From contig CAZWEM010000006.1 of NCBI GenBank assembly GCA_964632315.1, positions 1 through 64,000 of the forward strand: a stretch of 64,000 nt of DNA, in the 5' to 3' direction. Positions 1 to 64,000 of the stretch are shown here, one piece after another. How positions within the stretch are numbered: position 1 is the stretch's first letter; every line of letters starts with the position of its first letter. The stretch comes from an uncultured archaeon. GTDB taxonomy: Archaea; Asgardarchaeota; Lokiarchaeia; Sigyniarchaeales; SOKP01. The notes under the pieces are model-generated. The model saw only the letters and a list, made by a program, of their open reading frames with translations, was not told where the DNA came from and ran no database searches. The translations under genes were made by a program, and so were the position numbers.

Positions 1-747
1 CAGAAGTACCCAGTTGACTTTGATAAATATCAATCCAGTTTAAGGCTTGAATATATGAAATTAGCAGGCGAAGAAAACACAATCTCTTATGGAGTTTGGG
101 TTGATAAATTAGTAGCTGAATATGAAAACAAGAAACCTCCTTTAAAAGCCACGGATTTCGGATTTCTAAAGCTTAGTATTCTAGCATTTTTATCCTTGTT
201 AAAATTTGAGAATTACGTAGATCAATTCGATGATACTCACACAAAGTGGGATGCAACTGACATGATTCGCGCAATGAATGTGTTTGATTATTATCAAGTT
301 TCATCTTTATTAAGCATAATGTCAAAACAAGACGCTATTAAAGCTATCAGTGAGTTTATCGAAAATAAGTTAGAAGAAAGACGTAATCCAGAGAAATATG
401 ACAAATCTGTTGGAGAATTAATCGAACGTATTAGTCCAGGTTATGAACGTTGGCGTTCTCAAGATGTGGCTATTAAAGTAGAGGGGGACAAGAGAGCGAT
501 CGTGAGGGTTTCGCGCTGTAAGTGGGCAGAAGTTATGGAGGGTTTAGACAAAGATTTAGCTCATGCGATGATATGCAATACCGATTTTAAAAATGCCACC
601 ATATTTAATGAAGAATTCATTTTAACAAGAACTCAGACCTTAATGCAGGAAGCAGACTATTGTGATTTCTGTTATCATGATAAACGCTATGATAACGATC
701 TAATCCATCCACCTAAACAAGAATTTGAAATCCTAATTGAACGCTAA
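1..747 (+). CDS. L-2-amino-thiazoline-4-carboxylic acid hydrolase-like domain protein (probably 5'-truncated)
   Basis: C-terminal motifs RC-W, ICxxD and LTRTQTLMQxxxYCDF are typical of the family. The frame is open from position 1, so the true start may lie upstream of the window. Confidence 0.75.
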   Translation, partial: QKYPVDFDKYQSSLRLEYMKLAGEENTISYGVWVDKLVAEYENKKPPLKATDFGFLKLSILAFLSLLKFENYVDQFDDTHTKWDATDMIRAMNVFDYYQVSSLLSIMSKQDAIKAISEFIENKLEERRNPEKYDKSVGELIERISPGYERWRSQDVAIKVEGDKRAIVRVSRCKWAEVMEGLDKDLAHAMICNTDFKNATIFNEEFILTRTQTLMQEADYCDFCYHDKRYDNDLIHPPKQEFEILIER

Positions 748-860
748 TCTAAAAATTTCAACCTTCCATATCTTACTTTTTTGTGAAAAGGTTCTCAATT
801 GATAATAATTTTTATATATGTATTTTTATATGTCCATATTATAAAAAAGGCGATTTAGCA

Positions 861-2045
861 ATGAGAAACTTAAAGGTCCAAAATTCTATAGGTGTAACAA
901 TTTTTATAGCTATGCTAATATCATTTTGCTATTTTTTGGAATTTGCTATTATAAATGAGAATACATTTAACTCTGATAAGGCAAACAAAAGTGTTTTTAG
1001 AGTTAGTAGTACTGTTGAAAGTCCGATTTTAATTGATGCTCAAGCAATTGGTATGAGCGCACATAACTGGTCTTGGGCATCTTCTCAGTCTTGGTGTAAT
1101 GGCACCGGGACAAAAGAAGATCCTTATTGCATTTCATATCTAGAAATTGATGGAAAGGGAGTTAATAATTGCATTGAAATAAGAAATTCTAAAATCTTTT
1201 ACTTTACAATCGAGCACTGCGATTTACATGAAGGAGGGAGTAACGTTTCAAATACAGTAGGAGCGAGTGTTCTTCTGAATAATTCGATGAATGGGAAGAT
1301 ATGTAATAATAAATTAACAGAATCATCCTCTCAGTTAGCATGTGGAATTTATCTAGAGAATTGTACAAGAATGAATATTGCTTTAAACAATGTAAGTAAC
1401 AATTTTTATGGGATTCTGGTACATCACTCATATACCAGTAACATAACAAGCAATTCAATCCAAGATAATGATTATGGAATATCAATTGAGAATAACAGTC
1501 AAATCAACAACGTGGATCATAATTTAATTTCCCATAATTTAGATGGAATTGGATTAGCAGAAAGTTCATATGATTGGATATGGGATAATTCGATAAAAAA
1601 TAACGATTTAGATGGTGTGATTTGTGTTGATTGTCATGATATTGCAATACATCACAATAATATAAGCACTAGTGAATATGGGATCAATATTCAGCAGTGT
1701 AGTGATACAAGTATTGCCTTCGGCAACATAGTATCTAAAAATGAATATGGAATCGTGATAAAATTAAGTAATAGTAATTTTATTGAAGATAATGAGATAA
1801 TAAACAATAATAATTATCCACTTTGGCTCTATCATTCAAATAATAATTACATTAAGAGAAATACTATTACTGGAAATAAAGGAACCGTAACGTTAACTGA
1901 TTGTGAGGGTAACCATTTGGAAGATAATGTTATTTTCAATCAACCAGAACTATATCTCGTGATAACGATTATTGTTTTAATTGGCCTTGCTGGTGCTACA
2001 GGATACTTTATCTATAGAAGGATAAAAAGGAGAAAACGTGAATAA
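861..2045 (+). CDS. Membrane-anchored right-handed beta-helix (NosD/CASH repeat) protein
   Basis: N-terminal hydrophobic segment, GxGTxEDPY motif, many GIxLxxSxxNxIxxN repeats, C-terminal TM plus basic tail. ATG 861 preferred over GTG 783. Confidence 0.85.
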   Translation: MRNLKVQNSIGVTIFIAMLISFCYFLEFAIINENTFNSDKANKSVFRVSSTVESPILIDAQAIGMSAHNWSWASSQSWCNGTGTKEDPYCISYLEIDGKGVNNCIEIRNSKIFYFTIEHCDLHEGGSNVSNTVGASVLLNNSMNGKICNNKLTESSSQLACGIYLENCTRMNIALNNVSNNFYGILVHHSYTSNITSNSIQDNDYGISIENNSQINNVDHNLISHNLDGIGLAESSYDWIWDNSIKNNDLDGVICVDCHDIAIHHNNISTSEYGINIQQCSDTSIAFGNIVSKNEYGIVIKLSNSNFIEDNEIINNNNYPLWLYHSNNNYIKRNTITGNKGTVTLTDCEGNHLEDNVIFNQPELYLVITIIVLIGLAGATGYFIYRRIKRRKRE

Positions 2046-2185
2046 TATTATATTTCTATCCTTAGAAGTAATATTTCTATGTTTCTTTTTTGTTATGTGT
2101 TAAAATTCATGTAAAAGGGATCTTATATTAAGACTCTTTGATTTGGATCTAATACACCACTGAATTAAATTTGTTAAATTATATC

Positions 2186-2794
2186 ATGTACCTTGTTTGT
2201 TTCGACTTAGAAGGTGTTTTTACCCCAGAAGTGTGGATTGCGGTGAGTGAAGCCACGAAGATAGATGAACTTAAGTTGACTACTAGAGACGTATCAGATT
2301 ATGACTTACTCATGAAAAATCGCATTAAATTATTAAAACAAAACCAAATCAAATTAGAAAAGATTCAAAAAATTATATCAAAAATGGATCTCCTACCAGG
2401 AGCAAAAAAGTTTTTCGATCAGATTCGTAAAAAAACTCAAACTGCAATTATAACTGATAGTTTCATTGAGTTTGTTTCTCCCTTCTTGGAAAAATTAAAC
2501 TATCCACTCTGTTTTTGCCATAGTCTTGAAATTGATAAAGAAGGAATTATAAGTGATTATAAAATCCGGATTCCTGATATGAAAAGAAGCACAATTCAAG
2601 CTCTTAACAACCTAAATTATGATGTTATTGTAGCTGGAGATTCCTATAATGATATCCCAATGCTAAATGAAGCGAAACAAGGAATTCTTTTTAGACCGCC
2701 TCTAAAAGTAATTGAGGATTATCCCCAATTTCCAGTGGTTCGTGAATATTCAGAATTAAAAAAACTGATACTAAATTGCTTAGAATTGCCGTAA
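2186..2794 (+). CDS. thrH: Phosphoserine phosphatase / phosphoserine:homoserine phosphotransferase (HAD)
   Basis: DLEGVFTPEVWI, LTTRDxxDYDxLM and AGDSYND motifs of ThrH; adjacent to thrC and hom. Confidence 0.88.
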   Translation: MYLVCFDLEGVFTPEVWIAVSEATKIDELKLTTRDVSDYDLLMKNRIKLLKQNQIKLEKIQKIISKMDLLPGAKKFFDQIRKKTQTAIITDSFIEFVSPFLEKLNYPLCFCHSLEIDKEGIISDYKIRIPDMKRSTIQALNNLNYDVIVAGDSYNDIPMLNEAKQGILFRPPLKVIEDYPQFPVVREYSELKKLILNCLELP

Positions 2795-2802
2795 TTTACA
2801 TG

Positions 2803-4158
2803 TTATGCATAATTTTCGATTAAAAACTTTTTAAAGTCATCATAAGAATGCAATTCGCACGGATTCTGATACTCTGATTGATTTTTTATTTTTTCTAATC
2901 CTTCTGGAAGAGGAGGTCGTATGTTGGTAAGTGAGATGATTGCATCGGGAAATTTGGCGGGATCTGCGGTTTCAAAAACTATGGTTTTCAATTTTTCATA
3001 ATCTGGAAAATCAATGCGAAATTTTCGTAACGCTGCCCATCCTACTGCCCCATGGGGTTCTATAAGTCCATTTTGATCGTGATAAAAGGTGGTTATTGTA
3101 GATTTAGTCAATTCATTGTCAATTGAATAAGAGACAATTTCATTTTGAAGTCGTGTCATGTTTGGTGGCTCCGTCAAGATACCTTTTTCATCCATCTTCC
3201 CACCAAAAAGATCGATAATTCGAACTAAATTGGAAGGATGTCCAACATTCATTGCGCTAGAAAGGCAATTTTTAGATCTATCAAGTTTCTCATATACGCC
3301 GGTGTTTAAAAAAGAAGGAAACTCATCATTTTCATTTACTGCAGAAATAAACCTTGCCACTGGAAGCCCCATTTCTTTAGCAATAAGCCCGCCCGTAAGA
3401 TTCCCAAAATTACCTGAAGGAACGCAAAATATAACCTTTTCTCTTCTTTGTTCAATAGTGCGATAATAACTCCAAAAGTAATAGAGTGTTTGGGGGATCA
3501 ACCTACCAATGTTAATTGAATTAGCGGATGATAAATTTAAAGTATCTAAGTCTTTATCTGAAAAAGCCATCTTTACTAGTCTTTGACAATCATCAAATTT
3601 ACCATTGATTCCAATTGCAGTTATATTTTTGCCTAGGGTGGTCATTTGCTTTCTCTGCAACTCGCTGATCTCCTTTTGAGGATACAGAACAACCACCTTT
3701 ATTCGCTTCATTCTAAAAAAAGCTTGCGCAACCGCTCCTCCAGTATCTCCAGAGGTAGCTGTTAAAATAATTGCATTACCATCATCCTCCTCAAGAAAAT
3801 ATTCCATCAATCTAGCGAGCACCCTAGCTCCAAAATCCTTAAAACTAGCGGTGGGACCTTGATCCAAATAGCAAATATAATCATTATCATCGATCCTTTT
3901 AACAGGAACCTCAAAATTTAAAGCGTTATCAATAATTTTTTGTAAAGTGCCATCGGGAATGCTTTCTTTAGTGAATTGTGAGAGGATCTTGAATGAGAGA
4001 TCTTTAAAGCTAAGATCATGAAAAGCATCAATTGTATCATCTGAAAACTTAGGAATCTCATTCAGCATGTATAACCCTTTATCTAAGGCTTGTCCTTTAA
4101 GCATAGCAGCTTTGAGATCTACATCAGGGGTATTATAATTTGTTGAGTGAAATTTCAT
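2803..4158 (-). CDS. thrC: Threonine synthase (bacterial/fungal-type)
   Basis: GPTxSFKDFG (PLP lysine), ATSGDTG, SANSINIGR, VPSGNFGN, EPHGA, PAKF. Confidence 0.95.
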   Translation of the reverse strand: MKFHSTNYNTPDVDLKAAMLKGQALDKGLYMLNEIPKFSDDTIDAFHDLSFKDLSFKILSQFTKESIPDGTLQKIIDNALNFEVPVKRIDDNDYICYLDQGPTASFKDFGARVLARLMEYFLEEDDGNAIILTATSGDTGGAVAQAFFRMKRIKVVVLYPQKEISELQRKQMTTLGKNITAIGINGKFDDCQRLVKMAFSDKDLDTLNLSSANSINIGRLIPQTLYYFWSYYRTIEQRREKVIFCVPSGNFGNLTGGLIAKEMGLPVARFISAVNENDEFPSFLNTGVYEKLDRSKNCLSSAMNVGHPSNLVRIIDLFGGKMDEKGILTEPPNMTRLQNEIVSYSIDNELTKSTITTFYHDQNGLIEPHGAVGWAALRKFRIDFPDYEKLKTIVFETADPAKFPDAIISLTNIRPPLPEGLEKIKNQSEYQNPCELHSYDDFKKFLIENYA

Positions 4159-4172
4159 TTTAACCTAACGCC

Positions 4173-5192
4173 TCATTCCGTAATTTTTTGTCGTTCTCTG
4201 ATAATGTAAAGCAAATCATTGAGAATTGCCGATGCAGCTTCAAATCCACCAGCTCCATTTCCAGTCAAAAATAGTGAACCAATGTGTTTAGTCTCAATTT
4301 CGATGATATTTGATGTTCCATCCACGTTCAAGGGTGAGTCTTTTTTAATTAATCGAGGTTCTACAACAATTTCATTTTCTTCTGCGATTGCTAAATGTTT
4401 AATGACATATCCATCTGACTTAGCCAATTCTATTGCTTGAGGGGTGATTTTAGAGATCCCCTCAATTTTTACATCTCGAATTTTATAGTATCGATCTAGT
4501 AATTCATTTGCTATAATAACTAATTTTCCCGCGGCATCAAATCCTTCAATATCTAAGGATGGATCTGCTTCGGCATATCCCAATTCTTGAGCTTCTTTCA
4601 ATGCGACGGAAAAAGGGATGCTTTCTGATGTCATTCGACTTAAAATGTAATTATTTGTACCATTCAAAATCGCTTTTATTCCTACAATTGAAATTCCCAG
4701 TAAATTATCCTTGATAGATAAAATTGGTATAGAACTACCCACTGTTGCTTCATATCGTACAAAACATTTATTTTGGATTGCTAAATTTTTGATTTTTTCA
4801 TATTCAAAATAAAATGGAGCTTTATTTGATGAAATAACATCGATTTTGTTATTAAGCGCTTCTACAATATGGTTTAGAGCCGGATTTCCATCTATAGAGT
4901 TAGTGGGGGTTGTTTCAATACAAATATTAATTCCTAATTGAGAAATAAAATTGGTTGCTTTTGCATTCATGTGCCATAGGTTACTTTCCTTAAGAAAGTT
5001 AAAATTTTTGATAATTTCTTCTAAATCGAGCCCTTCTTTAGCAACGAGTGCCCCATCACTTTTAAACACGGCGATTACTTTGAAAGAGGCATCATATTTT
5101 TGAGCAATCTCATTTTTCATCTCGTTTAATAACTGAAGAAAACAAGTTCCAACGACTCCTTTTCCAATTAGACCTATTTTGTACTCAATCAA
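4173..5192 (-). CDS. hom: Homoserine dehydrogenase
   Basis: GxGxVG, NK, YEATV, ILNGTxNYIL, AQELGYAEADPxxDIEGxDAAxK, GAGG. Confidence 0.95.
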   Translation of the reverse strand: MIEYKIGLIGKGVVGTCFLQLLNEMKNEIAQKYDASFKVIAVFKSDGALVAKEGLDLEEIIKNFNFLKESNLWHMNAKATNFISQLGINICIETTPTNSIDGNPALNHIVEALNNKIDVISSNKAPFYFEYEKIKNLAIQNKCFVRYEATVGSSIPILSIKDNLLGISIVGIKAILNGTNNYILSRMTSESIPFSVALKEAQELGYAEADPSLDIEGFDAAGKLVIIANELLDRYYKIRDVKIEGISKITPQAIELAKSDGYVIKHLAIAEENEIVVEPRLIKKDSPLNVDGTSNIIEIETKHIGSLFLTGNGAGGFEAASAILNDLLYIIRERQKITE

Positions 5193-5224
5193 GTTTTTCT
5201 ACTTTATAATTGTTTATTAAATTT

Positions 5225-5746
5225 TTACGATTTTATGAAGAATAATGATTTCTTTTTACAGATTTTTGTAATTTCATCAATCAGTTCAGATTTACTCATA
5301 TTATCGGGAAATTCTACTCTCATTTTTACATTACTTATCTCTTTGAATCCAGAAAAAATTGCTTGAAGCTCTAATACTTTTATATCTTTAGAATGTAGGT
5401 AATTTATTGTATCGGTAATATCAGTATCAAAAACGTGTCCAGATAAAATGAAAGTAAACATCTTGTGTTTAACGTCTATAGAAATTTTAATAATTTCGAT
5501 ATATTGTTGAATTAAACTCTTTTTAATTTGGCTTATAGAAGAATCCAATATCTCTTGATTTAATTCGAATGAGATTTCTACAGGGATCCTGTTGTCGATT
5601 TTTTTATCATGGTGATGTAATATGCCATAGATATTTCCCCCATTTTCTGAAATCGGCTTAATTAATTCAATTAAACTCCCTGGAATGTCTGGTAAGTATA
5701 CTTCTAAGAGAATCATTATTTTTATTCCAATAAATTTGAGTTTCAC
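5225..5746 (-). CDS. Tandem ACT-domain protein, probable allosteric regulator of homoserine dehydrogenase
   Basis: LPDxPGxL...PIS..GGNI..I.H and GHVFDTD motifs; directly upstream of hom. Start may be ATG 5716. Confidence 0.8.
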   Translation of the reverse strand: MKLKFIGIKIMILLEVYLPDIPGSLIELIKPISENGGNIYGILHHHDKKIDNRIPVEISFELNQEILDSSISQIKKSLIQQYIEIIKISIDVKHKMFTFILSGHVFDTDITDTINYLHSKDIKVLELQAIFSGFKEISNVKMRVEFPDNMSKSELIDEITKICKKKSLFFIKS

Positions 5747-5805
5747 TTATAGTTCTTTAAATTTAGATCCGTATTTATTATCATTTAGTTCTGAAAGTTA
5801 ACTTT

Positions 5806-7062
5806 TTAATCTTTCGGTGATTCAACTAAAATATAATCTTCACTCTTCAGCTTTTGAAGCCTTAATATAAAATAAAGAAAAATTACGATTAAAGCCCCAA
5901 AAGTAGCACTAATAAGAAGAAGTGTTCGAACGTCAATGATTATTGACAATATTGGGTATATATAATTCAATACTCCAAAAATAATTAAGTTAGAAAAGGT
6001 TAAGAATAGGGCATAAACATAACCAAGATTCCTTTTTGGAATATTTATTTGTAAAATACTCGAAAAAATCGTTAAAACCAGTATCTGGAAGAATCCTTTG
6101 CTAAAAAGACCTTGCGCCATCGAATTGTAATCCTGAAATGGTGAAATTACGATTAAAAAATTCATACTAAACAAAACTACTATTGAAATGAAAAAAAGTA
6201 AAATTGGTGGGTTCCAATATTTAACTACCGAACAAACTATTCCTCCAATTATTATACCAATCGAAAGAATTGAGGAAAGTATTGCGTAATTAATCAGCTG
6301 CGAGGAGTGATAAAATATTATAAAATAGGGAAAATAAGCATCAAAGGAGTGATTCAGAAAGGTAAAAATTAAATATATTATAATGATAAATGTAACACTT
6401 GGGAATTTTAAATAAGATTTAAATCCATTTGCGTAACGATTTATCAAGGTATCCTTGAAATTCAACTCAAATTCCTTTACGGAGGGCACTTTCACGAAAA
6501 AGAGAGGTATTAAAGATAATGTTATTAAAATTATATCAATCCATAAGCTAATGCCCACATTTACAGAAGAAAGTATCAAACTTGCAACATATGAACCAAA
6601 TATTTGACTGACCGATAATATCAGATAATTAAAACCATTAACTCGTCCAATATTTCGTTGAGAAATCATTGTCGGAATAATCGCGAAAAATGTTGGGAAT
6701 ATTAAAGCCTGGATCATACTGCTTAAAAATATAATTATCTTTAGGGATATAATATGAATTGATCCTGCAGTTAAAATTGGAATCATGATCATCGTAAGGA
6801 TTATATTGATGATATATAGAGCTAGGAGTAAATTTCTACGATTTAGTACATCTATAAAAATACCAAGGAAAAGTAAGCCAATTATAGACGAAATTAAATA
6901 GGTAAAACTAATATCTGACATAATTGCAGGAGAGCCAGGTTCAAAACTGATCTTCCAATTGATTATGAAGTTGGTAATAATACCTCCAAATGTAGTTAAA
7001 AAGTAACCAGTCCAAATAAATGCAAAATCCCTAGGATTAGGTCTAAATTGTCTAGATTCCAC
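5806..7062 (-). CDS. MFS transporter (divergent DHA3/MefA-like)
   Basis: About 12 TM segments, motif-A-like GIFIDVLNRR, IPTM..GRVNG. Confidence 0.85.
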   Translation of the reverse strand: MESRQFRPNPRDFAFIWTGYFLTTFGGIITNFIINWKISFEPGSPAIMSDISFTYLISSIIGLLFLGIFIDVLNRRNLLLALYIINIILTMIMIPILTAGSIHIISLKIIIFLSSMIQALIFPTFFAIIPTMISQRNIGRVNGFNYLILSVSQIFGSYVASLILSSVNVGISLWIDIILITLSLIPLFFVKVPSVKEFELNFKDTLINRYANGFKSYLKFPSVTFIIIIYLIFTFLNHSFDAYFPYFIIFYHSSQLINYAILSSILSIGIIIGGIVCSVVKYWNPPILLFFISIVVLFSMNFLIVISPFQDYNSMAQGLFSKGFFQILVLTIFSSILQINIPKRNLGYVYALFLTFSNLIIFGVLNYIYPILSIIIDVRTLLLISATFGALIVIFLYFILRLQKLKSEDYILVESPKD

Positions 7063-7273
7063 AATAATTAGATTAGCCTACATCTTTTATATAACTATTT
7101 TTTTTTGATTATTTTCTTAAAATGGAAATAAAGATATTCTTAATAATATCATATCGATATTGTTTAGTTATCAAGTTACCTCTATCAGTAAACCAAGTTA
7201 TATTATGAAAAATTAGTGATTTAGATCACTAAAAGGTAAGATAAATTTATAAGTTGAGTAGATAGTACGTTTA

Positions 7274-7912
7274 ATGAAAAAAGTTATTGAGAATGTAAAA
7301 ATGTCACATAATCAGAAATCTAAATTAAAATTTTTATACATTTTGAGTCTATCTGTTTTTTTGTTAACTCTTGTTCAATTTTTCGCTCAATTTTGGATTT
7401 GGGGCAATTTAATGTTCAAACTTGAGAATGAATTAATTTATACCCCCATTAAAGGGAGTGCTATGCTAATTGCTTCAGAAATTAATAGAGAGTTTTTCAC
7501 TTTTTTTACTAATCAAGTTTTCCCTATAGCATTTTTAAACTTAGTTTCCTTGTTTTTTTTAGAAGTAGTGAATTATAAAACAAGAAAGTTTCAAAAAAAT
7601 TTTCAAAAGGATATGAAAATCATTGATAAATTAGAGATTTTGAGAAGGACGATACTTAAAATAATCTCAATTTACGCTATTATTTCTTGGTTTTTAATTC
7701 CCATGAATGCACCGCAAAACCTATCTATGTTTCCTATAGATATTATAATTTGGCAAGTAAGTATCCCATATTATTTTACCTATTTCACTCTTCTAGCTCT
7801 GCTATCAATTCCGTCATATTTAACAATTGATGAGATATACTTTAAAGATTCTCTTTTGGAAAAAGTAGGTTTTTATAAATCTCTTGCTCCATATATAGGA
7901 TCTTTTAAATAA
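7274..7912 (+). CDS. Hypothetical membrane protein (about 4 TM)
   Basis: 212 aa ORF with hydrophobic segments; TATA-like TTTATAA shortly upstream. Confidence 0.6.
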   Translation: MKKVIENVKMSHNQKSKLKFLYILSLSVFLLTLVQFFAQFWIWGNLMFKLENELIYTPIKGSAMLIASEINREFFTFFTNQVFPIAFLNLVSLFFLEVVNYKTRKFQKNFQKDMKIIDKLEILRRTILKIISIYAIISWFLIPMNAPQNLSMFPIDIIIWQVSIPYYFTYFTLLALLSIPSYLTIDEIYFKDSLLEKVGFYKSLAPYIGSFK

Positions 7913-8082
7913 GGTAAAGTTTTAGGGATCTCATTTATTATTATTTTTGATTAATTTAGGTGATGTTTATCATAGATTATTGATAATATTCTCTATGTTT
8001 GATAGTTATAGAAATTTAAAAAAATCTATTTCTTATATCTTAACCAATTTTTAATTTTTTAAAGAGAAATGTTAAAAATGAA

Positions 8083-9357
8083 TTAGGAAAGGTTATTCAT
8101 GCTTTCACTTATTCGTTCAAGTTCCTTATGATCGTCATAATTTGCCTTTCGCAATCTAGTTCCTTTCCAAACTGCTATTGAACCAAGTGAGCCAATCAGT
8201 GAGAAAACCAGAAATAAAAGTCTAATTCCAACCAAATCGGCAAGAGGTCCAGCTGAAATTGCAGCGATTGGAGACATTATGGTCGATAGAGATTGATCAA
8301 TGGAGTTGACCCTTCCCATCTTTTCATGTGGTACAGTTAACTGGATAACCGTCATGTATATTGTGTTTCCTATTGGTAGCATGAATCCAACTATGATATT
8401 CGCAATCCACATTGGCCAAAAAATTCCTCTAGGAACAAAAGCATACACCGAAACGAAGCTCATCAATATTATAAGGGACCCAAAATAAGAAGAAAGCTTA
8501 TGTTTCCAATTTTTTTTTAATGAAGTTAATAAACTACCTAATATCATCCCTACGCTAAAAAAGACGCTTATAAAAGCATAATCAAACTCACTTCCTCCAT
8601 GTATAAATGCGATATAATAAGGAAGTAAGATATTAGTAGGCATTAGTAAAAAATTAAGAACCATTGACCACAATAAAAGAGCAACTAATCCAGGTATCAT
8701 ATTAATTGTCTTTAATCCGAGTTTAAATTCATGAAAGAATGATTTCCTTTCCTTTTCGTCCTTTGGTTTTGTAAATATAGGAATTCTAATCAAGATCAAT
8801 GGGATAATAGCTACAACAAAGGTGATGACATCTATCCAAAGAATTACATCTATTCTCAATATGGAATACAATCCTGCTCCGAAAACAGGTCCGATAATGT
8901 TAATTACGCTAGTAAATAGATAATTTAAACCGTTCATTCGGCTGAGTTTATCTTTTGGGACCATTGATGGTAAAACTGCGTTCGCTGTTGGAACGTGAAA
9001 TGCTTGAAAAACTCCGCGTAATCCCATTATAACCACCACTACGGCAGGAAAAGCTAAATTAAGCCAAAATAGGATAATTATGACGAGAGTTATCATAGCT
9101 TGAGATGAATCTGCGATTGCTATTATGATCTTCCGGTTATGTCTATCCGCTATGACGCCCGCGAATGGGCTTAATATAGCCATGGGTAGAATATACATGA
9201 AGGCTAAGATCGACAATAAAATTACATTACCCGTGGTTACTGTTATCCACCATGTAATTGAAAAACTCACGATTGATGAGCCTAAAATTGAAAATAATTG
9301 CCCTCCCCAAAAAAATAGGTATTGGTTAAAATTACTCTTACTGGTTATATCTTCCAT
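8083..9357 (-). CDS. MFS transporter (DHA3/MefA-like)
   Basis: WGGQLFSILGS, AGVIADRHNRK, PSMVPK..L.R.NG, MGRV. Confidence 0.92.
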   Translation of the reverse strand: MEDITSKSNFNQYLFFWGGQLFSILGSSIVSFSITWWITVTTGNVILLSILAFMYILPMAILSPFAGVIADRHNRKIIIAIADSSQAMITLVIIILFWLNLAFPAVVVVIMGLRGVFQAFHVPTANAVLPSMVPKDKLSRMNGLNYLFTSVINIIGPVFGAGLYSILRIDVILWIDVITFVVAIIPLILIRIPIFTKPKDEKERKSFFHEFKLGLKTINMIPGLVALLLWSMVLNFLLMPTNILLPYYIAFIHGGSEFDYAFISVFFSVGMILGSLLTSLKKNWKHKLSSYFGSLIILMSFVSVYAFVPRGIFWPMWIANIIVGFMLPIGNTIYMTVIQLTVPHEKMGRVNSIDQSLSTIMSPIAAISAGPLADLVGIRLLFLVFSLIGSLGSIAVWKGTRLRKANYDDHKELERISESMNNLS

Positions 9358-9404
9358 ATATTTTTCTCAACTATTTTTAATTTTTTTTTACTTATTTTAT
9401 CATT

Positions 9405-10679
9405 TTATTCTATTAAAGAAGGGGAAATGTTAATTTTCATATTTCGATCAAAATCTACTTTTCTAACTCCAGTAAAGAAATATAAACTGAAACACAATAT
9501 GACCCCTAAAATTGCACTGATTAAAAACAACCCATTTACGGTGAGTAAGACTGCTAATGGACCCACGATGATAGAACCAATTGGACTAATTAGCATTGAG
9601 AACGTAGAGTCAATGGAACTCACTCGACCTAACTTTTCATGAGAGACATTGGTTTGCAAGATTGTTTGATAAATGGTATTTATAATGGGTAGACTAATAC
9701 CTATTAAGAATAATGCTGTAATGATGAATGAGAATAGGCGATAAGGAGCAAAAGCTAACATTCCGTATCCAACCATTAGGAGTAAAACCGTGCCAAAAAA
9801 CCACTCCATTTTATTTTTCCAATGTTTTTTTAATGAAGTTGTTACTGCCCCAACTATTATCCCTCCTTGAATCCCTGCTGAAATAATGGCGAATTCAAAT
9901 GCAGTTGCCGAATGAATTTTTTCTGCATAATATGGTGATAATACATTCAGTGGTTGAATTAGAAAATTCCCGATCATCGAAAGAAGTATTAAAACAATCA
10001 TTCCTGGTGTGTTCTTTAACGTGTAAAGGCCATCCATGAATTGTTTCGAAAATGATTCTTTTTCAACCAAATCTTCTTCTTGAATCGCTAATTGAATTGA
10101 TGGAATGCTGACGTAAAGTAATGGAATTAATGCAATAACGAATGTAATGACATCAACTAATAATGCTTGACTCACGCTAAAAAAGATTAAGAGCAGGGCT
10201 CCAAACATTGGTGCTATAAGCTGCACGAATCCCGAGAAAAGAAAATTTATTCCATTTATCCTGCTTAAATTTTCTTTAGGAACCATTGTGGGAATGATGG
10301 CATTCACAGTCGGTTGGTGAAATGCTTGACAAACACTCCTGAAAGCCAAGATTGTAAAAATTATCCACAAATCATACCAACCGAATGTCATTAAAATAAC
10401 CAAAGCCAGTGTAGCTAGTGCTTGCAAAAAATCAGCACTAATAATAAGGCTCTTCCTATTCAAGCGATCTGAAAACACGCCTGCTATTGGCGCTGCTATG
10501 ACATAAGGTAACATGAAGGAAAAGCTTGCTATTGATAGAATAATGGGATTTTGCGTCTCAACCTCTAACCACCAAATTAATACAAATATAGCCACTTGTG
10601 ACCCGAAAAGTGAAAATACTTGCCCTATCCAAAAATATAGGTAATGATGGAATGATTTCTTAGTCGGGATGATTTCCAT
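9405..10679 (-). CDS. MFS transporter (DHA3/MefA-like)
   Basis: WIGQVFSLFGS, AGVFSDRLNRK, LGRVSSID; paralog of its neighbours. Confidence 0.92.
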   Translation of the reverse strand: MEIIPTKKSFHHYLYFWIGQVFSLFGSQVAIFVLIWWLEVETQNPIILSIASFSFMLPYVIAAPIAGVFSDRLNRKSLIISADFLQALATLALVILMTFGWYDLWIIFTILAFRSVCQAFHQPTVNAIIPTMVPKENLSRINGINFLFSGFVQLIAPMFGALLLIFFSVSQALLVDVITFVIALIPLLYVSIPSIQLAIQEEDLVEKESFSKQFMDGLYTLKNTPGMIVLILLSMIGNFLIQPLNVLSPYYAEKIHSATAFEFAIISAGIQGGIIVGAVTTSLKKHWKNKMEWFFGTVLLLMVGYGMLAFAPYRLFSFIITALFLIGISLPIINTIYQTILQTNVSHEKLGRVSSIDSTFSMLISPIGSIIVGPLAVLLTVNGLFLISAILGVILCFSLYFFTGVRKVDFDRNMKINISPSLIE

Positions 10680-10727
10680 ATATAAAACTCTCTCTTTTCG
10701 TTTAATTTTACTATTAAATATAGATTA

Positions 10728-12020
10728 TTATTCTATTATTTCTGGAATTACGAATTCTTCTTCGGATTGCATGTTTGATTCCTCTGCAATAAGATCATAA
10801 TTCACGTGTCTGATACTGGTGAAGAAGTATAGTATGACCAATACTACTACCCCAAGAATCCCACATATGAAGAATAGATTTGCAACACCAAGGAATTCTC
10901 CTAAGGGTCCAGCTATTAGGGCTCCTACAGGGGTAATTACCATTGAAAACGTGCTGTCAATAGAACCGACTCTTCCAAGCTTTTCATGAGGTACTATGGT
11001 TTGTTGTATGGTTTGATAAAGCGTGTTCACGATCGGTAGCATGAATCCCATGATATATGCCATTACCATCATATATAAGAATGCTCTATAAGGAGCCAAT
11101 GCCAACATAGAATAAGCGATCATTACGATTATCAACACGCTGAAAGTTACCTTGATCTTCTTCTTCCATTTCTTTTTTAAGGTAGTGAGTAATGCTCCAC
11201 TGATGATCCCTCCCTGAAAGCCCACGGACATTAGAGCATATTCAAAGGCAGTAGCATCATGCAACACTGCTGCAAAGTATGGTAGTAAAGTACTTAATGG
11301 TTGGATCAAGAAATTCAAGAGCATGGCCATTATCATTAGGATGATGAAACCAGGAATGGTTTTTAACGTCTTGAATCCGTCACTAAATTCTTCTATAAAT
11401 CCGCTGTGATCTTCAACTTGATCTTGTTTAAACCTTACTAAGGGAATAGTGATAAAGACAAGAGGAACAAATGCAATAATAAAAGTAATCACATCAACCC
11501 ATAATGCTTGCGAAACGGTCATGAATACCAATAAAATGGCTGCTAACATTGGACCAATAATCTGCATGACTCCATTGAATAAGAAATTTAATCCATTAAC
11601 TCTAGTCAATTTCTCTTTAGGAACCATGGTCGGCACTACAGCGTTAACAGTGGGCTGATGGAATGCTTGAAAAGCACTTCGAAGAGCAATGAACAAGAAA
11701 ATGATCCAAACATTAGAAAATCCCATTGCTAAAAATATAATTAACGCCAAGGTTGTTATTGCTTGTAATGAATCTGCTAGCATTATAATGATCTTACGAC
11801 TGTGCCTGTCAGAAAAAACGCCTGCAAGGGGCATCAGAACGACCATGGGAAAAATGTAGAAAAAGTTTGCCAGAGCTAACACCATGGGGCTCCCAGTCGT
11901 GAGCGTCAAGTACCACATTATAACAAATTGAACGACCATTGAACCGAGCAGAGAAAATGTCTGCCCGGCCCAAAAGGTCATGTATTGTCGAAAACTATTC
12001 TTGGTAGGAATGATTTCCAT
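10728..12020 (-). CDS. MFS transporter (DHA3/MefA-like)
   Basis: WAGQTFSLLGS, AGVFSDRHSRK, LGRVGSID; paralog of its neighbours. Confidence 0.92.
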   Translation of the reverse strand: MEIIPTKNSFRQYMTFWAGQTFSLLGSMVVQFVIMWYLTLTTGSPMVLALANFFYIFPMVVLMPLAGVFSDRHSRKIIIMLADSLQAITTLALIIFLAMGFSNVWIIFLFIALRSAFQAFHQPTVNAVVPTMVPKEKLTRVNGLNFLFNGVMQIIGPMLAAILLVFMTVSQALWVDVITFIIAFVPLVFITIPLVRFKQDQVEDHSGFIEEFSDGFKTLKTIPGFIILMIMAMLLNFLIQPLSTLLPYFAAVLHDATAFEYALMSVGFQGGIISGALLTTLKKKWKKKIKVTFSVLIIVMIAYSMLALAPYRAFLYMMVMAYIMGFMLPIVNTLYQTIQQTIVPHEKLGRVGSIDSTFSMVITPVGALIAGPLGEFLGVANLFFICGILGVVVLVILYFFTSIRHVNYDLIAEESNMQSEEEFVIPEIIE

Positions 12021-12032
12021 TGCTCTGATCCC

Positions 12033-12944
12033 TCACAACCTATCTATTAATTTAAAAAGTACATTTAACACGTCGTCTATCTCCCCAGTGTACTTGAAAA
12101 TACCTTCCTCCAAGTCTCCATCAATACCCTCCGCTGCGAGCTCATAGATCATGTTTTCTGCGAACTCTTCTGATTTGTTTAATGCTTGAGCGAGTTTATC
12201 AATTGGGATGCTTTTGTGAAGCTTGATCAACCCTGTTATGCGCTTTTTAATTCTTTCCTTATCCTCTGCTGAGGATGGTTGAAGTACATCCGAGACGACT
12301 ACTTTCCCTCGCTTCTTGCCAAGATTTATAGATCCATCGATTCCAGCTTTTTTCAAGGATTGTTCGATTCGATCTCCTATATCCTCTATCCCTGTTTCTT
12401 CAACCGTTCTTTCTATGATATCTCCCAATTTTTCCAGCTTTGCAACATCTCCAATATTCTCTTTAACAAATTGCATCGACTTGCGGACTAACTCCGATAC
12501 TGAAGATCCTAATTTTTCCGACCATTCGCGCCATTCATCACTCATTTCAGGATCCACGTAGATATTGATCCTTTTCGCCTTTTCTTGCGCTTTCTTAGCA
12601 CGATGCTTAGATTCTGCAGCTCGACTTTTTAATTCAGCTATTCTTTCTTCAAGATCCGCAATTTTATCCATGTCTCGCTCGTAACGTTCTTTTTCTTTCT
12701 CAATGACTCTTTCTAACTTTTCTAAATATTTCTGTCGCTTGGCTTCGATTTTCTCGTTCATATCATCCGTTCTTGACTGAATCTCTTCTAAATATTCCCT
12801 ACGTAATTCCTCCATTTCATCATCATTATATTCATCTGAGGTTGGTGCAGTTTGTGGTCTTGGTGGCATAGGAGGCTCTGGAGGTGATTGTTCACCTCTA
12901 TTTTCATTTTCTTCTTCCCAATTTTCTTCTTTTTTATCTGACAT
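12033..12944 (-). CDS. Coiled-coil protein with ribbon-helix-helix-like and C-terminal PCI/winged-helix-like domains; putative regulator
   Basis: RINIYV..EW.EW...LGSSVSELVRKSM (RHH pattern); SIPIDKLAQALN....AENMIYEL...GIDG (PCI-type WH pattern); long E/K/R coil. Confidence 0.6.
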   Translation of the reverse strand: MSDKKEENWEEENENRGEQSPPEPPMPPRPQTAPTSDEYNDDEMEELRREYLEEIQSRTDDMNEKIEAKRQKYLEKLERVIEKEKERYERDMDKIADLEERIAELKSRAAESKHRAKKAQEKAKRINIYVDPEMSDEWREWSEKLGSSVSELVRKSMQFVKENIGDVAKLEKLGDIIERTVEETGIEDIGDRIEQSLKKAGIDGSINLGKKRGKVVVSDVLQPSSAEDKERIKKRITGLIKLHKSIPIDKLAQALNKSEEFAENMIYELAAEGIDGDLEEGIFKYTGEIDDVLNVLFKLIDRL

Positions 12945-13430
12945 TTTTCATCTCACTTTTTTATGCAATTCATATTTTTCAACTCTTATAAAAAACCTTC
13001 AAATTTCAATCCTATTCTCATTTTTCAGTTGATTTAAAAAAATTAGATTTTAACGCGTGCATCTGGATACGTGCGCGTCATATATCATTTTGGACTTCAT
13101 ATCCTCAAACTCATTTCCTCTTTTCATCTTTCCCACTTCCAATCCTGTAATTTTTATCTCATCCATTATTTTTCTCTTCCTTTTTTCTCAAATCTGTATC
13201 TTTTCTCTTTTTTTTATTTTTTAATAATATTTATCATGAATTTCTCAAAAAATTTGGAAATATATTTAATTATTTAATGGTTCATGCTTCCGAGGTCTGT
13301 CATGTTGAGCGTAATGGAGTCCCTCACTCTCTCAATATTAGATCTCCCATGGAAACACCTCTTACAATCCTCCAAACTGTTTGTAATGGTCATTTTTTAC
13401 TATCATTTTTTTTGTTTTTTTGTGGACTTG

Positions 13431-13470
13431 TGTATCCACATATAGTGTGTATACATACCAATATTTAAAT
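13431..13470 (-). promoter_or_regulatory. Inverted repeat (putative operator) next to a minus-strand TATA box
   Basis: TGTATCCACA-N5-TGTGTATACA at 13431-13455 (9/10 match); TTTAAATA on the minus strand at 13462-13469. Confidence 0.5.
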
Positions 13471-13993
13471 GTTGTTATTTCAGTTGAAGTCATTTTTTAA
13501 AGAAAATCTATATCTGAGGGTTCTTCTGGCTCTAAAAAGGAATTAAAATTTCTTTATCTTTATTAAAAATGTTTTTGACTACACACTTTTTAGGAATTAG
13601 TAATTTACAAATAAATGAAATTCGAACTAAATTTAAAGTAAAGTGTCATCAGCTAGCTAATTACCTTTTAAATAAGGAATTGGGATAGAAGACTTCAAAA
13701 ATTTTATTTTATTTATGCATGATGAATTCTTTCGTATTAAAGAATAAATAATACTGGATTTTGTTGCAGATTTAAAGGCCGTTTCTTTGGTCACCATTTT
13801 AATTTTAGTTGTAGCATACGGTATCGCTCACTATTCCGGATTTTTCTAGTTAAAAGAAAAGAAAATTGATCATTAATCTCAAATCGATTTCTACATAAAT
13901 GCAGGACTTATTACTAAATAAAAGATAAATTAAAATAGTCTATCTTTGATTATTGAGGTAATGTATGTTATGAAATTTTTTTGAGGATTTACC

Positions 13994-14368
13994 TTGAAGA
14001 ATGTATATGTTATTGAAGATAATGAGAAAAACATGAAATTGTTTAGAGCCATACTAAAACTTATTCCTGATTTAGAAATATATGAAGAGTCGAAAGGTAA
14101 CTTAGGTTTAGAATTAATTAAGTCAGGGGAACCAGATCTTATAATTTTAGACATCCAATTACCAGAAATGAATGGAATTGAGATTTGTAGTGAGCTAAGA
14201 AAGTTAGATAAGTTTAAAGATACTCCAATTATTGCAGTTACCTCTTTCGCAATGAAAGGAGATAAAGAAAGAATACTAAAAGCGGGATTTAATCAATATG
14301 TTTCTAAGCCAATTAAAGTAAAAGAATTCAGAGAAATTGTAAAACGCTACTTAAATCTCATGGATTAA
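13994..14368 (+). CDS. Single-domain response regulator (CheY/DivK-like receiver)
   Basis: IEDN, PDLIILDIQLPEMNG (phospho-Asp), IIAVTS, YVSKP. Confidence 0.95.
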   Translation: MKNVYVIEDNEKNMKLFRAILKLIPDLEIYEESKGNLGLELIKSGEPDLIILDIQLPEMNGIEICSELRKLDKFKDTPIIAVTSFAMKGDKERILKAGFNQYVSKPIKVKEFREIVKRYLNLMD

Positions 14369-14539
14369 GTTAATAGAGATATCGATATTTGCTCAATTCT
14401 TAACTTATTGAAAATTCATTCTAAATCTAACTAATAAAAGTGCAATGAGTTTATACATAGAGATTCTAAAAGTTAAATTTTTATTAAGAATTCAATTCCA
14501 TCTTAACTTAAAGTATTGAAAGTGAGTAACTAATGATCA

Positions 14540-16027
14540 TCAATGCGAAATTAGTCCTCTTTGTTTGAAAATATCTTTCAATTCGGAGATTACTTGAGAT
14601 CTTATATTATCCTTAGTCATTTTGTTATATACTAATTTTGGTGGCGGTGGTGGTGGTTTTAGATCTTCAAGAGAAAAAAAATTCTTTTTCGGAGCCATTG
14701 GAGGTTTCGGATGTTCACTGGGGGATTCAATTGATTTTGCTTCCACTATGGAATTTCCAATAGGTTCTAGAGCACTTTTGATTTTGTTTATTGTTTCTTT
14801 ATCCATTTTTTCACTCGCAATTTTTTCTTGAGAGGATGGAATTGGTAATTCATTTAGTCTTTTTGGAGGACCATTTCCTTTGAATTGTTTTGATCGTTTT
14901 ATATCACCATCTGATTTAGATTTTTTCTTTCCTTTCATCTGTTTATCTGAAGTTTGAGTAGAAGAACTTATATATTCTAAGGGGACTTTCTCAAATGGTA
15001 CTGAAAAAAGTGATTGGGAGATATCTGAAGGTGCTAACCTCTGAAGTAATCTTTTTACTTCCGATAATTCTGTAGCGACTTTATCCATTAATTTAAGATT
15101 GATATCCAATATTTTTTGGAGTTTCGATTCAATTTCAGGTATAAGTATATTTTCATGATTTTCTTTTGCGAAGATATTTTTTATACTCCTTGTTATTTCG
15201 GGTTCACTAGAATAAAAATTAAAAATGCTTGTTGGAATTATCTCAAAATTCCATGATTTTGAGCTATTCATTAAAACGTTACTTATCTTATCAGTTAGAT
15301 ACTCAACTCTTATTTGATAATCGGGATCACTAACTATGTCGGAATCTGCTTTATTTAGTAAAATTTCAATATACGGATTTTCTTCTAAGAAAGTTAAAAT
15401 ATCTACAATATCTTGAAAATACTGAAGCGCATCCTCGTATCTTAAATCATCTTGAGAATCAAATACGAAAATTAGCACATCAAGATGTACGAAAAAATTC
15501 TCTGGAGTAGACAAATATTCTTCAATGTGATCTTTCTGACCTCCTAAATCCCATAACACCAAATCTAGCTTCTCAGATTGAAATTCTTCTACATTAGATC
15601 CGATAGTTGGTTCTAAGTTGATCATATCATTATAATTATAATCGTTAAATAGTCTATTTATTAATGAAGTCTTTCCAGCATAATCTAATCCTGCAAACAC
15701 GACTTTCATTTTTGGTTTCTTTAAATAAATACTCCTCTTATTCCAAGCGTTAGCAATAAGATATGAACTGATTAATGCTCCTTTAAATACTTGTTCTTCG
15801 ATAAATGCCTTTTTACTTAATTTTTTATATTCGGAAGCTTTTATCGTTGAGAGATCTCGTATTGTTTCAATTTTTAGCTTTTTAAACTTTATTAAATTTT
15901 CCTCAGAAACACCCTTTAGGATGTTAACATCCAAATCTAATATAGCTTTTAGGCTAGTAGGATAATATTCAATCTTAAGAAATCGATCACTAAAAAATTT
16001 TATCAATCTTTTGGCTGATTCAGACAT
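14540..16027 (-). CDS. Multidomain Arf-like small GTPase: HhH-like N-terminus, G domain, coiled coil, polyproline C-terminus
   Basis: GLDYAGKT, EPTIG, WDLGGQ, NKAD, PTSI; LKGV....KFKKLKIETIRDL; PPPPPP near the C-terminus. Confidence 0.88.
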   Translation of the reverse strand: MSESAKRLIKFFSDRFLKIEYYPTSLKAILDLDVNILKGVSEENLIKFKKLKIETIRDLSTIKASEYKKLSKKAFIEEQVFKGALISSYLIANAWNKRSIYLKKPKMKVVFAGLDYAGKTSLINRLFNDYNYNDMINLEPTIGSNVEEFQSEKLDLVLWDLGGQKDHIEEYLSTPENFFVHLDVLIFVFDSQDDLRYEDALQYFQDIVDILTFLEENPYIEILLNKADSDIVSDPDYQIRVEYLTDKISNVLMNSSKSWNFEIIPTSIFNFYSSEPEITRSIKNIFAKENHENILIPEIESKLQKILDINLKLMDKVATELSEVKRLLQRLAPSDISQSLFSVPFEKVPLEYISSSTQTSDKQMKGKKKSKSDGDIKRSKQFKGNGPPKRLNELPIPSSQEKIASEKMDKETINKIKSALEPIGNSIVEAKSIESPSEHPKPPMAPKKNFFSLEDLKPPPPPPKLVYNKMTKDNIRSQVISELKDIFKQRGLISH

Positions 16028-16226
16028 ATTATTGATATATAGCTCAAAAATTTAAACTTTTACACAAATAGTATTTTTGTACTCAAGAATATCTAAGAAA
16101 GCTTTTATTTTTGTAATAAAAATATAATTCTGATAACAGATATAATTATAAGGAAGTTTTTTTATATTTCTTATAAGTTTGTGTACATAAAAGATAAAAC
16201 AATCATTTTTTAGGTATTAAGTAAAT

Positions 16227-16877
16227 ATGCAAATTTCAAATTCAACTGAGTTAGAGGTTGAAAAATCAAAAGGTTTTAAAATGACCTTAGAAAAAAATCC
16301 ATTTATATTAATAATTGGCAAATATGATCACACACTTGGTCCACGATCTTTGTTCACCTCTATTCCATTAAATGGAGATAATTTCATAAGAAATCTATTA
16401 AGAGACGCCTTAAATACAAAAAATAAGTTTGTTATAATTGATTTTGCGAGATTTTATGCTCAAATTTATAAGATAGAAGTTCCGGATAGTTCAGCAAGAG
16501 GAGGAAAGCAATTATATGCTATAATAATGTTAAGAGATTCAGGTTATCCTTTTATCCCTATTTTACATTTTAAACGAATTGAAATGCTTTTCCATAAAAT
16601 TGACAATAAACAGATTCTCTCTAATAATAAAGCCGCATTTAATCATTTTTATAATGAAATCAATGAGATCTACCAAAAAAAAGGTGAAATTCTTCCTGTA
16701 GAATCCGTAAATCTTCAAATCCGAAGTGGAGTGAATACAATTCAAGGGTTTTGTGAGATAATACTAGAAAACCTAAAAAAAGATGATTACTCAAAAGAAG
16801 AAACTATTACTCATATTGAAATGATGCTTGATTCATGCAGTGATATTATAGACGCTCTGGAAATTAATTGCTCTTAA
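16227..16877 (+). CDS. Folliculin/SMCR8-like longin (uDENN) domain fused to a degenerate HisKA (DHp) domain
   Basis: YDHTLGPRSLF and VPDSSARGGKQLYAI. The C-terminal NLQIRSGVNTIQGFCEIILE aligns with SHELRTPLNAIIGFADLLLE of the adjacent kinase. Confidence 0.7.
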   Translation: MQISNSTELEVEKSKGFKMTLEKNPFILIIGKYDHTLGPRSLFTSIPLNGDNFIRNLLRDALNTKNKFVIIDFARFYAQIYKIEVPDSSARGGKQLYAIIMLRDSGYPFIPILHFKRIEMLFHKIDNKQILSNNKAAFNHFYNEINEIYQKKGEILPVESVNLQIRSGVNTIQGFCEIILENLKKDDYSKEETITHIEMMLDSCSDIIDALEINCS

Positions 16878-16918
16878 AAGAATATTTAATTAAAAAAAAC
16901 AAACATTAGATGTAAAAC

Positions 16919-19102
16919 ATGCCTTTTCTTTTAGAAGAAATAGAAAGAGAATTTGCAATTCAGGCAAGAGAAAAGATTGAAGAAAAAATTAAGGTTATTA
17001 GTGAAATCTTAAAGGATGCTATCGTACAAGTTGATCACAAGGGAAAGATTAACTTCTGTAATCATTCAGCGGAAATATTATTTGGATATTCTAAGCAGAA
17101 ATTGATAGGAACGAAGATATATTCATTAATTTTCAGAGAAAATCATACAAATAATATTAAAAAAAAATTCCTCAACTTTCTCAAAACAGGATACAGCAAT
17201 CTCATTGAGGATTTAAATGACATGTATATCCCAAGCAAAAAAAATCTCAAAATTCCTGTTGAGATTTCGATAAATCTAATAAAAATAGATAAAAAATCTA
17301 ATGCAATTGCAATTATTAGAGATGTGTCTAAAAGAAAAGAAAGCGAAAGAATATTAAATGAAAACCTTAAGTTTCAGAGGCTTATAGCCTCCATTTCCTC
17401 CGGATTCTTAGGAAATGTTGATATAGACGATACGATTATTTCTACTTTTCAAAGAATAGGAAGAGAAGTCGGTGTCAGTCGCGTTTTTATATACTTATAT
17501 AATGATAATAAAAAATTGCTTAAAGTTCCTTACGAATGGTGTGTGAAAGGTGTAAAGCCTCATATTGAGAAGTATATGGAATATTTTACTAATAATAATC
17601 CTTGGGTAATTGATAAATTAATGGATGGTGAAAAGGTAATTGTCAATAATGTTAATGATCTCCCAAAGCAAGCAAACAACTTCAAAACCCATATGATAAC
17701 TTTAGGAACTAAATCAAATATCATACTTCCTTTATACGTTGAAGGAAGAATAGTAGGATTTATTGGTTTTGATGATCATAAAGATTATAGAGAATGGAAT
17801 CAAGAAGAAAAAACCCTTCTTCAAATTACATCTCAGATAATCGGGTTTGTCCTAGAGCGAAAAAATCATCTTGATGAATTAAGAAAATCCGAAGAAAAAT
17901 ATAGAACTATATTAGAAAGTATAAGAGAAGGATACTTTGAAATTGATCTAAATGGCAATTTCACTTTTTTTAATGATGCTTTATGTGATCTTACAGGATA
18001 TTCAAGAGAAGAACTATTTAATTTGAATTATTCGGAATTATGCGACGAGAAAACCAATCGATATCTCGTTAATGAGATCACTAAACTGGTTGAAAGAGAT
18101 GACACATTTACAATTTTAGAATACACTCAAATAAAGAAGGATAAGAGTGAAGTAAATCTCGAATCATCGATTTATTTGATGCATGATTATGAAAATGAGA
18201 TTATTGGAATTAAGGGAATGATAAGAAATATTACTGAAAGGAAAAAATCAGAAGCTCTAAGAAAGCAATTCAATCAAAAATTAGAAGAAGAAGTAAAGAT
18301 AAGAACTAGAGAATTAGAGGATGCAATGAAGAAACAAAAACTCTATTTGGATCAAATTGTAAAAGCATCACAATTTAAAACAGAATTTCTAGCAACAATG
18401 TCTCATGAGTTACGAACTCCATTAAACGCAATAATAGGATTTGCAGATTTATTATTAGAAGGTGTGTATGGCTTCCTTAATGATGATCAAACAGATTTCA
18501 TTATGGATATCAAAAACTCTGCAGAACATCAATTTGAAATGATTTCGAACATATTGGACATTTCAAAAATTGAATCAGGTAACCTTTCATTAAAAAGAGA
18601 GCAAATTGAGCTTTCTCCGATTATAGATCAAGTAATTTCAACAATAAGACCATTATTAAATAGTAAAAATCTGTCAATTCGAGTTAAAGGTTTTAGCGAC
18701 CATAAAACTATTCTTGCTGATAGGATTAAATTGAAGCAGATTTTTTATAATCTTTTAAGTAATGCTGTTAAATTTACCGATAAAGGGACTATTACTATTG
18801 AGATTGTTGAAAATAAAGATAATTGGAAATTTAACGTTATTGATACTGGAATAGGAATAAGAAAGAGTGATTATAACTTGATTTTTAAAGATTTTAAAAG
18901 AGTCGAATCTGATTATGTAAGAAGTAAACAAGGTGCGGGATTAGGCCTATCTCTTACTAAAAGAATTATTGAACTGCACGGAGGTACTATTTCTTTCACA
19001 AGCAAGTATGGTGAAGGCAGTTGTTTTTCATTTTCAATCCCAAGGAAAATAAATCTTTATGATAATTTACAAAATCTAAATGAGTTTTTACTCTCACTAT
19101 GA
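16919..19102 (+). CDS. Cytoplasmic sensor histidine kinase PAS-GAF-PAS-HisKA-HATPase
   Basis: MSHELRTPLNAIIGF, NLLSNAVKFT, DTGIGI, GAGLGL, HGG; PAS and GAF segments; no TM. Confidence 0.95.
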   Translation: MPFLLEEIEREFAIQAREKIEEKIKVISEILKDAIVQVDHKGKINFCNHSAEILFGYSKQKLIGTKIYSLIFRENHTNNIKKKFLNFLKTGYSNLIEDLNDMYIPSKKNLKIPVEISINLIKIDKKSNAIAIIRDVSKRKESERILNENLKFQRLIASISSGFLGNVDIDDTIISTFQRIGREVGVSRVFIYLYNDNKKLLKVPYEWCVKGVKPHIEKYMEYFTNNNPWVIDKLMDGEKVIVNNVNDLPKQANNFKTHMITLGTKSNIILPLYVEGRIVGFIGFDDHKDYREWNQEEKTLLQITSQIIGFVLERKNHLDELRKSEEKYRTILESIREGYFEIDLNGNFTFFNDALCDLTGYSREELFNLNYSELCDEKTNRYLVNEITKLVERDDTFTILEYTQIKKDKSEVNLESSIYLMHDYENEIIGIKGMIRNITERKKSEALRKQFNQKLEEEVKIRTRELEDAMKKQKLYLDQIVKASQFKTEFLATMSHELRTPLNAIIGFADLLLEGVYGFLNDDQTDFIMDIKNSAEHQFEMISNILDISKIESGNLSLKREQIELSPIIDQVISTIRPLLNSKNLSIRVKGFSDHKTILADRIKLKQIFYNLLSNAVKFTDKGTITIEIVENKDNWKFNVIDTGIGIRKSDYNLIFKDFKRVESDYVRSKQGAGLGLSLTKRIIELHGGTISFTSKYGEGSCFSFSIPRKINLYDNLQNLNEFLLSL

Positions 19103-19117
19103 AAAGGTGGAAGTATA

Positions 19118-21253
19118 ATGACCCAAGATGAAAATTTACTAAGAAGAGAAAATATAAGAGAAATTATGCAAATCGCAAAAAATTGGTCTAATTTAGAGAC
19201 ACTTATTTCAAGTGTAACTTCTAAATTAATTAGCTATACCGATAGCGATGAAGCAATACATGCTTCGCTAAGAGACATAACAACATTGACTAACGTCGAT
19301 TATGCCTTTCTTTTTCAGTTGGATGAAAGTAAAGATTTATTTATAAATACCCATGATTGGTATCGTGAAAGAATTCCATCAAAAACAAGGTTCTTCCAAA
19401 AAGTTGAATTATCGAAATATCCATGGTGGGAAGCTCAATTAAAAAAAGGCAGAGTCATTAAAATTGATGAAATCACTTCACGCTCAGAAGAGGGTGTAAA
19501 ATTAAAAGAATTAATGATTACAAATGATATTAGTTCACTGGTTATCTATCCACTTTTCATTAAAACAAAACTTATAGGCTGTATGGGTTTTGCTAAATTA
19601 ATTCATACCTCAAAATGGAATGAACTTGAAATGATAATTTTGAAATTATCGTCGCAATTGATTGGGAATACTTTAGAGCGCCAGAAAATTGAAAAACTAC
19701 TAAAGGAATCCGAAGAGAAATATAGACTCATTATTGAAAATATCAATGATTTAATTTTTATCATCGATCAACAATTTCAGATTGAATATATTAACGAGGA
19801 AATGGTTTATAAATTACTTGGGTATCAAATTTCTGAACTAATTGGGAAAAACAGTTTAGATTTTATACACCCCGGAGAAAGGGAGAGATTAGTTGGCTTA
19901 TTGCGAAATGAAGTAGAATATAATGGTTCAAAAACCGAGATGAGATTTAAACATAAGCGTAATGATTGGATATGGTTTGAATGTAAAGGTAAGCATTTTA
20001 TGAGCAAGACTAACCAATCTAAGTGGTTACTTTCATCCAGAGATATATCAGATAGAAAAATAGTAGAGGAAAGGTATAAAAATTTATTTGAAAAATCCCC
20101 TAATGCGATATTACTGATAGATTTTAACGGAAAGATTATTGATTCTAACTCAACAGTAGAAAGAATTTTTGGATTTACTAAAGATTTCTTTATTAAAAAA
20201 AACATCGATGATTTAAAAGAAGTCTTCTCGCTAGAAATGAGACATTATTTTAAATACATCTTTCAAGCATATTTTAAAAATATTTTCCCTGATCCAATCG
20301 AACTCGAAATAGAAAAACCAGATAACGAGAAAATTTGGATTCAAGTACAAGCTTCAATTATTAAACAAGTAAGCAAAACTCTTGTCCAATTCATTTTTGA
20401 AGATATTACGCAAAAAAAGAAAAGCAACTTGTTAGAAAAGAAATTTAAAAATGAGTTAGAAAATGAAGTAGCAATTAGGACTAAGGAGTTAAATGATGCG
20501 CTTGAACAACAAAAACTTTATTTAGAACAGATTGTAAAATCGTCTCGGTTCAAGACAGAATTTATGGCAACTATGTCTCATGAACTAAGAACACCCTTAA
20601 ATGCAATCATTGGATTCACAGATTTATTACTTGAAGGTGCATATGGAGACCTAAATGAAGAGCAAGAAGAGTTTATTTCAGATATCAAATCTTCTGCAGA
20701 TCATCAATTAGATATGATAAATAATATATTAGATATTTCAAAAATTGAATCTGGACAAGTAACACTTAATATTCAAAAATTTTCATTAAATTCACTTGTA
20801 AATCAAATCCTTTCAAGTTTAAAACCACAATTTTCTAAAAAAGACTTGGAGATAAACCTTAAAAACTTAAATGACGAAATATTTATTTACGCTGACCCTA
20901 TAAAGTTTAGAGAAATTTTATTAAACCTTTTAAGTAACGCTCTAAAATTTACAATGAAAGGAAAGATTTATTTAACAATCCAAAAAGATTTCTCGAATTG
21001 GGTTTTTAAAGTTCGGGACACTGGAATTGGAATTGATAGAGAAGACTTCCCCCTTATTTTCAAAGAATTTAAAAGAGTAAATTCGACGTATGTGCGTTCT
21101 GTTCCTGGTACTGGACTAGGATTATCGTTAACAAAAAGATTAGTAGAATTACATGGAGGAGAAATTAATTTTTTTAGTATAATAGGTTCAGGGACCACAT
21201 TTACATTTAACATTCCAAGAAAGTGGGAATATGATATCAAAGAAAAAAATTAA
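19118..21253 (+). CDS. Cytoplasmic sensor histidine kinase GAF-PAS-PAS-HisKA-HATPase
   Basis: MSHELRTPLNAIIGF, NLLSNALKFT, DTGIGI, GTGLGL; FIHP PAS motif; kinase core closely similar to the upstream gene. Confidence 0.95.
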   Translation: MTQDENLLRRENIREIMQIAKNWSNLETLISSVTSKLISYTDSDEAIHASLRDITTLTNVDYAFLFQLDESKDLFINTHDWYRERIPSKTRFFQKVELSKYPWWEAQLKKGRVIKIDEITSRSEEGVKLKELMITNDISSLVIYPLFIKTKLIGCMGFAKLIHTSKWNELEMIILKLSSQLIGNTLERQKIEKLLKESEEKYRLIIENINDLIFIIDQQFQIEYINEEMVYKLLGYQISELIGKNSLDFIHPGERERLVGLLRNEVEYNGSKTEMRFKHKRNDWIWFECKGKHFMSKTNQSKWLLSSRDISDRKIVEERYKNLFEKSPNAILLIDFNGKIIDSNSTVERIFGFTKDFFIKKNIDDLKEVFSLEMRHYFKYIFQAYFKNIFPDPIELEIEKPDNEKIWIQVQASIIKQVSKTLVQFIFEDITQKKKSNLLEKKFKNELENEVAIRTKELNDALEQQKLYLEQIVKSSRFKTEFMATMSHELRTPLNAIIGFTDLLLEGAYGDLNEEQEEFISDIKSSADHQLDMINNILDISKIESGQVTLNIQKFSLNSLVNQILSSLKPQFSKKDLEINLKNLNDEIFIYADPIKFREILLNLLSNALKFTMKGKIYLTIQKDFSNWVFKVRDTGIGIDREDFPLIFKEFKRVNSTYVRSVPGTGLGLSLTKRLVELHGGEINFFSIIGSGTTFTFNIPRKWEYDIKEKN

Positions 21254-22767
21254 ATTACATACTTACCAATTAAATTATTCGCTTGAGTCGCAATAAGTTT
21301 TAATTGATCATAATCATTTTCTAAAATTGCCCTAACTAAATTTACTTTCAATTTTTTTACTCTTTCAAGTGTGTTAGAAAACTCTTGTTTGATTTTTTCA
21401 TATAAATTATCCATTCGATCGTATAGATTTTTTGCATGTTCATTATCGAAGGTAGTGAGATTAATGATCATCTCTTCATATGACTGATTAATTTCACGCA
21501 ACCAATCTTTCCCTATGCCTTCAATTAACTTTAAATCATCAAGATTACCCGTTCGAGAAGCTTCTTTAAACTTTTCTCGGTGTTCATTGAATAAATTCTC
21601 GAAAAAATTCTTGATTTTAATTTCAATTGATTCTAAATTTATATTTGGATTTAGGAAAAGAGTTACAGTGTAATCCTCATATCCAAAGACTCTTAACTTA
21701 AGATTAGTTCCTTCCAATCCTAATTTTGTCAATTCTTGAATATTTAATTCCAATGAAAACTTTTCAAGTGCACTAATGAACATTGGTACTAAATCTAAAT
21801 CAAACCCCGCTTGAATTTCAGATTTCAACGTTTTTGGTAATAAATAATTTTCAAGTGTTCCATTTGCAATTTCAAATTTAGTCAAAAGCTTTCCATCTTT
21901 ATCAGCAATAAACACACCAAGAAATGATGGCATTGATTCAATTTGATAATCCTCCAATTGAATAAAATCTTCTTTCGAATATGAATCTATAATCGCGTTA
22001 AAATGAGATCTACCTTTTTCAGTTAAAGAAACTAACTTTTTATTTGTTTTATCATCAACAATTATATGATCCTTACGCAATAGGCTTTCTACAAGATAGT
22101 CTACTAATTTTTTGGGTCTATTTAGCTTGATATATAAAGAATCCAAAGAGATAACGACCTCGTTATGAATTAAGGCTATTAATTTAATCGACTCATCAAT
22201 TATATTGAATATCAAGCCTTCCTCTAATAGTTCCTCTTCTAAACAAGATTTTATTATCTCAATAAAGTATGAAAATGTTTGCTTGAAATATTTTTTTTTT
22301 AAGCTTGTAAAAATAAACCTTGTTAATTCTGTTTTTGGAAATTCTGATCTAATGATAGCTTTAATTTCCTCTATTTTTTTTGGTGTAATTAAATCAATTT
22401 TGTGCATTAGCACGTAGACTATTGTTGATGAAATTAATTCATCCCTTACCTCTAAAACCTTTTTAATGAATTCTCTAATATAATCTAAGGACAAACTTAC
22501 ATCCATCACAAGAATTACGACTCTCGTGTTATAAAAAACCTCCTTATCATCAGAATTTAGCCATCGTTCATTCTCTTGTCCAGCTAAATCAAAAACACCA
22601 ATTTCTTCACTTATTCCAGGCAATCTCATTATTAATGACTCTTCTCCAAATGTTGGTTCAAGAGCATACTCAAGAAGTCTATTAGAATTTTCTCCTTCAA
22701 AGAATACTTTGCGTAGAGTTGTTTTTCCCGCTCCAGGTGGTCCAATGAAGATTATCTTTTTACTCAT
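21250..22767 (-). CDS. Rag/Gtr-like small GTPase fused to winged-helix and longin/roadblock-like domains
   Basis: GPPGAGKT, EPT, DLAGQ, HKID, FTS; LTEKG wing motif; GVFIADKDGKLL...LVPMFISALEKFS.EL. Confidence 0.8.
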   Translation of the reverse strand: MSKKIIFIGPPGAGKTTLRKVFFEGENSNRLLEYALEPTFGEESLIMRLPGISEEIGVFDLAGQENERWLNSDDKEVFYNTRVVILVMDVSLSLDYIREFIKKVLEVRDELISSTIVYVLMHKIDLITPKKIEEIKAIIRSEFPKTELTRFIFTSLKKKYFKQTFSYFIEIIKSCLEEELLEEGLIFNIIDESIKLIALIHNEVVISLDSLYIKLNRPKKLVDYLVESLLRKDHIIVDDKTNKKLVSLTEKGRSHFNAIIDSYSKEDFIQLEDYQIESMPSFLGVFIADKDGKLLTKFEIANGTLENYLLPKTLKSEIQAGFDLDLVPMFISALEKFSLELNIQELTKLGLEGTNLKLRVFGYEDYTVTLFLNPNINLESIEIKIKNFFENLFNEHREKFKEASRTGNLDDLKLIEGIGKDWLREINQSYEEMIINLTTFDNEHAKNLYDRMDNLYEKIKQEFSNTLERVKKLKVNLVRAILENDYDQLKLIATQANNLIGKYVI

Positions 22768-22770
22768 CTT

Positions 22771-24072
22771 TTATACCTCCTTTTTAAAATGAAGATGATC
22801 TCTAAATTTTTGCTTTATTTGTCCAACAATCCAAATTAGCTTATTAGCAGATAAGCTTTCAGATATACAGATTAAATTTTTTAATCCAAATAACGTGAAG
22901 TTTATATTGTTGAGGATTATATTTAGACCACTTAAACTAGAGATAATTACATGGTTTACTTTCTCTTTTTTTGCCATTAATTCAAATGTCTTAATTATTT
23001 GAGTGATTAATTTATGAGAATGGTTAATCATTAGTGTGTCGAAATCTTTGGTCATAGATTGAACTATAATGCTATCATTTAGATTTGTTAAAAAGAACAT
23101 AGTCTTTGAAAAATCTATCAATTGAGAGTCTAGAATTCTTTTGAGGTTTGAAGTTTCCTGAGATTTTTCGCTTAAAATCTCATAAAAAGCATTATATAGC
23201 CCATAAATCTTGTCAGGGTGAATACTAGTATAATATAAAGGATTTTGAAAAGCTGATTCAAGTTCCTTTTTAAGATTATCGAAGGTTTTTTCCATAACTA
23301 AATCAATCTTGTGAAAAAACAGAATTAGTTGTGTAGAGTACCCTCTCACATCAATTATTTTTCTAATTTTACTTATTTCCCTCAAAATCTCATCTTTATT
23401 TTCTAACCAACCGGTATAATCAAATATATAAATAATATAATCATTATTGTCAAATGCTAGAATGTGTTCTTGGTCATCCTCGTTTTCAAGCAAATAAGAA
23501 AGCTCCTGTCCTGAGGAATCAAATAATCCAATTTTTAAATCCAACCAAGAATACACACTGGGTGAAATACCTCTTGTTGGCTCAAGTGGATTATATAATA
23601 AATCTTTAGGATCTAAACCCTCGAAAACGATTTTTTTAATAGACGTTTTTCCCGTTCCGGCCCTACCAAGGATGAGGATCTTTCCCGATGATTCTTTTTT
23701 ATAAAATATTACTGCTCGTTCTAAAAAAATTTCATTTCTTTTGTCTACAGGTTGATTAAACACTTCTCTTGCGAATTTTGTTAGCTGAGTTTTAAAACTT
23801 GAAATTTCAATACTTTCCTTTGCTCCAAGAAAGAGGGTTATAATCTCATATCCAACTTTTGGAACTCGAGTTTTATCACAATATGATAATAACAATAGTT
23901 CTTTATAACTCGTTTCAATTAATTCTTCTTGGGAAAAATCGTCGCTATACGCAAAAGTCATGCAGATTTTATTAACTAATTCTTCAGAAACATGAAGTTC
24001 CATAGGAAATTTCACATCTATTTGCGAGCCAAGCTTTGTATCCCAACTAAATAAGACGATTCCTGTTGGCAT
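22771..24072 (-). CDS. Longin-like domain, Rag/Gtr-like GTPase and roadblock-like C-terminal domain
   Basis: GIVLFSWDTKLG N-terminus; GRAGTGKTSIKKIVF, EPTRG, DSSGQ, HKID, YTSI; C-terminal alpha/beta domain. Confidence 0.8.
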   Translation of the reverse strand: MPTGIVLFSWDTKLGSQIDVKFPMELHVSEELVNKICMTFAYSDDFSQEELIETSYKELLLLSYCDKTRVPKVGYEIITLFLGAKESIEISSFKTQLTKFAREVFNQPVDKRNEIFLERAVIFYKKESSGKILILGRAGTGKTSIKKIVFEGLDPKDLLYNPLEPTRGISPSVYSWLDLKIGLFDSSGQELSYLLENEDDQEHILAFDNNDYIIYIFDYTGWLENKDEILREISKIRKIIDVRGYSTQLILFFHKIDLVMEKTFDNLKKELESAFQNPLYYTSIHPDKIYGLYNAFYEILSEKSQETSNLKRILDSQLIDFSKTMFFLTNLNDSIIVQSMTKDFDTLMINHSHKLITQIIKTFELMAKKEKVNHVIISSLSGLNIILNNINFTLFGLKNLICISESLSANKLIWIVGQIKQKFRDHLHFKKEV

Positions 24073-24559
24073 TAGCCTTAACCTTTATAACAATTCGTGT
24101 AGTTTGTCTTTTTAATTTACATACAGTATAATAGATTTTAAATATAAAACTATGTAAAAAATAAATAAACCTTAAGCATTAATTGTATTTCTCCTATTAC
24201 TAAAATGTGACAAAAAGCAGTTTTCCTATTATCAGAATAGCTCAACAATAAAAATATGATCTATTTTAACAAGTCCTTTGTTTTATAGCTAACATTTTAG
24301 TATTTTTAATTAAATTATAAAGAAAGTAAAGCAAAAATAAAATTATATCCACTTATTAACGTAAAGGTAGAACTAATTTTATTTGAAATTTAGTGATGTT
24401 TTCTGTGTAGCATCCAATACCAGCACCTTTCTTATTATACTTATAGACTGATAATTTAATGCCCATTGGAAGAAATCAACGGTTAGAATTTATTGGGAGT
24501 ACAATTTCGTCTTGACTTATATTAGAGAGTCATAGATTAAAACTTTTCAACTAAAGCAT

Positions 24560-24907
24560 CTATAATGATAGCACTACTTTATCGCTTTTTAAGTAATCAG
24601 TTAAAGGTTGTCCCATATATTTTACATCAATGCCTAATTCCTTTAGTTTTGGAGATACGTGATATAAGTCAGCACAAGCTTTGCATGCCTCTAATATCAC
24701 TCCTGCATCTTTCATTTTTTGAATTACTCTCTGTAATTGGGGGTTTTCACTTAGAGTTTTTGCTGAAGGACCCCACACAATAAGCGTGACTTCATTCCAC
24801 CAACCTTGAAGTTTACAATTCAAAGTATACATGAAAACCATTTTTAAGGCTACCTCTGGGTCGCCACTTGTCCATAAAACAATTAATGAATCTTCTTTTG
24901 CAGCCAT
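24560..24907 (-). CDS. DsrE-family protein
   Basis: LWTSGD, WWxxVxLIVWGPS, ACKACAD, YMG.PLT.YLK. Confidence 0.88.
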   Translation of the reverse strand: MAAKEDSLIVLWTSGDPEVALKMVFMYTLNCKLQGWWNEVTLIVWGPSAKTLSENPQLQRVIQKMKDAGVILEACKACADLYHVSPKLKELGIDVKYMGQPLTDYLKSDKVVLSL

Positions 24908-25605
24908 ATTTTATCAAATTAATTTATAGAATTAAAAAAATATGTTTTAGGTAGACTTTAAAATTTGTTTCTTATAAATTTTAAAGAACAAAACTAAAAA
25001 AATGTCTCTAAAGATAGTGAAACTGATTTTTAATAAGATCAAGAAGTTTTGACTTCGCATAGTTTGGAAAACCCTTGATTTACTATGCTTTTGGTGTTGA
25101 TTTCCGTCTATATGATACCCGACATCTTTCATTTAAGATCGATAAGATGGGATTATCAAAAGCAATATCATATAATGTCATCATGTTTGATCCTTTTTTT
25201 GGATGAAATTCAAGAGAGTTATAGTGCCGTTTCTTAATGTTCTCAGAGACTTTGTTGATGTACTTGATATCATTATAAGCTAATGGATAGAGCCATTTTT
25301 TTGTTTAAATAATATTTTTGAATCGGTAAATATTGTTTCCAAGCTTCTTACCTTTCTGAGAAAAAATATAGTTTTAAGAAGATTATATCCTAAAATAATC
25401 AATAGAATTAAGGGAAGCACATATATGAACAAAAATAATAAAGCAATGAATTTATCAGAAAGTAGGTTATTAGCAAGGTAATAAGTAAGTATTGATGTAC
25501 TGAGATTGAAGATAACTATGAAAATGATAAGTAAAACTAACTTTCGTTTAAAAGAAGATGGAATGGTTTCTTACCGATGAATGTGATAAATCCTTTCCTT
25601 AGCTT

Positions 25606-25914
25606 TTGACGATAATTAATTTAATAAGACCAACTATCTTAGCAGTGATTGTGAAATCTTTCGGATCATTTGAAATACTGAAACGCAGTTACTTATGGAT
25701 AATCCTAATATTTTTCCTATTTGGATTTGGTCTTAACTTGATTGTAATTGTAAAAAATTCATTTTTTATTAATGATCCCCCTATAGGTAAATTTGCCTAT
25801 TCACTTTTAGGAATTTTTGCATATTATTCTTCACTTGAGGCTGTTCTTGTTTATGCAAGTTATAATATTGAATGGTTTGATTCCATCTTTAAAATAGAGA
25901 GAAAAACCCTATGA
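25606..25914 (+). CDS. Hypothetical membrane protein or fragment
   Basis: Hydrophobic 102 aa ORF with TTG start. Confidence 0.35.
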   Translation: MTIINLIRPTILAVIVKSFGSFEILKRSYLWIILIFFLFGFGLNLIVIVKNSFFINDPPIGKFAYSLLGIFAYYSSLEAVLVYASYNIEWFDSIFKIERKTL

Positions 25915-26463
25915 GAAGTTGACTTAATAGATGAAAAGAAATTTGTAAAGCAACATTTTTTTGATACAAAGGGAGCAAGATTAATTTATTGGCTAACAAG
26001 TGGAGTTGTAATTATAATATCAGCCCTAGGGATCATCATGCCTAACTACTATCTCAAACAAGGTCAAAATATTTACATTAACTGGAGCACGGGATTATTA
26101 ATAGGCATTAATAATAATCCAGAATATGGAGAACATGGAGATATGCTTTGGTTCTTGCACCCATTTAATTTTTTAAACCTTCCTTTTCAAATCTTTGCCA
26201 TAATTTTAGTACTCAAAGTGAGTTATAATGCAATCCATTTAATTAAACAAGATCAAGTAAGGATTGAAACTATTAACCAATTGGAAAAATATGGGTTTCT
26301 TTGCTTGTATTTTAATGTTGCCTATATAGTTGGATCTCAATTAACCATTCCATTGATGGTTATTACTAATTTTTATATTTTAAGTGGTTATACATATCTT
26401 CTCTCTTTACCTGGTTTACTGATAATTATGGAGTTACGCATTATTAAACACTATTCTAAGTAA
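25915..26463 (+). CDS. Hypothetical 4-TM membrane protein; start uncertain
   Basis: The frame is open from 25915 and encodes an extra TM helix upstream of the first ATG at 26038. Confidence 0.55.
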   Translation, partial: EVDLIDEKKFVKQHFFDTKGARLIYWLTSGVVIIISALGIIMPNYYLKQGQNIYINWSTGLLIGINNNPEYGEHGDMLWFLHPFNFLNLPFQIFAIILVLKVSYNAIHLIKQDQVRIETINQLEKYGFLCLYFNVAYIVGSQLTIPLMVITNFYILSGYTYLLSLPGLLIIMELRIIKHYSK

Positions 26464-26570
26464 AAGGAGCTTTTAACATGATTATAACTTGTCAATGAAA
26501 TTTTCACAGATTTCGATGAGTTAATCACTAATTTCTTTTATAATTTCAATCTAAATTGTTAAGTTGAGAC

Positions 26571-27470
26571 CTATTCTTCGATATATAAGATACAATCTTT
26601 GGGCTCTTTATCAAAACGGAGCCGCTTAAAACTAGGAGCTCTTAGATCTACATTTTTAGTAAATTCTAAATATTCTACTTCACAAACTAGTTCGGGCTTT
26701 AACCACACTTTATCATCTTCTTCTCTAAGAATTAAGGAATCCATTTTTTGCTTTAAATCGAATGTTTCTTGGTCTGACCATCCCGTTCCAACTTTTCCGA
26801 GTTGGATTAATTCACCTGCTTTATATGCTCCAATGATTAGGGCTCCAAAAGTATGCTCTCGCTTTCCTTCACCGATCGTATATCCCAAAATTACGCAATC
26901 TAAGGTTTTGAGGTTCTTTATCTTGAGACAAGCATTAACTCTCTTACCAGAATAGTATTTGCTGCCCTTCTTTTTTGCCATGACTCCTTCCGTGCCCATC
27001 TTCTTCATTTTCTTCCATAAATCCATGCCATCTTCTGTGTTATATATTTTCTGTAAATTTTTTCCCTCTTTAATAGATCTTGTTAAAAAATCAAGACGTA
27101 TTTCGATTGGCTCTTCAGTAAGGTCTCTCCCCTTATACTTTAAACAGTCAAATACCACGTAAGTTGCGGGATATTGTTTACTTAATATTTCAATCTTTAA
27201 TTCATTAGAAGTTTGTTCTCTTGATTGGAGTAAAGAAAAATCGGGTAAACCATTATCATTATATACAACAACTTCCCCATCAACAATGCTGTCTTTTTCA
27301 ATTTCAAGCGTGTAAAATTCTGGATAACGGTATCTTATATTTCTCCCACGTCGATTCATCAATTTCCCATCGATATATAACGCCCTTGTTCCATCTAACT
27401 TAGGTTGGAAAATGTATTGATGACTCGATAAGATATTGGGATCTCCCTTCATGCATAACATTGGTTTCAT
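26571..27470 (-). CDS. ligD: ATP-dependent DNA ligase, stand-alone LigD ligase domain
   Basis: KLDGTR adenylation motif, VDGEVV, VFDCL, EGVMAK, GKVGTG, EVEY..T....LRAPSF; overlaps ku. Confidence 0.9.
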   Translation of the reverse strand: MKPMLCMKGDPNILSSHQYIFQPKLDGTRALYIDGKLMNRRGRNIRYRYPEFYTLEIEKDSIVDGEVVVYNDNGLPDFSLLQSREQTSNELKIEILSKQYPATYVVFDCLKYKGRDLTEEPIEIRLDFLTRSIKEGKNLQKIYNTEDGMDLWKKMKKMGTEGVMAKKKGSKYYSGKRVNACLKIKNLKTLDCVILGYTIGEGKREHTFGALIIGAYKAGELIQLGKVGTGWSDQETFDLKQKMDSLILREEDDKVWLKPELVCEVEYLEFTKNVDLRAPSFKRLRFDKEPKDCILYIEE

Positions 27471-28228
27471 TTATTGATGCTAGCCTCTAATGCTTCTATC
27501 AAATTCTCAGTTCCAGCAATTTTCTTTGCTTTACCAGAAACTAATTTGCCTTCTGCTTTTTTCAATATAAGTTCTTTAAGTGATTCAGTAAATGTGTCCT
27601 CATATTTTTCCAAATTAATCGAATCAGACGTGAGTTTGTCTATCAATTCTCGTGCAAGTGTAAGTTCCTTTTCTTTTAAATCGGGTTTATCTTCTAAATT
27701 AGGAACGTTTTTGATATCTCTTATTTGATTTGAATAATTTAAGATCGACAACAAGAGCCCTTCCTTAAAATTGACTACCATACAAGTATATTCTTTTTCT
27801 CTTAAAACAAAAGTAGCTATCGCTGCCTTATTGCTGTTTGCCAAGGTTTCTTTAAATAAGAAGTAGGGACGTTCAGTATTTTCTGTTGGACCGATATAAT
27901 AATGTCGGGTAAAGTAAATTTGGCTTATTTTATCTATATCAATAAATTCTTGGATTTCTATTAGATCATCTGCTTTAGGTTTTAATTCATTAATCTCTTC
28001 TTTAGAGATCATGTAATAGGCATCTTTACCCATTTCTATACCTTTAATTATATCTCCCCAGCTAATTTCTTTCCCACACTCAGAGCAAACACGGTTGTAT
28101 TTAATCCGTCCATTATCTTTTTCGTGAAAGAGATGAAAATTTATTTGATCATCTTCCACTGCAGAATATAAAGCAACGGGGATGTTTACAAGACCAAATC
28201 CTAGGTATCCCTTCCATACAGCTTTCAT
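27467..28228 (-). CDS. ku: Prokaryotic Ku (NHEJ end-binding protein)
   Basis: WKGxLxFGLVNIPVxLYSA, GRIKYxRVC, IEIxEF, Y.D.F, NLIEALEAS; ATG 28228. Confidence 0.95.
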   Translation of the reverse strand: MKAVWKGYLGFGLVNIPVALYSAVEDDQINFHLFHEKDNGRIKYNRVCSECGKEISWGDIIKGIEMGKDAYYMISKEEINELKPKADDLIEIQEFIDIDKISQIYFTRHYYIGPTENTERPYFLFKETLANSNKAAIATFVLREKEYTCMVVNFKEGLLLSILNYSNQIRDIKNVPNLEDKPDLKEKELTLARELIDKLTSDSINLEKYEDTFTESLKELILKKAEGKLVSGKAKKIAGTENLIEALEASINK

Positions 28229-28459
28229 TTGACATAAACACCTCATTAAATGTTAATCTTTGGGTATTTTAATACATGAGAATAAAAAATTTCATATTGA
28301 TAGCTTAAAAGATATTAATAAATGCAAGCTCTAGAATTCCTAAGAAATTGCGGTATTTCAAATTAAAATTATAAGTAGTGAAGATATGGTCCAAAACAAG
28401 ATTCTACCTTGCTAAGACGAAATATTTAAATTAATAATTGAAAGCTAATTAGGTGTAGA

Positions 28460-29017
28460 ATGTCTTTAAAAGAATATAATAGTAAGCGAGATTTTAAAAA
28501 AACGGGTGAACCCAAAGGTGAAATTAAGAGAGGTAAAAATAGGATTTTTGTTGTCCAAAAGCACGATGCTAGCAGGTTACACTATGATTTTAGATTACAA
28601 ATGGAGGGAGTGCTAAAGTCCTGGGCGATACCTAAAGGTCCTTCACTTGATCCTAGTAAAAAACGTTTGGCAATTCCTACAGAAGATCATCCCATTGATT
28701 ATGCTGATTTTGAAGGGAATATTCCTGAAAATAATTATGGTGCTGGAAGCGTCATTGTTTGGGATACGGGAATTTATGAAAATAAAACTGAAAAAAATGA
28801 GCAAGTAATCAGTATCAAGGAGGCCTACGATAGGGGTCATATAACATTAATACTATATGGAGAGAAATTAAAGGGAGAATTTGCACTAATCAAAATGAAG
28901 GGTAGCGATAAATGGTTATTAATTAAGAAAGATGATTCTTTTGCAGACAGAAAAAATGATATCTTAGAGAAACACCCTAAATCGGTTTTAAGCGATAAGG
29001 ACATAGATGAACTTTAG
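28460..29017 (+). CDS. Stand-alone LigD 3'-phosphoesterase
   Basis: LxEYxxKRDFxKTxEP, FVVQKHDASRLHYDFRL, SWAIPKGPSLDP, TEDHPxDY, YGAG. Confidence 0.95.
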   Translation: MSLKEYNSKRDFKKTGEPKGEIKRGKNRIFVVQKHDASRLHYDFRLQMEGVLKSWAIPKGPSLDPSKKRLAIPTEDHPIDYADFEGNIPENNYGAGSVIVWDTGIYENKTEKNEQVISIKEAYDRGHITLILYGEKLKGEFALIKMKGSDKWLLIKKDDSFADRKNDILEKHPKSVLSDKDIDEL

Positions 29018-29143
29018 CTAAAAGTATTAACTGATATCGATTTTAAAATAGAACTTTTCTCTTTTCTCATTTAATATATCTCTTTGTCAAAGATTTAAAT
29101 ATTAGTTTTTCATTCTAGCTTTCAATAATTTATAAGAAATAAA

Positions 29144-29692
29144 ATGATAAATCCAACAGAAGTAAATTTCAAAATCGTCATTATGGGCATGGAGAATGCA
29201 GGAAAAACGACAATTTTGAACATAATTCAAAAAGCGGTTAATGTACCTCCTAAATATCCCCCTCAAATGGAACCTACGAAAGGCGTGAAAAGAGAGGTTT
29301 TTACACTTTTTAATAAAAATGTTGCGATATGGGATTTTGGTGGACAAGAAGCATATCGCAATGAGTATCTAGCTAACCCAGACAAATATTTTCAAGCAAT
29401 TTCATTATTTTATTACGTTATTGATATCCAAGACCCTTATCGGATATTTCTTTCAATTATGTATTTTACAGGAATATTTACTTTAATAAAAAATCACAGT
29501 CCGTCAGCTAAAATTATTTTACTATTTCATAAGATGGATCCTAATTTTGATTCTCTTCAGAAAAATCTTAAAAAGATTTTTTTAAAACGAATTGAACCAA
29601 CAATAAGTAGTTGTGGAATAAAATTACAAATTTATGATACTACAATTTTTAAACTTGATAGCATCAGAGCTCCCTTTTTGGAGCAACTTTAA
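29144..29692 (+). CDS. Stand-alone Arf/Rag-like small GTPase
   Basis: GMENAGKT, EPTKG, WDFGGQ, HKMD. Confidence 0.9.
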   Translation: MINPTEVNFKIVIMGMENAGKTTILNIIQKAVNVPPKYPPQMEPTKGVKREVFTLFNKNVAIWDFGGQEAYRNEYLANPDKYFQAISLFYYVIDIQDPYRIFLSIMYFTGIFTLIKNHSPSAKIILLFHKMDPNFDSLQKNLKKIFLKRIEPTISSCGIKLQIYDTTIFKLDSIRAPFLEQL

Positions 29693-29728
29693 ATATAAAT
29701 TAATGCTTAAATTGCCCAACTTACCAGT

Positions 29729-29989
29729 TTAAAGGGTACAAAAAAGATTGGGATGGTTCTTCTCAATTTTATTCAGGGTGGATACTAATTCAAGAAGAAG
29801 TTCTTCATCACGATACTCATTTATCATTTTTGAAAGAAAATCTAAAATTTCATTAGCTAATTTAACATCTTGTTGTAATAAAAATGAAGCTGTCGGTAAA
29901 AATAATTCATCGAACTCCTCCTCAAACCATTTCAAATTTACTTTAAATTCATACTTGTTTATATCAAATTCATCCAAATATTGAATCAT
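29729..29989 (-). CDS. Small acidic hypothetical protein
   Basis: 86 aa helical ORF with ATG start. Confidence 0.55.
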   Translation of the reverse strand: MIQYLDEFDINKYEFKVNLKWFEEEFDELFLPTASFLLQQDVKLANEILDFLSKMINEYRDEELLLELVSTLNKIEKNHPNLFCTL

Positions 29990-30182
29990 AATATCTTATC
30001 ACTCTTGGATTTCTTTGTTTGAGAAGAATTATCTCGGTTAATTAATGTTGCAATATCACTTAATCCCTAAGTAGTTTAAGAGCGTGTAGATTTTTTGGAG
30101 TATTGGATCAATATTGGACTAATCAAATTGAATTTTTCAAAAGAAGTCAAAAAATATGATTTAGAATAGCGAAATTTTAGTT

Positions 30183-30800
30183 TTAGGAATGTTCCGAAAG
30201 GAATTTATTTGCTTTCTTTACTGTACTTGGACTACTTGATTGTAATTGTTTTTTCACAAATTCGATTATCTTATCTTTATCCTCAATATCTTCACAAAAT
30301 TCACCAAAACTTTCAATAATATCTCCCTTAATCAAATCTTTACGACTTTGAGAATGTTGCGATTCATCGATGTGCAATAAGATTTCCGTGATTTTAGACT
30401 TGAGTTTGGGCTTAGCTTTAGTAATCATGCCACATCGAATTGCTAAATATCTGGAGACCATTACACTCGCATCATCAAGATGCGTGAAAAATTCGTCGAA
30501 AAGTTTATCAAATTTATTTTGATCATCTATACTGATTAGATTTGTGATCGTAGTTATTGCAATTCCCCGATGGAAAGCATTTTTACTTTTAAGTAAATCT
30601 GTAAAATAATTCCACTTAGGATAGAGCAATGAAGGATGCTCCTTGCTAATTCTCTCTACAGCTATTGCATTGGGATACCGTATTGACTCATCCTTAGATA
30701 TAATTGCGTCTAACAATTCTGAAATACTTGTTTTTTTGGATACTATCTTATTCACGATAGTTTCTGCTTGAATTTCAGCATCTTTTTTTGTTATTGGCAT
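30183..30800 (-). CDS. HEAT/ARM-repeat-like hypothetical protein
   Basis: Repeated amphipathic helix pairs (SKDESIRY, SKNAFHR, DASVMVSR). Confidence 0.65.
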   Translation of the reverse strand: MPITKKDAEIQAETIVNKIVSKKTSISELLDAIISKDESIRYPNAIAVERISKEHPSLLYPKWNYFTDLLKSKNAFHRGIAITTITNLISIDDQNKFDKLFDEFFTHLDDASVMVSRYLAIRCGMITKAKPKLKSKITEILLHIDESQHSQSRKDLIKGDIIESFGEFCEDIEDKDKIIEFVKKQLQSSSPSTVKKANKFLSEHS

Positions 30801-30901
30801 TAATAATTAAGTTTAAAATACTATAAAAAAGATTAGATAGTGTTGATTTTATCTATGTCTCAATATGTATATAATTTGTAAAGACCAGAGGTTAAAAGTA
30901 G

Positions 30902-31588
30902 ATGTCTATTATACCTTATGAATCACGGTATAAAGCAGGAGAGATTTTAGCAGATTATCTTCAAGAAAACTATTCCATAGAACTAGATAACTCGAATAGT
31001 ATAGTTTTCACAATTCCTAATGGAGGTGTTCCTGTGGCAGAAGGATTTTGCAACACTCTTAATATAAACTACTTCCTCATAATCGTAAGAAAGATTAAAA
31101 TTCCATATAATCCTGAAGCCGGTTTTGGTTCTATTACAACAGATGGTACGATTTTACTTAATAAACAGTTATTATCAAGCATTAGACTCGATTCTAAGGC
31201 AATAGAAAAGTCAATAGAAATCACTAAAACTGAAATTCGAGAACGAATGGATTTTTATAGTGTTACACAAAATATAGATAAGTTGTACAATATTAATGTC
31301 CCGGGCAAAATCGTGTGCATGATGGATGATGGTCTAGCCTCCGGTTATACAATGCGAGCAGGAATCAAAATGATTCAAAAATACCGGCCTAAGAATGTAT
31401 TCATCATAGTACCAACGGCTCCATTTCATACTGTCGAAAGTATTAAAGAAAATGTTGATGAAGTAATTTGTCCTAATGTTAGAAAAACTAATTGGTTTGC
31501 CGTAGCTGATGCATATAAACATTGGTATGATCTTCAAGACTCCGAAGTATTAAATATTATTAAAAAATCAAAACATTACTTAGGATAA
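30902..31588 (+). CDS. Phosphoribosyltransferase-family protein
   Basis: GGVPVA, VRKI..P.NPE, DDGLASGYTM PRPP-binding loop, FAVA..Y. Confidence 0.9.
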   Translation: MSIIPYESRYKAGEILADYLQENYSIELDNSNSIVFTIPNGGVPVAEGFCNTLNINYFLIIVRKIKIPYNPEAGFGSITTDGTILLNKQLLSSIRLDSKAIEKSIEITKTEIRERMDFYSVTQNIDKLYNINVPGKIVCMMDDGLASGYTMRAGIKMIQKYRPKNVFIIVPTAPFHTVESIKENVDEVICPNVRKTNWFAVADAYKHWYDLQDSEVLNIIKKSKHYLG

Positions 31589-31736
31589 CCATTAAAAAGT
31601 ATTCAAGTACGATTTAGATGAATTAGAACTTAATAATCCTGATAAAGTAAAAGTAGATTGAGATAAGTAGATTTCTAATAGAATTAGATGTAAATTGGGT
31701 ACTTGAAAATTAAAAAAAAAAATTAGATTTCTTAAT

Positions 31737-33962
31737 TCATTTTTTTTTTCGTTTATGTAATATTAACCCACTAGTTGTAAGAGCTAACACACCAAGAATG
31801 ATAAAAAGTTCATATCCAGGAATGAATGGTGTTGGTGCTTCATTAGGAAGTAATCCCGCCTGATCAAACATAAATGTTAATTCATTAGTCCAAAGTTCAA
31901 AATTATCTTTAAAGCCATTGAAATTGTTATCTCCACTCAATTCATCAATAATGAAACCATTGTAGAGTGTTCTTTTATCGTTTCTTAAAACTATCACCGC
32001 ATTATCAATTGTTTCTGATGCAGTATATCCAGCCAAAGCAGTAGCATTATCATGAACTGTCAATAAATCTCCATCATCAGAATAAAATGTAAATGGTTGG
32101 AAAAGAGTTACATTGTAATCATAAGGTTTGTTAAATATAGAGTTTGCATCATCCCAGACATAAAATGGATCGTTATTAGGGAAATTTGACGCATAAGAAA
32201 ATCCTAAAGTAGCCCAGAGGGGATGAGTCGAGTATGAATCAACAAGATAAGAAGTCATCAATAAATATCCACCAGCATCTACAAATTCTTTCACATTATC
32301 GAACACCGATCCCACAAAAGCGTAATTCACAAGATCAATTACAAGTAATTCCCAGGATCCCGTATTTAGTGAATAATTCAGAAAATCGTCCGTAAATGTT
32401 AAGTAAAATTCCATTTTCAGTGAGTTTAGAGCCTTGCATAGAGGAGATACATAATAATTAGCACTATAAACCTCATCAGTATATATCAACACATCAGCAT
32501 CCCAAGATGTCAACCAATTCACTATATTAATAGCGAATTGCTTGTTATCCGTCGTTGCAATGTTTCCATTGTCACACCAATTCATATCACCAACCATAAT
32601 TATTCGACCAGAACCTGCTTTTTGACCAGCAATAATTACATCAGCTCCATAGTTCCATATTGCGTAAGCGTCACCTGAAACATTTATGGCTCCCATTGCA
32701 TTGATAGTGACAGTTGTACAACCTTCTATAGTGGGATGGTTTGTTGAAGTCAATGCATTGGTTCCTCCAAAACCAACTGTATCATTCAATTGCAGATCGA
32801 AAGAATCTAAAAGCTCATTAATTCTATTATTGGTCACAATAAAACTCGACAATAGAGGACTATCTCCAAACACTAATACACTTCCCCCATTATTAATCCA
32901 ATTTGTTATCGCAACTGAATCACTCGAAGTGTAACCACTATCAGGACTCACCAAGATAAGTAGATCATAAGGATTAAGCCGGGAAGCACTGAAATTGGCT
33001 ATGGAAGAGGGATATAATTTATCGAAAGTATATCCTCTACTAACTAATTCATCTCGAAAAGTATTGTAATAGCCGGGATATTGCGTTAAATCATCCCAAT
33101 CATCAACCCCTAATCTGGGATGGTGACTTAAATCATAAACAATTCTAGCTTTAGGTTGAGGACATAACCATTCTACAGCATTTATAATTATACTATCGGC
33201 ATCTAATTCATCAATTGTGAGAATATGTACCACTTTTCCTCCCCTCGTAGACGAATCATAACCTAATAGAGTTACTGCGTTTAAATCTCCAGGTTTGTTT
33301 GCTAATCGATACAAATCACTAGCAATACTTGTCCCCATTAATGCAGACCAATCAAATGTTGACCAAGAATAGGTGGATCCAAAATTAAATGTGTCACCAA
33401 CACTGTAACCCCTTGTGACAGGATGAAGAAGGCTGACATTAGCAGAAGACTGTCCTTGATTATTCCAGTATGTGTAGTATCCATCATCACTTTCTGATTC
33501 TGGAGGTAATATTCCAGACCAACATAAATAGGCAGCAACGCTGTCAAATGTTAAAAGTCCCCCACCAGAAAGCCAAAATTCTTTCACTTGATCAGTTATA
33601 TTTTCTTTAGGTAAGTTATCTACCATTATAAAAACGTCATAATTAACAGTTAGTAATTCATGATTATAGATTTCTTCTGTGGTAATATTAGTTACCTCAA
33701 ATCCAGCATCACTTAGAATAGTTTCAATAAGTGTAAAATTGTTGGTCAAAACTCCAACACTAGTATATGATGGTCTTGTAATGTTAGCATCTTCCTAAAT
33801 CGCTACTCTAATATCTGAAGGATTGTATTGTGCTGAGTTTAAACTGGATGATTCTATAGATGTATAAGCGTTCACGTTCATTGATATAGATAGTGTACTA
33901 GCGAAAAAGATAAAACTTAGGGTAAATGAAAAGATTAGTTTCTTAATTAGATTTCGTTGCAT
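31737..33962 (-). pseudogene. Cell-surface protein with repeated class I GATase-like (DUF4350-like) domains and IPGY-TM-basic sorting signal, interrupted by an in-frame TAG
   Basis: ATG 33962 gives a signal peptide in frame with the 670 aa ORF. Single TAG at 33795-33797. C-terminus is FIPGYELFII...HKRKKK. Confidence 0.65.
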
Positions 33963-34065
33963 TTCTTTCACAATTTTTAGGTAAAATTAAGGATCATCTC
34001 TTGTAAAACCTATTTAATTTTATCGTGAAAAAAATGTCAAAAAGAAGCCTTAATCGACTACATTA

Positions 34066-34257
34066 TTAACTTTTAAGCTTTTCAAAGCATTCTTTACAGA
34101 AAAATATTAACCGTCCCTTGGAGGTGTCTTTAACCATGTATCCATCTACTTGTTTGGTTTCACAATTCCAGCACATTTTTGGAAAATGACCCCCAACTTG
34201 GTGAGATCCCTTTATATCAAACTGATCATCCTTTATTATCTCTTGGTAACTTTTCAA
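34066..34257 (-). CDS. Small zinc-finger protein
   Basis: CWNC...CKEC; GGTGA SD-like sequence before the TTG start. Confidence 0.65.
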   Translation of the reverse strand: MKSYQEIIKDDQFDIKGSHQVGGHFPKMCWNCETKQVDGYMVKDTSKGRLIFFCKECFEKLKS

Positions 34258-34471
34258 TTTTCACCATCCCATATTAGTTTTTTGGATAATTATTCATTTA
34301 ATGTGTTACTTATGATTTTAGAATATTTAAGGATTGTGAATATTTATTCAAAATAAGGTTCTTAACCTCCTTATGGTGCTTCCACTTATAAAATTAAGTT
34401 TTTATAATGTAAAGGTTTATAAGGCGTAATGAAAACATATATCATGTTCAAAAGATAAACAACTCAAAAAT

Positions 34472-34582
34472 GATTCCTGCCCTACCCTGGATTTTTGTCT
34501 TTTGGTAGTGCATGAAAAGTGCACTCTTATTAACTACTCCTATAATTTTATAGGTTCTTTATTGAACCACGGGGCGGGAATC
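34472..34582 (+). ncRNA. Putative structured RNA element of unknown class
   Basis: 12-bp closing stem 34472-83/34571-82 with two G-U pairs, internal hairpins, TATA-like TTTATAA at 34416. Confidence 0.35.
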
Positions 34583-34967
34583 TCCTATTAACCTAACTGT
34601 ATTTTTATAAAAATTAAATTAAACTTTACCTATTTAAGAACTGAACTCCGATGATCCAATAACAATTTCATTCATGGCGTAAAGAAGAAATAATTAATAA
34701 TTATTTAGAGATTTGTTACTGTGATTTTCTTAGGAATAAATTATTTAAACTAAAACTAAAATTAATAGGAAGAAGTTATAAGGAGTAAAGAAGGTTTAAG
34801 CAAGTTCTAGAAATTTACTTACACCATGAAATCGTAGAGAATGCTGAATTTACCCCATTTAAACTGCTTACTTGGATATTAAAAGATTACGATTAATTTA
34901 TAAGAGAGAATGAAATTGATCTTTTAATTTCCTTCAAATGTTTTAGTTATTATGTTTATTGGGCAAT

Positions 34968-35168
34968 TTAATTACTCAAAACTTTCATTATTTCTTCTAG
35001 CTCCTCATCAGATAATATTTCAGCGTCATCAAATTCATTAAGCCTTTTTTTATAGAACGTAAGTGTACATTGAGGGCAGTAAATATACTCATTTAGCTCC
35101 CAAACTTTAAAAGTTTTACAGCGAGGACAATGATAATGGATGATTTTATTGCACTTCTGATCTTTCAT
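34968..35168 (-). CDS. Small zinc-ribbon protein
   Basis: CPRC...CPQC followed by an acidic helix. Confidence 0.7.
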   Translation of the reverse strand: MKDQKCNKIIHYHCPRCKTFKVWELNEYIYCPQCTLTFYKKRLNEFDDAEILSDEELEEIMKVLSN

Positions 35169-35267
35169 TGGTCAAATCTAAAAAGCATATGGTTCTATTA
35201 ATAGAGGTGAGTTTTGAATTAATATTAGATTAAATTAAAAATTAGCCGAATTATATTGGATGAAATA

Positions 35268-35579
35268 TTAGATTAAAAGCCCATTTGGATTTACTTGGTG
35301 GATATAAGTATCGTGCAAAAGTTCAAAAAATTTAAAATAATTAAAAATCCTATACATTTTTGGCGATTTGGAATTAATTCGTTTTAAAACGCCTATTTCA
35401 TCCAAGGTATCCAAGTTTCTCCAATAAAAAGCAATTTTAGAATGATCTGTAGAATTGATTTCATAGAAATCTCTAATTCTCTTGATAGATATGATCGCGT
35501 TGTAATTATTCTTTGTAATACATGCGATAGCATGTATCGTTTCTTCCATGTATTTTCTATAAAAGTTCATAAATTGCAA
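35268..35579 (-). CDS. Hypothetical protein, possibly winged-helix
   Basis: Helix-turn-helix-like segment followed by L..IGVLKRI...PKMYRI; start uncertain. Confidence 0.5.
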   Translation of the reverse strand: MQFMNFYRKYMEETIHAIACITKNNYNAIISIKRIRDFYEINSTDHSKIAFYWRNLDTLDEIGVLKRINSKSPKMYRIFNYFKFFELLHDTYIHQVNPNGLLI

Positions 35580-35695
35580 TATGATTAAGACAAATGGTTT
35601 TTTAATTCTTTGGATTAGAATTTGATAACTAATGAAGAATTAATAAGACAAGATCACTTAACCTTTATAATTAATTATTTTTCCATGTTAATGTT

Positions 35696-35899
35696 ATGGC
35701 CAAAGAAGAGAAGAAAGAAAAGTCGAAAGCTGAAGAAATAGCTGAAATTATGATTGCTAACATGATAGCTAACATGAAGAATCCTAATTTTATTGAAGAA
35801 AGGGAGCAAATCTTGCAAGAAGCTGCTAAAAAGGCTAACGCTGAACTGCGAAATAGTGAAGATGAGACTGAAGTTTCTAAAGAAAACGAGAATTCATGA
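35696..35899 (+). CDS. Small charged helical hypothetical protein
   Basis: 67 aa E/K-rich ORF; TTTATAA about 30 nt upstream suggests a leaderless transcript. Confidence 0.6.
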   Translation: MAKEEKKEKSKAEEIAEIMIANMIANMKNPNFIEEREQILQEAAKKANAELRNSEDETEVSKENENS

Positions 35900-35928
35900 T
35901 ATTTCTATTTTTTATCGGGTGAAGATAA

Positions 35929-36438
35929 ATGGATGATGACCTAAAGGAGTATTTGCAAAAGAATGAAATAAAGTATACTCTCCATAAACATCCCCCAGTA
36001 TTTACCGTTCCTGAAGCTATGATCCATTGTGGTTCAATTCCTGGAACTCATTGTAAAAATCTTTTCCTCAAGAATAAAAAGACGAGTCAATTTTATCTTG
36101 TTACTATACCCTATGACAAGAGATTGGATTTAAATCGATTTCGAAAGATAATTGGAGCTTCAAAAATACGATTTGGGGAGGAGGGGGATCTTTTAGGGAT
36201 TTTAGGAATAACTCCTGGATCAGTTTCGCCTATAGGTCTTGTGAATGACAAGGAAAACAAAACCGTTTTCATCATTGATGAACATATTTGGCAAGCAGAA
36301 GAAATATGTTGTCATCCAAATATTAATACCGAAACTCTTCAAATTCCTGGAAATGATTTTCGAAAACTAATGAACTCAACAGGGAATAAAATTGAAATAA
36401 GAAACCTTCCTTACTTAGAATCATCTAATGAGGAGTAA
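35929..36438 (+). CDS. YbaK/ProX (PrdX-like) aminoacyl-tRNA deacylase
   Basis: HPPVFTV, CKNLFLK, LGITPGSVSP, HPxxNT. Confidence 0.92.
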   Translation: MDDDLKEYLQKNEIKYTLHKHPPVFTVPEAMIHCGSIPGTHCKNLFLKNKKTSQFYLVTIPYDKRLDLNRFRKIIGASKIRFGEEGDLLGILGITPGSVSPIGLVNDKENKTVFIIDEHIWQAEEICCHPNINTETLQIPGNDFRKLMNSTGNKIEIRNLPYLESSNEE

Positions 36439-36447
36439 TTAGTTTAC

Positions 36448-38106
36448 ATGAATTCCAAATTTGATTTTTTCAAAAAAGAAAGATATTTAAAGATATTCAG
36501 TAGTTTAGGAATAGGGTTTAATATTTATGCATTCATATTCATAATCTCATATTATTTCTCAACGGCTTTAAGGATCTCTTTTGATGGATTTTTTACATTT
36601 CTTTTTTTAACTAGTTGGATTTATAATATATTTATCACGTTCTTTATCGGGGTTAATTCTGATAGATATTACATTTGGAAATTAAGCGAGATTTATCTCA
36701 TTCTTACCATTTTCTCTCCTTTATTTATGCTCTTAGGTAATTTTCTCATTTCTACATCATATTTTACTCTTGAAATTTCATTGTTTTCCATTTTAAGTAA
36801 TTTTGGTTTGTTTTCACTCACAATTTGTGGATTACTAACAAATAACTTCTTAATGCTTTCAGTTTTTAGATTTAAAGAGTTAAAAGTAAGAAAAATTGAG
36901 TCTAAAAGGAGGTCTAAAAGAAGGAGTATCACATGTAAAGTCTTTTTAGTCATAGGATTCTTATATGCGATCTCATTGATTGGTGGTAGTTCAAATTACG
37001 CTGCCGCAATTTTGGCCGTAGCAAGTCAAGTTTCTTTAGGATTATTTTTTACTTTTACGTGTATTTTACTTCTATTGATTAAAACAAAACCAGGTAAAAT
37101 AAATATAATAATTTTTTCAGGAATCGGTATTTTCATAATCTCCACTTGTTTATTACCAGTGATGTCAATAAATCCATACCTCACTCGGGCAGAAACAGAA
37201 TTTAGCAATGCTTTTGGCTCCAATTGGGAGGAAAAAGTTGATGATATCAGAGCATTCTTATTAGAAAAACCTTATTCGTATTCTAAGTACTTTCTGGGAG
37301 AATTTCCCAGAAATTGTAAGATAATAAAAGATGTTTTGTATTATGATGGAGAAGGAATCAAATTATTCTTTGATGCATATTTACCTCCTTCAGATAATCT
37401 TCCTGGCAATAATTCAGTCTTGATTACTATTCATGGTGGAGGATGGAGTTCATCTGATAAGGGTTTTACTAATAAAATTCAAAACAATAAATATTTCGCC
37501 TCACTCGGGTATGTTGTCTTTGATATCCAGTATGGGTTAATTAATTCATTCTCGTTTGGATTGATCACTCCAGATCAAGTTAAAGGAAACTTTACGATTG
37601 ATGATATGGTAAGACAAATTGGAATTTTTACACGTTATTTAGAAAATCATTCTTTAGAATATCATGCAAATCTCGATTCAGTTTTTATGACTGGTGCTTC
37701 ATCGGGAGGACAACTCGCCTGTGCGGTTGCATTTGCATATAAACATCCTACATATCGTTCATTATTCAGCCAAGCAATCAAAATTAAAGGAATTATTCCT
37801 CTCTTTCCAGCGAATGGTATTGCTACCTCCGTTTTAAACATACCCGGATCAATAGATTTGGTTCAACCAGACCTTTTAATTAATGAATCAAGTCCTCCTT
37901 GTCTTGTATTTCACGGAAGTAGTGATGGTATCGTAAATCCCAGAATTTCTATTTCATTAAAAAGTAGTTATTTTCTTCACAATAATACAAAAATAGCTCG
38001 AATACTATTACCATTCGCGGGTCATGTTTTCGATTATTATTTTCCGGGAATTTACAATCAAGTATGTTTATATTACATAGAACGATTTCTTTATTTTTTC
38101 CAGTAA
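36448..38106 (+). CDS. Multi-TM membrane alpha/beta hydrolase (esterase/lipase)
   Basis: About 7 N-terminal TMs; HGGGW, GASSGG nucleophile, HGxxDxIV, AGH. Confidence 0.88.
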   Translation: MNSKFDFFKKERYLKIFSSLGIGFNIYAFIFIISYYFSTALRISFDGFFTFLFLTSWIYNIFITFFIGVNSDRYYIWKLSEIYLILTIFSPLFMLLGNFLISTSYFTLEISLFSILSNFGLFSLTICGLLTNNFLMLSVFRFKELKVRKIESKRRSKRRSITCKVFLVIGFLYAISLIGGSSNYAAAILAVASQVSLGLFFTFTCILLLLIKTKPGKINIIIFSGIGIFIISTCLLPVMSINPYLTRAETEFSNAFGSNWEEKVDDIRAFLLEKPYSYSKYFLGEFPRNCKIIKDVLYYDGEGIKLFFDAYLPPSDNLPGNNSVLITIHGGGWSSSDKGFTNKIQNNKYFASLGYVVFDIQYGLINSFSFGLITPDQVKGNFTIDDMVRQIGIFTRYLENHSLEYHANLDSVFMTGASSGGQLACAVAFAYKHPTYRSLFSQAIKIKGIIPLFPANGIATSVLNIPGSIDLVQPDLLINESSPPCLVFHGSSDGIVNPRISISLKSSYFLHNNTKIARILLPFAGHVFDYYFPGIYNQVCLYYIERFLYFFQ

Positions 38107-38127
38107 TAGCATAAAAAGAGGATAATA

Positions 38128-39534
38128 ATGATAGAAAAGTTTGACCAACTTCACAATATTATTGTAAAGTTGATGCGAAGGTTTAAAGTGCCGGGTTTAG
38201 CTATAAGTATTTCTAAAGAGGGGAAAATTCTTTATGAAAAAGGATTTGGGGCACGTGATCTTGAAAAAAATCTCCCGATGACCCCAGATACATTGATTGG
38301 AATTGGTAGTGTCTCAAAATCATTTACTGCATTTTTAATACTGAAATTACAACAAGAGGGGCTTATTGATATAAATGATCCTGTAAGTAAATTCCTTGAA
38401 ATTGAGCCTTTTTTGAGTCATCCAAGCATTAAGGTAAGCAATCTATTATCACATAGTACCGGTATTCCTTCAGTAGACGGTCAATGGCTTCCTATTGCAA
38501 TTAGTTATGGAAACTATGACCATATCTATCCTATTTCATCCAAGGATGATTTTCTGTATCATATTTTCCAAACTAAAGGAGAAATTTTTTTTAAGCCAGG
38601 TGAAAAATTGTTCTACAATAATGACATGTACACTTTACTCGGAATGATCATTGAAAAATTATCCAAGAAAGATTTTGGAAAGGTTATAAAAGAAAAATTA
38701 TTTGAACCATTAGAAATGCACCGAGCTACTGTTACTCGAGAAGAATTAGAAAGTGACTCATTACAGGATTACATGAAGGGATATATTCATAAACCTCAAA
38801 AAGAAAACTCTCAAACTGTAAATAAATTTGATACTCCTCCCTTACCATTTTCCAAATATCTTCAAGCTCCAGGAGGGATTTATGCATCAATGCATGAAAT
38901 GATAAATTATGGTGATTGTCTTCTCAATAAAGGAAATTATCAGGGGGAAGAACTTTTAAATGAAGAACTTTTTGAAATGCTTTGGACTCCTCGAATTGAC
39001 TCTCCTTATGGTTTTGGGAGCAATCCGAAATATTGTTTAGGATGGGTGCGGGAAGATGATTTTTTTGATGAAACCCTCATATTCCATGGTGGTGGTCTAG
39101 GAGTAAGTACTTCATATTTTGGGTTGATTCCCAAACGGCAAATTGTAGTGAGTGTTGCTGAAAATGATGATTCAGGGATTTGTCGCTTGATTGCAGAAAA
39201 TGCAATGGAACTGTTATTAGGGAAAAATCCAGAGAAAGTGAATAAAGAGCTTAAATTACTGAAGATTAGTGAAGAAGTTAGCGGTAATTATAAATCCTCG
39301 CTTGGATTATACGAATTAAATGTTTCCTTTAAAAACTTTAATTTGTACATTAAGGTGGAATCCGATGATGGTACTTTCAATTTTCCCTTGATCGCAAAAG
39401 ATTTGGACAATTTAGAATTTACTTTATTCTCGACCATACTGAATGAAAAACAAACAATCAAATTCTATAAGGAAAAGAATACTGGACATGTTGAATTTGT
39501 AACGTATGATAGGTATTTATATCATAAACTCTAA
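38128..39534 (+). CDS. Serine hydrolase, beta-lactamase class C/AmpC-like family
   Basis: SVSK, LLSHSTG, YNN, HGG. Confidence 0.92.
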   Translation: MIEKFDQLHNIIVKLMRRFKVPGLAISISKEGKILYEKGFGARDLEKNLPMTPDTLIGIGSVSKSFTAFLILKLQQEGLIDINDPVSKFLEIEPFLSHPSIKVSNLLSHSTGIPSVDGQWLPIAISYGNYDHIYPISSKDDFLYHIFQTKGEIFFKPGEKLFYNNDMYTLLGMIIEKLSKKDFGKVIKEKLFEPLEMHRATVTREELESDSLQDYMKGYIHKPQKENSQTVNKFDTPPLPFSKYLQAPGGIYASMHEMINYGDCLLNKGNYQGEELLNEELFEMLWTPRIDSPYGFGSNPKYCLGWVREDDFFDETLIFHGGGLGVSTSYFGLIPKRQIVVSVAENDDSGICRLIAENAMELLLGKNPEKVNKELKLLKISEEVSGNYKSSLGLYELNVSFKNFNLYIKVESDDGTFNFPLIAKDLDNLEFTLFSTILNEKQTIKFYKEKNTGHVEFVTYDRYLYHKL

Positions 39535-39553
39535 TTAAGATTGAATGAATGAT

Positions 39554-40417
39554 TTAGACTTTGGGAAAGAGGGGAGATAATTTCTCTTCACTTAGTGATG
39601 ATTTTATTTTTTCTAATTCAAGATCATTAAGTTTAACAAATTTATTTCCTGCATCAATTACTTTCAACCATAACTTAACATCACATGGTAAAGAGTATGT
39701 ACATACCCCATCTTGTGATAAAGTAAACAATACTGCTTGATCTATTAAAGCTTGTTCTGTCATCGGTTCATACCATGTATTGTAAAAAGGATCTGCTTTC
39801 CATCTTCCTTTTGAAATAGCCTTTATCGCGGTTACTCCAATATTTTTTTCTCTTGCTATCGTAAGAACAGGACGAAAATCATTTACTGGATGAAAATCTG
39901 CAGCAGAACCTAAATACACCGGGAGAAGAACTGTATCAAAAACATCTGAAACTTCTAACGCTCTTTTCAGGACTTGCATATCTTCATGTCCTGTGATACC
40001 AATATTTTTAATAATTCCTGACTCTTTTGCTTCTCTAAAAGCTTCCATTGCCCCACCTTTCCCTAAAATTTGATTCAATTCATCAAGGGTTGAAACTGAA
40101 TGAAATTGATAAAGATCAAAATTATCTGTTCCTAATCGTTCCAGAGATCTCTTAAGTTGTCTTTCTGCAGACTTTTTTGTTCGTTTAAGCGTCTTCTCAG
40201 CCAGAAAGAACTGATTTCTATAATTCTGTATCCACTTGCTTAATCTTGATTCTGCTTGACCATAAGTAGGGGCTACGTCAATCATATTTATTCCATTATC
40301 CATAGCAAGCTGGATTGCTTTATCAGCTTCTTCTTGCTCCACATATCCAACACCACACCCTCCTAACGTGAGTATTGAAACTTGCGCTCCTGTTTTACCA
40401 AAATTACGGTACTCCAT
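39554..40417 (-). CDS. Aldo/keto reductase
   Basis: GINxIDVAPTYG, SLERLGTDxFDLYQFH, IGITGH. Confidence 0.92.
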   Translation of the reverse strand: MEYRNFGKTGAQVSILTLGGCGVGYVEQEEADKAIQLAMDNGINMIDVAPTYGQAESRLSKWIQNYRNQFFLAEKTLKRTKKSAERQLKRSLERLGTDNFDLYQFHSVSTLDELNQILGKGGAMEAFREAKESGIIKNIGITGHEDMQVLKRALEVSDVFDTVLLPVYLGSAADFHPVNDFRPVLTIAREKNIGVTAIKAISKGRWKADPFYNTWYEPMTEQALIDQAVLFTLSQDGVCTYSLPCDVKLWLKVIDAGNKFVKLNDLELEKIKSSLSEEKLSPLFPKV

Positions 40418-40484
40418 TGATTCACCATTTAAAGAATAATTGATAAAAAAGAATTTTTCTCATTAGATCATCCGCATCTGGAAA

Positions 40485-40835
40485 TCAATTTTGTAGATCG
40501 AGTAGAACAGTATTAAGACTATCAGAAGTAGTATAAATTGCATTTGGATGTTCCTTTTTCGCTTTTTTAACATCCTTTGCCTTTCCATCAACAAATACAA
40601 TCGGGATAGTTTGGATAGATTCTTCTTTTTTTATAAGATGAGCAGCATTACGTCCTTTTGAAGGAGAAGTGCTTAAGTAGATAATTATAATATCTGGTTT
40701 AAGACTTTGAATGTTCACTTTTGCATAAATCTCATCATTATATTCATAACCTACATTCCAACCCTCTTTTAAAAAAGGTTCAATATTTTCATACAGCTCT
40801 TCTTCATTCCAATCAATAACAAAAAGATTTACCAT
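40485..40835 (-). CDS. Atypical receiver-like domain protein
   Basis: LFVID, KPDIIIIYL (Tyr at the phospho-Asp position), IPIVFV. Confidence 0.65.
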   Translation of the reverse strand: MVNLFVIDWNEEELYENIEPFLKEGWNVGYEYNDEIYAKVNIQSLKPDIIIIYLSTSPSKGRNAAHLIKKEESIQTIPIVFVDGKAKDVKKAKKEHPNAIYTTSDSLNTVLLDLQN

Positions 40836-41045
40836 AATTTTTTTCTTTGAAAAATAAACCTCTAGAACTTTTTTAGTGAATAATCTAATTATCAATAAAA
40901 AGCCCTACTATATTAATAAAATTTTTGACGATGGAAATTAAGTATTTGTTGATTAAGAAGATCTAAAATTAAAAATAATTTAAAAGAATAAAAGTCTTAA
41001 TTAGAAATATAGCAGAGTTAAGAAGAAATCGAGTAAAACATTACC

Positions 41046-41891
41046 ATGATAATTTGGGTTTTAGACAGTGAATCCGGCATAAAACTTCTATATAAATCAT
41101 TTCTCAAAACAGATGCCGATGAAGATATTGTTTCTGGTTTTTTAACAGCATTTCATCATTTTTCAGTTGAAGAATTCCATCAGTCATTGGAATCCATTGA
41201 GATGGGGGGTTTGAGATGGACTTATACTTTGGAACCAAAATTTAGGCTTCTTTTTGTAGCTGCAGACAATAAAAATATTAAGACGGAAATAATCAAGGGA
41301 AAACTTAATGTTATAAAGAACTCTTTTATTAAACAATTTAAATCAGTTTGGGAGAAACGTGGTGAAACGTGGGACGGAGATCTTAATATATTTTCACCCT
41401 TTCTAACAACTCTAGAGGATTATTATCATCAATGGGAAGAAGTAGAAAGTGTAACTCAAGTTGCAGATTTTTTTGATATTTTAGGAATTTTTCAACAAAT
41501 TCTTATCTTATTGAGAAATATGGTTGAAAAGCGGATGTATAGTAAATCAAAAACGAAAATTCTAGATCGTATTGAAGAAGAATATAATAGAATAAGTGAG
41601 AAAGATGAGTTTAAAGAGCAAGATGAACTTAATAACATCACTTTTTCAAAGGACTCTTGGTTCAACTTAATTGATATAAATTTAATAAAGTGCGAAAAAG
41701 AAATAGTCATCAATTTTTTGAAGTCTATGGTTAAATCCGTAGTAAGAATTTTAATGGAAGTAAAGGGAAGAAATAATTGCTTAAAATATTTTAGTGAAGA
41801 AAAAGTGTATGGTTATCTCTATAATAACATGAAGTTACTTAAGGATTTAGCTCTTGACATGTACTTTTTAGAAACTTTTCTCATTTTATAG
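41046..41891 (+). CDS. Longin-domain protein with helical C-terminus
   Basis: IWVLDSESGIxL, IVSGFLTAFxxFS, LESIEMGG, LLFVAA. Confidence 0.75.
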   Translation: MIIWVLDSESGIKLLYKSFLKTDADEDIVSGFLTAFHHFSVEEFHQSLESIEMGGLRWTYTLEPKFRLLFVAADNKNIKTEIIKGKLNVIKNSFIKQFKSVWEKRGETWDGDLNIFSPFLTTLEDYYHQWEEVESVTQVADFFDILGIFQQILILLRNMVEKRMYSKSKTKILDRIEEEYNRISEKDEFKEQDELNNITFSKDSWFNLIDINLIKCEKEIVINFLKSMVKSVVRILMEVKGRNNCLKYFSEEKVYGYLYNNMKLLKDLALDMYFLETFLIL

Positions 41892-42055
41892 ATTTAACTC
41901 TAAAATATAAATCAAGTTTGACTTATTTAATTAATTTTCTTTATAGAATACATAAAACCTCAATTATAATACATCTTTGGGGTACATATTCTTATAAGTG
42001 CTCTAATTCCTTTTTCATATAGATTTTCTATTTAATTTTAAGATAGGTGAGGTTT

Positions 42056-42163
42056 ATCGATCCTAAACAGTTATTGTTAAACATCAGCGCTGTCTTAGTT
42101 GTTATTTTATCGATTTTTATTGTAGTGTATACAGTTTTTTGGATCTTAGGATCAATACTTTAA
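42056..42163 (+). CDS. 35 aa single-TM microprotein with ATC start
   Basis: AGGTGAGG at 42045-42052; ORF reads (M)DPKQLLLNISAVLVVILSIFIVVYTVFWILGSIL. Confidence 0.45.
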   Translation: MDPKQLLLNISAVLVVILSIFIVVYTVFWILGSIL

Positions 42164-42295
42164 CTCATATTTACTCAAAATGCTTTTCTGAGATTTAACT
42201 TCCTTTAACTTTTAATAGATCAATCCTGTTTAATCAAACTAAGAATAAGATTATTCAGTAGAAAAATTTATAAGCAATTATGAGAAAAGATTCTT

Positions 42296-42736
42296 ATGCC
42301 ATATTGTCCACAATGTGGAACTAAAATTGAAGTCCAATGGAATGCTTGCCCAAATTGCGGATATGACTTAAAAAAAGAATCTAAATTGATCAAAGCAAAC
42401 AGTCAAGGAGCAAATCAACCTCATTATGAAAATTTCAATTCTGATCAACGACAATCAAATTATCCTTCTATAAGAACGTATTCAGCAAGTCAAAGCAATA
42501 TATATGGAATTATTTCGTTGATATTTGGACTTTTAGGACTTTGTTGCATTTTAGGAAGTTTTAATTTTATTTTTGGGGTGGTTGCTATTATTTTTGGCGC
42601 AATCGGTATGAATAAAGATGATAAACCCCAAATGGCAAAAGTTGGTCTTGCGCTTGGAATCATCGTTCTAGTATGTGGAATATTTATCTTTGCAATGATG
42701 CTACCATTTATGTTCTACTTTTTATCTCCCTATTAA
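42296..42736 (+). CDS. Zinc-ribbon plus DUF4190-like membrane protein
   Basis: CPQCG...CPNCG; GIISLIFG...AIIFG...AKVGLALG. Confidence 0.8.
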   Translation: MPYCPQCGTKIEVQWNACPNCGYDLKKESKLIKANSQGANQPHYENFNSDQRQSNYPSIRTYSASQSNIYGIISLIFGLLGLCCILGSFNFIFGVVAIIFGAIGMNKDDKPQMAKVGLALGIIVLVCGIFIFAMMLPFMFYFLSPY

Positions 42737-42740
42737 GAAT

Positions 42741-43811
42741 TTAAAATAAATAGGGTTCATCAATTGATAAGTATTTTTCAATAATTTCTAGTATCTCATC
42801 TTTTTTTCCAATATATCCACACAATAAATGACGAGCTTTTCCGTGGCTAGTATTCTCGATTGTTTCAAATTTATTTAATTGCAATTCTATTTCTCCGTAG
42901 TTTAATATCGGCTTATTAGGAGAGCTAGAATTGTAGGATTGAATTACGCCTATTTCTCCATCGGGACGATCTCTTGAAAGATCAAAGCAATCACCTTGCT
43001 TCTCTGGGATATCGTTGCTTAATTTGATTAGAATTCCGAATTCTTCAGAATCAGGAATTCTTATAACATAAGCGATTTTAGCATGAATTTGAAAATCTAA
43101 ATCTTCGGGACGTATAGCAAGCTTATAAATATCGTCCACATCAATTTTAAATGAAACATGATCGTTAGAAACATTCAGTCTATCTTGGGGAATAGTTCTG
43201 AAGTAAGAAAGGGGTTTCGCTTCATGTTTGGAAGGTATTAAAACCGTTCCTGGATTCTTAATACCTCCGCTTATCACGCAAGATAACGACCATCCATTTA
43301 TCTTGAGATTAGGTTTATACATCACGCAATCGTCTATTATTTCAACTCCACTATAATATTGGTAACCCGTTTTAATTGGTTCATTTATGACCCTAAATTG
43401 TCTTGTGATTTCCCCTCTTAACATTTCTTTAGTCAAGTTATTTGTCACATCTAGCGGTGTGGAAATTGTACATGATTTTTCATCTGAATCTAGTATTTCA
43501 TAATGAGCAGGATCTAATCCCTCTTGACAATACCACTCATCCCAAGTTTCTGGATTTTTATAAAAGAATTCCCTTTCAGGACTAACCCAATACCTTTCTC
43601 CTCCAATTACACGAGAATTGGATGAAATTGCATCAATAATATTTGGATTAATCCATAAAAGATTAAAATTAATATTTTGTGGAAATAGCCCTAATAAACG
43701 ACCTCCATACTCCATTATAGTGGCAGAAGAAACCTCATTTATTTCTAAATTTACTAAATTAGCTTTATTGCTTAAGGTATTGTAAAGTTTCTCTTTATCG
43801 AAGTAATTCAT
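42741..43811 (-). CDS. Conserved hypothetical protein (DUF6786-like, aldose-epimerase-like beta fold)
   Basis: YGGRLL, LWIN, GGERxWxxPE, QSYN, YGEIE. Confidence 0.55.
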   Translation of the reverse strand: MNYFDKEKLYNTLSNKANLVNLEINEVSSATIMEYGGRLLGLFPQNINFNLLWINPNIIDAISSNSRVIGGERYWVSPEREFFYKNPETWDEWYCQEGLDPAHYEILDSDEKSCTISTPLDVTNNLTKEMLRGEITRQFRVINEPIKTGYQYYSGVEIIDDCVMYKPNLKINGWSLSCVISGGIKNPGTVLIPSKHEAKPLSYFRTIPQDRLNVSNDHVSFKIDVDDIYKLAIRPEDLDFQIHAKIAYVIRIPDSEEFGILIKLSNDIPEKQGDCFDLSRDRPDGEIGVIQSYNSSSPNKPILNYGEIELQLNKFETIENTSHGKARHLLCGYIGKKDEILEIIEKYLSIDEPYLF

Positions 43812-43880
43812 ATATTTAATAAGTTTATTGATATAATAAATTTAATTTATAAAACAAAAATAGAAAAAAAAAGAAATAAG

Positions 43881-44861
43881 TTATTCGTAATCGTCAAAAG
43901 CCCAATAATGGTCTTCTTCCTGTTCGATAATATCCTCGAACATTTTCTTCGTTTTAATATCGCCAAGTTTAGTTGCTTCACTGATTATTTTACGATATAA
44001 CATAATCGCGTAATTTTCAGCTTCTTTATCAAGCTTAATAAAATCTTCTGGGCTTGCTCCAATTTCTGGTTTTGGATCTACATCAGCAGTAGCTTCTCTA
44101 TCGATTTCATAAATTCTTTCAGCAATGTGTTCCATATGCTCCATCTCTTGCATAAATGTAGTTTTAAGAAGATCAGAAATTACACTTGCTTTATTCTTAC
44201 CAGTTGCAACTTCTAAAGCAGCTTTCTTTTTCCTTAATCCTGCTAATCCATCTGCTTTTTCATGTTGGTTGGTATATTGAATAATAGCCGAAATCTCACT
44301 AGCTAACGCCTTATTGAGCATATTAATGTATTCTTGAGTAAATATCGATCTCCACTCCGACTCAGCAGGATCAGGGATATTGGGCTCATCTTCCATTTCT
44401 GCATAATCTTGGAACACAAGTAAGTGTTCTTCTTCTTCTGAATAAATTTTAGAAAACATTTGCCATGTATCTCGGTCTCCAACTTCTCGAGCGGCTTTAA
44501 TAACTTCACGATATAACTCCAGCGCTTCTTCTTCAGCTTTAAGTGCCAATTGTGCCATCTCTTTCATTGTTTCCCCGATTTTTATCTTATCCGGTTTAGT
44601 GGTTGAGACTCCTCCCAGAATATAGATTCTTTCCATAATATCAGCTAAATGCTTCATTTCCTGAATAGAAAAATCTTTAAGTATCTTTCCAAATTCATCG
44701 TAAGTAGTTGTTTCTAAAAGATAATTCTCTTTTACAATTTTCCTAAGCAATTTTTCCATCTTTGCATGTTGAAGCATATACTGGGCTGAAACTTGGATCT
44801 CTCTTGCTACAGCTTGATTTAACAAAGCAATATATTCTTCAGTTACTTTAACTGGAACCAT
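43881..44861 (-). CDS. Tandem two-domain bacterioferritin-like protein
   Basis: Two repeats of LN.A...E...QY..H / EMxH...ERI / E..A..LY / EExH. Confidence 0.88.
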   Translation of the reverse strand: MVPVKVTEEYIALLNQAVAREIQVSAQYMLQHAKMEKLLRKIVKENYLLETTTYDEFGKILKDFSIQEMKHLADIMERIYILGGVSTTKPDKIKIGETMKEMAQLALKAEEEALELYREVIKAAREVGDRDTWQMFSKIYSEEEEHLLVFQDYAEMEDEPNIPDPAESEWRSIFTQEYINMLNKALASEISAIIQYTNQHEKADGLAGLRKKKAALEVATGKNKASVISDLLKTTFMQEMEHMEHIAERIYEIDREATADVDPKPEIGASPEDFIKLDKEAENYAIMLYRKIISEATKLGDIKTKKMFEDIIEQEEDHYWAFDDYE

Positions 44862-44956
44862 TTTAATCACGTTTTATCTAAATTGGATAATTAGTGATTA
44901 ATTATCATTAATTAAATTTTTACCATTATAAGTTATAATTTTTCAAAGAAGTAAAT

Positions 44957-45223
44957 TTATCCCCATTCACATCGATAACCTTTACCATTCTTTGGCCAAT
45001 TAAATTCTATAGCATTCACTTCACAAACATACCAACAAGCCGCACATTCCATGCAATTTTCAAGATTTTTAATTTTGGCTTTTTTTTCTTTTAGCTCAAA
45101 ACAACCTCCTAAGCAAATTATCACGCAATTTGCGCATCCTATGCATTTTCTCTCGTCAATATTGATAAAATCTTTTGTATTTTCATACCATTCTACCCCA
45201 GGAAATCTTTCTGAAGTTTTCAA
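44957..45223 (-). CDS. Ferredoxin (FixX-like)
   Basis: CIGCANC..IC and CMECAAC..VC, W.P..GKG; overlaps the stop of the upstream gene. Confidence 0.9.
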   Translation of the reverse strand: MKTSERFPGVEWYENTKDFINIDERKCIGCANCVIICLGGCFELKEKKAKIKNLENCMECAACWYVCEVNAIEFNWPKNGKGYRCEWG

Positions 45224-46848
45224 TGAGTCGCACCCCTTTGAATGGATCTAATAATCTTATTACTTAATTTTTCTGCCCAATGTTGGGTTATATTAATTAA
45301 AAAATGATAAATAGGTTCTATAAACTTGAGTGACTTTTTCATCAAATTATTTGCTGATTCTGTAATTGGATACAGTATCCAAAGATATAATTTTCTAATC
45401 TTTACAAAAAACTTGAGAGTAGCATTTAATCCATTGAATAGAAGAGAAAGAGTTTTTGCTTTTTCTAAATTATTTAGGTCTTGATGATTAGAGTAATCGT
45501 ATCTTTCAAAGATCCAATTCTTAAAATATCGAAAATACATTTTTAACCATTTTGAGATAACAGTAGGATCTTGGGAAAGAGATCTTAAAATCATTTGCAA
45601 AAAAGGAGTTGTGAATGTTGTTAAAGATCCTAATCCCCATCCATCGTGTATGTATCTCTTTAACATTCGTTCATCGTGATTTTCTTGAGCGAATCTGAGA
45701 TTGTATCGATTTTTTGCTTTAATGGACCACTGTATTATTGGATGATTCTTAATCTCATCATTATATTTCGCTAAAAAATTAGCTGAGGTATCGTTTTCTT
45801 TAATCGCCATAATTGCAATCTTCGCGGCAATCTCCGCTGAGAACCAGGCTGCAGGCACGCCATCACATAATTCTGTACTTTCTAGTCCCGCTGCATCTCC
45901 GATTAAAATTATTCCATCGCCATAATTAGGCAGTTTTCTTAAATTGTCATCCAATCCCACATAAATTTCAAAACCTTCCCACATTCGAGCTCTTAGTTTG
46001 ATAAAAGGGGCTACTTCATCTTTCCACCAATCTAAATTAGAAGTAATATTTTGGTGATAAATATCAAACATTCTTTTAAGATTTTGTACTTTATTTCCAA
46101 TTTTTAAACATTGATCTTGCATGAAATGCAAGCTATTTCTATAAGGCCAGACCATTAATCCGTTACCATAACCCAACGGTGGCGAGATTTTCAATTCATC
46201 CCATGCCCAACACATTTTCACGGAATAACCAAAAACTTTATCAATGATTCGTTTAGGCATGATATAATCATAGGTATCAGCTAAGGAAATAGTCTCAGGA
46301 GGATATTTAGTTCTAATTCCCGATTTAATCGCAACTAATCCTTGAGAACCTTCTGCATCTATTACTATTTTCGAGTAAATTTTTTCTCCTTTATCAGTAA
46401 TAATCCCTATTATTTTTGTATCTTCCTTAATCACATCGATGACAGTAGTCGATGTTCTTAATTCTGCTCCTGCTTCACAAGCCTTTTTTGCTAACCACTC
46501 ACAAAAGGGTTTACAATAAGTATGATAACCAAAAGCTATTATAGGAGATAAGGGTTTAGGAATCTTTAATGAGTCATCGATCTCAATACCATCATTATTA
46601 AAATTTTTAATGATATAATTGACTATACCATCTGCTGGCCTTTCAAAGGGAGGATTTCCTTCAATAATAAATTTCGGTCCAAATAAAAATCCATAAAATG
46701 GGATTGTAAGTCCAGAAATAACTTTTTCTCCCACATTTTGGGATCTCTCTAAAATTAGAATCTTTAAACCAGCATCAGCACACAATTTAGCTGCAACTGG
46801 ACCTCCAAAACCAGCCCCAATTACGATTATATCATAATCAAAAATCAT
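45220..46848 (-). CDS. FAD-dependent oxidoreductase, FixC/geranylgeranyl reductase family
   Basis: GAGFGG, ER...GEK..SG, DAEG, GDAAG. Confidence 0.82.
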   Translation of the reverse strand: MIFDYDIIVIGAGFGGPVAAKLCADAGLKILILERSQNVGEKVISGLTIPFYGFLFGPKFIIEGNPPFERPADGIVNYIIKNFNNDGIEIDDSLKIPKPLSPIIAFGYHTYCKPFCEWLAKKACEAGAELRTSTTVIDVIKEDTKIIGIITDKGEKIYSKIVIDAEGSQGLVAIKSGIRTKYPPETISLADTYDYIMPKRIIDKVFGYSVKMCWAWDELKISPPLGYGNGLMVWPYRNSLHFMQDQCLKIGNKVQNLKRMFDIYHQNITSNLDWWKDEVAPFIKLRARMWEGFEIYVGLDDNLRKLPNYGDGIILIGDAAGLESTELCDGVPAAWFSAEIAAKIAIMAIKENDTSANFLAKYNDEIKNHPIIQWSIKAKNRYNLRFAQENHDERMLKRYIHDGWGLGSLTTFTTPFLQMILRSLSQDPTVISKWLKMYFRYFKNWIFERYDYSNHQDLNNLEKAKTLSLLFNGLNATLKFFVKIRKLYLWILYPITESANNLMKKSLKFIEPIYHFLINITQHWAEKLSNKIIRSIQRGATH

Positions 46849-46928
46849 AATATTACCCCAATTAAATCAAAGAATAATATTATATCTCTAAATGAGTTTT
46901 TAAATGTTTCAATCGCAAATGTAGAAAT

Positions 46929-47648
46929 CTAATTTTTAGATGCTGTTTTTATTGTCATTGAAATCGATTCATCATAGGTTTGACCCTCTACTGAACAATG
47001 ACAAGGCATATCACCTGAGGTAAAAAGTTCAGTAAAATATCCTAACCAGTATTCTGAATATCTTTTATTTTGCCTATGTCTAAAGAATAAATGATATTCA
47101 TTTGGGTTATCTTGGGTTAAATCGATCGTGTAAAAATAATTCGCTACTACCCATATTTTTTGAATAGTCTTGACGATTTGCTCAATGGAAAGACTTTTCA
47201 GTGGCCTAGAATTGTTGTACCACATGATTAATTCTATCGCTACATTTTTCTTAAAAGGTCTATCTAATGAATCGGAAGGTTCTGCTGCAGCATGGATTAA
47301 TTGATTAAATGTAGTTTTTCCGATGAGCATCATTTTCATCTCATCACGAGCCCGTATCCAAATATCTCGATCAGCTGCTTTAAGTTCACCATAATATTTT
47401 ATGATTCTTTCTAAAAATTCCATGGTAGATTCATCTTGTTCTTTATATTTTTCAATTATTGCATGTACTTCAGGGGATAGAGATTCATATGCGTCATACA
47501 TCTTAACTGAATCTCTTATAAGATTTGAGATAGTTGTACCTAATTCTTTATAATTATCTATGATTGCTCTTGTTTCATCCGATACCTTCACATAAATTGG
47601 CTTGTCTTTCATTTCTGATTCTTTTAGTTCTTCTTCATCTTTGGACAA
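46929..47648 (-). CDS. Putative regulator: RHH-like N-terminus and V4R-like C-terminus
   Basis: PIYVKVSDE...TISNLIRDSV; C-terminal alpha/beta domain; AGGTGA SD before the TTG start. Confidence 0.55.
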   Translation of the reverse strand: MSKDEEELKESEMKDKPIYVKVSDETRAIIDNYKELGTTISNLIRDSVKMYDAYESLSPEVHAIIEKYKEQDESTMEFLERIIKYYGELKAADRDIWIRARDEMKMMLIGKTTFNQLIHAAAEPSDSLDRPFKKNVAIELIMWYNNSRPLKSLSIEQIVKTIQKIWVVANYFYTIDLTQDNPNEYHLFFRHRQNKRYSEYWLGYFTELFTSGDMPCHCSVEGQTYDESISMTIKTASKN

Positions 47649-48049
47649 TAAATCACCTTTTTTTATACTATTTTTACTCTCTTCTAACAGAATATATATT
47701 TTTATATTAATAAATTTTAAGCTTTTTGATTATTAGAAAAGGTGAATGAATCGATCCAAAGATAATATATATAGGTGTATATACTCTTTTTGTCGCAAAT
47801 ATTTAAAAAAAATAACTTTTAGGTATATATTCTAATATATTATTATACTCTCTAGATTATTGATTATGACACTATTATATCAAGTATTAAAAGTCATTCG
47901 AAAGATTTAAATATATGGATATATCTAATTATATATGAATCTATAAGTATTAAAAATAGAATATACCCTAAAAATAAGTAAGAAGAATTGCCCATTTATA
48001 AGGGTTTAATATTAATAAAGTAAAATTATCAAAATATATAATTTAAAAA

Positions 48050-48427
48050 ATGGCTAGAAATAATCCCGCTGCAGGATGTATTTGTGCAATGTTTGGTTTA
48101 ATTTTTATTGGCTTTTTTTTGATAAGACTGCCTTTTATGCTTTATTCTCTTTTTCCAATGGTTATCTTCATAATAATTATATTCAGTATTCTTATTAGTG
48201 CGAGTTCCCGTAGACAAAGGAAAATTAGAATTAATGAACTGAATCCTCAAATCCCAAAGTTTAATCCTTATAGGATAGATAATTCAGAGCCAAAACAGGT
48301 TCAAATCCAAAATAAGAAACTTGATTCAAACGTTAATCAAAAAGTAAGGTTTTGTCATTTTTGTGGGACTAAACTTGAACAAGACGCCATTTTCTGTCAT
48401 GCATGTGGGATCAAAATAGAGAGATGA
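48050..48427 (+). CDS. 2-TM protein with C-terminal zinc ribbon
   Basis: FCHFCG...FCHACG. Confidence 0.8.
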   Translation: MARNNPAAGCICAMFGLIFIGFFLIRLPFMLYSLFPMVIFIIIIFSILISASSRRQRKIRINELNPQIPKFNPYRIDNSEPKQVQIQNKKLDSNVNQKVRFCHFCGTKLEQDAIFCHACGIKIER

Positions 48428-48640
48428 TAATATAAATGAAATCTAATTTACTAAAAAATAATGATTTTGATTTAGCAAGACTTTATTTTTATAATCCGGG
48501 GGCGGAAATCGACAATTCGTTCTATCTAAAGAAAACTTTGGATTGGGGGGTAATAAGCTTTTTTACCCCCAATCCAATTAAATCTTTACGTGAACATTTA
48601 AATATTTTAGATAACAAGCATCTTTGGAAGTGGTGTTAAA

Positions 48641-49411
48641 ATGGATCTTTATGATATTTTTTTTAACATTTGTCTTGGTCTTTTCATTGGTGGAATTATA
48701 ATGTCAATAATTTCTTTCATACTTTCTGAAATTCCTACCCATGATAATGTGGATCATATAGATCACGTTGATCACGTAGATAACTTCGACCATATTGATC
48801 ACATCGATCATATCGATCACGTGGATCATCTTGACCATGTGGACCATCCTGATCATGTGGATCACTTAGATAATTTTGACCATGTGGACCATATTGATCA
48901 CGTAGATCATCCAGATCATGTGGATCATGTAGACCACCCAGATAATTTGGATCATGTGGATTCAAATATCCAGGAAACTATAACTCCAGCACCATTCATG
49001 TTATTATTATCTTCAGGGTTATTAGTTTTTGGGATATCAGGTATCGCAAGCTACTATGTATTAAGTGGGAACTTCAGGTTATTCATGCTTATAATAGCTC
49101 CTATCGTAACAATTCTTATAACGAAACTGATTTCTAAGGTTTGGTTAAAGATTGCAAAATCAGTTCATTATACAATATCGTCTACCCAAAATCTACTTGG
49201 AAAATCAGGGGAGGTCGTATTAACAGTTGATGAGCATGGAGGAGTAATAAAAATTCCCTCAGATAATCCCATGAAAACAGAAAAACTTCACGTGATGCCT
49301 TATACAGCGGGAAATGTCTATGAGGATGGAGAAAAAGTATATATTGTTGGTGTGACTAATAAATTTTTGTTAGTAGATAAAAATTTCAAGGTAAATCATA
49401 AAAAAAATTAA
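48641..49411 (+). CDS. NfeD-like (YuaF/YqiJ-type) membrane protein with a long Asp-His-X repeat
   Basis: 3 TM segments, C-terminal OB-like LLGKSGEV...G.KVYIV; directly upstream of an SPFH gene. Confidence 0.82.
   Translation: MDLYDIFFNICLGLFIGGIIMSIISFILSEIPTHDNVDHIDHVDHVDNFDHIDHIDHIDHVDHLDHVDHPDHVDHLDNFDHVDHIDHVDHPDHVDHVDHPDNLDHVDSNIQETITPAPFMLLLSSGLLVFGISGIASYYVLSGNFRLFMLIIAPIVTILITKLISKVWLKIAKSVHYTISSTQNLLGKSGEVVLTVDEHGGVIKIPSDNPMKTEKLHVMPYTAGNVYEDGEKVYIVGVTNKFLLVDKNFKVNHKKN
48743..48958 (+). repeat. Coding tandem repeat: 24 x 9 nt encoding D-[H/N]-[V/I/L/P/F]
   Basis: Counted directly; units vary at synonymous positions. Confidence 0.95.
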
Positions 49412-49471
49412 TTCAATTAAGTAAAAAAAATATAAATAAAAAAAATAAAAAAATTTAGGAGGAAGGAAGAA

Positions 49472-50641
49472 ATGATATTTCAAGCAATAAATGGAGTTTT
49501 AATTGCAGTTATTGTGACTTCAATCATAATTTTCTTTCTGTTTGTAATATTCCTTGCCACGCGATATCGAAAGTTTAAAACGAATCAATTTGTGATACAT
49601 TTACGTAATGGAAAGGTAAGAAGTGCAGGTCTTGGTGGAAGTATCTGGTTATTGCCATTAATTGATGAGTATATCGTAATACCTACAACTAGTATTCAGA
49701 CGATCTTAGAAGCTCATGAGCAAGTCGTCTCAATGGAGTACCAAAACATTTCGATTGTAGGAATGTTAATTTGGAAAGTCATCGATCCTGAAAAAGCATT
49801 CAGTGCAGTATCGTGGGTTCCTAGGGATGACCATTATGTGGAAAAGATATTAAAAAATGCTGCGGAAGCAATAATTAGAACTACCTGTGCTAATATGCCC
49901 CTTGAAAAAATAATAAGAGAACGTCGTGAAATAATCGAGCATGTTAGTAAAGAATTGCATGAACTTACTGCTGATTGGGGGGTATTTATTGAATCCATAG
50001 AAATTAGGGAAGTAAATATCCTTGAACCCGAACTGAAGAAGAATATGGAAGCTACTAAACAAGCGATTGAGTTTCGGAAAGCACGGATCGCAAAAGCAGA
50101 TGCCGAGAGAGAATCAAGAATGAAAGAATTAGAAGTTCAAAACCAAGTCGGAACGCAAGAACAGGATGTTCAAAGAGATATTGAACTACGTAGAAAAAGT
50201 AAAGAAATTGCTATTGCTGAGCAAGAAAGAGAACGAAAGAAGATTGAGGCTGATGGAGATCGTCAAAAGAAGGTAATTGAAGCTGAAGCAGATGCGGCTC
50301 AGATTAGAAAGAGATTGGTTGCCCAAGCAGAGGGTGAAGCTGCAAGTATTAAACAACAAATGTTAGCTCAAGCAGAAGGTTTTCAGAAACAAGTAGATGC
50401 AATGTCCAGTGCTGATGAAAGATTTTTAGCAGTGCAATTGACAAACATCTTACCCGAGATCTTTAAAAATATAAGTCCTGATAAAATGTTTGTTATGGGA
50501 AATGGGGAAGAATCTTTTTCAAGCTTGTCAAAAGCTATTTTACCGTTTTTACAGCTCTTACCAGAATACTCAGACAAGATCAAGAAGATTTTCGGTAATG
50601 GAGAAAGTATCAAGATTGGAGAAGTATTAAGTCACAAATAA
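49472..50641 (+). CDS. SPFH/flotillin-family protein
   Basis: N-terminal TM, band-7 domain (WGVFIESIEI), AEA-rich coiled coil. Confidence 0.92.
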   Translation: MIFQAINGVLIAVIVTSIIIFFLFVIFLATRYRKFKTNQFVIHLRNGKVRSAGLGGSIWLLPLIDEYIVIPTTSIQTILEAHEQVVSMEYQNISIVGMLIWKVIDPEKAFSAVSWVPRDDHYVEKILKNAAEAIIRTTCANMPLEKIIRERREIIEHVSKELHELTADWGVFIESIEIREVNILEPELKKNMEATKQAIEFRKARIAKADAERESRMKELEVQNQVGTQEQDVQRDIELRRKSKEIAIAEQERERKKIEADGDRQKKVIEAEADAAQIRKRLVAQAEGEAASIKQQMLAQAEGFQKQVDAMSSADERFLAVQLTNILPEIFKNISPDKMFVMGNGEESFSSLSKAILPFLQLLPEYSDKIKKIFGNGESIKIGEVLSHK

Positions 50642-50728
50642 TCTTTTTTTTTATATATTTAATAATTCCAGATATCAAATTACTTGAGAAATTGAAGTAA
50701 AAGTGAAATAAGAGGGGATGAAGCATAC

Positions 50729-51613
50729 ATGATTGATTATGAAAAAATCTTATTAAATGGAAATTTTGAATACCAGAATAAAATAATTAATAGAACTGAA
50801 CTTCTGCATGAAAATAAGATGCTAAAATATCCTGTACTAATTATAACATGCATGGACCCAAGAATTGATATATATCGTATATTTCAATTAAAAACGGGAG
50901 ACGTCTTTGTTTTAAGAAATGCTGGTAATATTTTCACTAATGATATGCTTAGATCAATATTAATCGCAATTCATGAATATGGAGTTAAAAATATTGTCAT
51001 TTTAGGTCATTTGGATTGTGGAATGACAAAAATTTCTCTTAAAGATCTCCAAGTAAAATTGAATAGATCAACATTAAAACATATCACTGGAAATCACACA
51101 AATATATATTTAGGGCTTCAGAGATTTTTCAGGAATTTCGCAGATGAGTTAAAGAATATTGAAAACCAAATTGAATCAATGAAAGATTCAGGCTTTTTTC
51201 CCTCTGACGTGAAAATTAATGGAATGCTATATGATCCCGCTTCAGGATGGGTATTTGATTTAGAGCATATCAAGAAATATGGAGTTAAAGCACTTTTATA
51301 TGAAAATTATGGAGTTTTGATTAAAGAAAAGGAAGAAGAATACAGAAGAATCTATCAGAAAAGCGAAAAAAACAATGATTCGACCAAAGAAGTTTTACCT
51401 GAAATAGAGGTGACTAAACCTAATCAAATTAGAGAACAAAGTGATGATAAGGAAAAGAAGCTTCCATTAGATGTAAACACTGATCTTATAAGTGATATTT
51501 CGCTTGTAAACAAAATAAAAGTACCTAAGGTGCCAAAAGTATACATTCCTAAGGTTAAAGTAAATATACCTCACATTTATAAGAAAAAGCTAGAAAAAGA
51601 CTCGCTAAATTAA
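50729..51613 (+). CDS. Beta-class carbonic anhydrase with C-terminal extension
   Basis: TCMDPR, RNAGN, HxDCGM zinc ligands. Confidence 0.9.
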   Translation: MIDYEKILLNGNFEYQNKIINRTELLHENKMLKYPVLIITCMDPRIDIYRIFQLKTGDVFVLRNAGNIFTNDMLRSILIAIHEYGVKNIVILGHLDCGMTKISLKDLQVKLNRSTLKHITGNHTNIYLGLQRFFRNFADELKNIENQIESMKDSGFFPSDVKINGMLYDPASGWVFDLEHIKKYGVKALLYENYGVLIKEKEEEYRRIYQKSEKNNDSTKEVLPEIEVTKPNQIREQSDDKEKKLPLDVNTDLISDISLVNKIKVPKVPKVYIPKVKVNIPHIYKKKLEKDSLN

Positions 51614-51687
51614 TTTTTCATATTTTTAATTCTATTTTGTTCGAAAAATTGTTAAAAATGTTAATTAATAATGTTAATTAATAATTT

Positions 51688-52971
51688 TTAAGAGATAATG
51701 TTTGGATTTAGTTCTTGAGTCTGTCCCAATAATTTACTAAAGTCGAAATTATCATTCAGTATTTCAGATTTATATCGTTTAATGTTTACTTTATTAAACA
51801 CCGCTTTTTGAATTAAAGGTTTTATTTTTTTCTTATTAATATTTTTTCCAAGGATCAACGCACCTATTAAATTGTCTTTATTGAGTACAAATTTACGGCA
51901 AAACTTATTTTGAAAAGAGATGTATGAAATTTCATCGAAATTTTTTTTAGAATGGGTGATTCCAGCGGCGATTGCTTTAAAACCAAAACCCTTTATCGAT
52001 TGGATTGGAATTGTGCCTTTATATTCTTTATTTTGACCATTCATATTTTCAGCAGCAATTTTACCTTGTTTTTTCGCATTTTGCCATGTTGGGTGAAGCA
52101 TGGGTTTCTCATAAAGAGGATCTTCAATTTGAGCAACATCCCCAGCAGCAAAAATATTAGGAATATTGGTTTTTAGAAATTTATCAACGATGATGCCTTT
52201 ATCAAGAATTATTTTGGTTTCTTCTAAAAATTCGATGTTTGGTCGTATTCCAATTGTTATAATAGCAATATCACATGGAATCTCTCGAGAACTCTTTAAA
52301 GTAACAGAGTTTAACTTGCCATCCTTACCATTGAACTTCAGTACTTCATCATTAAAATGAAGATCTATGTTGCGTTCAATAAATTCTTTTTCGAATATCC
52401 TTGATATTTTTCGATCGAACCCAACCGGCCAGAGATGTGAACTCTTCTCTATAATCGTAATTTTTAAACCTATTTTGATGAAATTCTTTACTAATTTCAT
52501 TGCAATTGACCCTCCCCCGATGATCACAACATTCTTAGCATTACAAACTTGCTCTGTAATTTTTTTAGCATCGTCGATCGTGTACAAGGTATAAATTCCT
52601 TTAAGATCAGCTCCTTCTAAAGGTAACGAGATAGGAGATCCGCCTGAAGCGACTAAAAGGTAATCATAACCTATTTTAGAATTATCTTCCAAGATAACTT
52701 GATTTTCATCTGGATTCACTTTAATTACTTTTCCATAATAAAAATTAATATTCAATTTTTCATAAAAGTCATCACCCTTAGCAAAAAGATCTTCTACAGA
52801 GCAACTACTTGATATTAAATTTATAATTTTTTTTCTCTTGTAATAAACGTAATTTTCAGTTGAAATTAAGTTAATCGTGCTCAACGGATCAAGTAACCTT
52901 AATTTTTCAGCAGCCATTGCACCTGCTGGTCCCCCACCAATAATCACATAATTATTTCCCATAATAATCAT
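51688..52971 (-). CDS. FAD/NAD(P)-dependent oxidoreductase (NirB-N / rubredoxin reductase-like)
   Basis: GGGPAG, YDYLLVASG, second Rossmann IIGGG, T..PNIFAAGD. Confidence 0.88.
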   Translation of the reverse strand: MIIMGNNYVIIGGGPAGAMAAEKLRLLDPLSTINLISTENYVYYKRKKIINLISSSCSVEDLFAKGDDFYEKLNINFYYGKVIKVNPDENQVILEDNSKIGYDYLLVASGGSPISLPLEGADLKGIYTLYTIDDAKKITEQVCNAKNVVIIGGGSIAMKLVKNFIKIGLKITIIEKSSHLWPVGFDRKISRIFEKEFIERNIDLHFNDEVLKFNGKDGKLNSVTLKSSREIPCDIAIITIGIRPNIEFLEETKIILDKGIIVDKFLKTNIPNIFAAGDVAQIEDPLYEKPMLHPTWQNAKKQGKIAAENMNGQNKEYKGTIPIQSIKGFGFKAIAAGITHSKKNFDEISYISFQNKFCRKFVLNKDNLIGALILGKNINKKKIKPLIQKAVFNKVNIKRYKSEILNDNFDFSKLLGQTQELNPNIIS

Positions 52972-53257
52972 ACCTCGAAAGGATTTTTTAGGAATAATTT
53001 TTAACTAATAATTTTCTTTCAAAATAGGATCTAACCTGGAAAATATAATTATACTGCTTAAAGAATATAAATTAAAAGGTAGATTTGAAATTCCTTTTAA
53101 AGCTCTAAAGCATAATTGTTTATGATAATGAATTTTGTCAATTTTTTTCTTCAAGAAATTACCTTTTTTAATACTTATTCTGATGTGAATAAAATTTTTA
53201 ATTTAGAATTTATTTTTCTTCTTACATAAAATTAAATTCTCAATGATATCAAATTAA

Positions 53258-53390
53258 GCCCTAGTTGCTTAGCTGGTAGAGCGTTTTACGTTAAAATCGA
53301 TTTAATGTACGCGAAGCCTTGGTAAGGCAAAGGTCGGGGGTTCAAAATGTGATAACATCTCGTAATCACGTGAAAATCCCCCCTGGGGCT
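53258..53390 (+). tRNA. tRNA-Thr(GGT) with two introns: 53286-53315 (position 28/29) and 53347-53376 (59/60)
   Basis: Acceptor GCCCTAG/CTGGGGC, anticodon arm TTGCC-TTGGTAA-GGCAA and T arm GGGGG-TTCAAAT-CCCCC after intron removal. The 59/60 BHB is strict; the 28/29 one is relaxed and its junction is less certain. Confidence 0.9.
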
Positions 53391-53402
53391 TGAATTCAAA
53401 AG

Positions 53403-53552
53403 GCCGGTGTGGCTTAGCTGGTTATAGCGCCAGACACGCATCAATCTGAAAAATTGGGTCAGACTGAAAGCGCTGGACTCATAATCTGGAGGTCGAGGGC
53501 TCGAAAAGTTGCTGGAAATCACTCCAGTAATTCGGGGATCCCTCCACCGGCA
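53403..53552 (+). tRNA. tRNA-Met(CAT), elongator type, with two introns: 53436-53478 (32/33) and 53506-53538 (59/60)
   Basis: Acceptor GCCGGTG/CACCGGC, CCAGA-CTCATAA-TCTGG, GAGGG-CTCGAAT-CCCTC; central BHB helices CCAG/CTGG and CTCG/CGGG. Confidence 0.9.
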
Positions 53553-53561
53553 TTCTTTTTT
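53553..53561 (+). terminator. T-rich archaeal terminator after the tRNA pair
   Basis: TTCTTTTTT immediately after the discriminator base. Confidence 0.5.
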
Positions 53562-53599
53562 ACTCAAATAATAATTAAATAACTCAAACTAAGATATAA

Positions 53600-54232
53600 A
53601 TGGTTATTGAATGGATTATTTTTGACGCTTGGGGTGTCATATACCAACCCGGAAACCTGATTAAAGAGATGTTAATCCCTTTTATCACAGAAAGGAATCC
53701 AAAAATAAGTGAAAATCAAATTTACAAACTATATCTAAAAGCAAGTGTTGGAGAAATCTCATCAAAAGAAATATGGGAGGCATTAGAATTTAAGTCAGGT
53801 TATCCAGAAATAGAAAATTTATATATAAGTTCTCATAGATCTATTTTGGAGCCCGATTTTATACAAGTTGCTAAAAATTTACGCAAAAGTTTCAAGTTAG
53901 GCCTAATTTCAAATGATGTGAAGGAATGGTCTCTAGCACTACTTGAGAGATTTAATATTAAGGATTATTTCGATTTGATTTTGATTAGTGGAGAGATAAA
54001 AGTTAGGAAACCAGATCAATCAATCTTTGGTAAATTTATCGAATTGTCAAATTCTAAACCTGAAAATTGTGTGTTCATTGATGATCGCCTTGAAAATTTA
54101 AGGGCCGCAAACGAATTTGGAATGAATTGCTTAAGATTCATTAAAAGAGAAACAAAAGTAGCATTTTGCTCTAAATTTGAAATTTCTAACTTTACAGAAT
54201 TAGTACATATTTTAGATAATTTCTTCACGTAA
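53600..54232 (+). CDS. HAD-family hydrolase
   Basis: IIFDAWGV, ISN, KP, FIDD...N. Confidence 0.9.
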   Translation: MVIEWIIFDAWGVIYQPGNLIKEMLIPFITERNPKISENQIYKLYLKASVGEISSKEIWEALEFKSGYPEIENLYISSHRSILEPDFIQVAKNLRKSFKLGLISNDVKEWSLALLERFNIKDYFDLILISGEIKVRKPDQSIFGKFIELSNSKPENCVFIDDRLENLRAANEFGMNCLRFIKRETKVAFCSKFEISNFTELVHILDNFFT

Positions 54233-55432
54233 TTTTATTCCCTCATTTTTAGAGGGAAATCTATGAACATAACAACGAGTAGGTAAACCACTTTCTATCG
54301 CAGCTAAACACCTATTACATGAAATACACGATACTTCGCTAACTCCTTTTCGAAAATTTTTAACTAAGAAAGGCTCTCGAATAAAAGGTCTTGAAAGTGA
54401 TACAAAATCAGCTTGATTAGTAGAAATAATTGATTCCATATCTGCTACTTTACGCATGCCTCCTACTAATATTAAAGGAAAATCACCAAGCATCTTGCGA
54501 ACTACTTTCGAATCACTAACATTATAAGGAAAATCAAATTCGAATTTTCCTTTTAATTTCTTAAACATCGATTTTGCGACGGGTTTCTTCCAAGCTTCAA
54601 GAAATTCAATTATCTCTTCTGCTGGAACTTTTCCCCGACACATGTTCATGAAAGAAAACATACCTGAACCACCACTCGCTTCTAGACCATCTACACCTAA
54701 CTCTTTCATCCATTTTCCGTACTTAGCAGCTAAAGCAGGAGTTACACCATCATTGACATGATCGTTTATGTTATACTTAACTAGAAACAGCTTTTCTTTT
54801 GGTAAATCTTTCTTAACTCTTGAAATTATCTCTCTGAAAATTCTGAATCTTTTTTCATCTGAACCCCCCCATTTGTCATCCCTTCTATTGAAATAAGGGG
54901 AAAGGAATTGGCTTAATAGATATGTATGAGCAGCATGAAGTTGCATCCCATCAGCGCCAGCAGAAATGCATCTTGAAGCTGCTTCGCAAAAAGAAGTTAT
55001 AATTTCCTCGATTTGGTCCTCACTTGCTTCCTTTGCTTTTTCCAGAGTTGTTGGATTTCGAATCTTCCCAGAAGGAGCGATTGGGTCTCCATTAATTACC
55101 TTTTTTTTTGTCTGCATTCCTGCATGAGCAATCTGAAAAATAATCTTACCTCCATTCTCGTGGACTCTTTCCGCGAGTTTTTCTAATCCAGGAAGGAATT
55201 CATCTGAATATATATTAGTCTGATATTGATATGCCCTTCCTAAAGGATGTACGTTCATGTATCCTGATATTATCAAACCTATTTCTCCTTTCGCAAGAGT
55301 TTCATACATTTTTAAAAGCTTTTCAGTCACTTTCCCTTCTTTAGTTGCCATGCCTTCATAAGTAGCAGAACGCACAAACCTATTTTGAAATTTAAAAGAA
55401 CCTATCTTGAAAGGAGAAAATAATATTGACAT
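54212..55432 (-). CDS. NADH:flavin oxidoreductase (old yellow enzyme family)
   Basis: NRFVRSAT, QIAHAG, HAAHxYLLSQFLSP, NRRxDxWGG, SRPFIREP, CISCNRC. Confidence 0.93.
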   Translation of the reverse strand: MSILFSPFKIGSFKFQNRFVRSATYEGMATKEGKVTEKLLKMYETLAKGEIGLIISGYMNVHPLGRAYQYQTNIYSDEFLPGLEKLAERVHENGGKIIFQIAHAGMQTKKKVINGDPIAPSGKIRNPTTLEKAKEASEDQIEEIITSFCEAASRCISAGADGMQLHAAHTYLLSQFLSPYFNRRDDKWGGSDEKRFRIFREIISRVKKDLPKEKLFLVKYNINDHVNDGVTPALAAKYGKWMKELGVDGLEASGGSGMFSFMNMCRGKVPAEEIIEFLEAWKKPVAKSMFKKLKGKFEFDFPYNVSDSKVVRKMLGDFPLILVGGMRKVADMESIISTNQADFVSLSRPFIREPFLVKNFRKGVSEVSCISCNRCLAAIESGLPTRCYVHRFPSKNEGIKLREEII

Positions 55433-55553
55433 TTTTATCTTATATGAGACTTTAGATTAAAACGAATAATTTTTGCGTATTTTTAACTTCTTTCAAAAAA
55501 TACTAAAAAAAGTTCCAAAATCTAATTAGAAAAATAATAAATTTTGTAGAAAT

Positions 55554-56327
55554 TTAATTCTTAGCCCATTTCCAAGCAGTTGTTATAGCTCCTTGTCGAC
55601 AAGTTGCCACACAATTTCCACATAAAATACATTCTATGTTTTCCATCGAGCTATTTTGTACCATTGCAGTGACGTCAAGGCTCATTGGACAGCTTTTAGA
55701 ACACATCTTACATTTAGTGCACTTTTCTGTATCAGCTTCTAAGTGATATGAAGGATATTTAAGTTTATTTTTGATCCACGCTCCTATAATCATGAATGGC
55801 GCCATCCAACATACATAATGGCATCCTGCTCTTTTTCCAGCTGCAAAAGTAATTAAGAGTAAGCTAAACACTACCGTTAGATAAATTACATATCCACTGG
55901 GAGAATCAACTGAGATACCCGATTCAGTAAGATGAAACATATTGATAGCGCTATATCCTCCTGCCATTATAGCAAAGGTAGCGATCATTCCTATCCAAGG
56001 GATCCAAATGGCCCATTTAATTAAATTTCGTTTTCCTCCTTTGGAAGTTTTGTTATGGACCATCCCACCAAATTCCATTAATCCTCCACCTGGACACAGA
56101 TAAGAACAAAATGCCCTCCCAACAATCAAGGAGCTAATAAAGAGTCCAACAAATACAATGAAACTCCCGTTAATAATTCCTTCCATAGCGCTTTCAATGA
56201 TGACGTATGGAGAGAGATAATTCATTGTAATTGGAAATAACAGAAGTGATATAAATAAAATACCTTTTCTAAGCTTCTGATTTGGCTTTTTAGATTTTCC
56301 TTCTTCAGTTTTATTCACTTTCTTCAC
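55554..56327 (-). CDS. Membrane 4Fe-4S protein (NapH/YccM-like)
   Basis: GRAFCSYLCP, CxxxC, two CxxCxxCxxxC motifs, 4 TM. Confidence 0.9.
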   Translation of the reverse strand: MKKVNKTEEGKSKKPNQKLRKGILFISLLLFPITMNYLSPYVIIESAMEGIINGSFIVFVGLFISSLIVGRAFCSYLCPGGGLMEFGGMVHNKTSKGGKRNLIKWAIWIPWIGMIATFAIMAGGYSAINMFHLTESGISVDSPSGYVIYLTVVFSLLLITFAAGKRAGCHYVCWMAPFMIIGAWIKNKLKYPSYHLEADTEKCTKCKMCSKSCPMSLDVTAMVQNSSMENIECILCGNCVATCRQGAITTAWKWAKN

Positions 56328-56826
56328 GCCTCATCTCATTTACTCTCTTCATAATCTGTTTTGTGAATTCTATAGCTTTTTCATTTACTTCTTCTTCTCC
56401 TTTTTGCATTGGATCCTGAAAGCCAGTTTCAGCAATAATATTAGTATTTTCAAGTAATTCTTTGAATTTTTGCATTGCTTTTACCCCATCTCCTGCATAA
56501 CACATCCAGAGAGCAACATTCTTACCTGAAAGATCATGATTCTTTATGAAAGAATGGATAGGAGGTGAATATCTCCAAGCCCATACGGGGGTTCCCAATA
56601 CCAATAGATCATATTCCTCTGGTTTAATGGTATAATCTTCCAACTTTGGCTTTTTATTCATGTATGCTTGAAATCCACCCCAGAAATATCTCATTCCACT
56701 ATTTGCTTTTAGTTGTTTTATGGGTTTTAAGGGCAGTATATCTGAATTCAGCTCGGACCTTATTTTCTCCGCTATAAATTTGGTATTTCCAGTTAAGGAA
56801 TAATACACAATTAATATTTTCGTCAT
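56311..56826 (-). CDS. Flavodoxin
   Basis: YYSLTGNT, GTPVWA. Confidence 0.92.
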   Translation of the reverse strand: MTKILIVYYSLTGNTKFIAEKIRSELNSDILPLKPIKQLKANSGMRYFWGGFQAYMNKKPKLEDYTIKPEEYDLLVLGTPVWAWRYSPPIHSFIKNHDLSGKNVALWMCYAGDGVKAMQKFKELLENTNIIAETGFQDPMQKGEEEVNEKAIEFTKQIMKRVNEMRREESE

Positions 56827-56849
56827 ATTTCAACCTCTTAATCTTTTAT

Positions 56850-57515
56850 TTATTCCTTTGGTTTTAATCCTTCTGCGATGATATCGAAGGTAAATTTAAC
56901 AAGTTCATCTGGATCAATGCCATATTTTTCTATATCATTTTTATGCTGCATTAATTCCTTCATCATTCCATTGGTTAGATTAGATAGCATAAAACCAATT
57001 AATAAAGGAGGTTTATCATTTCGAATTTGCTTACTCTGAATGGCTTTTCCCAATATCACTACAAAATACTCCCCAAATTCTTCCGATTTTTGTAAGTAGG
57101 CTTTTTCAATCTCATCCAGGTCCTTTTTGTCTTTTTTATCTAAATTTGGTACTTTCTGAGCAACATCATGAAAAATATTCGCGTATGCGGGATATTTCTT
57201 AATGAAATTGTAGTAGGATAAGCCTACTTCTTTTACTTGTTGGATACCAGGTTCAATCTTTTCCATTCGTTTCTTTAGAAGATTTAAAAAAAGTTCATAT
57301 GCTTTAGTGGCTATTGCTAAATACAAGGCATCTTTAAGTTCATTAGTCTCGAAGGCATTGTATAAAGTTCCTTTGCTATATCCTGCTTCATCTGCAACAT
57401 CTTGCATTGTTGTATTTTCATATCCTTTACTTAAGAACAACTTTTCAGCAGCTTCGAGAACAATTTTTCTCCTATGTTCTTCAATTAGTAATTTTTCTTT
57501 TTCTTTTCCGCTCAT
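56850..57515 (-). CDS. TetR/AcrR-family transcriptional regulator
   Basis: AAEKLF..KGY..TTM.DVA..AG.SKGTLY..F. Confidence 0.95.
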   Translation of the reverse strand: MSGKEKEKLLIEEHRRKIVLEAAEKLFLSKGYENTTMQDVADEAGYSKGTLYNAFETNELKDALYLAIATKAYELFLNLLKKRMEKIEPGIQQVKEVGLSYYNFIKKYPAYANIFHDVAQKVPNLDKKDKKDLDEIEKAYLQKSEEFGEYFVVILGKAIQSKQIRNDKPPLLIGFMLSNLTNGMMKELMQHKNDIEKYGIDPDELVKFTFDIIAEGLKPKE

Positions 57516-57539
57516 ATTTCATTCCTTTTTAATATGCAT

Positions 57540-57640
57540 TGACCAAGGGTCAAGAGCTTAACCATAGGTCATTAATAGATCATAGTTTATTTTACTATTT
57601 AAACTTTTGTACTAAAGGTCACTATCTTGACTCTTGGTCA
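57540..57640. promoter_or_regulatory. Four TGACC-N3-GGTCA-type palindromes flanking the TATA box of the TetR operon
   Basis: 57540 TGACCAAGGGTCA, 57559 TAACCATAGGTCA, 57609 GTACTAAAGGTCA, 57628 TGACTCTTGGTCA; minus-strand TTTAAATA at 57596-57603. Confidence 0.75.
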
Positions 57641-57720
57641 TTACAATGAAAATTAAATTGAATTCTAACATCATTGTATTTTTTATCTAATTCTTTATAA
57701 AAAGAAGAGGAAAGAATAAC

Positions 57721-58536
57721 TTACTGATCTTCTTTAACCAGAGTTCCCCCAGATCGTTTAACTGCTTTCTTTTTAAAATTTTTTTGAAATCCTGGTTTAT
57801 AATTCATATATGTAGGGATAGGATATCGTAATCCTGCTTTATGAGTTACTTTTAGTCCATCCACTAGGGAATTTATTTTAGAGCTTGGGATGGAAAATAG
57901 GACCTCATCGTCTTGAGCTCCACCCCATACACGATCTCCATTTCCTAGAATTACTAATTGAGGTTTATCTTTGAGAAAAGTTTTGATGACTCCATCGTGG
58001 CATGATCCACCTCTTCCAGCGGCAGAGAATTCGAGTACTCCACCTTCATAATAAAGATGTGCTTGTATTAGTCTCATAGCTTGAGCCGGATTGCAAAATA
58101 TTAAAATGACATCTGGGACAACTTTTGAACGAGTTAAAGGAGATATGATAATACCTAAATACGAATTGGGTAAAATTTTTAATTGTTTTGTCCATTTTTC
58201 AGCAATTTCCTCAGAATGGGAATATAGTCCAACACTAAATTGATTACCGAATTTGAGTGATTCGGGCGTTATTTCATCCCAATTATACACGGTTCGAGCG
58301 ACCTTACAAGAGCAATCTTCATTCATGACCGCGATCGTCCACCCATAGGTGCGAGCCATCTTAAAATTTTGGCAAACAAACATTTCTAAATTTAGATCTT
58401 GATGCGCTCTCTTAAAATTTTCTAAAATTTCAGATTTATCCTTGATCATTTTTACAGCTAATGGAAAAGAGGCAAGTCGTAGATATTTTTCCAATTCAAA
58501 ACCAAACTCATGGAATGTTTTGAGATCATCAATCAT
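57721..58536 (-). CDS. DUF169-family protein
   Basis: PLAVK, CQ...AR..G, CxC, PDVI....NPAQ.MRL, GxGDR. Confidence 0.85.
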   Translation of the reverse strand: MIDDLKTFHEFGFELEKYLRLASFPLAVKMIKDKSEILENFKRAHQDLNLEMFVCQNFKMARTYGWTIAVMNEDCSCKVARTVYNWDEITPESLKFGNQFSVGLYSHSEEIAEKWTKQLKILPNSYLGIIISPLTRSKVVPDVILIFCNPAQAMRLIQAHLYYEGGVLEFSAAGRGGSCHDGVIKTFLKDKPQLVILGNGDRVWGGAQDDEVLFSIPSSKINSLVDGLKVTHKAGLRYPIPTYMNYKPGFQKNFKKKAVKRSGGTLVKEDQ

Positions 58537-58630
58537 AATTTTTTAACGCTAATTAGTATTAGTTTATAGTAGATTGAATTGTTCGATGTTTGATTATTAA
58601 ATATTAATTTAAACTATATATTACTATCTT

Positions 58631-59992
58631 ATGGTAAATTCCTTCCAACCTTTTAGATATAATTCAATTGAAGATTTAAATTCAGAACTGAATAAACTTG
58701 AAATTCAGCTTCCCATAAGTGGTGAAGTTGAGGTTTTAAAGGAGAAAGTTCAGGTTAATAATCGAATAATACAAAATCGGCTGGCAATTCAACCCATGGA
58801 AGGTTTTGATGCAGATTTAGACGGAACCCCTACTGATCTCACTTTTCGTCGGTATTTGCGTTATGCCGAAGGAGGAGCGGGTTTAATTTGGTTTGAAGCT
58901 ACTGCTATCACCAAGGAAAGCCGTTCAAATAATCATCAATTGTTATTATCTGAAGCTAACGTGGATAGTTTCCGAAATTTAGTAAGTAAAACGAAGGAAC
59001 AATGCAATACTACATTAAAAAAGTTAGGGTTTAAAAAAGAATGCATGGTTGTTCTTCAATTGAATCACTCGGGTAGATACTCGACAAAAGAAGGCGAAAA
59101 ATATCCAATAAGAGTTTTTGAATTTAAGGAATTAGATGATGCTCTTAAAGTTAACCAAAAGGTTGGAAAAATCATAACTGATACTGAGTTAAAGCTTCTC
59201 GAGGATATATGGATAAAAAAGGTTCTCCTAGCTAAAGAAGCAGGTTTTGATGCGGTTGATATCAAAGCTTGTCATGGTTACCTTATTAGTGAGCTATTGG
59301 CAGCTAGGACGCGTTCAGATTCTATTTATGGGGGGGAATCTTTAGAAAATAGATCTCGATTTTTAGTTAATATTTTCTCCAAACTAAAAAAAAAAGTTAA
59401 TTCCTCAGATAATTTTATCTTAACAACTCGATTTGGAGCATATGATGGAAATCCTTTTCCTTTAGGGTTTGGAGTAAGTTCATCTTTTGATGATGAAATG
59501 CCAATTCCAGATCTTAGTGAACCATTGGAAATTATTCGAAAACTTTATGCCTTAGGATTGCGTTTAATAAACATTACTGCTGGAAATCCTCACTTTATAC
59601 CCCAAATCACTCGGCCATTTGATATTCCTGTAAAAGGAGGAGAAAAATCAACTGAGCATCCATTATTAGGAGTTAAACGCTTAATTGATCTATGCCATCA
59701 ATTGAAGCAAAATTTGCCTGAAGATCTGGTAATAATTGGATCTGGCTATTCATATTTGAGACAATTTGCGGGTTATTTAGCTGCTGGAGCAATTAAAGAA
59801 AGCTTTGCCGATCTTTGTGGATTTGGAAGGATGGCAATAGCAAACCCTAACTTTCCAAAACAGATCTTTCAAAATGGGATTATCGATAAAAAACAATCTT
59901 GTATTGCTTGTTCTAAATGCTCGCAACTCATGAGAGAAGGTAAAAATATGGGTTGTGCAATTCGAGATCCTTTATATAAGGGAACAACTTAA
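58631..59992 (+). CDS. NADH:flavin oxidoreductase (old yellow enzyme family)
   Basis: IQPMEG.D, QLNHSGR, DIKACHGYL, YGG.SLENR, CIACSKC. Confidence 0.9.
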   Translation: MVNSFQPFRYNSIEDLNSELNKLEIQLPISGEVEVLKEKVQVNNRIIQNRLAIQPMEGFDADLDGTPTDLTFRRYLRYAEGGAGLIWFEATAITKESRSNNHQLLLSEANVDSFRNLVSKTKEQCNTTLKKLGFKKECMVVLQLNHSGRYSTKEGEKYPIRVFEFKELDDALKVNQKVGKIITDTELKLLEDIWIKKVLLAKEAGFDAVDIKACHGYLISELLAARTRSDSIYGGESLENRSRFLVNIFSKLKKKVNSSDNFILTTRFGAYDGNPFPLGFGVSSSFDDEMPIPDLSEPLEIIRKLYALGLRLINITAGNPHFIPQITRPFDIPVKGGEKSTEHPLLGVKRLIDLCHQLKQNLPEDLVIIGSGYSYLRQFAGYLAAGAIKESFADLCGFGRMAIANPNFPKQIFQNGIIDKKQSCIACSKCSQLMREGKNMGCAIRDPLYKGTT

Positions 59993-61974
59993 TCATAAAT
60001 TTTCTTGTTCTTAAAGTCTTGCCAAACGTTTTCAAACCATGTTATATTCTTGGGAATAGGTCGAGTGTCAATCCAATTGACATTTATTTTATCATTCATC
60101 AATTGGAGGGTCTGGATTTTCTTTTTTAGATGATTCTCGTTCGAAATAAATTCAAATTTATCAAGAGGTTTTGGAGGAATTATAATATTCTCGCCTTCTC
60201 GTAAATTTTCTCTTAGTATCAGAAATGAACCTCTACTTTCCCCTCCTTGGTTGTGATAATCCTCAATAGCTTTTAAAAAAACAAAATGGGTAAGAAGAGC
60301 ATCTTTCACTTGAAAATATTCTAAAAAGTCCTCATTAGTAACAATGGAAACTGTCTCATGATATTTGGGAATAAGAGATTGAATGTTTTCTATATTTTCA
60401 TTAAGAGACTTGTAAGGTCTTATAATTGAACCGAATTTATTCATTGTTTCTTGAAGACTTTTCAAGATTGAGTTGGGTTTTAAAATTTTTTTCTTGTTTT
60501 CTAAAGCTTTTTTAACTTCAGATATTAATATTTGCGTGCCAACTTTAGCGTTATATTTAAATGTTGCATCATCAATCGACATCTCATAATTTTTATTTCT
60601 CGCAATTTTTTGAGCTGCTCTTAAGCCTCCCACTTGTCCAGAGTTTAATGCAGCTCCTCCTGGCCTGTGAATTCCATGTGAACCATTAATCTCTCCTATC
60701 GCGAAAAGATGGTTAATATTCGTCTCCCACCAGATATCTCCAATTATCCCCCCATTAAGGTGCTGATTACAAACTCCTATTTCAATTGGTTCGATTGAGA
60801 GATCTATCTCATTTTTTTGATAAAGTTTTATTGCATCCTCATTCATAATCTTAAGCCGTTCAAAAGGCGTGCCTTTAATAGCATTACAGTTTTCTAAATA
60901 GATTCTTGATTCATTTGATAGTTCATCGAAATTGAAATCTTTGGGATTGCGTCTAAAATCTAAAAATATTTTTCTATTTAGAATGTTTTGCTGATAATAA
61001 ACGGATAAATCTATTAAGGAAGAACCCCAATCCTTTATTTGGGATGCGTTGAACGGCCATTGATATCCTTTAAGAAAAATAGCATTGGAGAGTTTTTTAA
61101 AAGACGGAAAAATTTTAGTCAAAAATTCTACTTCTTGCCCCGATTCATCAATTGAGAAATACCTTGGAATAACTTGTTGATATGATCCAGATAGATTCCA
61201 TCGGAACTTTAAAGAAGCTAATCCAAATTGTGATTCTGTTAGGTTTTGAAACTTACAACCCGCTTCAATTGCCAATAGCGTTGTACCAGTTTGAGATGGG
61301 GGATAGACAGAATGTTTATATAAGATAGCAGGTCCTCCAGTAGCAAGAATAACATTACGAGCCTTAAAAAATCTTAAACTTTTCTTAAAATCCGAAAGTG
61401 AATTGCATCGTTGATCTTTTTTAAAACAAATGACACCCATTACATCATTCGGTGTTTTTGATTTGTCAATTATCAACTTGAGAGCATAATGTTGATCATA
61501 GATTTGAATTTGATTCTGTTTTACTTCCTTTAAAAGACAATTTCCCATTTCTTGAGAAGTTAATGGCCCAACGGAAGTTGCTCTTTGTCGAGGATCATTA
61601 TCAGTTTTATATCCTACATAAGCACCGTATTTATCATGAGGGAATTGCACTCCCAGGTTAACTAAATGAAAAAATTCTCTCACGGAATTTGTTGCTTCAA
61701 TTAAAGCTATATCCCCATGCATCGCTCCACCTTGAAAAAAGTCTTTCGCCATTAAATAAGGAGAATCTAAATTTTCTCCGATTGTCGAGAGTTTATAATA
61801 GGTTTGTTTATCAGAACCAGTATTGAATGAAGTACCTCCTCCCAGTTGATCAGTTACAATTGCAATTTTTTCAGGAGACAATCCTTCCATAACCAAATGT
61901 AATGCACAATTTAACCCCGCTGCTCCTGAGCCAATGATTATAGTATTAAATTCTTCAAATTCATTTTCCATCAT
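59989..61974 (-). CDS. FAD-binding protein, SdhA/FrdA/NadB flavoprotein superfamily
   Basis: GSGAAG, GSDKQTYY, LATGG, QHxNGG, GE..G.HG..RPGG.AL; AGGAGG SD before ATG 61974. Confidence 0.85.
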   Translation of the reverse strand: MMENEFEEFNTIIIGSGAAGLNCALHLVMEGLSPEKIAIVTDQLGGGTSFNTGSDKQTYYKLSTIGENLDSPYLMAKDFFQGGAMHGDIALIEATNSVREFFHLVNLGVQFPHDKYGAYVGYKTDNDPRQRATSVGPLTSQEMGNCLLKEVKQNQIQIYDQHYALKLIIDKSKTPNDVMGVICFKKDQRCNSLSDFKKSLRFFKARNVILATGGPAILYKHSVYPPSQTGTTLLAIEAGCKFQNLTESQFGLASLKFRWNLSGSYQQVIPRYFSIDESGQEVEFLTKIFPSFKKLSNAIFLKGYQWPFNASQIKDWGSSLIDLSVYYQQNILNRKIFLDFRRNPKDFNFDELSNESRIYLENCNAIKGTPFERLKIMNEDAIKLYQKNEIDLSIEPIEIGVCNQHLNGGIIGDIWWETNINHLFAIGEINGSHGIHRPGGAALNSGQVGGLRAAQKIARNKNYEMSIDDATFKYNAKVGTQILISEVKKALENKKKILKPNSILKSLQETMNKFGSIIRPYKSLNENIENIQSLIPKYHETVSIVTNEDFLEYFQVKDALLTHFVFLKAIEDYHNQGGESRGSFLILRENLREGENIIIPPKPLDKFEFISNENHLKKKIQTLQLMNDKINVNWIDTRPIPKNITWFENVWQDFKNKKIYD

Positions 61975-61987
61975 CCCTGCTCCTCCT

Positions 61988-62785
61988 TTAAAGACGATGT
62001 AAGTGAAAACCTCCATCGATGTCTATTACGCACCCAGTAGCAAATGGGATCAAACCCTTTACTATTGCGACTACTGGTTTGGCCACGTCAATCGGTTTCC
62101 CCCATCTCTTAATGGGTGTTAATCCCTCGTTAATTAATTTTTCATATTTGTCGTGTACCGTTTGCGTCATTGGTGTATCAATGATTCCTGGAGAAATTTC
62201 AAAAACCGGAATGTTATACTCAGATAATCTATCAGCAAACAGTTTTGTTATCATTGAGACTCCAGCTTTAGAAATACAATACTCACCACGTGAAGTTGCA
62301 GAAGTATATCTATTAATAGAAGATATATTGATGATGTAAGGTTGATATTCATTTATTTCATTCTTTAAATCTATCATCCAATTAGCAACATCTTTAGTCA
62401 AAAAGAAAGGGCCTTTTAAATTTATGGTCATCACGTGATCATAAGATGTTTCTGAAGATATTAAGATGTCTTGTCGAAGTTCCGGTGCTACACCAGCGTT
62501 ATTAACAAGAACATCAATTCTATTGAACTTATACTGGATTTCTTCTAAAAGTCGGGTGCGATCTTCCTTTTTACTAATATCAGCTTGAATAAATAGTATT
62601 CTCTCTTCAATTTTTTCTCCAAAGATAGATTCAAGCGATGCAATGTATTCATTTGCTAATTTGTTTGTCGAGGCTCCATTAATAACGACCGAAAAATCTA
62701 TTTTTGCCAATTCTAAGATAATTGCTTTTCCAATCCCGTGTGTACTACCAGTCACTAATGCAACTTTATTTTGATGCCGTTCCAT
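61988..62785 (-). CDS. Short-chain dehydrogenase/reductase (3-ketoacyl-ACP reductase-like)
   Basis: TGxxxGIG, NNAG, YCISK, PGII.T.MT, IDGG. Confidence 0.92.
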   Translation of the reverse strand: MERHQNKVALVTGSTHGIGKAIILELAKIDFSVVINGASTNKLANEYIASLESIFGEKIEERILFIQADISKKEDRTRLLEEIQYKFNRIDVLVNNAGVAPELRQDILISSETSYDHVMTINLKGPFFLTKDVANWMIDLKNEINEYQPYIINISSINRYTSATSRGEYCISKAGVSMITKLFADRLSEYNIPVFEISPGIIDTPMTQTVHDKYEKLINEGLTPIKRWGKPIDVAKPVVAIVKGLIPFATGCVIDIDGGFHLHRL

Positions 62786-62863
62786 AGGTTATATTTTGGA
62801 TTGATGTTATTAAAATTATTACTAGTTATCCTTTTTTATTTAATTAACTTAAACTAGTATGTC

Positions 62864-64000
62864 ATGGAGCGATTCATATCTGATAAAATTTCCTCTGAAG
62901 AATTATCAATTTTAGATAATAATTCAGAGTGGTTGGGAATTTCAAAGTTACAATTAATGGAGTGTGCTGGATATTCATTTTCTAATCATATAAAAAGTCA
63001 ATTTGAGCTAAATAAAGACTCAAGAGTCCTAATTTTTTGTGGGAGAGGAAATAATGGAGGAGACGGATTTGTCATAGCTAGACATTTAGCATCTTTTAAT
63101 ATTCCGACTTCCGTTTTTTTACTTGGAATGCCCACGAAGATAAGTACCAAAGAAGCACTTCACAATTGGGATATATTAGCCTCATTAAGTTACCTTGTTG
63201 ATACTAAAGTTATAAAAGATTCAAAGGAGCTTACTCAAGTTTACATCGATAATGAAAAAGTGGATGAAAAATTGATCATTATTGATGCCTTGCTTGGTAC
63301 TGGAATTGAGGGAAAACTTCGAGAACCGATATCGACTTGTATTGAGGTTATAAATAAATTAAAAGAAACCACAAATAAAAATGTGAAAGTTGTTTCGGTA
63401 GATCTTCCTTCTGGAATGAATCCCAATACAGGAAAAGTTGTTGATAAAGCTGTTAAGGCAGATTTAGTTATTACTTTTCATAGATCTAAATATGGATTGA
63501 AATCTAAGACAGAATACATTAAGGAATTATTAGTGAAACCAATAGGAATCCCATTAGAAGCAAGCATTTTTGTAGGCAAAGGCGATTTACTTCCAACACT
63601 GAAAAAAAGAAAGACAGATTCCCACAAAGGCGAATTTGGTAAACTTTTAATCATTGGAGGCTCAAAAAATTACTCAGGGGCACCAGCTTATGCTGCAATG
63701 ACTGCAATTAACTTTGGATGTGATTTAGTAATAACTTATACTCCATCTGTGGTGGGGGATGTCATAAGATCCTATTCCCCTAACATGATTGTGAGAACTT
63801 GTAAGGGAGATTGGCTTAATATCAAGGCTTTCGAAGAAATATCATGGTTAATTGATTGGTCAGATTCGATTTTAATTGGTCCTGGAATGGGGCAAGAAGA
63901 GGAAACCGAGGAATTATTCGTTAAAGTGTTACAAAAGTTAAAAACAAACCAAAAAAATTTGGTGCTTGATGCTGATGCCTTGAAGTTAGTGAAAAATCAC
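62864..64000 (+). CDS. nnr: Bifunctional NAD(P)H-hydrate epimerase/dehydratase (3'-truncated by the window edge)
   Basis: Not in the ORF track. Hand translation gives LMECAG, CGRGNNGGDG, DALLGTG, DLPSG, HKG.FG, GGS..YSGA, GPGMG, DADAL. Confidence 0.93.
   Translation, partial: MERFISDKISSEELSILDNNSEWLGISKLQLMECAGYSFSNHIKSQFELNKDSRVLIFCGRGNNGGDGFVIARHLASFNIPTSVFLLGMPTKISTKEALHNWDILASLSYLVDTKVIKDSKELTQVYIDNEKVDEKLIIIDALLGTGIEGKLREPISTCIEVINKLKETTNKNVKVVSVDLPSGMNPNTGKVVDKAVKADLVITFHRSKYGLKSKTEYIKELLVKPIGIPLEASIFVGKGDLLPTLKKRKTDSHKGEFGKLLIIGGSKNYSGAPAYAAMTAINFGCDLVITYTPSVVGDVIRSYSPNMIVRTCKGDWLNIKAFEEISWLIDWSDSILIGPGMGQEEETEELFVKVLQKLKTNQKNLVLDADALKLVKNH

Follow-up and report, generated by a model that had tools for sequence, protein, structure and literature searches.

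Within the window, the 64,000-nucleotide stretch of archaeal DNA analysed here, a gene that we call LONG encodes a 216-residue protein in which a longin domain, closest in fold to NPRL2 and folliculin (FLCN), is followed by a C-terminal helical hairpin that resembles the DHp domain of histidine kinases and lacks its phospho-acceptor histidine. We put at roughly one in two the probability that this protein serves Loki-type Asgard archaea as a signalling adaptor of two domains, whose longin domain acts as a GAP for the Rag-type GTPases of the gene module in which it lies (Table 1).

Extent and distribution of LONG

A sequence-only reading of this DNA had described a folliculin/SMCR8-type longin domain between positions 16227 and 16700. 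Both peptides that it quoted, ...FILIIGKYDHTLGPRSLF... and ...YKIEVPDSSARGGKQLYAIIM..., are present exactly in the translation of that interval. The end position was set too short: the open reading frame reaches 16877, and a second, C-terminal domain had been cut off. Recovery of this His-less DHp hairpin changes the likely mode of action of the protein.

LONG is a single-copy gene in its own genome and has 271 homologues in Promethearchaeota MAGs (E ≤ 1e-3), a number far beyond chance. To assess conservation, we aligned 120 cluster representatives that are 56-83% identical to the LONG query. Eight residues (Y33, D34, G38, P39, D87, R91, G92 and Q95) are each invariant in this alignment, and the motifs A90-R91-G92 and Y33-D34-x3-G38-P39 are kept in all 120 representatives. 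An exhaustive profile search of 1.84 billion proteins returned 23 LONG cluster representatives, with no eukaryotic protein among them, and a survey of 400 Asgard genomes gave no hit outside one order, Promethearchaeales. NCBIfam has no family for LONG. LONG forms a patchy subfamily restricted to Promethearchaeales.

Table 1. Features of LONG and of the surrounding gene module, with positions in the window.
Feature	Position	Strand	Basis
Stand-alone receiver (response regulator)	13994..14368	+	Pfam Response_reg 5.4e-26
G495: 495-aa Arf/Rag-like GTPase, NKAD G4 motif, Pro-rich tail	14540..16027	-	Pfam Gtr1_RagA 7.9e-25, Arf 4.8e-21
LONG gene (longin + pseudo-DHp protein, 216 aa)	16227..16877	+	ORF list, translation
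Longin domain, residues ~20-156 (beta-beta-alpha-beta-beta-beta-alpha-alpha)	16284..16694	+	AF2 model, pLDDT 81
GP motif Y33-D34-H-T-L-G38-P39, beta1/beta2 junction	16323..16343	+	invariant in 120/120
Arg91, codon AGA, candidate arginine finger, beta4-beta5 loop	16497..16499	+	invariant in 120/120
His-less DHp/HisKA-like helical hairpin, residues 157-216	16695..16874	+	AF2 model, hhalign
Leu163, at phospho-acceptor His position	16713..16715	+	aligned to H of SHELRTP
PAS/GAF histidine kinase 1, starts 42 bp downstream of LONG	16919..19102	+	Pfam PAS, GAF, HisKA, HATPase_c
GAF/PAS histidine kinase 2	19118..21253	+	Pfam
G505: 505-aa Rag-type GTPase, HKID G4 motif, C-terminal extensions	21250..22767	-	Pfam Gtr1_RagA
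G433: 433-aa longin-GTPase-roadblock Rag-type GTPase, HKID G4, W10-D11-x3-G15	22771..24072	-	Pfam Gtr1_RagA profile positions 1-232

The longin domain and its relation to NPRL2 and folliculin

Comparison of the LONG model with solved structures by VIA-align gave the best match to NPRL2 (8fw5_B, Z 13.3, rmsd 3.0 over 133 aligned residues), with Npr2 (8adl_S, Z 12.4) and FLCN (6nzd_H, Z 12.2, 15% identity) close behind. Generic longins reach Z 8-10.5, and the match to SMCR8-C9orf72 is weaker, at Z 8.5-9.3. A solved Lokiarchaeal longin that lacks the Arg, 8yqg, matches LONG equally well (Z 12.5). The nearest folds are those of the catalytic subunits NPRL2 and FLCN, with FNIP2 and NPRL3 further away, and the top six Foldseek matches belong to GATOR1, FLCN and SEA. 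A shape search of the ESM Atlas led to NPRL2/Npr2, whose clusters are the nearest named shapes, and to one Heimdall Folliculin-positive cluster. The predicted longin fold and its closeness to NPRL2 and FLCN in these structure comparisons bear out the earlier claim that this is a folliculin-type longin.

At the level of sequence profiles, Pfam Folliculin is the only family matched consistently by LONG members (30 of 34, best E 3.8e-5), in every case below the cut-off where checked; LONG itself scores 19.6 bits, under the curated cut-off of 23.3 bits for PF11704. That cut-off is passed in other Asgard lineages, not in the genome that carries LONG. Searches of the PDB with the LONG protein, its family, the longin alone or a diverse profile matched none of folliculin, NPRL2 and SMCR8 directly; what these searches returned was a CheY-like stretch that matched by chance, and histidine kinases in the case of the tail. 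We considered and rejected the assignment of LONG as a folliculin orthologue, as it has no DENN domain and its chain stops after a 60-residue helical hairpin.

The GP motif and a candidate arginine finger

The position of the GP motif has been defined for FLCN, NPRL2, SMCR8 and C9orf72, and the motif is described as a specific mark of GAP longins that those of GEF type do not have (PMC12290439). In the LONG model, strand 38-44 opens with G38-P39, and the motif aligns with the FDxxxGP of Pfam-positive Asgard folliculin-like longins. The codon at 16497-16499 is AGA and specifies Arg91, as previously placed. This residue is located between strands 76-86 and 94-104, in a loop that matches the betaL4-betaL5 location given in the literature for the SMCR8 R147 and FLCN R164 fingers. 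Its conservation, the lack of which the sequence-only reading had named as a refutation, is complete in the family alignment. Among the 14 most distant relatives, 11 keep Arg at the finger position and the other three have Lys or Glu.

Because the LONG profile reaches no PDB folliculin directly, the link to FLCN needed an intermediate. We used A8, a profile of Asgard longins that pass the Pfam Folliculin cut-off, as the middle member of a two-step chain from LONG to A8 to FLCN. In hhalign the LONG family aligns with A8 at E 7.5e-6, with GP on GP and R91 on the invariant Arg of A8, and A8 matches human FLCN at E 4e-4, with its Arg on R164. By this profile chain, R91 corresponds to human FLCN R164 at the residue level. 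The FLCN peptide given in the sequence-only reading, FFIKDSLARGFQRWYSII, proved correct when aligned to PDB folliculin chains, its Arg being residue 164 when counted from chain residue 146.

The C-terminal hairpin

The two helices of the LONG hairpin span residues 158-184 and 190-215 in the AF2 model. Alignment of the hairpin with the HisKA domains of the neighbouring kinases by hhalign gives E 2.5e-5 and a probability of 75%, Pfam HisKA is matched at E 4e-4, below the cut-off, in the LONG orthologue P0094, and the diverse LONG profile matches solved DHp domains, 7n0e_A among these, at E 0.016-0.15. At the phospho-acceptor position the family has Leu in 83, Met in 36 and Ile in one of the 120 representatives, and never His. 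The HATPase_c (ATPase) domain is absent from LONG, whose chain ends after the hairpin. The tail is a pseudo-DHp and not a kinase. Fusions of PAS, longin and DHp-like domains without an ATPase domain exist.

A conserved module of Rag-type GTPases and histidine kinases

LONG and G495 are transcribed divergently. The 9.5-kb module contains three Gtr1_RagA-type GTPases and two HisKA kinases, where the 26 Gtr1_RagA-type and 15 HisKA genes of the 4.45-Mb genome would lead one to expect ~0.06 and ~0.03 per 10 kb. The P-loops and DxxGQ motifs of the GTPases are intact, and a Rag-type HKxD motif is found in three. G505 has Gtr1/RagA as its only PDB matches; G433 aligns to RagA residues 8-244, and its AF2 model (pLDDT 82.6) has a longin-GTPase-roadblock (L-G-R) topology. 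The shared (W/Y)D-x3-G spacing prompted a comparison of the LONG longin with the N-terminal longin of G433, and a relationship between them was rejected at the sequence level (hhalign E 0.59). A scan for sigma-70 promoters and intrinsic terminators found fewer sites than in shuffles, these models not being meaningful for an archaeon.

The module is kept in 45 loci across Promethearchaeota, including that of the cultured Promethearchaeum syntrophicum MK-D1. A divergent GTPase lies at most 700 bp upstream of LONG in 20 of 37 related loci, a co-directional kinase at most 5 kb downstream in 25 of 27, and at least two kinases are present in all 15 related loci with full flanks. In most related loci G505 is paired with G433 and receivers flank the module. 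LONG stands directly upstream of a kinase here (42-bp gap) and in 11 of 39 loci, and a Rag-type GTPase follows it by ~12-94 bp in 22 of 39. In most relatives a Rag-type GTPase of ~292 aa with a winged helix is predicted to be co-transcribed with LONG. A search of the LONG genome with that query did not find this GTPase, the best match being the 505-aa paralogue at 30% identity. Among genomes of the genus, which as relatives are not independent, 14 of the 15 that have a G433 orthologue also have LONG, against none of the 26 that lack it; this co-occurrence in part reflects physical linkage within one mobile module.

The neighbouring GTPases had been put forward as candidate substrates. Those at 14540, 21250 and 22771 are part of the conserved module. 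The GTPase at 29144 falls outside: no related locus has a counterpart of it, unrelated genes stand between it and the module, and we rejected it as a member.

A proposed GAP function and its alternatives

For LONG we infer GTPase binding, GAP catalysis, the identity of the substrate, dimerisation and the way in which the signal runs. We suggest that the N-terminal longin most likely binds the G domain of at least one Rag-type GTPase of its own module. Here that would be the G433/G505 pair, and in most relatives the winged-helix GTPase of ~292 aa. GTP hydrolysis would then be stimulated by the insertion of Arg91, which lies in the beta4-beta5 loop, beside the GP loop, in the manner of FLCN R164, NPRL2 R78 and SMCR8 R147. 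The C-terminal hairpin most likely dimerises LONG, and would so supply the pair of longins on which eukaryotic GAPs of this type depend, or docks it on neighbouring PAS histidine kinases or stand-alone receivers, or does both. In other words, two-component signalling would set the GTP state of Rag-like switches.

The putative GAP role is strengthened by the conserved synteny and co-occurrence of LONG with Rag-type GTPases. Prediction of a complex of LONG with G433(1-308), GTP and Mg gave a weak score of 0.33 (runs 0.33, 0.38 and 0.33), the best of three controls scoring 0.00; at least 53% of contacts are common to the runs, with a partner pLDDT of at least 77. Of 80 solved complexes 58 attain the mark for a complex, as do 2 of 110 mismatched pairs, at scores of 0.60 or less by only 7 of the 80 and by both passing mismatches, and this calibration is only rough here because our own alignments and ligands were used. 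The pass may also stem from a resemblance to FLCN-Rag or GATOR1-Rag complexes of solved structure. The ~292-aa GTPase, which in relatives is the best candidate for a substrate, is absent from the genome of LONG. A further point against the GAP reading is that an invariant surface Arg could serve binding instead of catalysis.

Were R91 and the GP loop kept for binding, LONG would be a non-catalytic platform or adaptor, comparable to Ragulator, TRAPP, Mon1-Ccz1 or the conservon roadblock CvnB, in which the longin binds a Rag-like GTPase as a scaffold, an effector or a GEF-type platform and the pseudo-DHp tethers that GTPase to kinases or receivers. All of the synteny evidence fits such a role equally well, and most dimers of longin or roadblock domains serve as platforms of the GEF or scaffold kind (PMC10933270). 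The equally good structural match of 8yqg, which lacks the Arg, and the Lys or Glu at the finger position in three of the 14 distant relatives are also consistent with it, as is the ability of conservon/AGPS systems of kinase, roadblock and GTPase to function without an Arg-finger longin. We nevertheless regard it as a possible but doubtful account, given that the GP motif is reported only in GAP longins and not in GEF-type longins (PMC12290439), that the Arg is invariant and aligned to FLCN R164, and that the catalytic NPRL2 and FLCN are nearer in fold than FNIP2 or NPRL3. Neither the strictly conserved GP and Arg motifs of FLCN type nor the Rag-type GTPase next to LONG in 22 of 39 loci would be explained if LONG were mainly a regulator of histidine kinases, with a His-less DHp that formed mixed dimers with kinase DHp domains and blocked trans-autophosphorylation, or sequestered receivers. 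The longin would then be a regulatory input, sensing for example a GTP-bound GTPase, and the GTPases would lie upstream and not be substrates. This we judge quite improbable, even with a kinase directly after LONG in this window as in 11 of 39 loci, the existence of PAS-longin-DHp-like proteins that have no ATPase domain, and kinase-modulating accessory proteins documented in actinobacterial G-protein systems all in its favour; the resemblance of the pseudo-DHp to the HisKA domains of the adjacent kinases points the same way but is of modest strength, with an hhalign probability of 75% and Pfam scores under the cut-off. A role in kinase regulation and a GAP activity of LONG are compatible with each other.

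The GAP reading can be extended to a more speculative and, taken as a whole, unlikely scenario. LONG would be a homodimeric, R91-dependent GAP that carries a C9orf72-type (Y/W)D-x3-GP and an FLCN/SMCR8-type Arg in one chain, and its dead-kinase hairpin would place the RagA/C-like pair G433/G505 (in relatives, the fusion of Rag GTPase and winged helix) under the PAS kinases and receivers. In such a system the GATOR1/FLCN-Rag axis of nutrient signalling would have its prokaryotic forerunner, with two-component signalling in place of TOR, and the eukaryotic heterodimeric longin GAPs would have arisen later by duplication and division of labour.

Comparison with known systems

Asgard NPRL2/FLCN-like longins and their fusions to two-component domains have already been reported in silico (Liu et al., bioRxiv 10.1101/2020.10.19.343400), as have Asgard longins with a GP motif and an arginine finger (Traffic 2025, PMC12290439). 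These FLCN/SMCR8-type, NPRL2-like proteins share with LONG a fold closest to NPRL2 and FLCN and the same arrangement of GP and Arg. LONG differs in having a tail that is specifically a His-less DHp and in its conserved module with Rag-type GTPases; the GTPase partner of the published longins was left open (Liu et al., 10.1101/2020.10.19.343400; PMC12290439).

With folliculin (FLCN-FNIP2, yeast Lst7-Lst4), a RagC/D GAP, LONG has in common the GP loop, the D-x-x-A-R-G finger and, as its genomic partners, Rag-family GTPases. Unlike folliculin, it has no DENN domain, no identified FNIP-like partner and a kinase-type hairpin at its C-terminus, and the identity is ~15%. NPRL2/Npr2 of GATOR1/SEACIT, the GAP for RagA/B and Gtr1, is the best structural match, whereas LONG lacks the NPRL2-specific C-terminal domain and the NPRL3 and DEPDC5 partners, and no direct sequence similarity is detectable. 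SMCR8-C9orf72 (CSW, an Arf/Rab GAP) has its finger in the betaL4-betaL5 loop, as does LONG with R91, and the W33-D34...G38-P39 of C9orf72 has the same spacing as the Y-D-x3-G-P of LONG. In LONG, however, both elements are on one chain, and DENN is again lacking. GAP activity of longins of the SMCR8-C9orf72 type requires a longin dimer.

Actinobacterial conservons/AGPS (CvnA kinase, CvnB roadblock, CvnC with DUF742 and CvnD GTPase; PMC13343842) and MglA-MglB likewise combine a kinase, a roadblock/longin-superfamily regulator and small GTPases. The likeness to the LONG module is by analogy only: those systems are bacterial, their MglB-type roadblock is without GP and Arg, their GTPases are of another family, and they show no pseudo-DHp fusion.

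Implications for Asgard longins and their GTPases

The kind of protein to which LONG belongs is already known in silico. New here are the residue-level link between R91 and R164 and the tight linkage of LONG to Rag-type GTPases. The GTPase targets of Asgard longins with a GP motif and an arginine finger, and their status as GAPs, have been stated as an open question (PMC12290439). According to an earlier structural study, the GTPase genes of MK-D1 do not as a rule share operons with those for longins, and pairings are therefore hard to predict (PMC10933270). The LONG module offers concrete longin-GTPase pairs, with a single-copy longin and three to four Rag-type GTPases gained and lost together, and an orthologous locus is present in the cultured Promethearchaeum syntrophicum MK-D1. 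If R91-dependent GAP activity holds true, the relationship between longin GAPs and Rag GTPases would be older than eukaryotes, and in these archaea it would be wired to two-component signalling.

The LONG gene and the fold of its product

LONG, a longin protein with a C-terminal helical hairpin, is encoded once in its host genome, which belongs to the Promethearchaeota (Loki-type Asgard; 4.45 Mb, window GC ~30%). The sequence-only reading had placed here, at 16227-16700, a folliculin/SMCR8-type longin domain with an arginine finger, R91, acting as a GAP for neighboring GTPases. Both peptides that it quoted are found in the translation and codon 91 is AGA (16497-16499); the reading frame stands, but the end at 16700 falls between the protein's two domains.

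Coordinates of LONG, its predicted longin elements and the surrounding signaling module
Feature	Position	Strand	Remark
Receiver	13994-14368		
G495, Arf/Rag-like GTPase	14540-16027	-	495 aa
LONG open reading frame	16227-16877	+	216 residues
Two PAS/GAF histidine kinases	16919-21253		
Two Rag-type GTPases	21250-24072	-	3 nt apart
LONG beta1	residues 27-34		AlphaFold2
LONG beta2	residues 38-44		AlphaFold2
LONG alpha1	residues 52-63		AlphaFold2
LONG beta3	residues 68-72		AlphaFold2
LONG beta4	residues 76-86		AlphaFold2
LONG beta5	residues 94-104		AlphaFold2
LONG alpha2	residues 112-123		AlphaFold2
LONG alpha3	residues 135-151		AlphaFold2

In the AlphaFold2 model (mean pLDDT 81) the order of elements is that of the longin topology. 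When residues ~22-156 were compared with 48,161 PDB representatives, the top match was NPRL2 (8fw5_B, Z 13.3, rmsd 3.0 Å over 133 residues), with yeast Npr2 (8adl_S, Z 12.4) and folliculin (6nzd_H, Z 12.2, 15% identity) close by and generic longins (VAMP7, sigma-adaptins, TRAPP, Mon1/Ccz1) at Z 8-10.5. A Lokiarchaeal Roadblock-Longin protein, 8yqg_B, is as near in fold as NPRL2 (Z 12.5). The six top Foldseek matches are GATOR1, FLCN and SEA complex chains, and searching the ESM Atlas by shape returned NPRL2/Npr2 clusters together with a Heimdallarchaeal cluster carrying Folliculin Pfam hits (TM 0.56-0.60).

Homologues at E<=1e-3 number 271, every one from Promethearchaeota-type MAGs; the depositor's label of one relative is Hodarchaeota. 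Among 400 Asgard genomes searched by profile, orthologues were confined to one order (69/134 genomes in family f1, 12/14 in f3, 1/4 in f4), and even within the genus the distribution is patchy (15/41 genomes). When 1.84 billion representatives were searched exhaustively with a profile, just 23 clusters matched, with no eukaryotic proteins among them. Weak paralogues (E 1e-4 to 5e-3) occur in the host genome (contig C29:53298-53570, +, inside a 376-aa open frame) and, at a similar ~350 aa, in many genomes of genus g12; these are longer proteins whose N-terminal longin is related, possibly longin-GTPase fusions.

The GP motif and the arginine finger

Across 120 cluster representatives, 56-83% identical to LONG, residues Y33, D34, G38, P39, D87, R91, G92 and Q95 are invariant. 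The 14 most distant relatives retain D34 and G38 in every case and P39 in 13; at the R91 position 11 have Arg, two Lys and one Glu. G38-P39 lies exactly where the GP motif has been described, in the loop before beta2 or at the start of beta2; this motif is reported to be specific to FLCN, NPRL2, SMCR8 and C9orf72, with GEF-type longins lacking it (PMC12290439). The model puts R91 in the loop between beta4 and beta5, and SMCR8 R147 and FLCN R164 occupy the betaL4-betaL5 loop of their longin domains; GAP activity was shown for the longin dimer, not for the SMCR8 longin alone (10.1101/2020.04.16.045708).

Residues 68-125 match Pfam Folliculin below its cut-off (E 8.8e-4; 19.6 bits, cut-off 23.3); 30 of 34 family members match it, and no other Pfam match is consistent. 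Because PDB folliculin was out of reach of the family's own profiles in PDB profile searches, we built a bridge through Asgard proteins that pass the Folliculin cut-off, which are present in 42/400 Asgard genomes, in lineages other than LONG's, and contain F-D-x3-G-P and D-x-x-A-R-G-G. Aligned as A8, these proteins pair with the longin profile of LONG (E 7.5e-6, probability 84%); the two GP motifs coincide, and R91 is placed opposite the invariant Arg of A8. A8 in turn matches human folliculin chains (6ulg_L, 6nzd_H/8dhb; E 4e-4), its Arg falling on FFIKDSLA-R-GFQRWYSII, which, counted from chain residue 146, is R164. Thus, at the level of sequence alignment, R91 is the counterpart of FLCN R164. 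A8 also matches the solved Loki longin 8yqg (E 1.2e-6), which has no Arg at the finger position and would serve as a natural negative control.

The original observation is confirmed, and we consider it well supported (probability about 0.9) that LONG is a folliculin/NPRL2-type longin retaining the arginine finger. Orthology to folliculin was rejected, since LONG lacks a DENN domain and scores below the Pfam cut-off.

A kinase-GTPase module around LONG

The module's GTPases and the 182-aa GTPase encoded at 29144 all contain GxxxxGKT and DxxGQ; the last of these, like G505 and G433, has the Rag-type HKxD, and G495 has NKAD. G433 (433 aa) aligns with RagA residues 8-244 and is modeled as longin-GTPase-roadblock, while G505 (505 aa) has only Gtr1/RagA as PDB matches. 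With 26 Gtr1_RagA-type and 15 HisKA genes in the genome, ~0.06 and ~0.03 are expected per 10 kb; the module has 3 and 2. Elsewhere in the genome three Gtr1_RagA-type genes cluster within 9 kb (C54:7219-16475) and others lie with HisKA kinases (C11:70194-83157, C24:42797-44660), and linkage of kinase and GTPase genes may be widespread in this genome.

The G495 C-terminus (14540-14760, -) extends beyond the G domain as a long low-complexity Lys-rich linker with a PPPPPP run, a tail that could bind profilin or the cytoskeleton. The N-terminal longin of G433 (residues 1-123; gene 22771-24072, -) has an invariant W10-D11-x3-G15, with the spacing of C9orf72 W33-D34...G38 and LONG Y33-D34...G38; profile comparison found no relation between this longin and that of LONG (E 0.59). 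G505 (21250-22767, -) has a faint winged-helix match (Pfam DUF6293_C, E 0.039, residues ~219-258) between its G domain and roadblock-like region, resembling the winged-helix tail of a ~292-aa paralogue in relatives.

The 45 loci compared for gene order come from species-level genomes and include that of the cultured Promethearchaeum syntrophicum MK-D1 (49% identity). The recurring order is receiver, divergent GTPase, LONG, [~292-aa GTPase], kinase, kinase, G505/G433 pair, receiver. A divergent GTPase lies <=700 bp upstream in 20/37 loci; directly downstream, and co-directional, is a GTPase in 22/39 or a kinase in 11/39, and a kinase lies <=5 kb downstream in 25/27. Where flanks are complete, at least two kinases (15/15) and at least three GTPases (12/15) are present. 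The ~292-aa Gtr1_RagA-type GTPase (GPSGTGKT, DLAGQ, HKAD; e.g. L010:10634-11509, +), 12-94 bp downstream in those 22 loci, is the most obvious operon partner, and its winged-helix-like C-terminus hints at transcriptional output; it was not found in the host genome, and the interval 16877-16919 of the window lacks it. For the 29144 GTPase, named earlier as a neighbor, related loci show no counterpart. Between it and the module, in a region spanning 26571-29017, is a LigD 3'-phosphoesterase gene (28460-29017; Pfam LigD_N 1.7e-44) adjoining two minus-strand genes initially interpreted as coding for Ku and a ligase.

Within the genus, 15 genomes have a G433 orthologue, and LONG occurs in 14 of them but in 0 of the 26 lacking that orthologue. 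The module thus behaves like a single accessory unit, with the caveat that the genomes, being related, are not independent samples and that physical linkage accounts for part of this co-occurrence.

Proposed roles: GTPase activation or kinase regulation

That LONG is a GAP for the neighboring GTPases is the best-supported mechanism, a prediction to which we give an even chance. One complex was predicted, LONG with G433 residues 1-308, GTP and Mg; its score of 0.33 (runs 0.33, 0.38 and 0.33; best of three controls 0.00) lends weak support, and its calibration is approximate because custom alignments and added ligands were used. Of the solved complexes, 58/80 reached the mark, as did 2/110 mismatched pairs; at <=0.60 it was reached by only 7/80 solved complexes and by both mismatches that passed. 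The runs share at least 53% of contacts with partner pLDDT of at least 77, no interface was listed in the output, and some of the score may stem from resemblance to solved Rag-GAP complexes.

The main rival is that LONG serves as a non-catalytic adaptor or kinase regulator. In the model of the second domain, helices 158-184 and 190-215 form a hairpin, with no ATPase domain following; within residues 157-216 the invariant L-Q-I-R-S-G-V/I-N-T-I-Q-G-F resembles the H-box of the neighboring kinases, S-H-E-L-R-T-P-L-N-A-I-I-G-F. When nine HisKA domains, taken from this locus and related ones, were compared with the hairpin by profile, the match covered both helices (E 2.5e-5, probability 75%) and aligned L163 with the phospho-His, a position occupied by Leu, Met or Ile in all 120 cluster representatives. 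Pfam HisKA matches one orthologue's tail (E 4e-4) beginning just past the His position, and a diverse family profile matches solved DHp domains such as 7n0e_A. Two distant relatives on metagenome contigs, P0133 (391 aa) and P0135 (388 aa), each carry in a single chain a PAS domain followed by the FLCN-like longin and a DHp-like hairpin, again with no ATPase domain; this architecture is kinase-like, with the longin replacing the catalytic module.

Our literature search found no description of this specific gene module, to which the nearest prokaryotic analogy is the actinobacterial conservon/AGPS (kinase, roadblock and GTPase). Liu et al. described Asgard NPRL2-like longins joined to two-component domains and proposed that regulation stays centered on two-component systems (10.1101/2020.10.19.343400). 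Tran et al. described longin-GTPase-roadblock architectures in MK-D1, whose GTPase genes lie generally outside operons with longin genes (PMC10933270). LONG belongs to an Asgard class already described, and for such GP/arginine-finger longins the question has been raised whether their partners are ArfR or Rag/Gtr GTPases (PMC12290439). To this our analysis adds the residue-level link between R91 and R164 and a set of tightly co-inherited Rag-type GTPase candidates, a cultured organism included.

Follow-up and report, generated by a model that had tools for sequence, protein, structure and literature searches.

A predicted GAP-type longin ending in a putative pseudo-DHp hairpin, encoded beside histidine kinases and Rag-like GTPases in an Asgard archaeon

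Folliculin- and NPRL2-type longins switch off Rag GTPases in eukaryotes. Eukaryotic GAP longins continue into DENN and pair with a different longin subunit. One report (PMC12290439) presents 15 Asgard longins, treats the identity of their GTPase partners as an open question and mentions no DHp at their C-terminus. Asgard GTPases are reportedly not generally found in operons with regulators (PMC10933270). A bacterial parallel exists in the actinobacterial conservons CvnA-D (PMC13343842, PMC13621833, PMC4316618), which, like the cluster described below, combine a kinase or kinase-like sensor, a GAP candidate of the roadblock/longin superfamily and a small Ras-superfamily GTPase. Unlike that cluster, they have a separate roadblock protein without DHp and no response regulator, and their GTPase is MglA-like, not Rag-like.

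The DHp, the dimerisation domain of histidine kinases, has been put to use without a working ATPase domain in several settings. The phosphotransferases Spo0B and ChpT are CA-less DHp proteins. Archaeal REC-PAS/GAF-HisKA proteins without HATPase are known as well (PMC5847659). Pseudo-histidine kinases have also been described, among them DivL (PMC4211667) and PsmA (PMC12963549). DivL of Caulobacter has Tyr at the His site and retains PAS and CA along with every other kinase box; it binds the single-domain receiver DivK~P through its DHp surface, the CA domain being dispensable in vivo (PMC4211667).

Pseudokinase DHp domains, CA-less HisKA proteins, Asgard GAP longins and operons of kinase, roadblock protein and GTPase are thus known already, and the fusion of a longin to a DHp is apparently undescribed: within an incomplete coverage of the literature, we found no description of such a fusion, nor of a two-component link for Asgard longins. 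Here we analyse a window of 64,000 nucleotides from an uncultured archaeon of the order Sigyniarchaeales (contig CAZWEM010000006.1), in which one gene encodes a protein of this kind, P0001. It is well supported that P0001 carries a His-less, ATPase-less hairpin of HisKA derivation on a GAP-type longin.

The comparison with DivL goes some way. In both, the phospho-His of the DHp is replaced by a non-phosphorylatable residue, and the dimeric DHp (predicted here) is kept together with the surrounding patch. Unlike DivL, P0001 is a hairpin only, with Leu or Met at the site, Gln for the catalytic Glu and a longin instead of PAS and CA. The sequence-only reading of the window had likened the protein to DivL; the replaced His bears this out, and the absence of PAS and CA leaves the likeness loose. 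Spo0B, ChpT and the archaeal REC-PAS/GAF-HisKA proteins keep a phosphorylatable His, which is missing from P0001 and from about 95% of its family. With FLCN, NPRL2, SMCR8 and the Asgard Folliculin/SMCR8 longins (PMC12290439), P0001 shares the predicted fold, the GP motif and invariant arginines, and it is encoded beside Rag/Gtr-like GTPases. Unlike the eukaryotic ones, it ends in a kinase-derived hairpin and is predicted to homodimerise.

A longin gene among kinases, a receiver and GTPases

The features of the locus are as follows.

13994 to 14368, plus strand: single-domain receiver, candidate docking partner (Pfam Response_reg, 5e-26).
14540 to 16027, minus strand: 495-aa Gtr1/RagA-Arf-like GTPase, divergently transcribed (Pfam Gtr1_RagA, 8e-25).
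16227 to 16877, plus strand: longin and putative pseudo-DHp gene, P0001 (ORF and translation, 216 aa).
16296 to 16679, plus strand: predicted GAP-type longin domain, residues 24-151 (AF2 topology, structural matches, invariant G38-P39).
16680 to 16700, plus strand: linker K-K-G-E-I-L-P, residues 152-158 (invariant K152 and P157).
16701 to 16778, plus strand: putative pseudo-DHp helix alpha-1, residues 159-184 (models, and hhalign register with the HisKA H-box).
16713 to 16715, plus strand: codon CTT, Leu163, in the column of the phospho-acceptor His (sequence, profile alignment, column survey).
16794 to 16871, plus strand: putative pseudo-DHp helix alpha-2, residues 190-215 (models).
16919 to 19102, plus strand: soluble histidine kinase of PAS-GAF-PAS layout, H-box and HATPase intact (Pfam HisKA 2.5e-19, HATPase_c 3.6e-28).
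19118 to 21253, plus strand: second soluble histidine kinase, GAF-PAS-PAS (Pfam HisKA 3.8e-22, HATPase_c 3.1e-27).
21250 to 24072, minus strand: convergent pair of Gtr1/RagA-like GTPases, with 505 and 433 aa (Pfam Gtr1_RagA 2.5e-12 and 1.3e-17).

P0001 ends at residue 216 and its gene stops 41 nt before that of the first kinase, on the same strand, so that no HATPase domain is present, as the sequence-only reading had stated; Pfam gives no HATPase match in the protein, and an NCBIfam scan gives no match. A split gene, in which the hairpin and the next gene would be one broken kinase, was rejected: the next gene has its own PAS/GAF sensors and an intact DHp, and the 216-aa form is conserved among 271 homologs.

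AF2 models the full-length protein at pLDDT 79.8, with a longin at 24-151, a low-confidence hinge (pLDDT below 50) at 156-159 and two helices at 159-184 and 190-215. The eukaryotic-signature domain announced for the N-terminus thus takes a definite form, an FLCN/NPRL2-like longin. Its top VIA matches include the GATOR1 entry chains 9o5a_H and 9v0j_A (Z 12.3, 133-135 aligned residues, 3.2-3.4 Å), the dimeric Lokiarchaeal longin 8yqg (Z 11.6) and the folliculin-complex chain 6nzd_H (Z 11.5); we take the first two to be NPRL2 and the last to be FLCN, the entries being titled by complex only. A chain of a yeast SEA complex entry follows at Z 11.3, and Foldseek gives the longin fold match a probability of 1.00. 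Pfam Folliculin scores 19.6 bits (E 9e-4), under its cut-off of 23.3. The catalytic arginine finger of GAP longins is R164 in FLCN and R78 in NPRL2; in the P0001 family R59 and R91 are invariant and R40 is nearly so, and GAP activity is putative. The invariant G38-P39, at the start of strand 2 (from residue 38), is the GP motif, reported to be confined to GAP-type longins and one class of longins from Asgard archaea (PMC12290439). That the modelled N-terminal domain is a GAP-type, FLCN/NPRL2-like longin is well supported.

For a view of the surroundings, we took 20 further genomes of the order and inspected 10-20 kb about the family gene in each. Most of them share one conserved cluster, in which Rag/Gtr-like GTPases, PAS kinases and the receiver accompany that gene. 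At least one histidine kinase is found within 10 kb in 18 of the 20 regions, the other two being short contigs. An ortholog of the 495-aa GTPase falls inside the 20-kb region at 18 of 20 loci, and at 14 it is the immediate neighbour of the family gene; the GTPase pair is conserved too. The most conserved member of the cluster is the receiver, with orthologs of 61-87% identity at 13 of the 20 loci. In the window it lies on one side of the cluster, whereas these orthologs lie on the other, beyond the GTPase pair; this points to a local rearrangement in the source genome.

Several neighbours vary between loci. A further Gtr1/RagA-like GTPase of about 293 aa stands between the longin-DHp gene and the kinases at L035:10685-11563 and in the equivalent position at 13 other loci; it is absent from the window, where the kinase follows after the 41 nt. 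Six loci encode X-DHp-REC proteins of about 290 aa (L035:7194-8036, L044:7178-8056, L045:12566-13426, L054:6220-7089, L043:12559-13425 and L042:17618-18481), made of an N-terminal region, a DHp-like hairpin and a C-terminal receiver, with no ATPase. Their hairpin mostly retains the His (Tyr in one), Pfam detects the receiver only, and in most of the six loci the gene adjoins that of the 495-aa GTPase. The RHH-HisKA-REC proteins of Lokiarchaeum (PMC5847659) may be their counterparts. A gene for a 303-aa EAP30/Vps36-family (ESCRT-II-like) protein (12033-12944, minus strand) is found some 1 kb upstream of the window's receiver gene; four tandem MFS transporter genes precede it, of which the Pfam scan covered the last only (10728-12020).

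Of 301 genomes sampled across the phylum, 33 have the family, and these belong to a single order: 28 of 68 in one family-level group (f1) and 4 of 7 in another (f2). Within the source genus a match is found in 9 of 27 sampled genomes, many of the non-matching ones being 95-100% complete; this tally reflects either a patchy distribution or the limit of the search's first filter.

Descent of the C-terminal hairpin

The sequence-only reading rested its DHp assignment on a gap-free match of NLQIRSGVNTIQGFCEIILE (P0001 residues 162-181) to SHELRTPLNAIIGFADLLLE (residues 495-514 of the kinase at 16919-19102). The match is there, with 7 identities and 8 conservative pairs in 20 positions. With the second kinase, P0001 aligns by BLASTP over 47 residues spanning both helices (E 0.002). 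The check proposed at the time, an HMM search against HisKA, has a divided outcome. For the single sequence it falls short: the P0001 fragment scores 12.7-12.9 bits against Pfam HisKA (PF00512; E 0.12-0.13), under the gathering cut-off of 26.9, and that score is reached by no single family member (best E 2e-4). Yet profile against profile it holds. The family's C-terminal alignment, compared by hhalign with 97 HisKA domains from the source genome and related genomes, gives a probability of 91%, E 1e-6 and a score of 34.9, against a mean of 10.2 (sd 2.0, maximum 18.2) for 200 column shuffles and 9.8 for the reversed alignment; the score thus lies about 12 sd over the shuffles. The alignment pairs N162-L163 of P0001 with the S-H of the HisKA H-box, which places Leu163 where the sequence-only reading had put it, at the phospho-His position.

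Other searches lead to the same family. HisKA is the only Pfam family that matches most of the family C-termini (22 of 31 fragments, best E 2e-4). When a 67-column C-terminal profile is run against all 12,402 stop-to-stop ORFs of the genome, its best non-self matches are histidine kinases in register (top E 0.008), and 5 of the 14 HisKA-bearing ORFs fall within the top dozen; the reverse search, with a HisKA profile derived from the genome, reaches P0001 at E 26 only. Among PDB sequences the top match of the C-terminal profile is the histidine-kinase DHp 7n0e_A, in register, at E 0.056, a value that for a 64-residue hairpin is not significant alone; the full-length family profile gives only chance-level receiver matches there, and no kinase. 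Finally, the metagenomic protein P0146 provides a transitive link, since it matches both the family profile (1.9e-11, library-wide) and Pfam HisKA (1.6e-37). Taken together, the profile, Pfam-majority, PDB, genome-search and P0146 evidence, with the conservation described below, identifies the tail as a diverged HisKA DHp. Descent of the 57 C-terminal residues (159-215) from a HisKA-type DHp is well supported, as a remote and significant homology at the level of sequence.

P0146 has a striking layout of its own. Over 556 aa it has six tandem HisKA-like hairpin units, detected by Pfam HisKA in 6 stretches, each with the motif S-F-(K/N)-(L/I)-R, in which Phe replaces the phospho-His; it has no ATPase domain and, judged by these motifs, is an array of pseudo-DHp domains. 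As for the origin of the P0001 hairpin, a recent duplication from a neighbouring kinase is unsupported: unlinked kinases resemble the hairpin at least as closely as the neighbouring ones do, and the best genome kinase match of its profile is an unlinked kinase, C11.

The degenerate H-box on alpha-1 of P0001 reads N-L-Q-I-R-S-G-V-N-T-I-Q-G-F. Relative to HisKA, the family has Leu or Met for His at the H column, Gln for Glu at H+1 (Q164 in P0001), Ile for Leu at H+2, Ser for Thr at H+4, Gly for Pro at H+5 and Val or Ile for Leu at H+6, while Arg at H+3, Asn at H+7, Ile at H+9, Gly at H+11 and Phe at H+12 are the same in both. The 271 homologs, of about 212-230 aa (all within 195-275 aa) and 58-84% identity, share the near-invariant motif L-P-L-E-S-x-N-(L/M)-Q-I-R-S-G-(V/I)-N-T-I-Q-G-F-C. 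By the alignments, it is well supported that the hairpin has lost the phospho-acceptor His, the neighbouring catalytic Glu and the entire ATPase domain; it is likewise well supported that it retains the hairpin itself, the a/d core and most other H-box positions, structural and docking ones.

A survey of homologs for a retained His, also proposed at the outset, was informative. In 159 distinct members the column holds L 106, M 41, I 4, H 3, V 2, F 2 and K 1 times, and about 95% of the family is non-His at the phospho-acceptor position; the exhaustive search of representatives yields 34 clusters only. His stands at the aligned column in the divergent longin-hairpin relatives P0132 (S-H-H-V-R), P0134 (S-H-K-I-R), P0149 and P0151. 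The acidic H+1 residue is absent even from His-keeping relatives. P0153 has Tyr at the column and matches Pfam HisKA directly (E 0.0015). His kept in a few deep branches fits a genuine phospho-acceptor ancestry followed by loss, and the alignment suggests that the His was lost secondarily in the P0001 family. The distant His-keeping relatives may be of the CA-less DHp kind; their surroundings hold hybrid kinases, receivers and Rag-like GTPases. Three more proteins (P0135, P0137 and L052:686-1858, minus strand) have the layout sensor-longin-hairpin, kinase-like without the catalytic parts.

Modelled dimer and candidate docking face

Modelled alone, the hairpin reaches pLDDT 94 and includes the second DHp-like helix that had been expected (190-215). 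Its best Foldseek superposition is on the DHp of HK853 (4jav_A, TMq 0.79), at 1.2-1.3 Å over 58 columns; SrrB, YycG and DivL are also among its matches. For these 64 residues no match has E below 0.7, and only the ranking and the rmsd are meaningful. Failure to fold as a DHp hairpin had been named as the outcome that would tell against the assignment; in the models the hairpin forms. Foldseek rows of the full model for LOV-histidine-kinase chimeras were discarded (rmsd about 26 Å).

The homodimer of P0001, whose prediction the sequence-only reading had also called for, is modelled with an ipSAE of 0.61, against 0.00 for the best of three controls; in calibration, 20 of 30 solved homodimers reach this mark, as does 1 of 23 proteins whose structure is a single chain. 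Contacts are shared between the three runs to at least 90%, and the partner pLDDT is at least 77. The confident interface is restricted to residues 162-211: on alpha-1 it follows the a/d heptads 165, 169, 172, 176, 179/180 and 183, and on alpha-2 residues 190, 193/194, 197, 200/201, 204, 207/208 and 211. Because residues 165, 172 and 200 each contact their own counterparts, the alpha-1 helices are parallel and the two-fold axis runs along the bundle, as in a kinase DHp. P0001 is therefore predicted to homodimerise as a parallel, two-fold symmetric four-helix bundle of the kinase DHp type. The pass may partly reflect likeness to solved kinases, since solved kinase dimers exist. No confident longin-longin contacts are found in the model.

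Leu163 lies outside the modelled interface and would thus be exposed, as a phospho-His would be. Outside it, too, are about half of the hairpin columns that are invariant or nearly so, and combining the alignment with the homodimer model reveals an exposed invariant patch on alpha-1: Q164, S167, G168, N170, T171, G174 and F175. R166 (+3), N170 (+7) and F175 (+12), all invariant in the family, correspond in sequence to R553, T557 and Y562 of DivL. These three DivL residues are required for DivK binding, which their mutation abolishes (PMC4211667). In HK853, numbered from His260 as phospho-His (after the H260A mutant in the title of 6rh8), the engineered specificity residues A268, A271 and T275 (title of 4jas) fall at +8, +11 and +15; the first two positions are invariant in the P0001 family, as T171 and G174. 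We infer that the exposed invariant face of alpha-1 is a retained docking surface for a receiver or CA domain. Conservation of the H-box remnant could instead reflect a requirement for folding or kinking of the hairpin rather than a binding site.

Readings of the hairpin's function

P0001 would be a two-domain adaptor, made of a longin and a pseudo-DHp. The parallel bundle of the model puts the two longins at one of its ends and would make the protein a constitutive dimer of GAP-type longins. The alpha-1 face around and below the former His would bind the single-domain receiver, in a phospho-dependent, DivL-like manner, or the neighbouring kinases. Output of the PAS/GAF kinases would in this way reach the longin domains, which would hand it on to the Rag-like GTPases whose genes flank P0001 on either side. 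Of the two kinds of partner the receiver is favoured, by the DivL positions, by the HK853 specificity positions and by the receiver's lack of an output domain, since a receiver without one has to work through a protein. Docking of the receiver or pairing with the kinases' DHp, as proposed in the sequence-only reading, would also suit the conserved gene cluster and the 61-87% identity of the receiver between loci. The reading we favour, and regard as fairly probable, is that of a DivL-like receiver sensor linking the kinases to the longin pair and on to the Rag-like GTPases. Its fullest form, in which P0001 is a physical coupler and the receiver, charged by the kinases, binds the bundle as receiver~P and switches the GAP activity that the longin pair would exert on the Rag-like GTPases nearby, is a possibility that we put forward tentatively.

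The hairpin may instead do nothing but dimerise. A degenerate DHp would then join two longins, replacing the DENN and partner-subunit contacts of eukaryotic GAP longin pairs, with no contact to two-component proteins; the kinases and receiver would have other targets in the pathway, such as the GTPases themselves or the X-DHp-REC proteins. The modelled homodimer clears its controls with an interface limited to the hairpin, the Lokiarchaeal longin 8yqg was solved as a dimer, and archaeal and eukaryotic longin/roadblock domains work as dimers (PMC10933270), all of which suits this alternative. A mere dimeriser, however, has no need for invariant exposed residues at H+1, +4, +5, +7, +8, +11 and +12, nor does it explain why the gene stays beside kinases and a receiver in most of the 20 genomes and also in the distant His-retaining relatives. 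We consider it rather unlikely.

Mixed bundles, heterodimers of the hairpin with a DHp supplied by the adjacent PAS kinases or by the X-DHp-REC proteins, are improbable. With one half inactive, such four-helix bundles would inhibit phosphotransfer or divert it, and would hold the longin at the sensor. The closeness of alpha-1 to the neighbours' H-box (7 identities and 8 conservative pairs in 20), the 41 nt that separate the P0001 and kinase genes on one strand and the several DHp-bearing proteins of each cluster speak for them; the confidently predicted homodimer and a hairpin no nearer to its neighbours than to an unlinked kinase, with C11 as best profile match, speak against, and DHp heterodimerisation is to our knowledge rare.

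Catalysis without the His is a further alternative, and a very improbable one: P0001 would be a receiver phosphatase or phosphotransfer relic acting through Ser167 (H+4) and Arg166, and its His-retaining relatives would be Spo0B/ChpT-like phosphotransferases. R166, S167 and N170 are indeed invariant, Ser167 sits at the T/N phosphatase position of HisKA, and P0132 and P0134, which retain the His, have hybrid kinases with receiver domains as neighbours; but the canonical residue is T/N, not Ser, and relatives that keep the His lack the acidic H+1 as well. Moreover, DivL, which has been studied best among DHp domains without a His, shows neither kinase nor phosphatase activity (PMC4211667).

Chance resemblance, the tail being a generic coiled-coil hairpin unrelated to HisKA, is hardly credible, for although the Pfam HisKA scores are sub-threshold and the Foldseek E-values insignificant for 64 residues, the profile-profile score stands some 12 sd above column shuffles, every match is in register, His-bearing intermediates and P0146 bridge the gap, and two-component proteins abound in the gene cluster.

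Among Asgard GTPases, the P0001 family is an exception to the reported scarcity of operons with regulators: a predicted GAP-type longin is fixed beside three Rag-like GTPases, and it comes with a recognisable relic of a histidine kinase. The locus also names concrete candidate partners for a small soluble protein, namely the receiver, two kinases and three GTPases. Were the favoured coupling real, the minimal, hairpin-only pseudo-DHp would join the short list of pseudo-histidine kinases, and the His-retaining relatives of the family would mark a route from phosphorelay component to pseudo-DHp sensor. P0001 may thus link bacterial-style phospho-signalling to eukaryote-style GTPase signalling; if so, a eukaryote-type GTPase/GAP module would once have been wired to a prokaryote-type phosphorelay, and the cluster would represent an archaeal precursor, under two-component control, of the nutrient signalling that runs through FLCN/GATOR1 and Rag.
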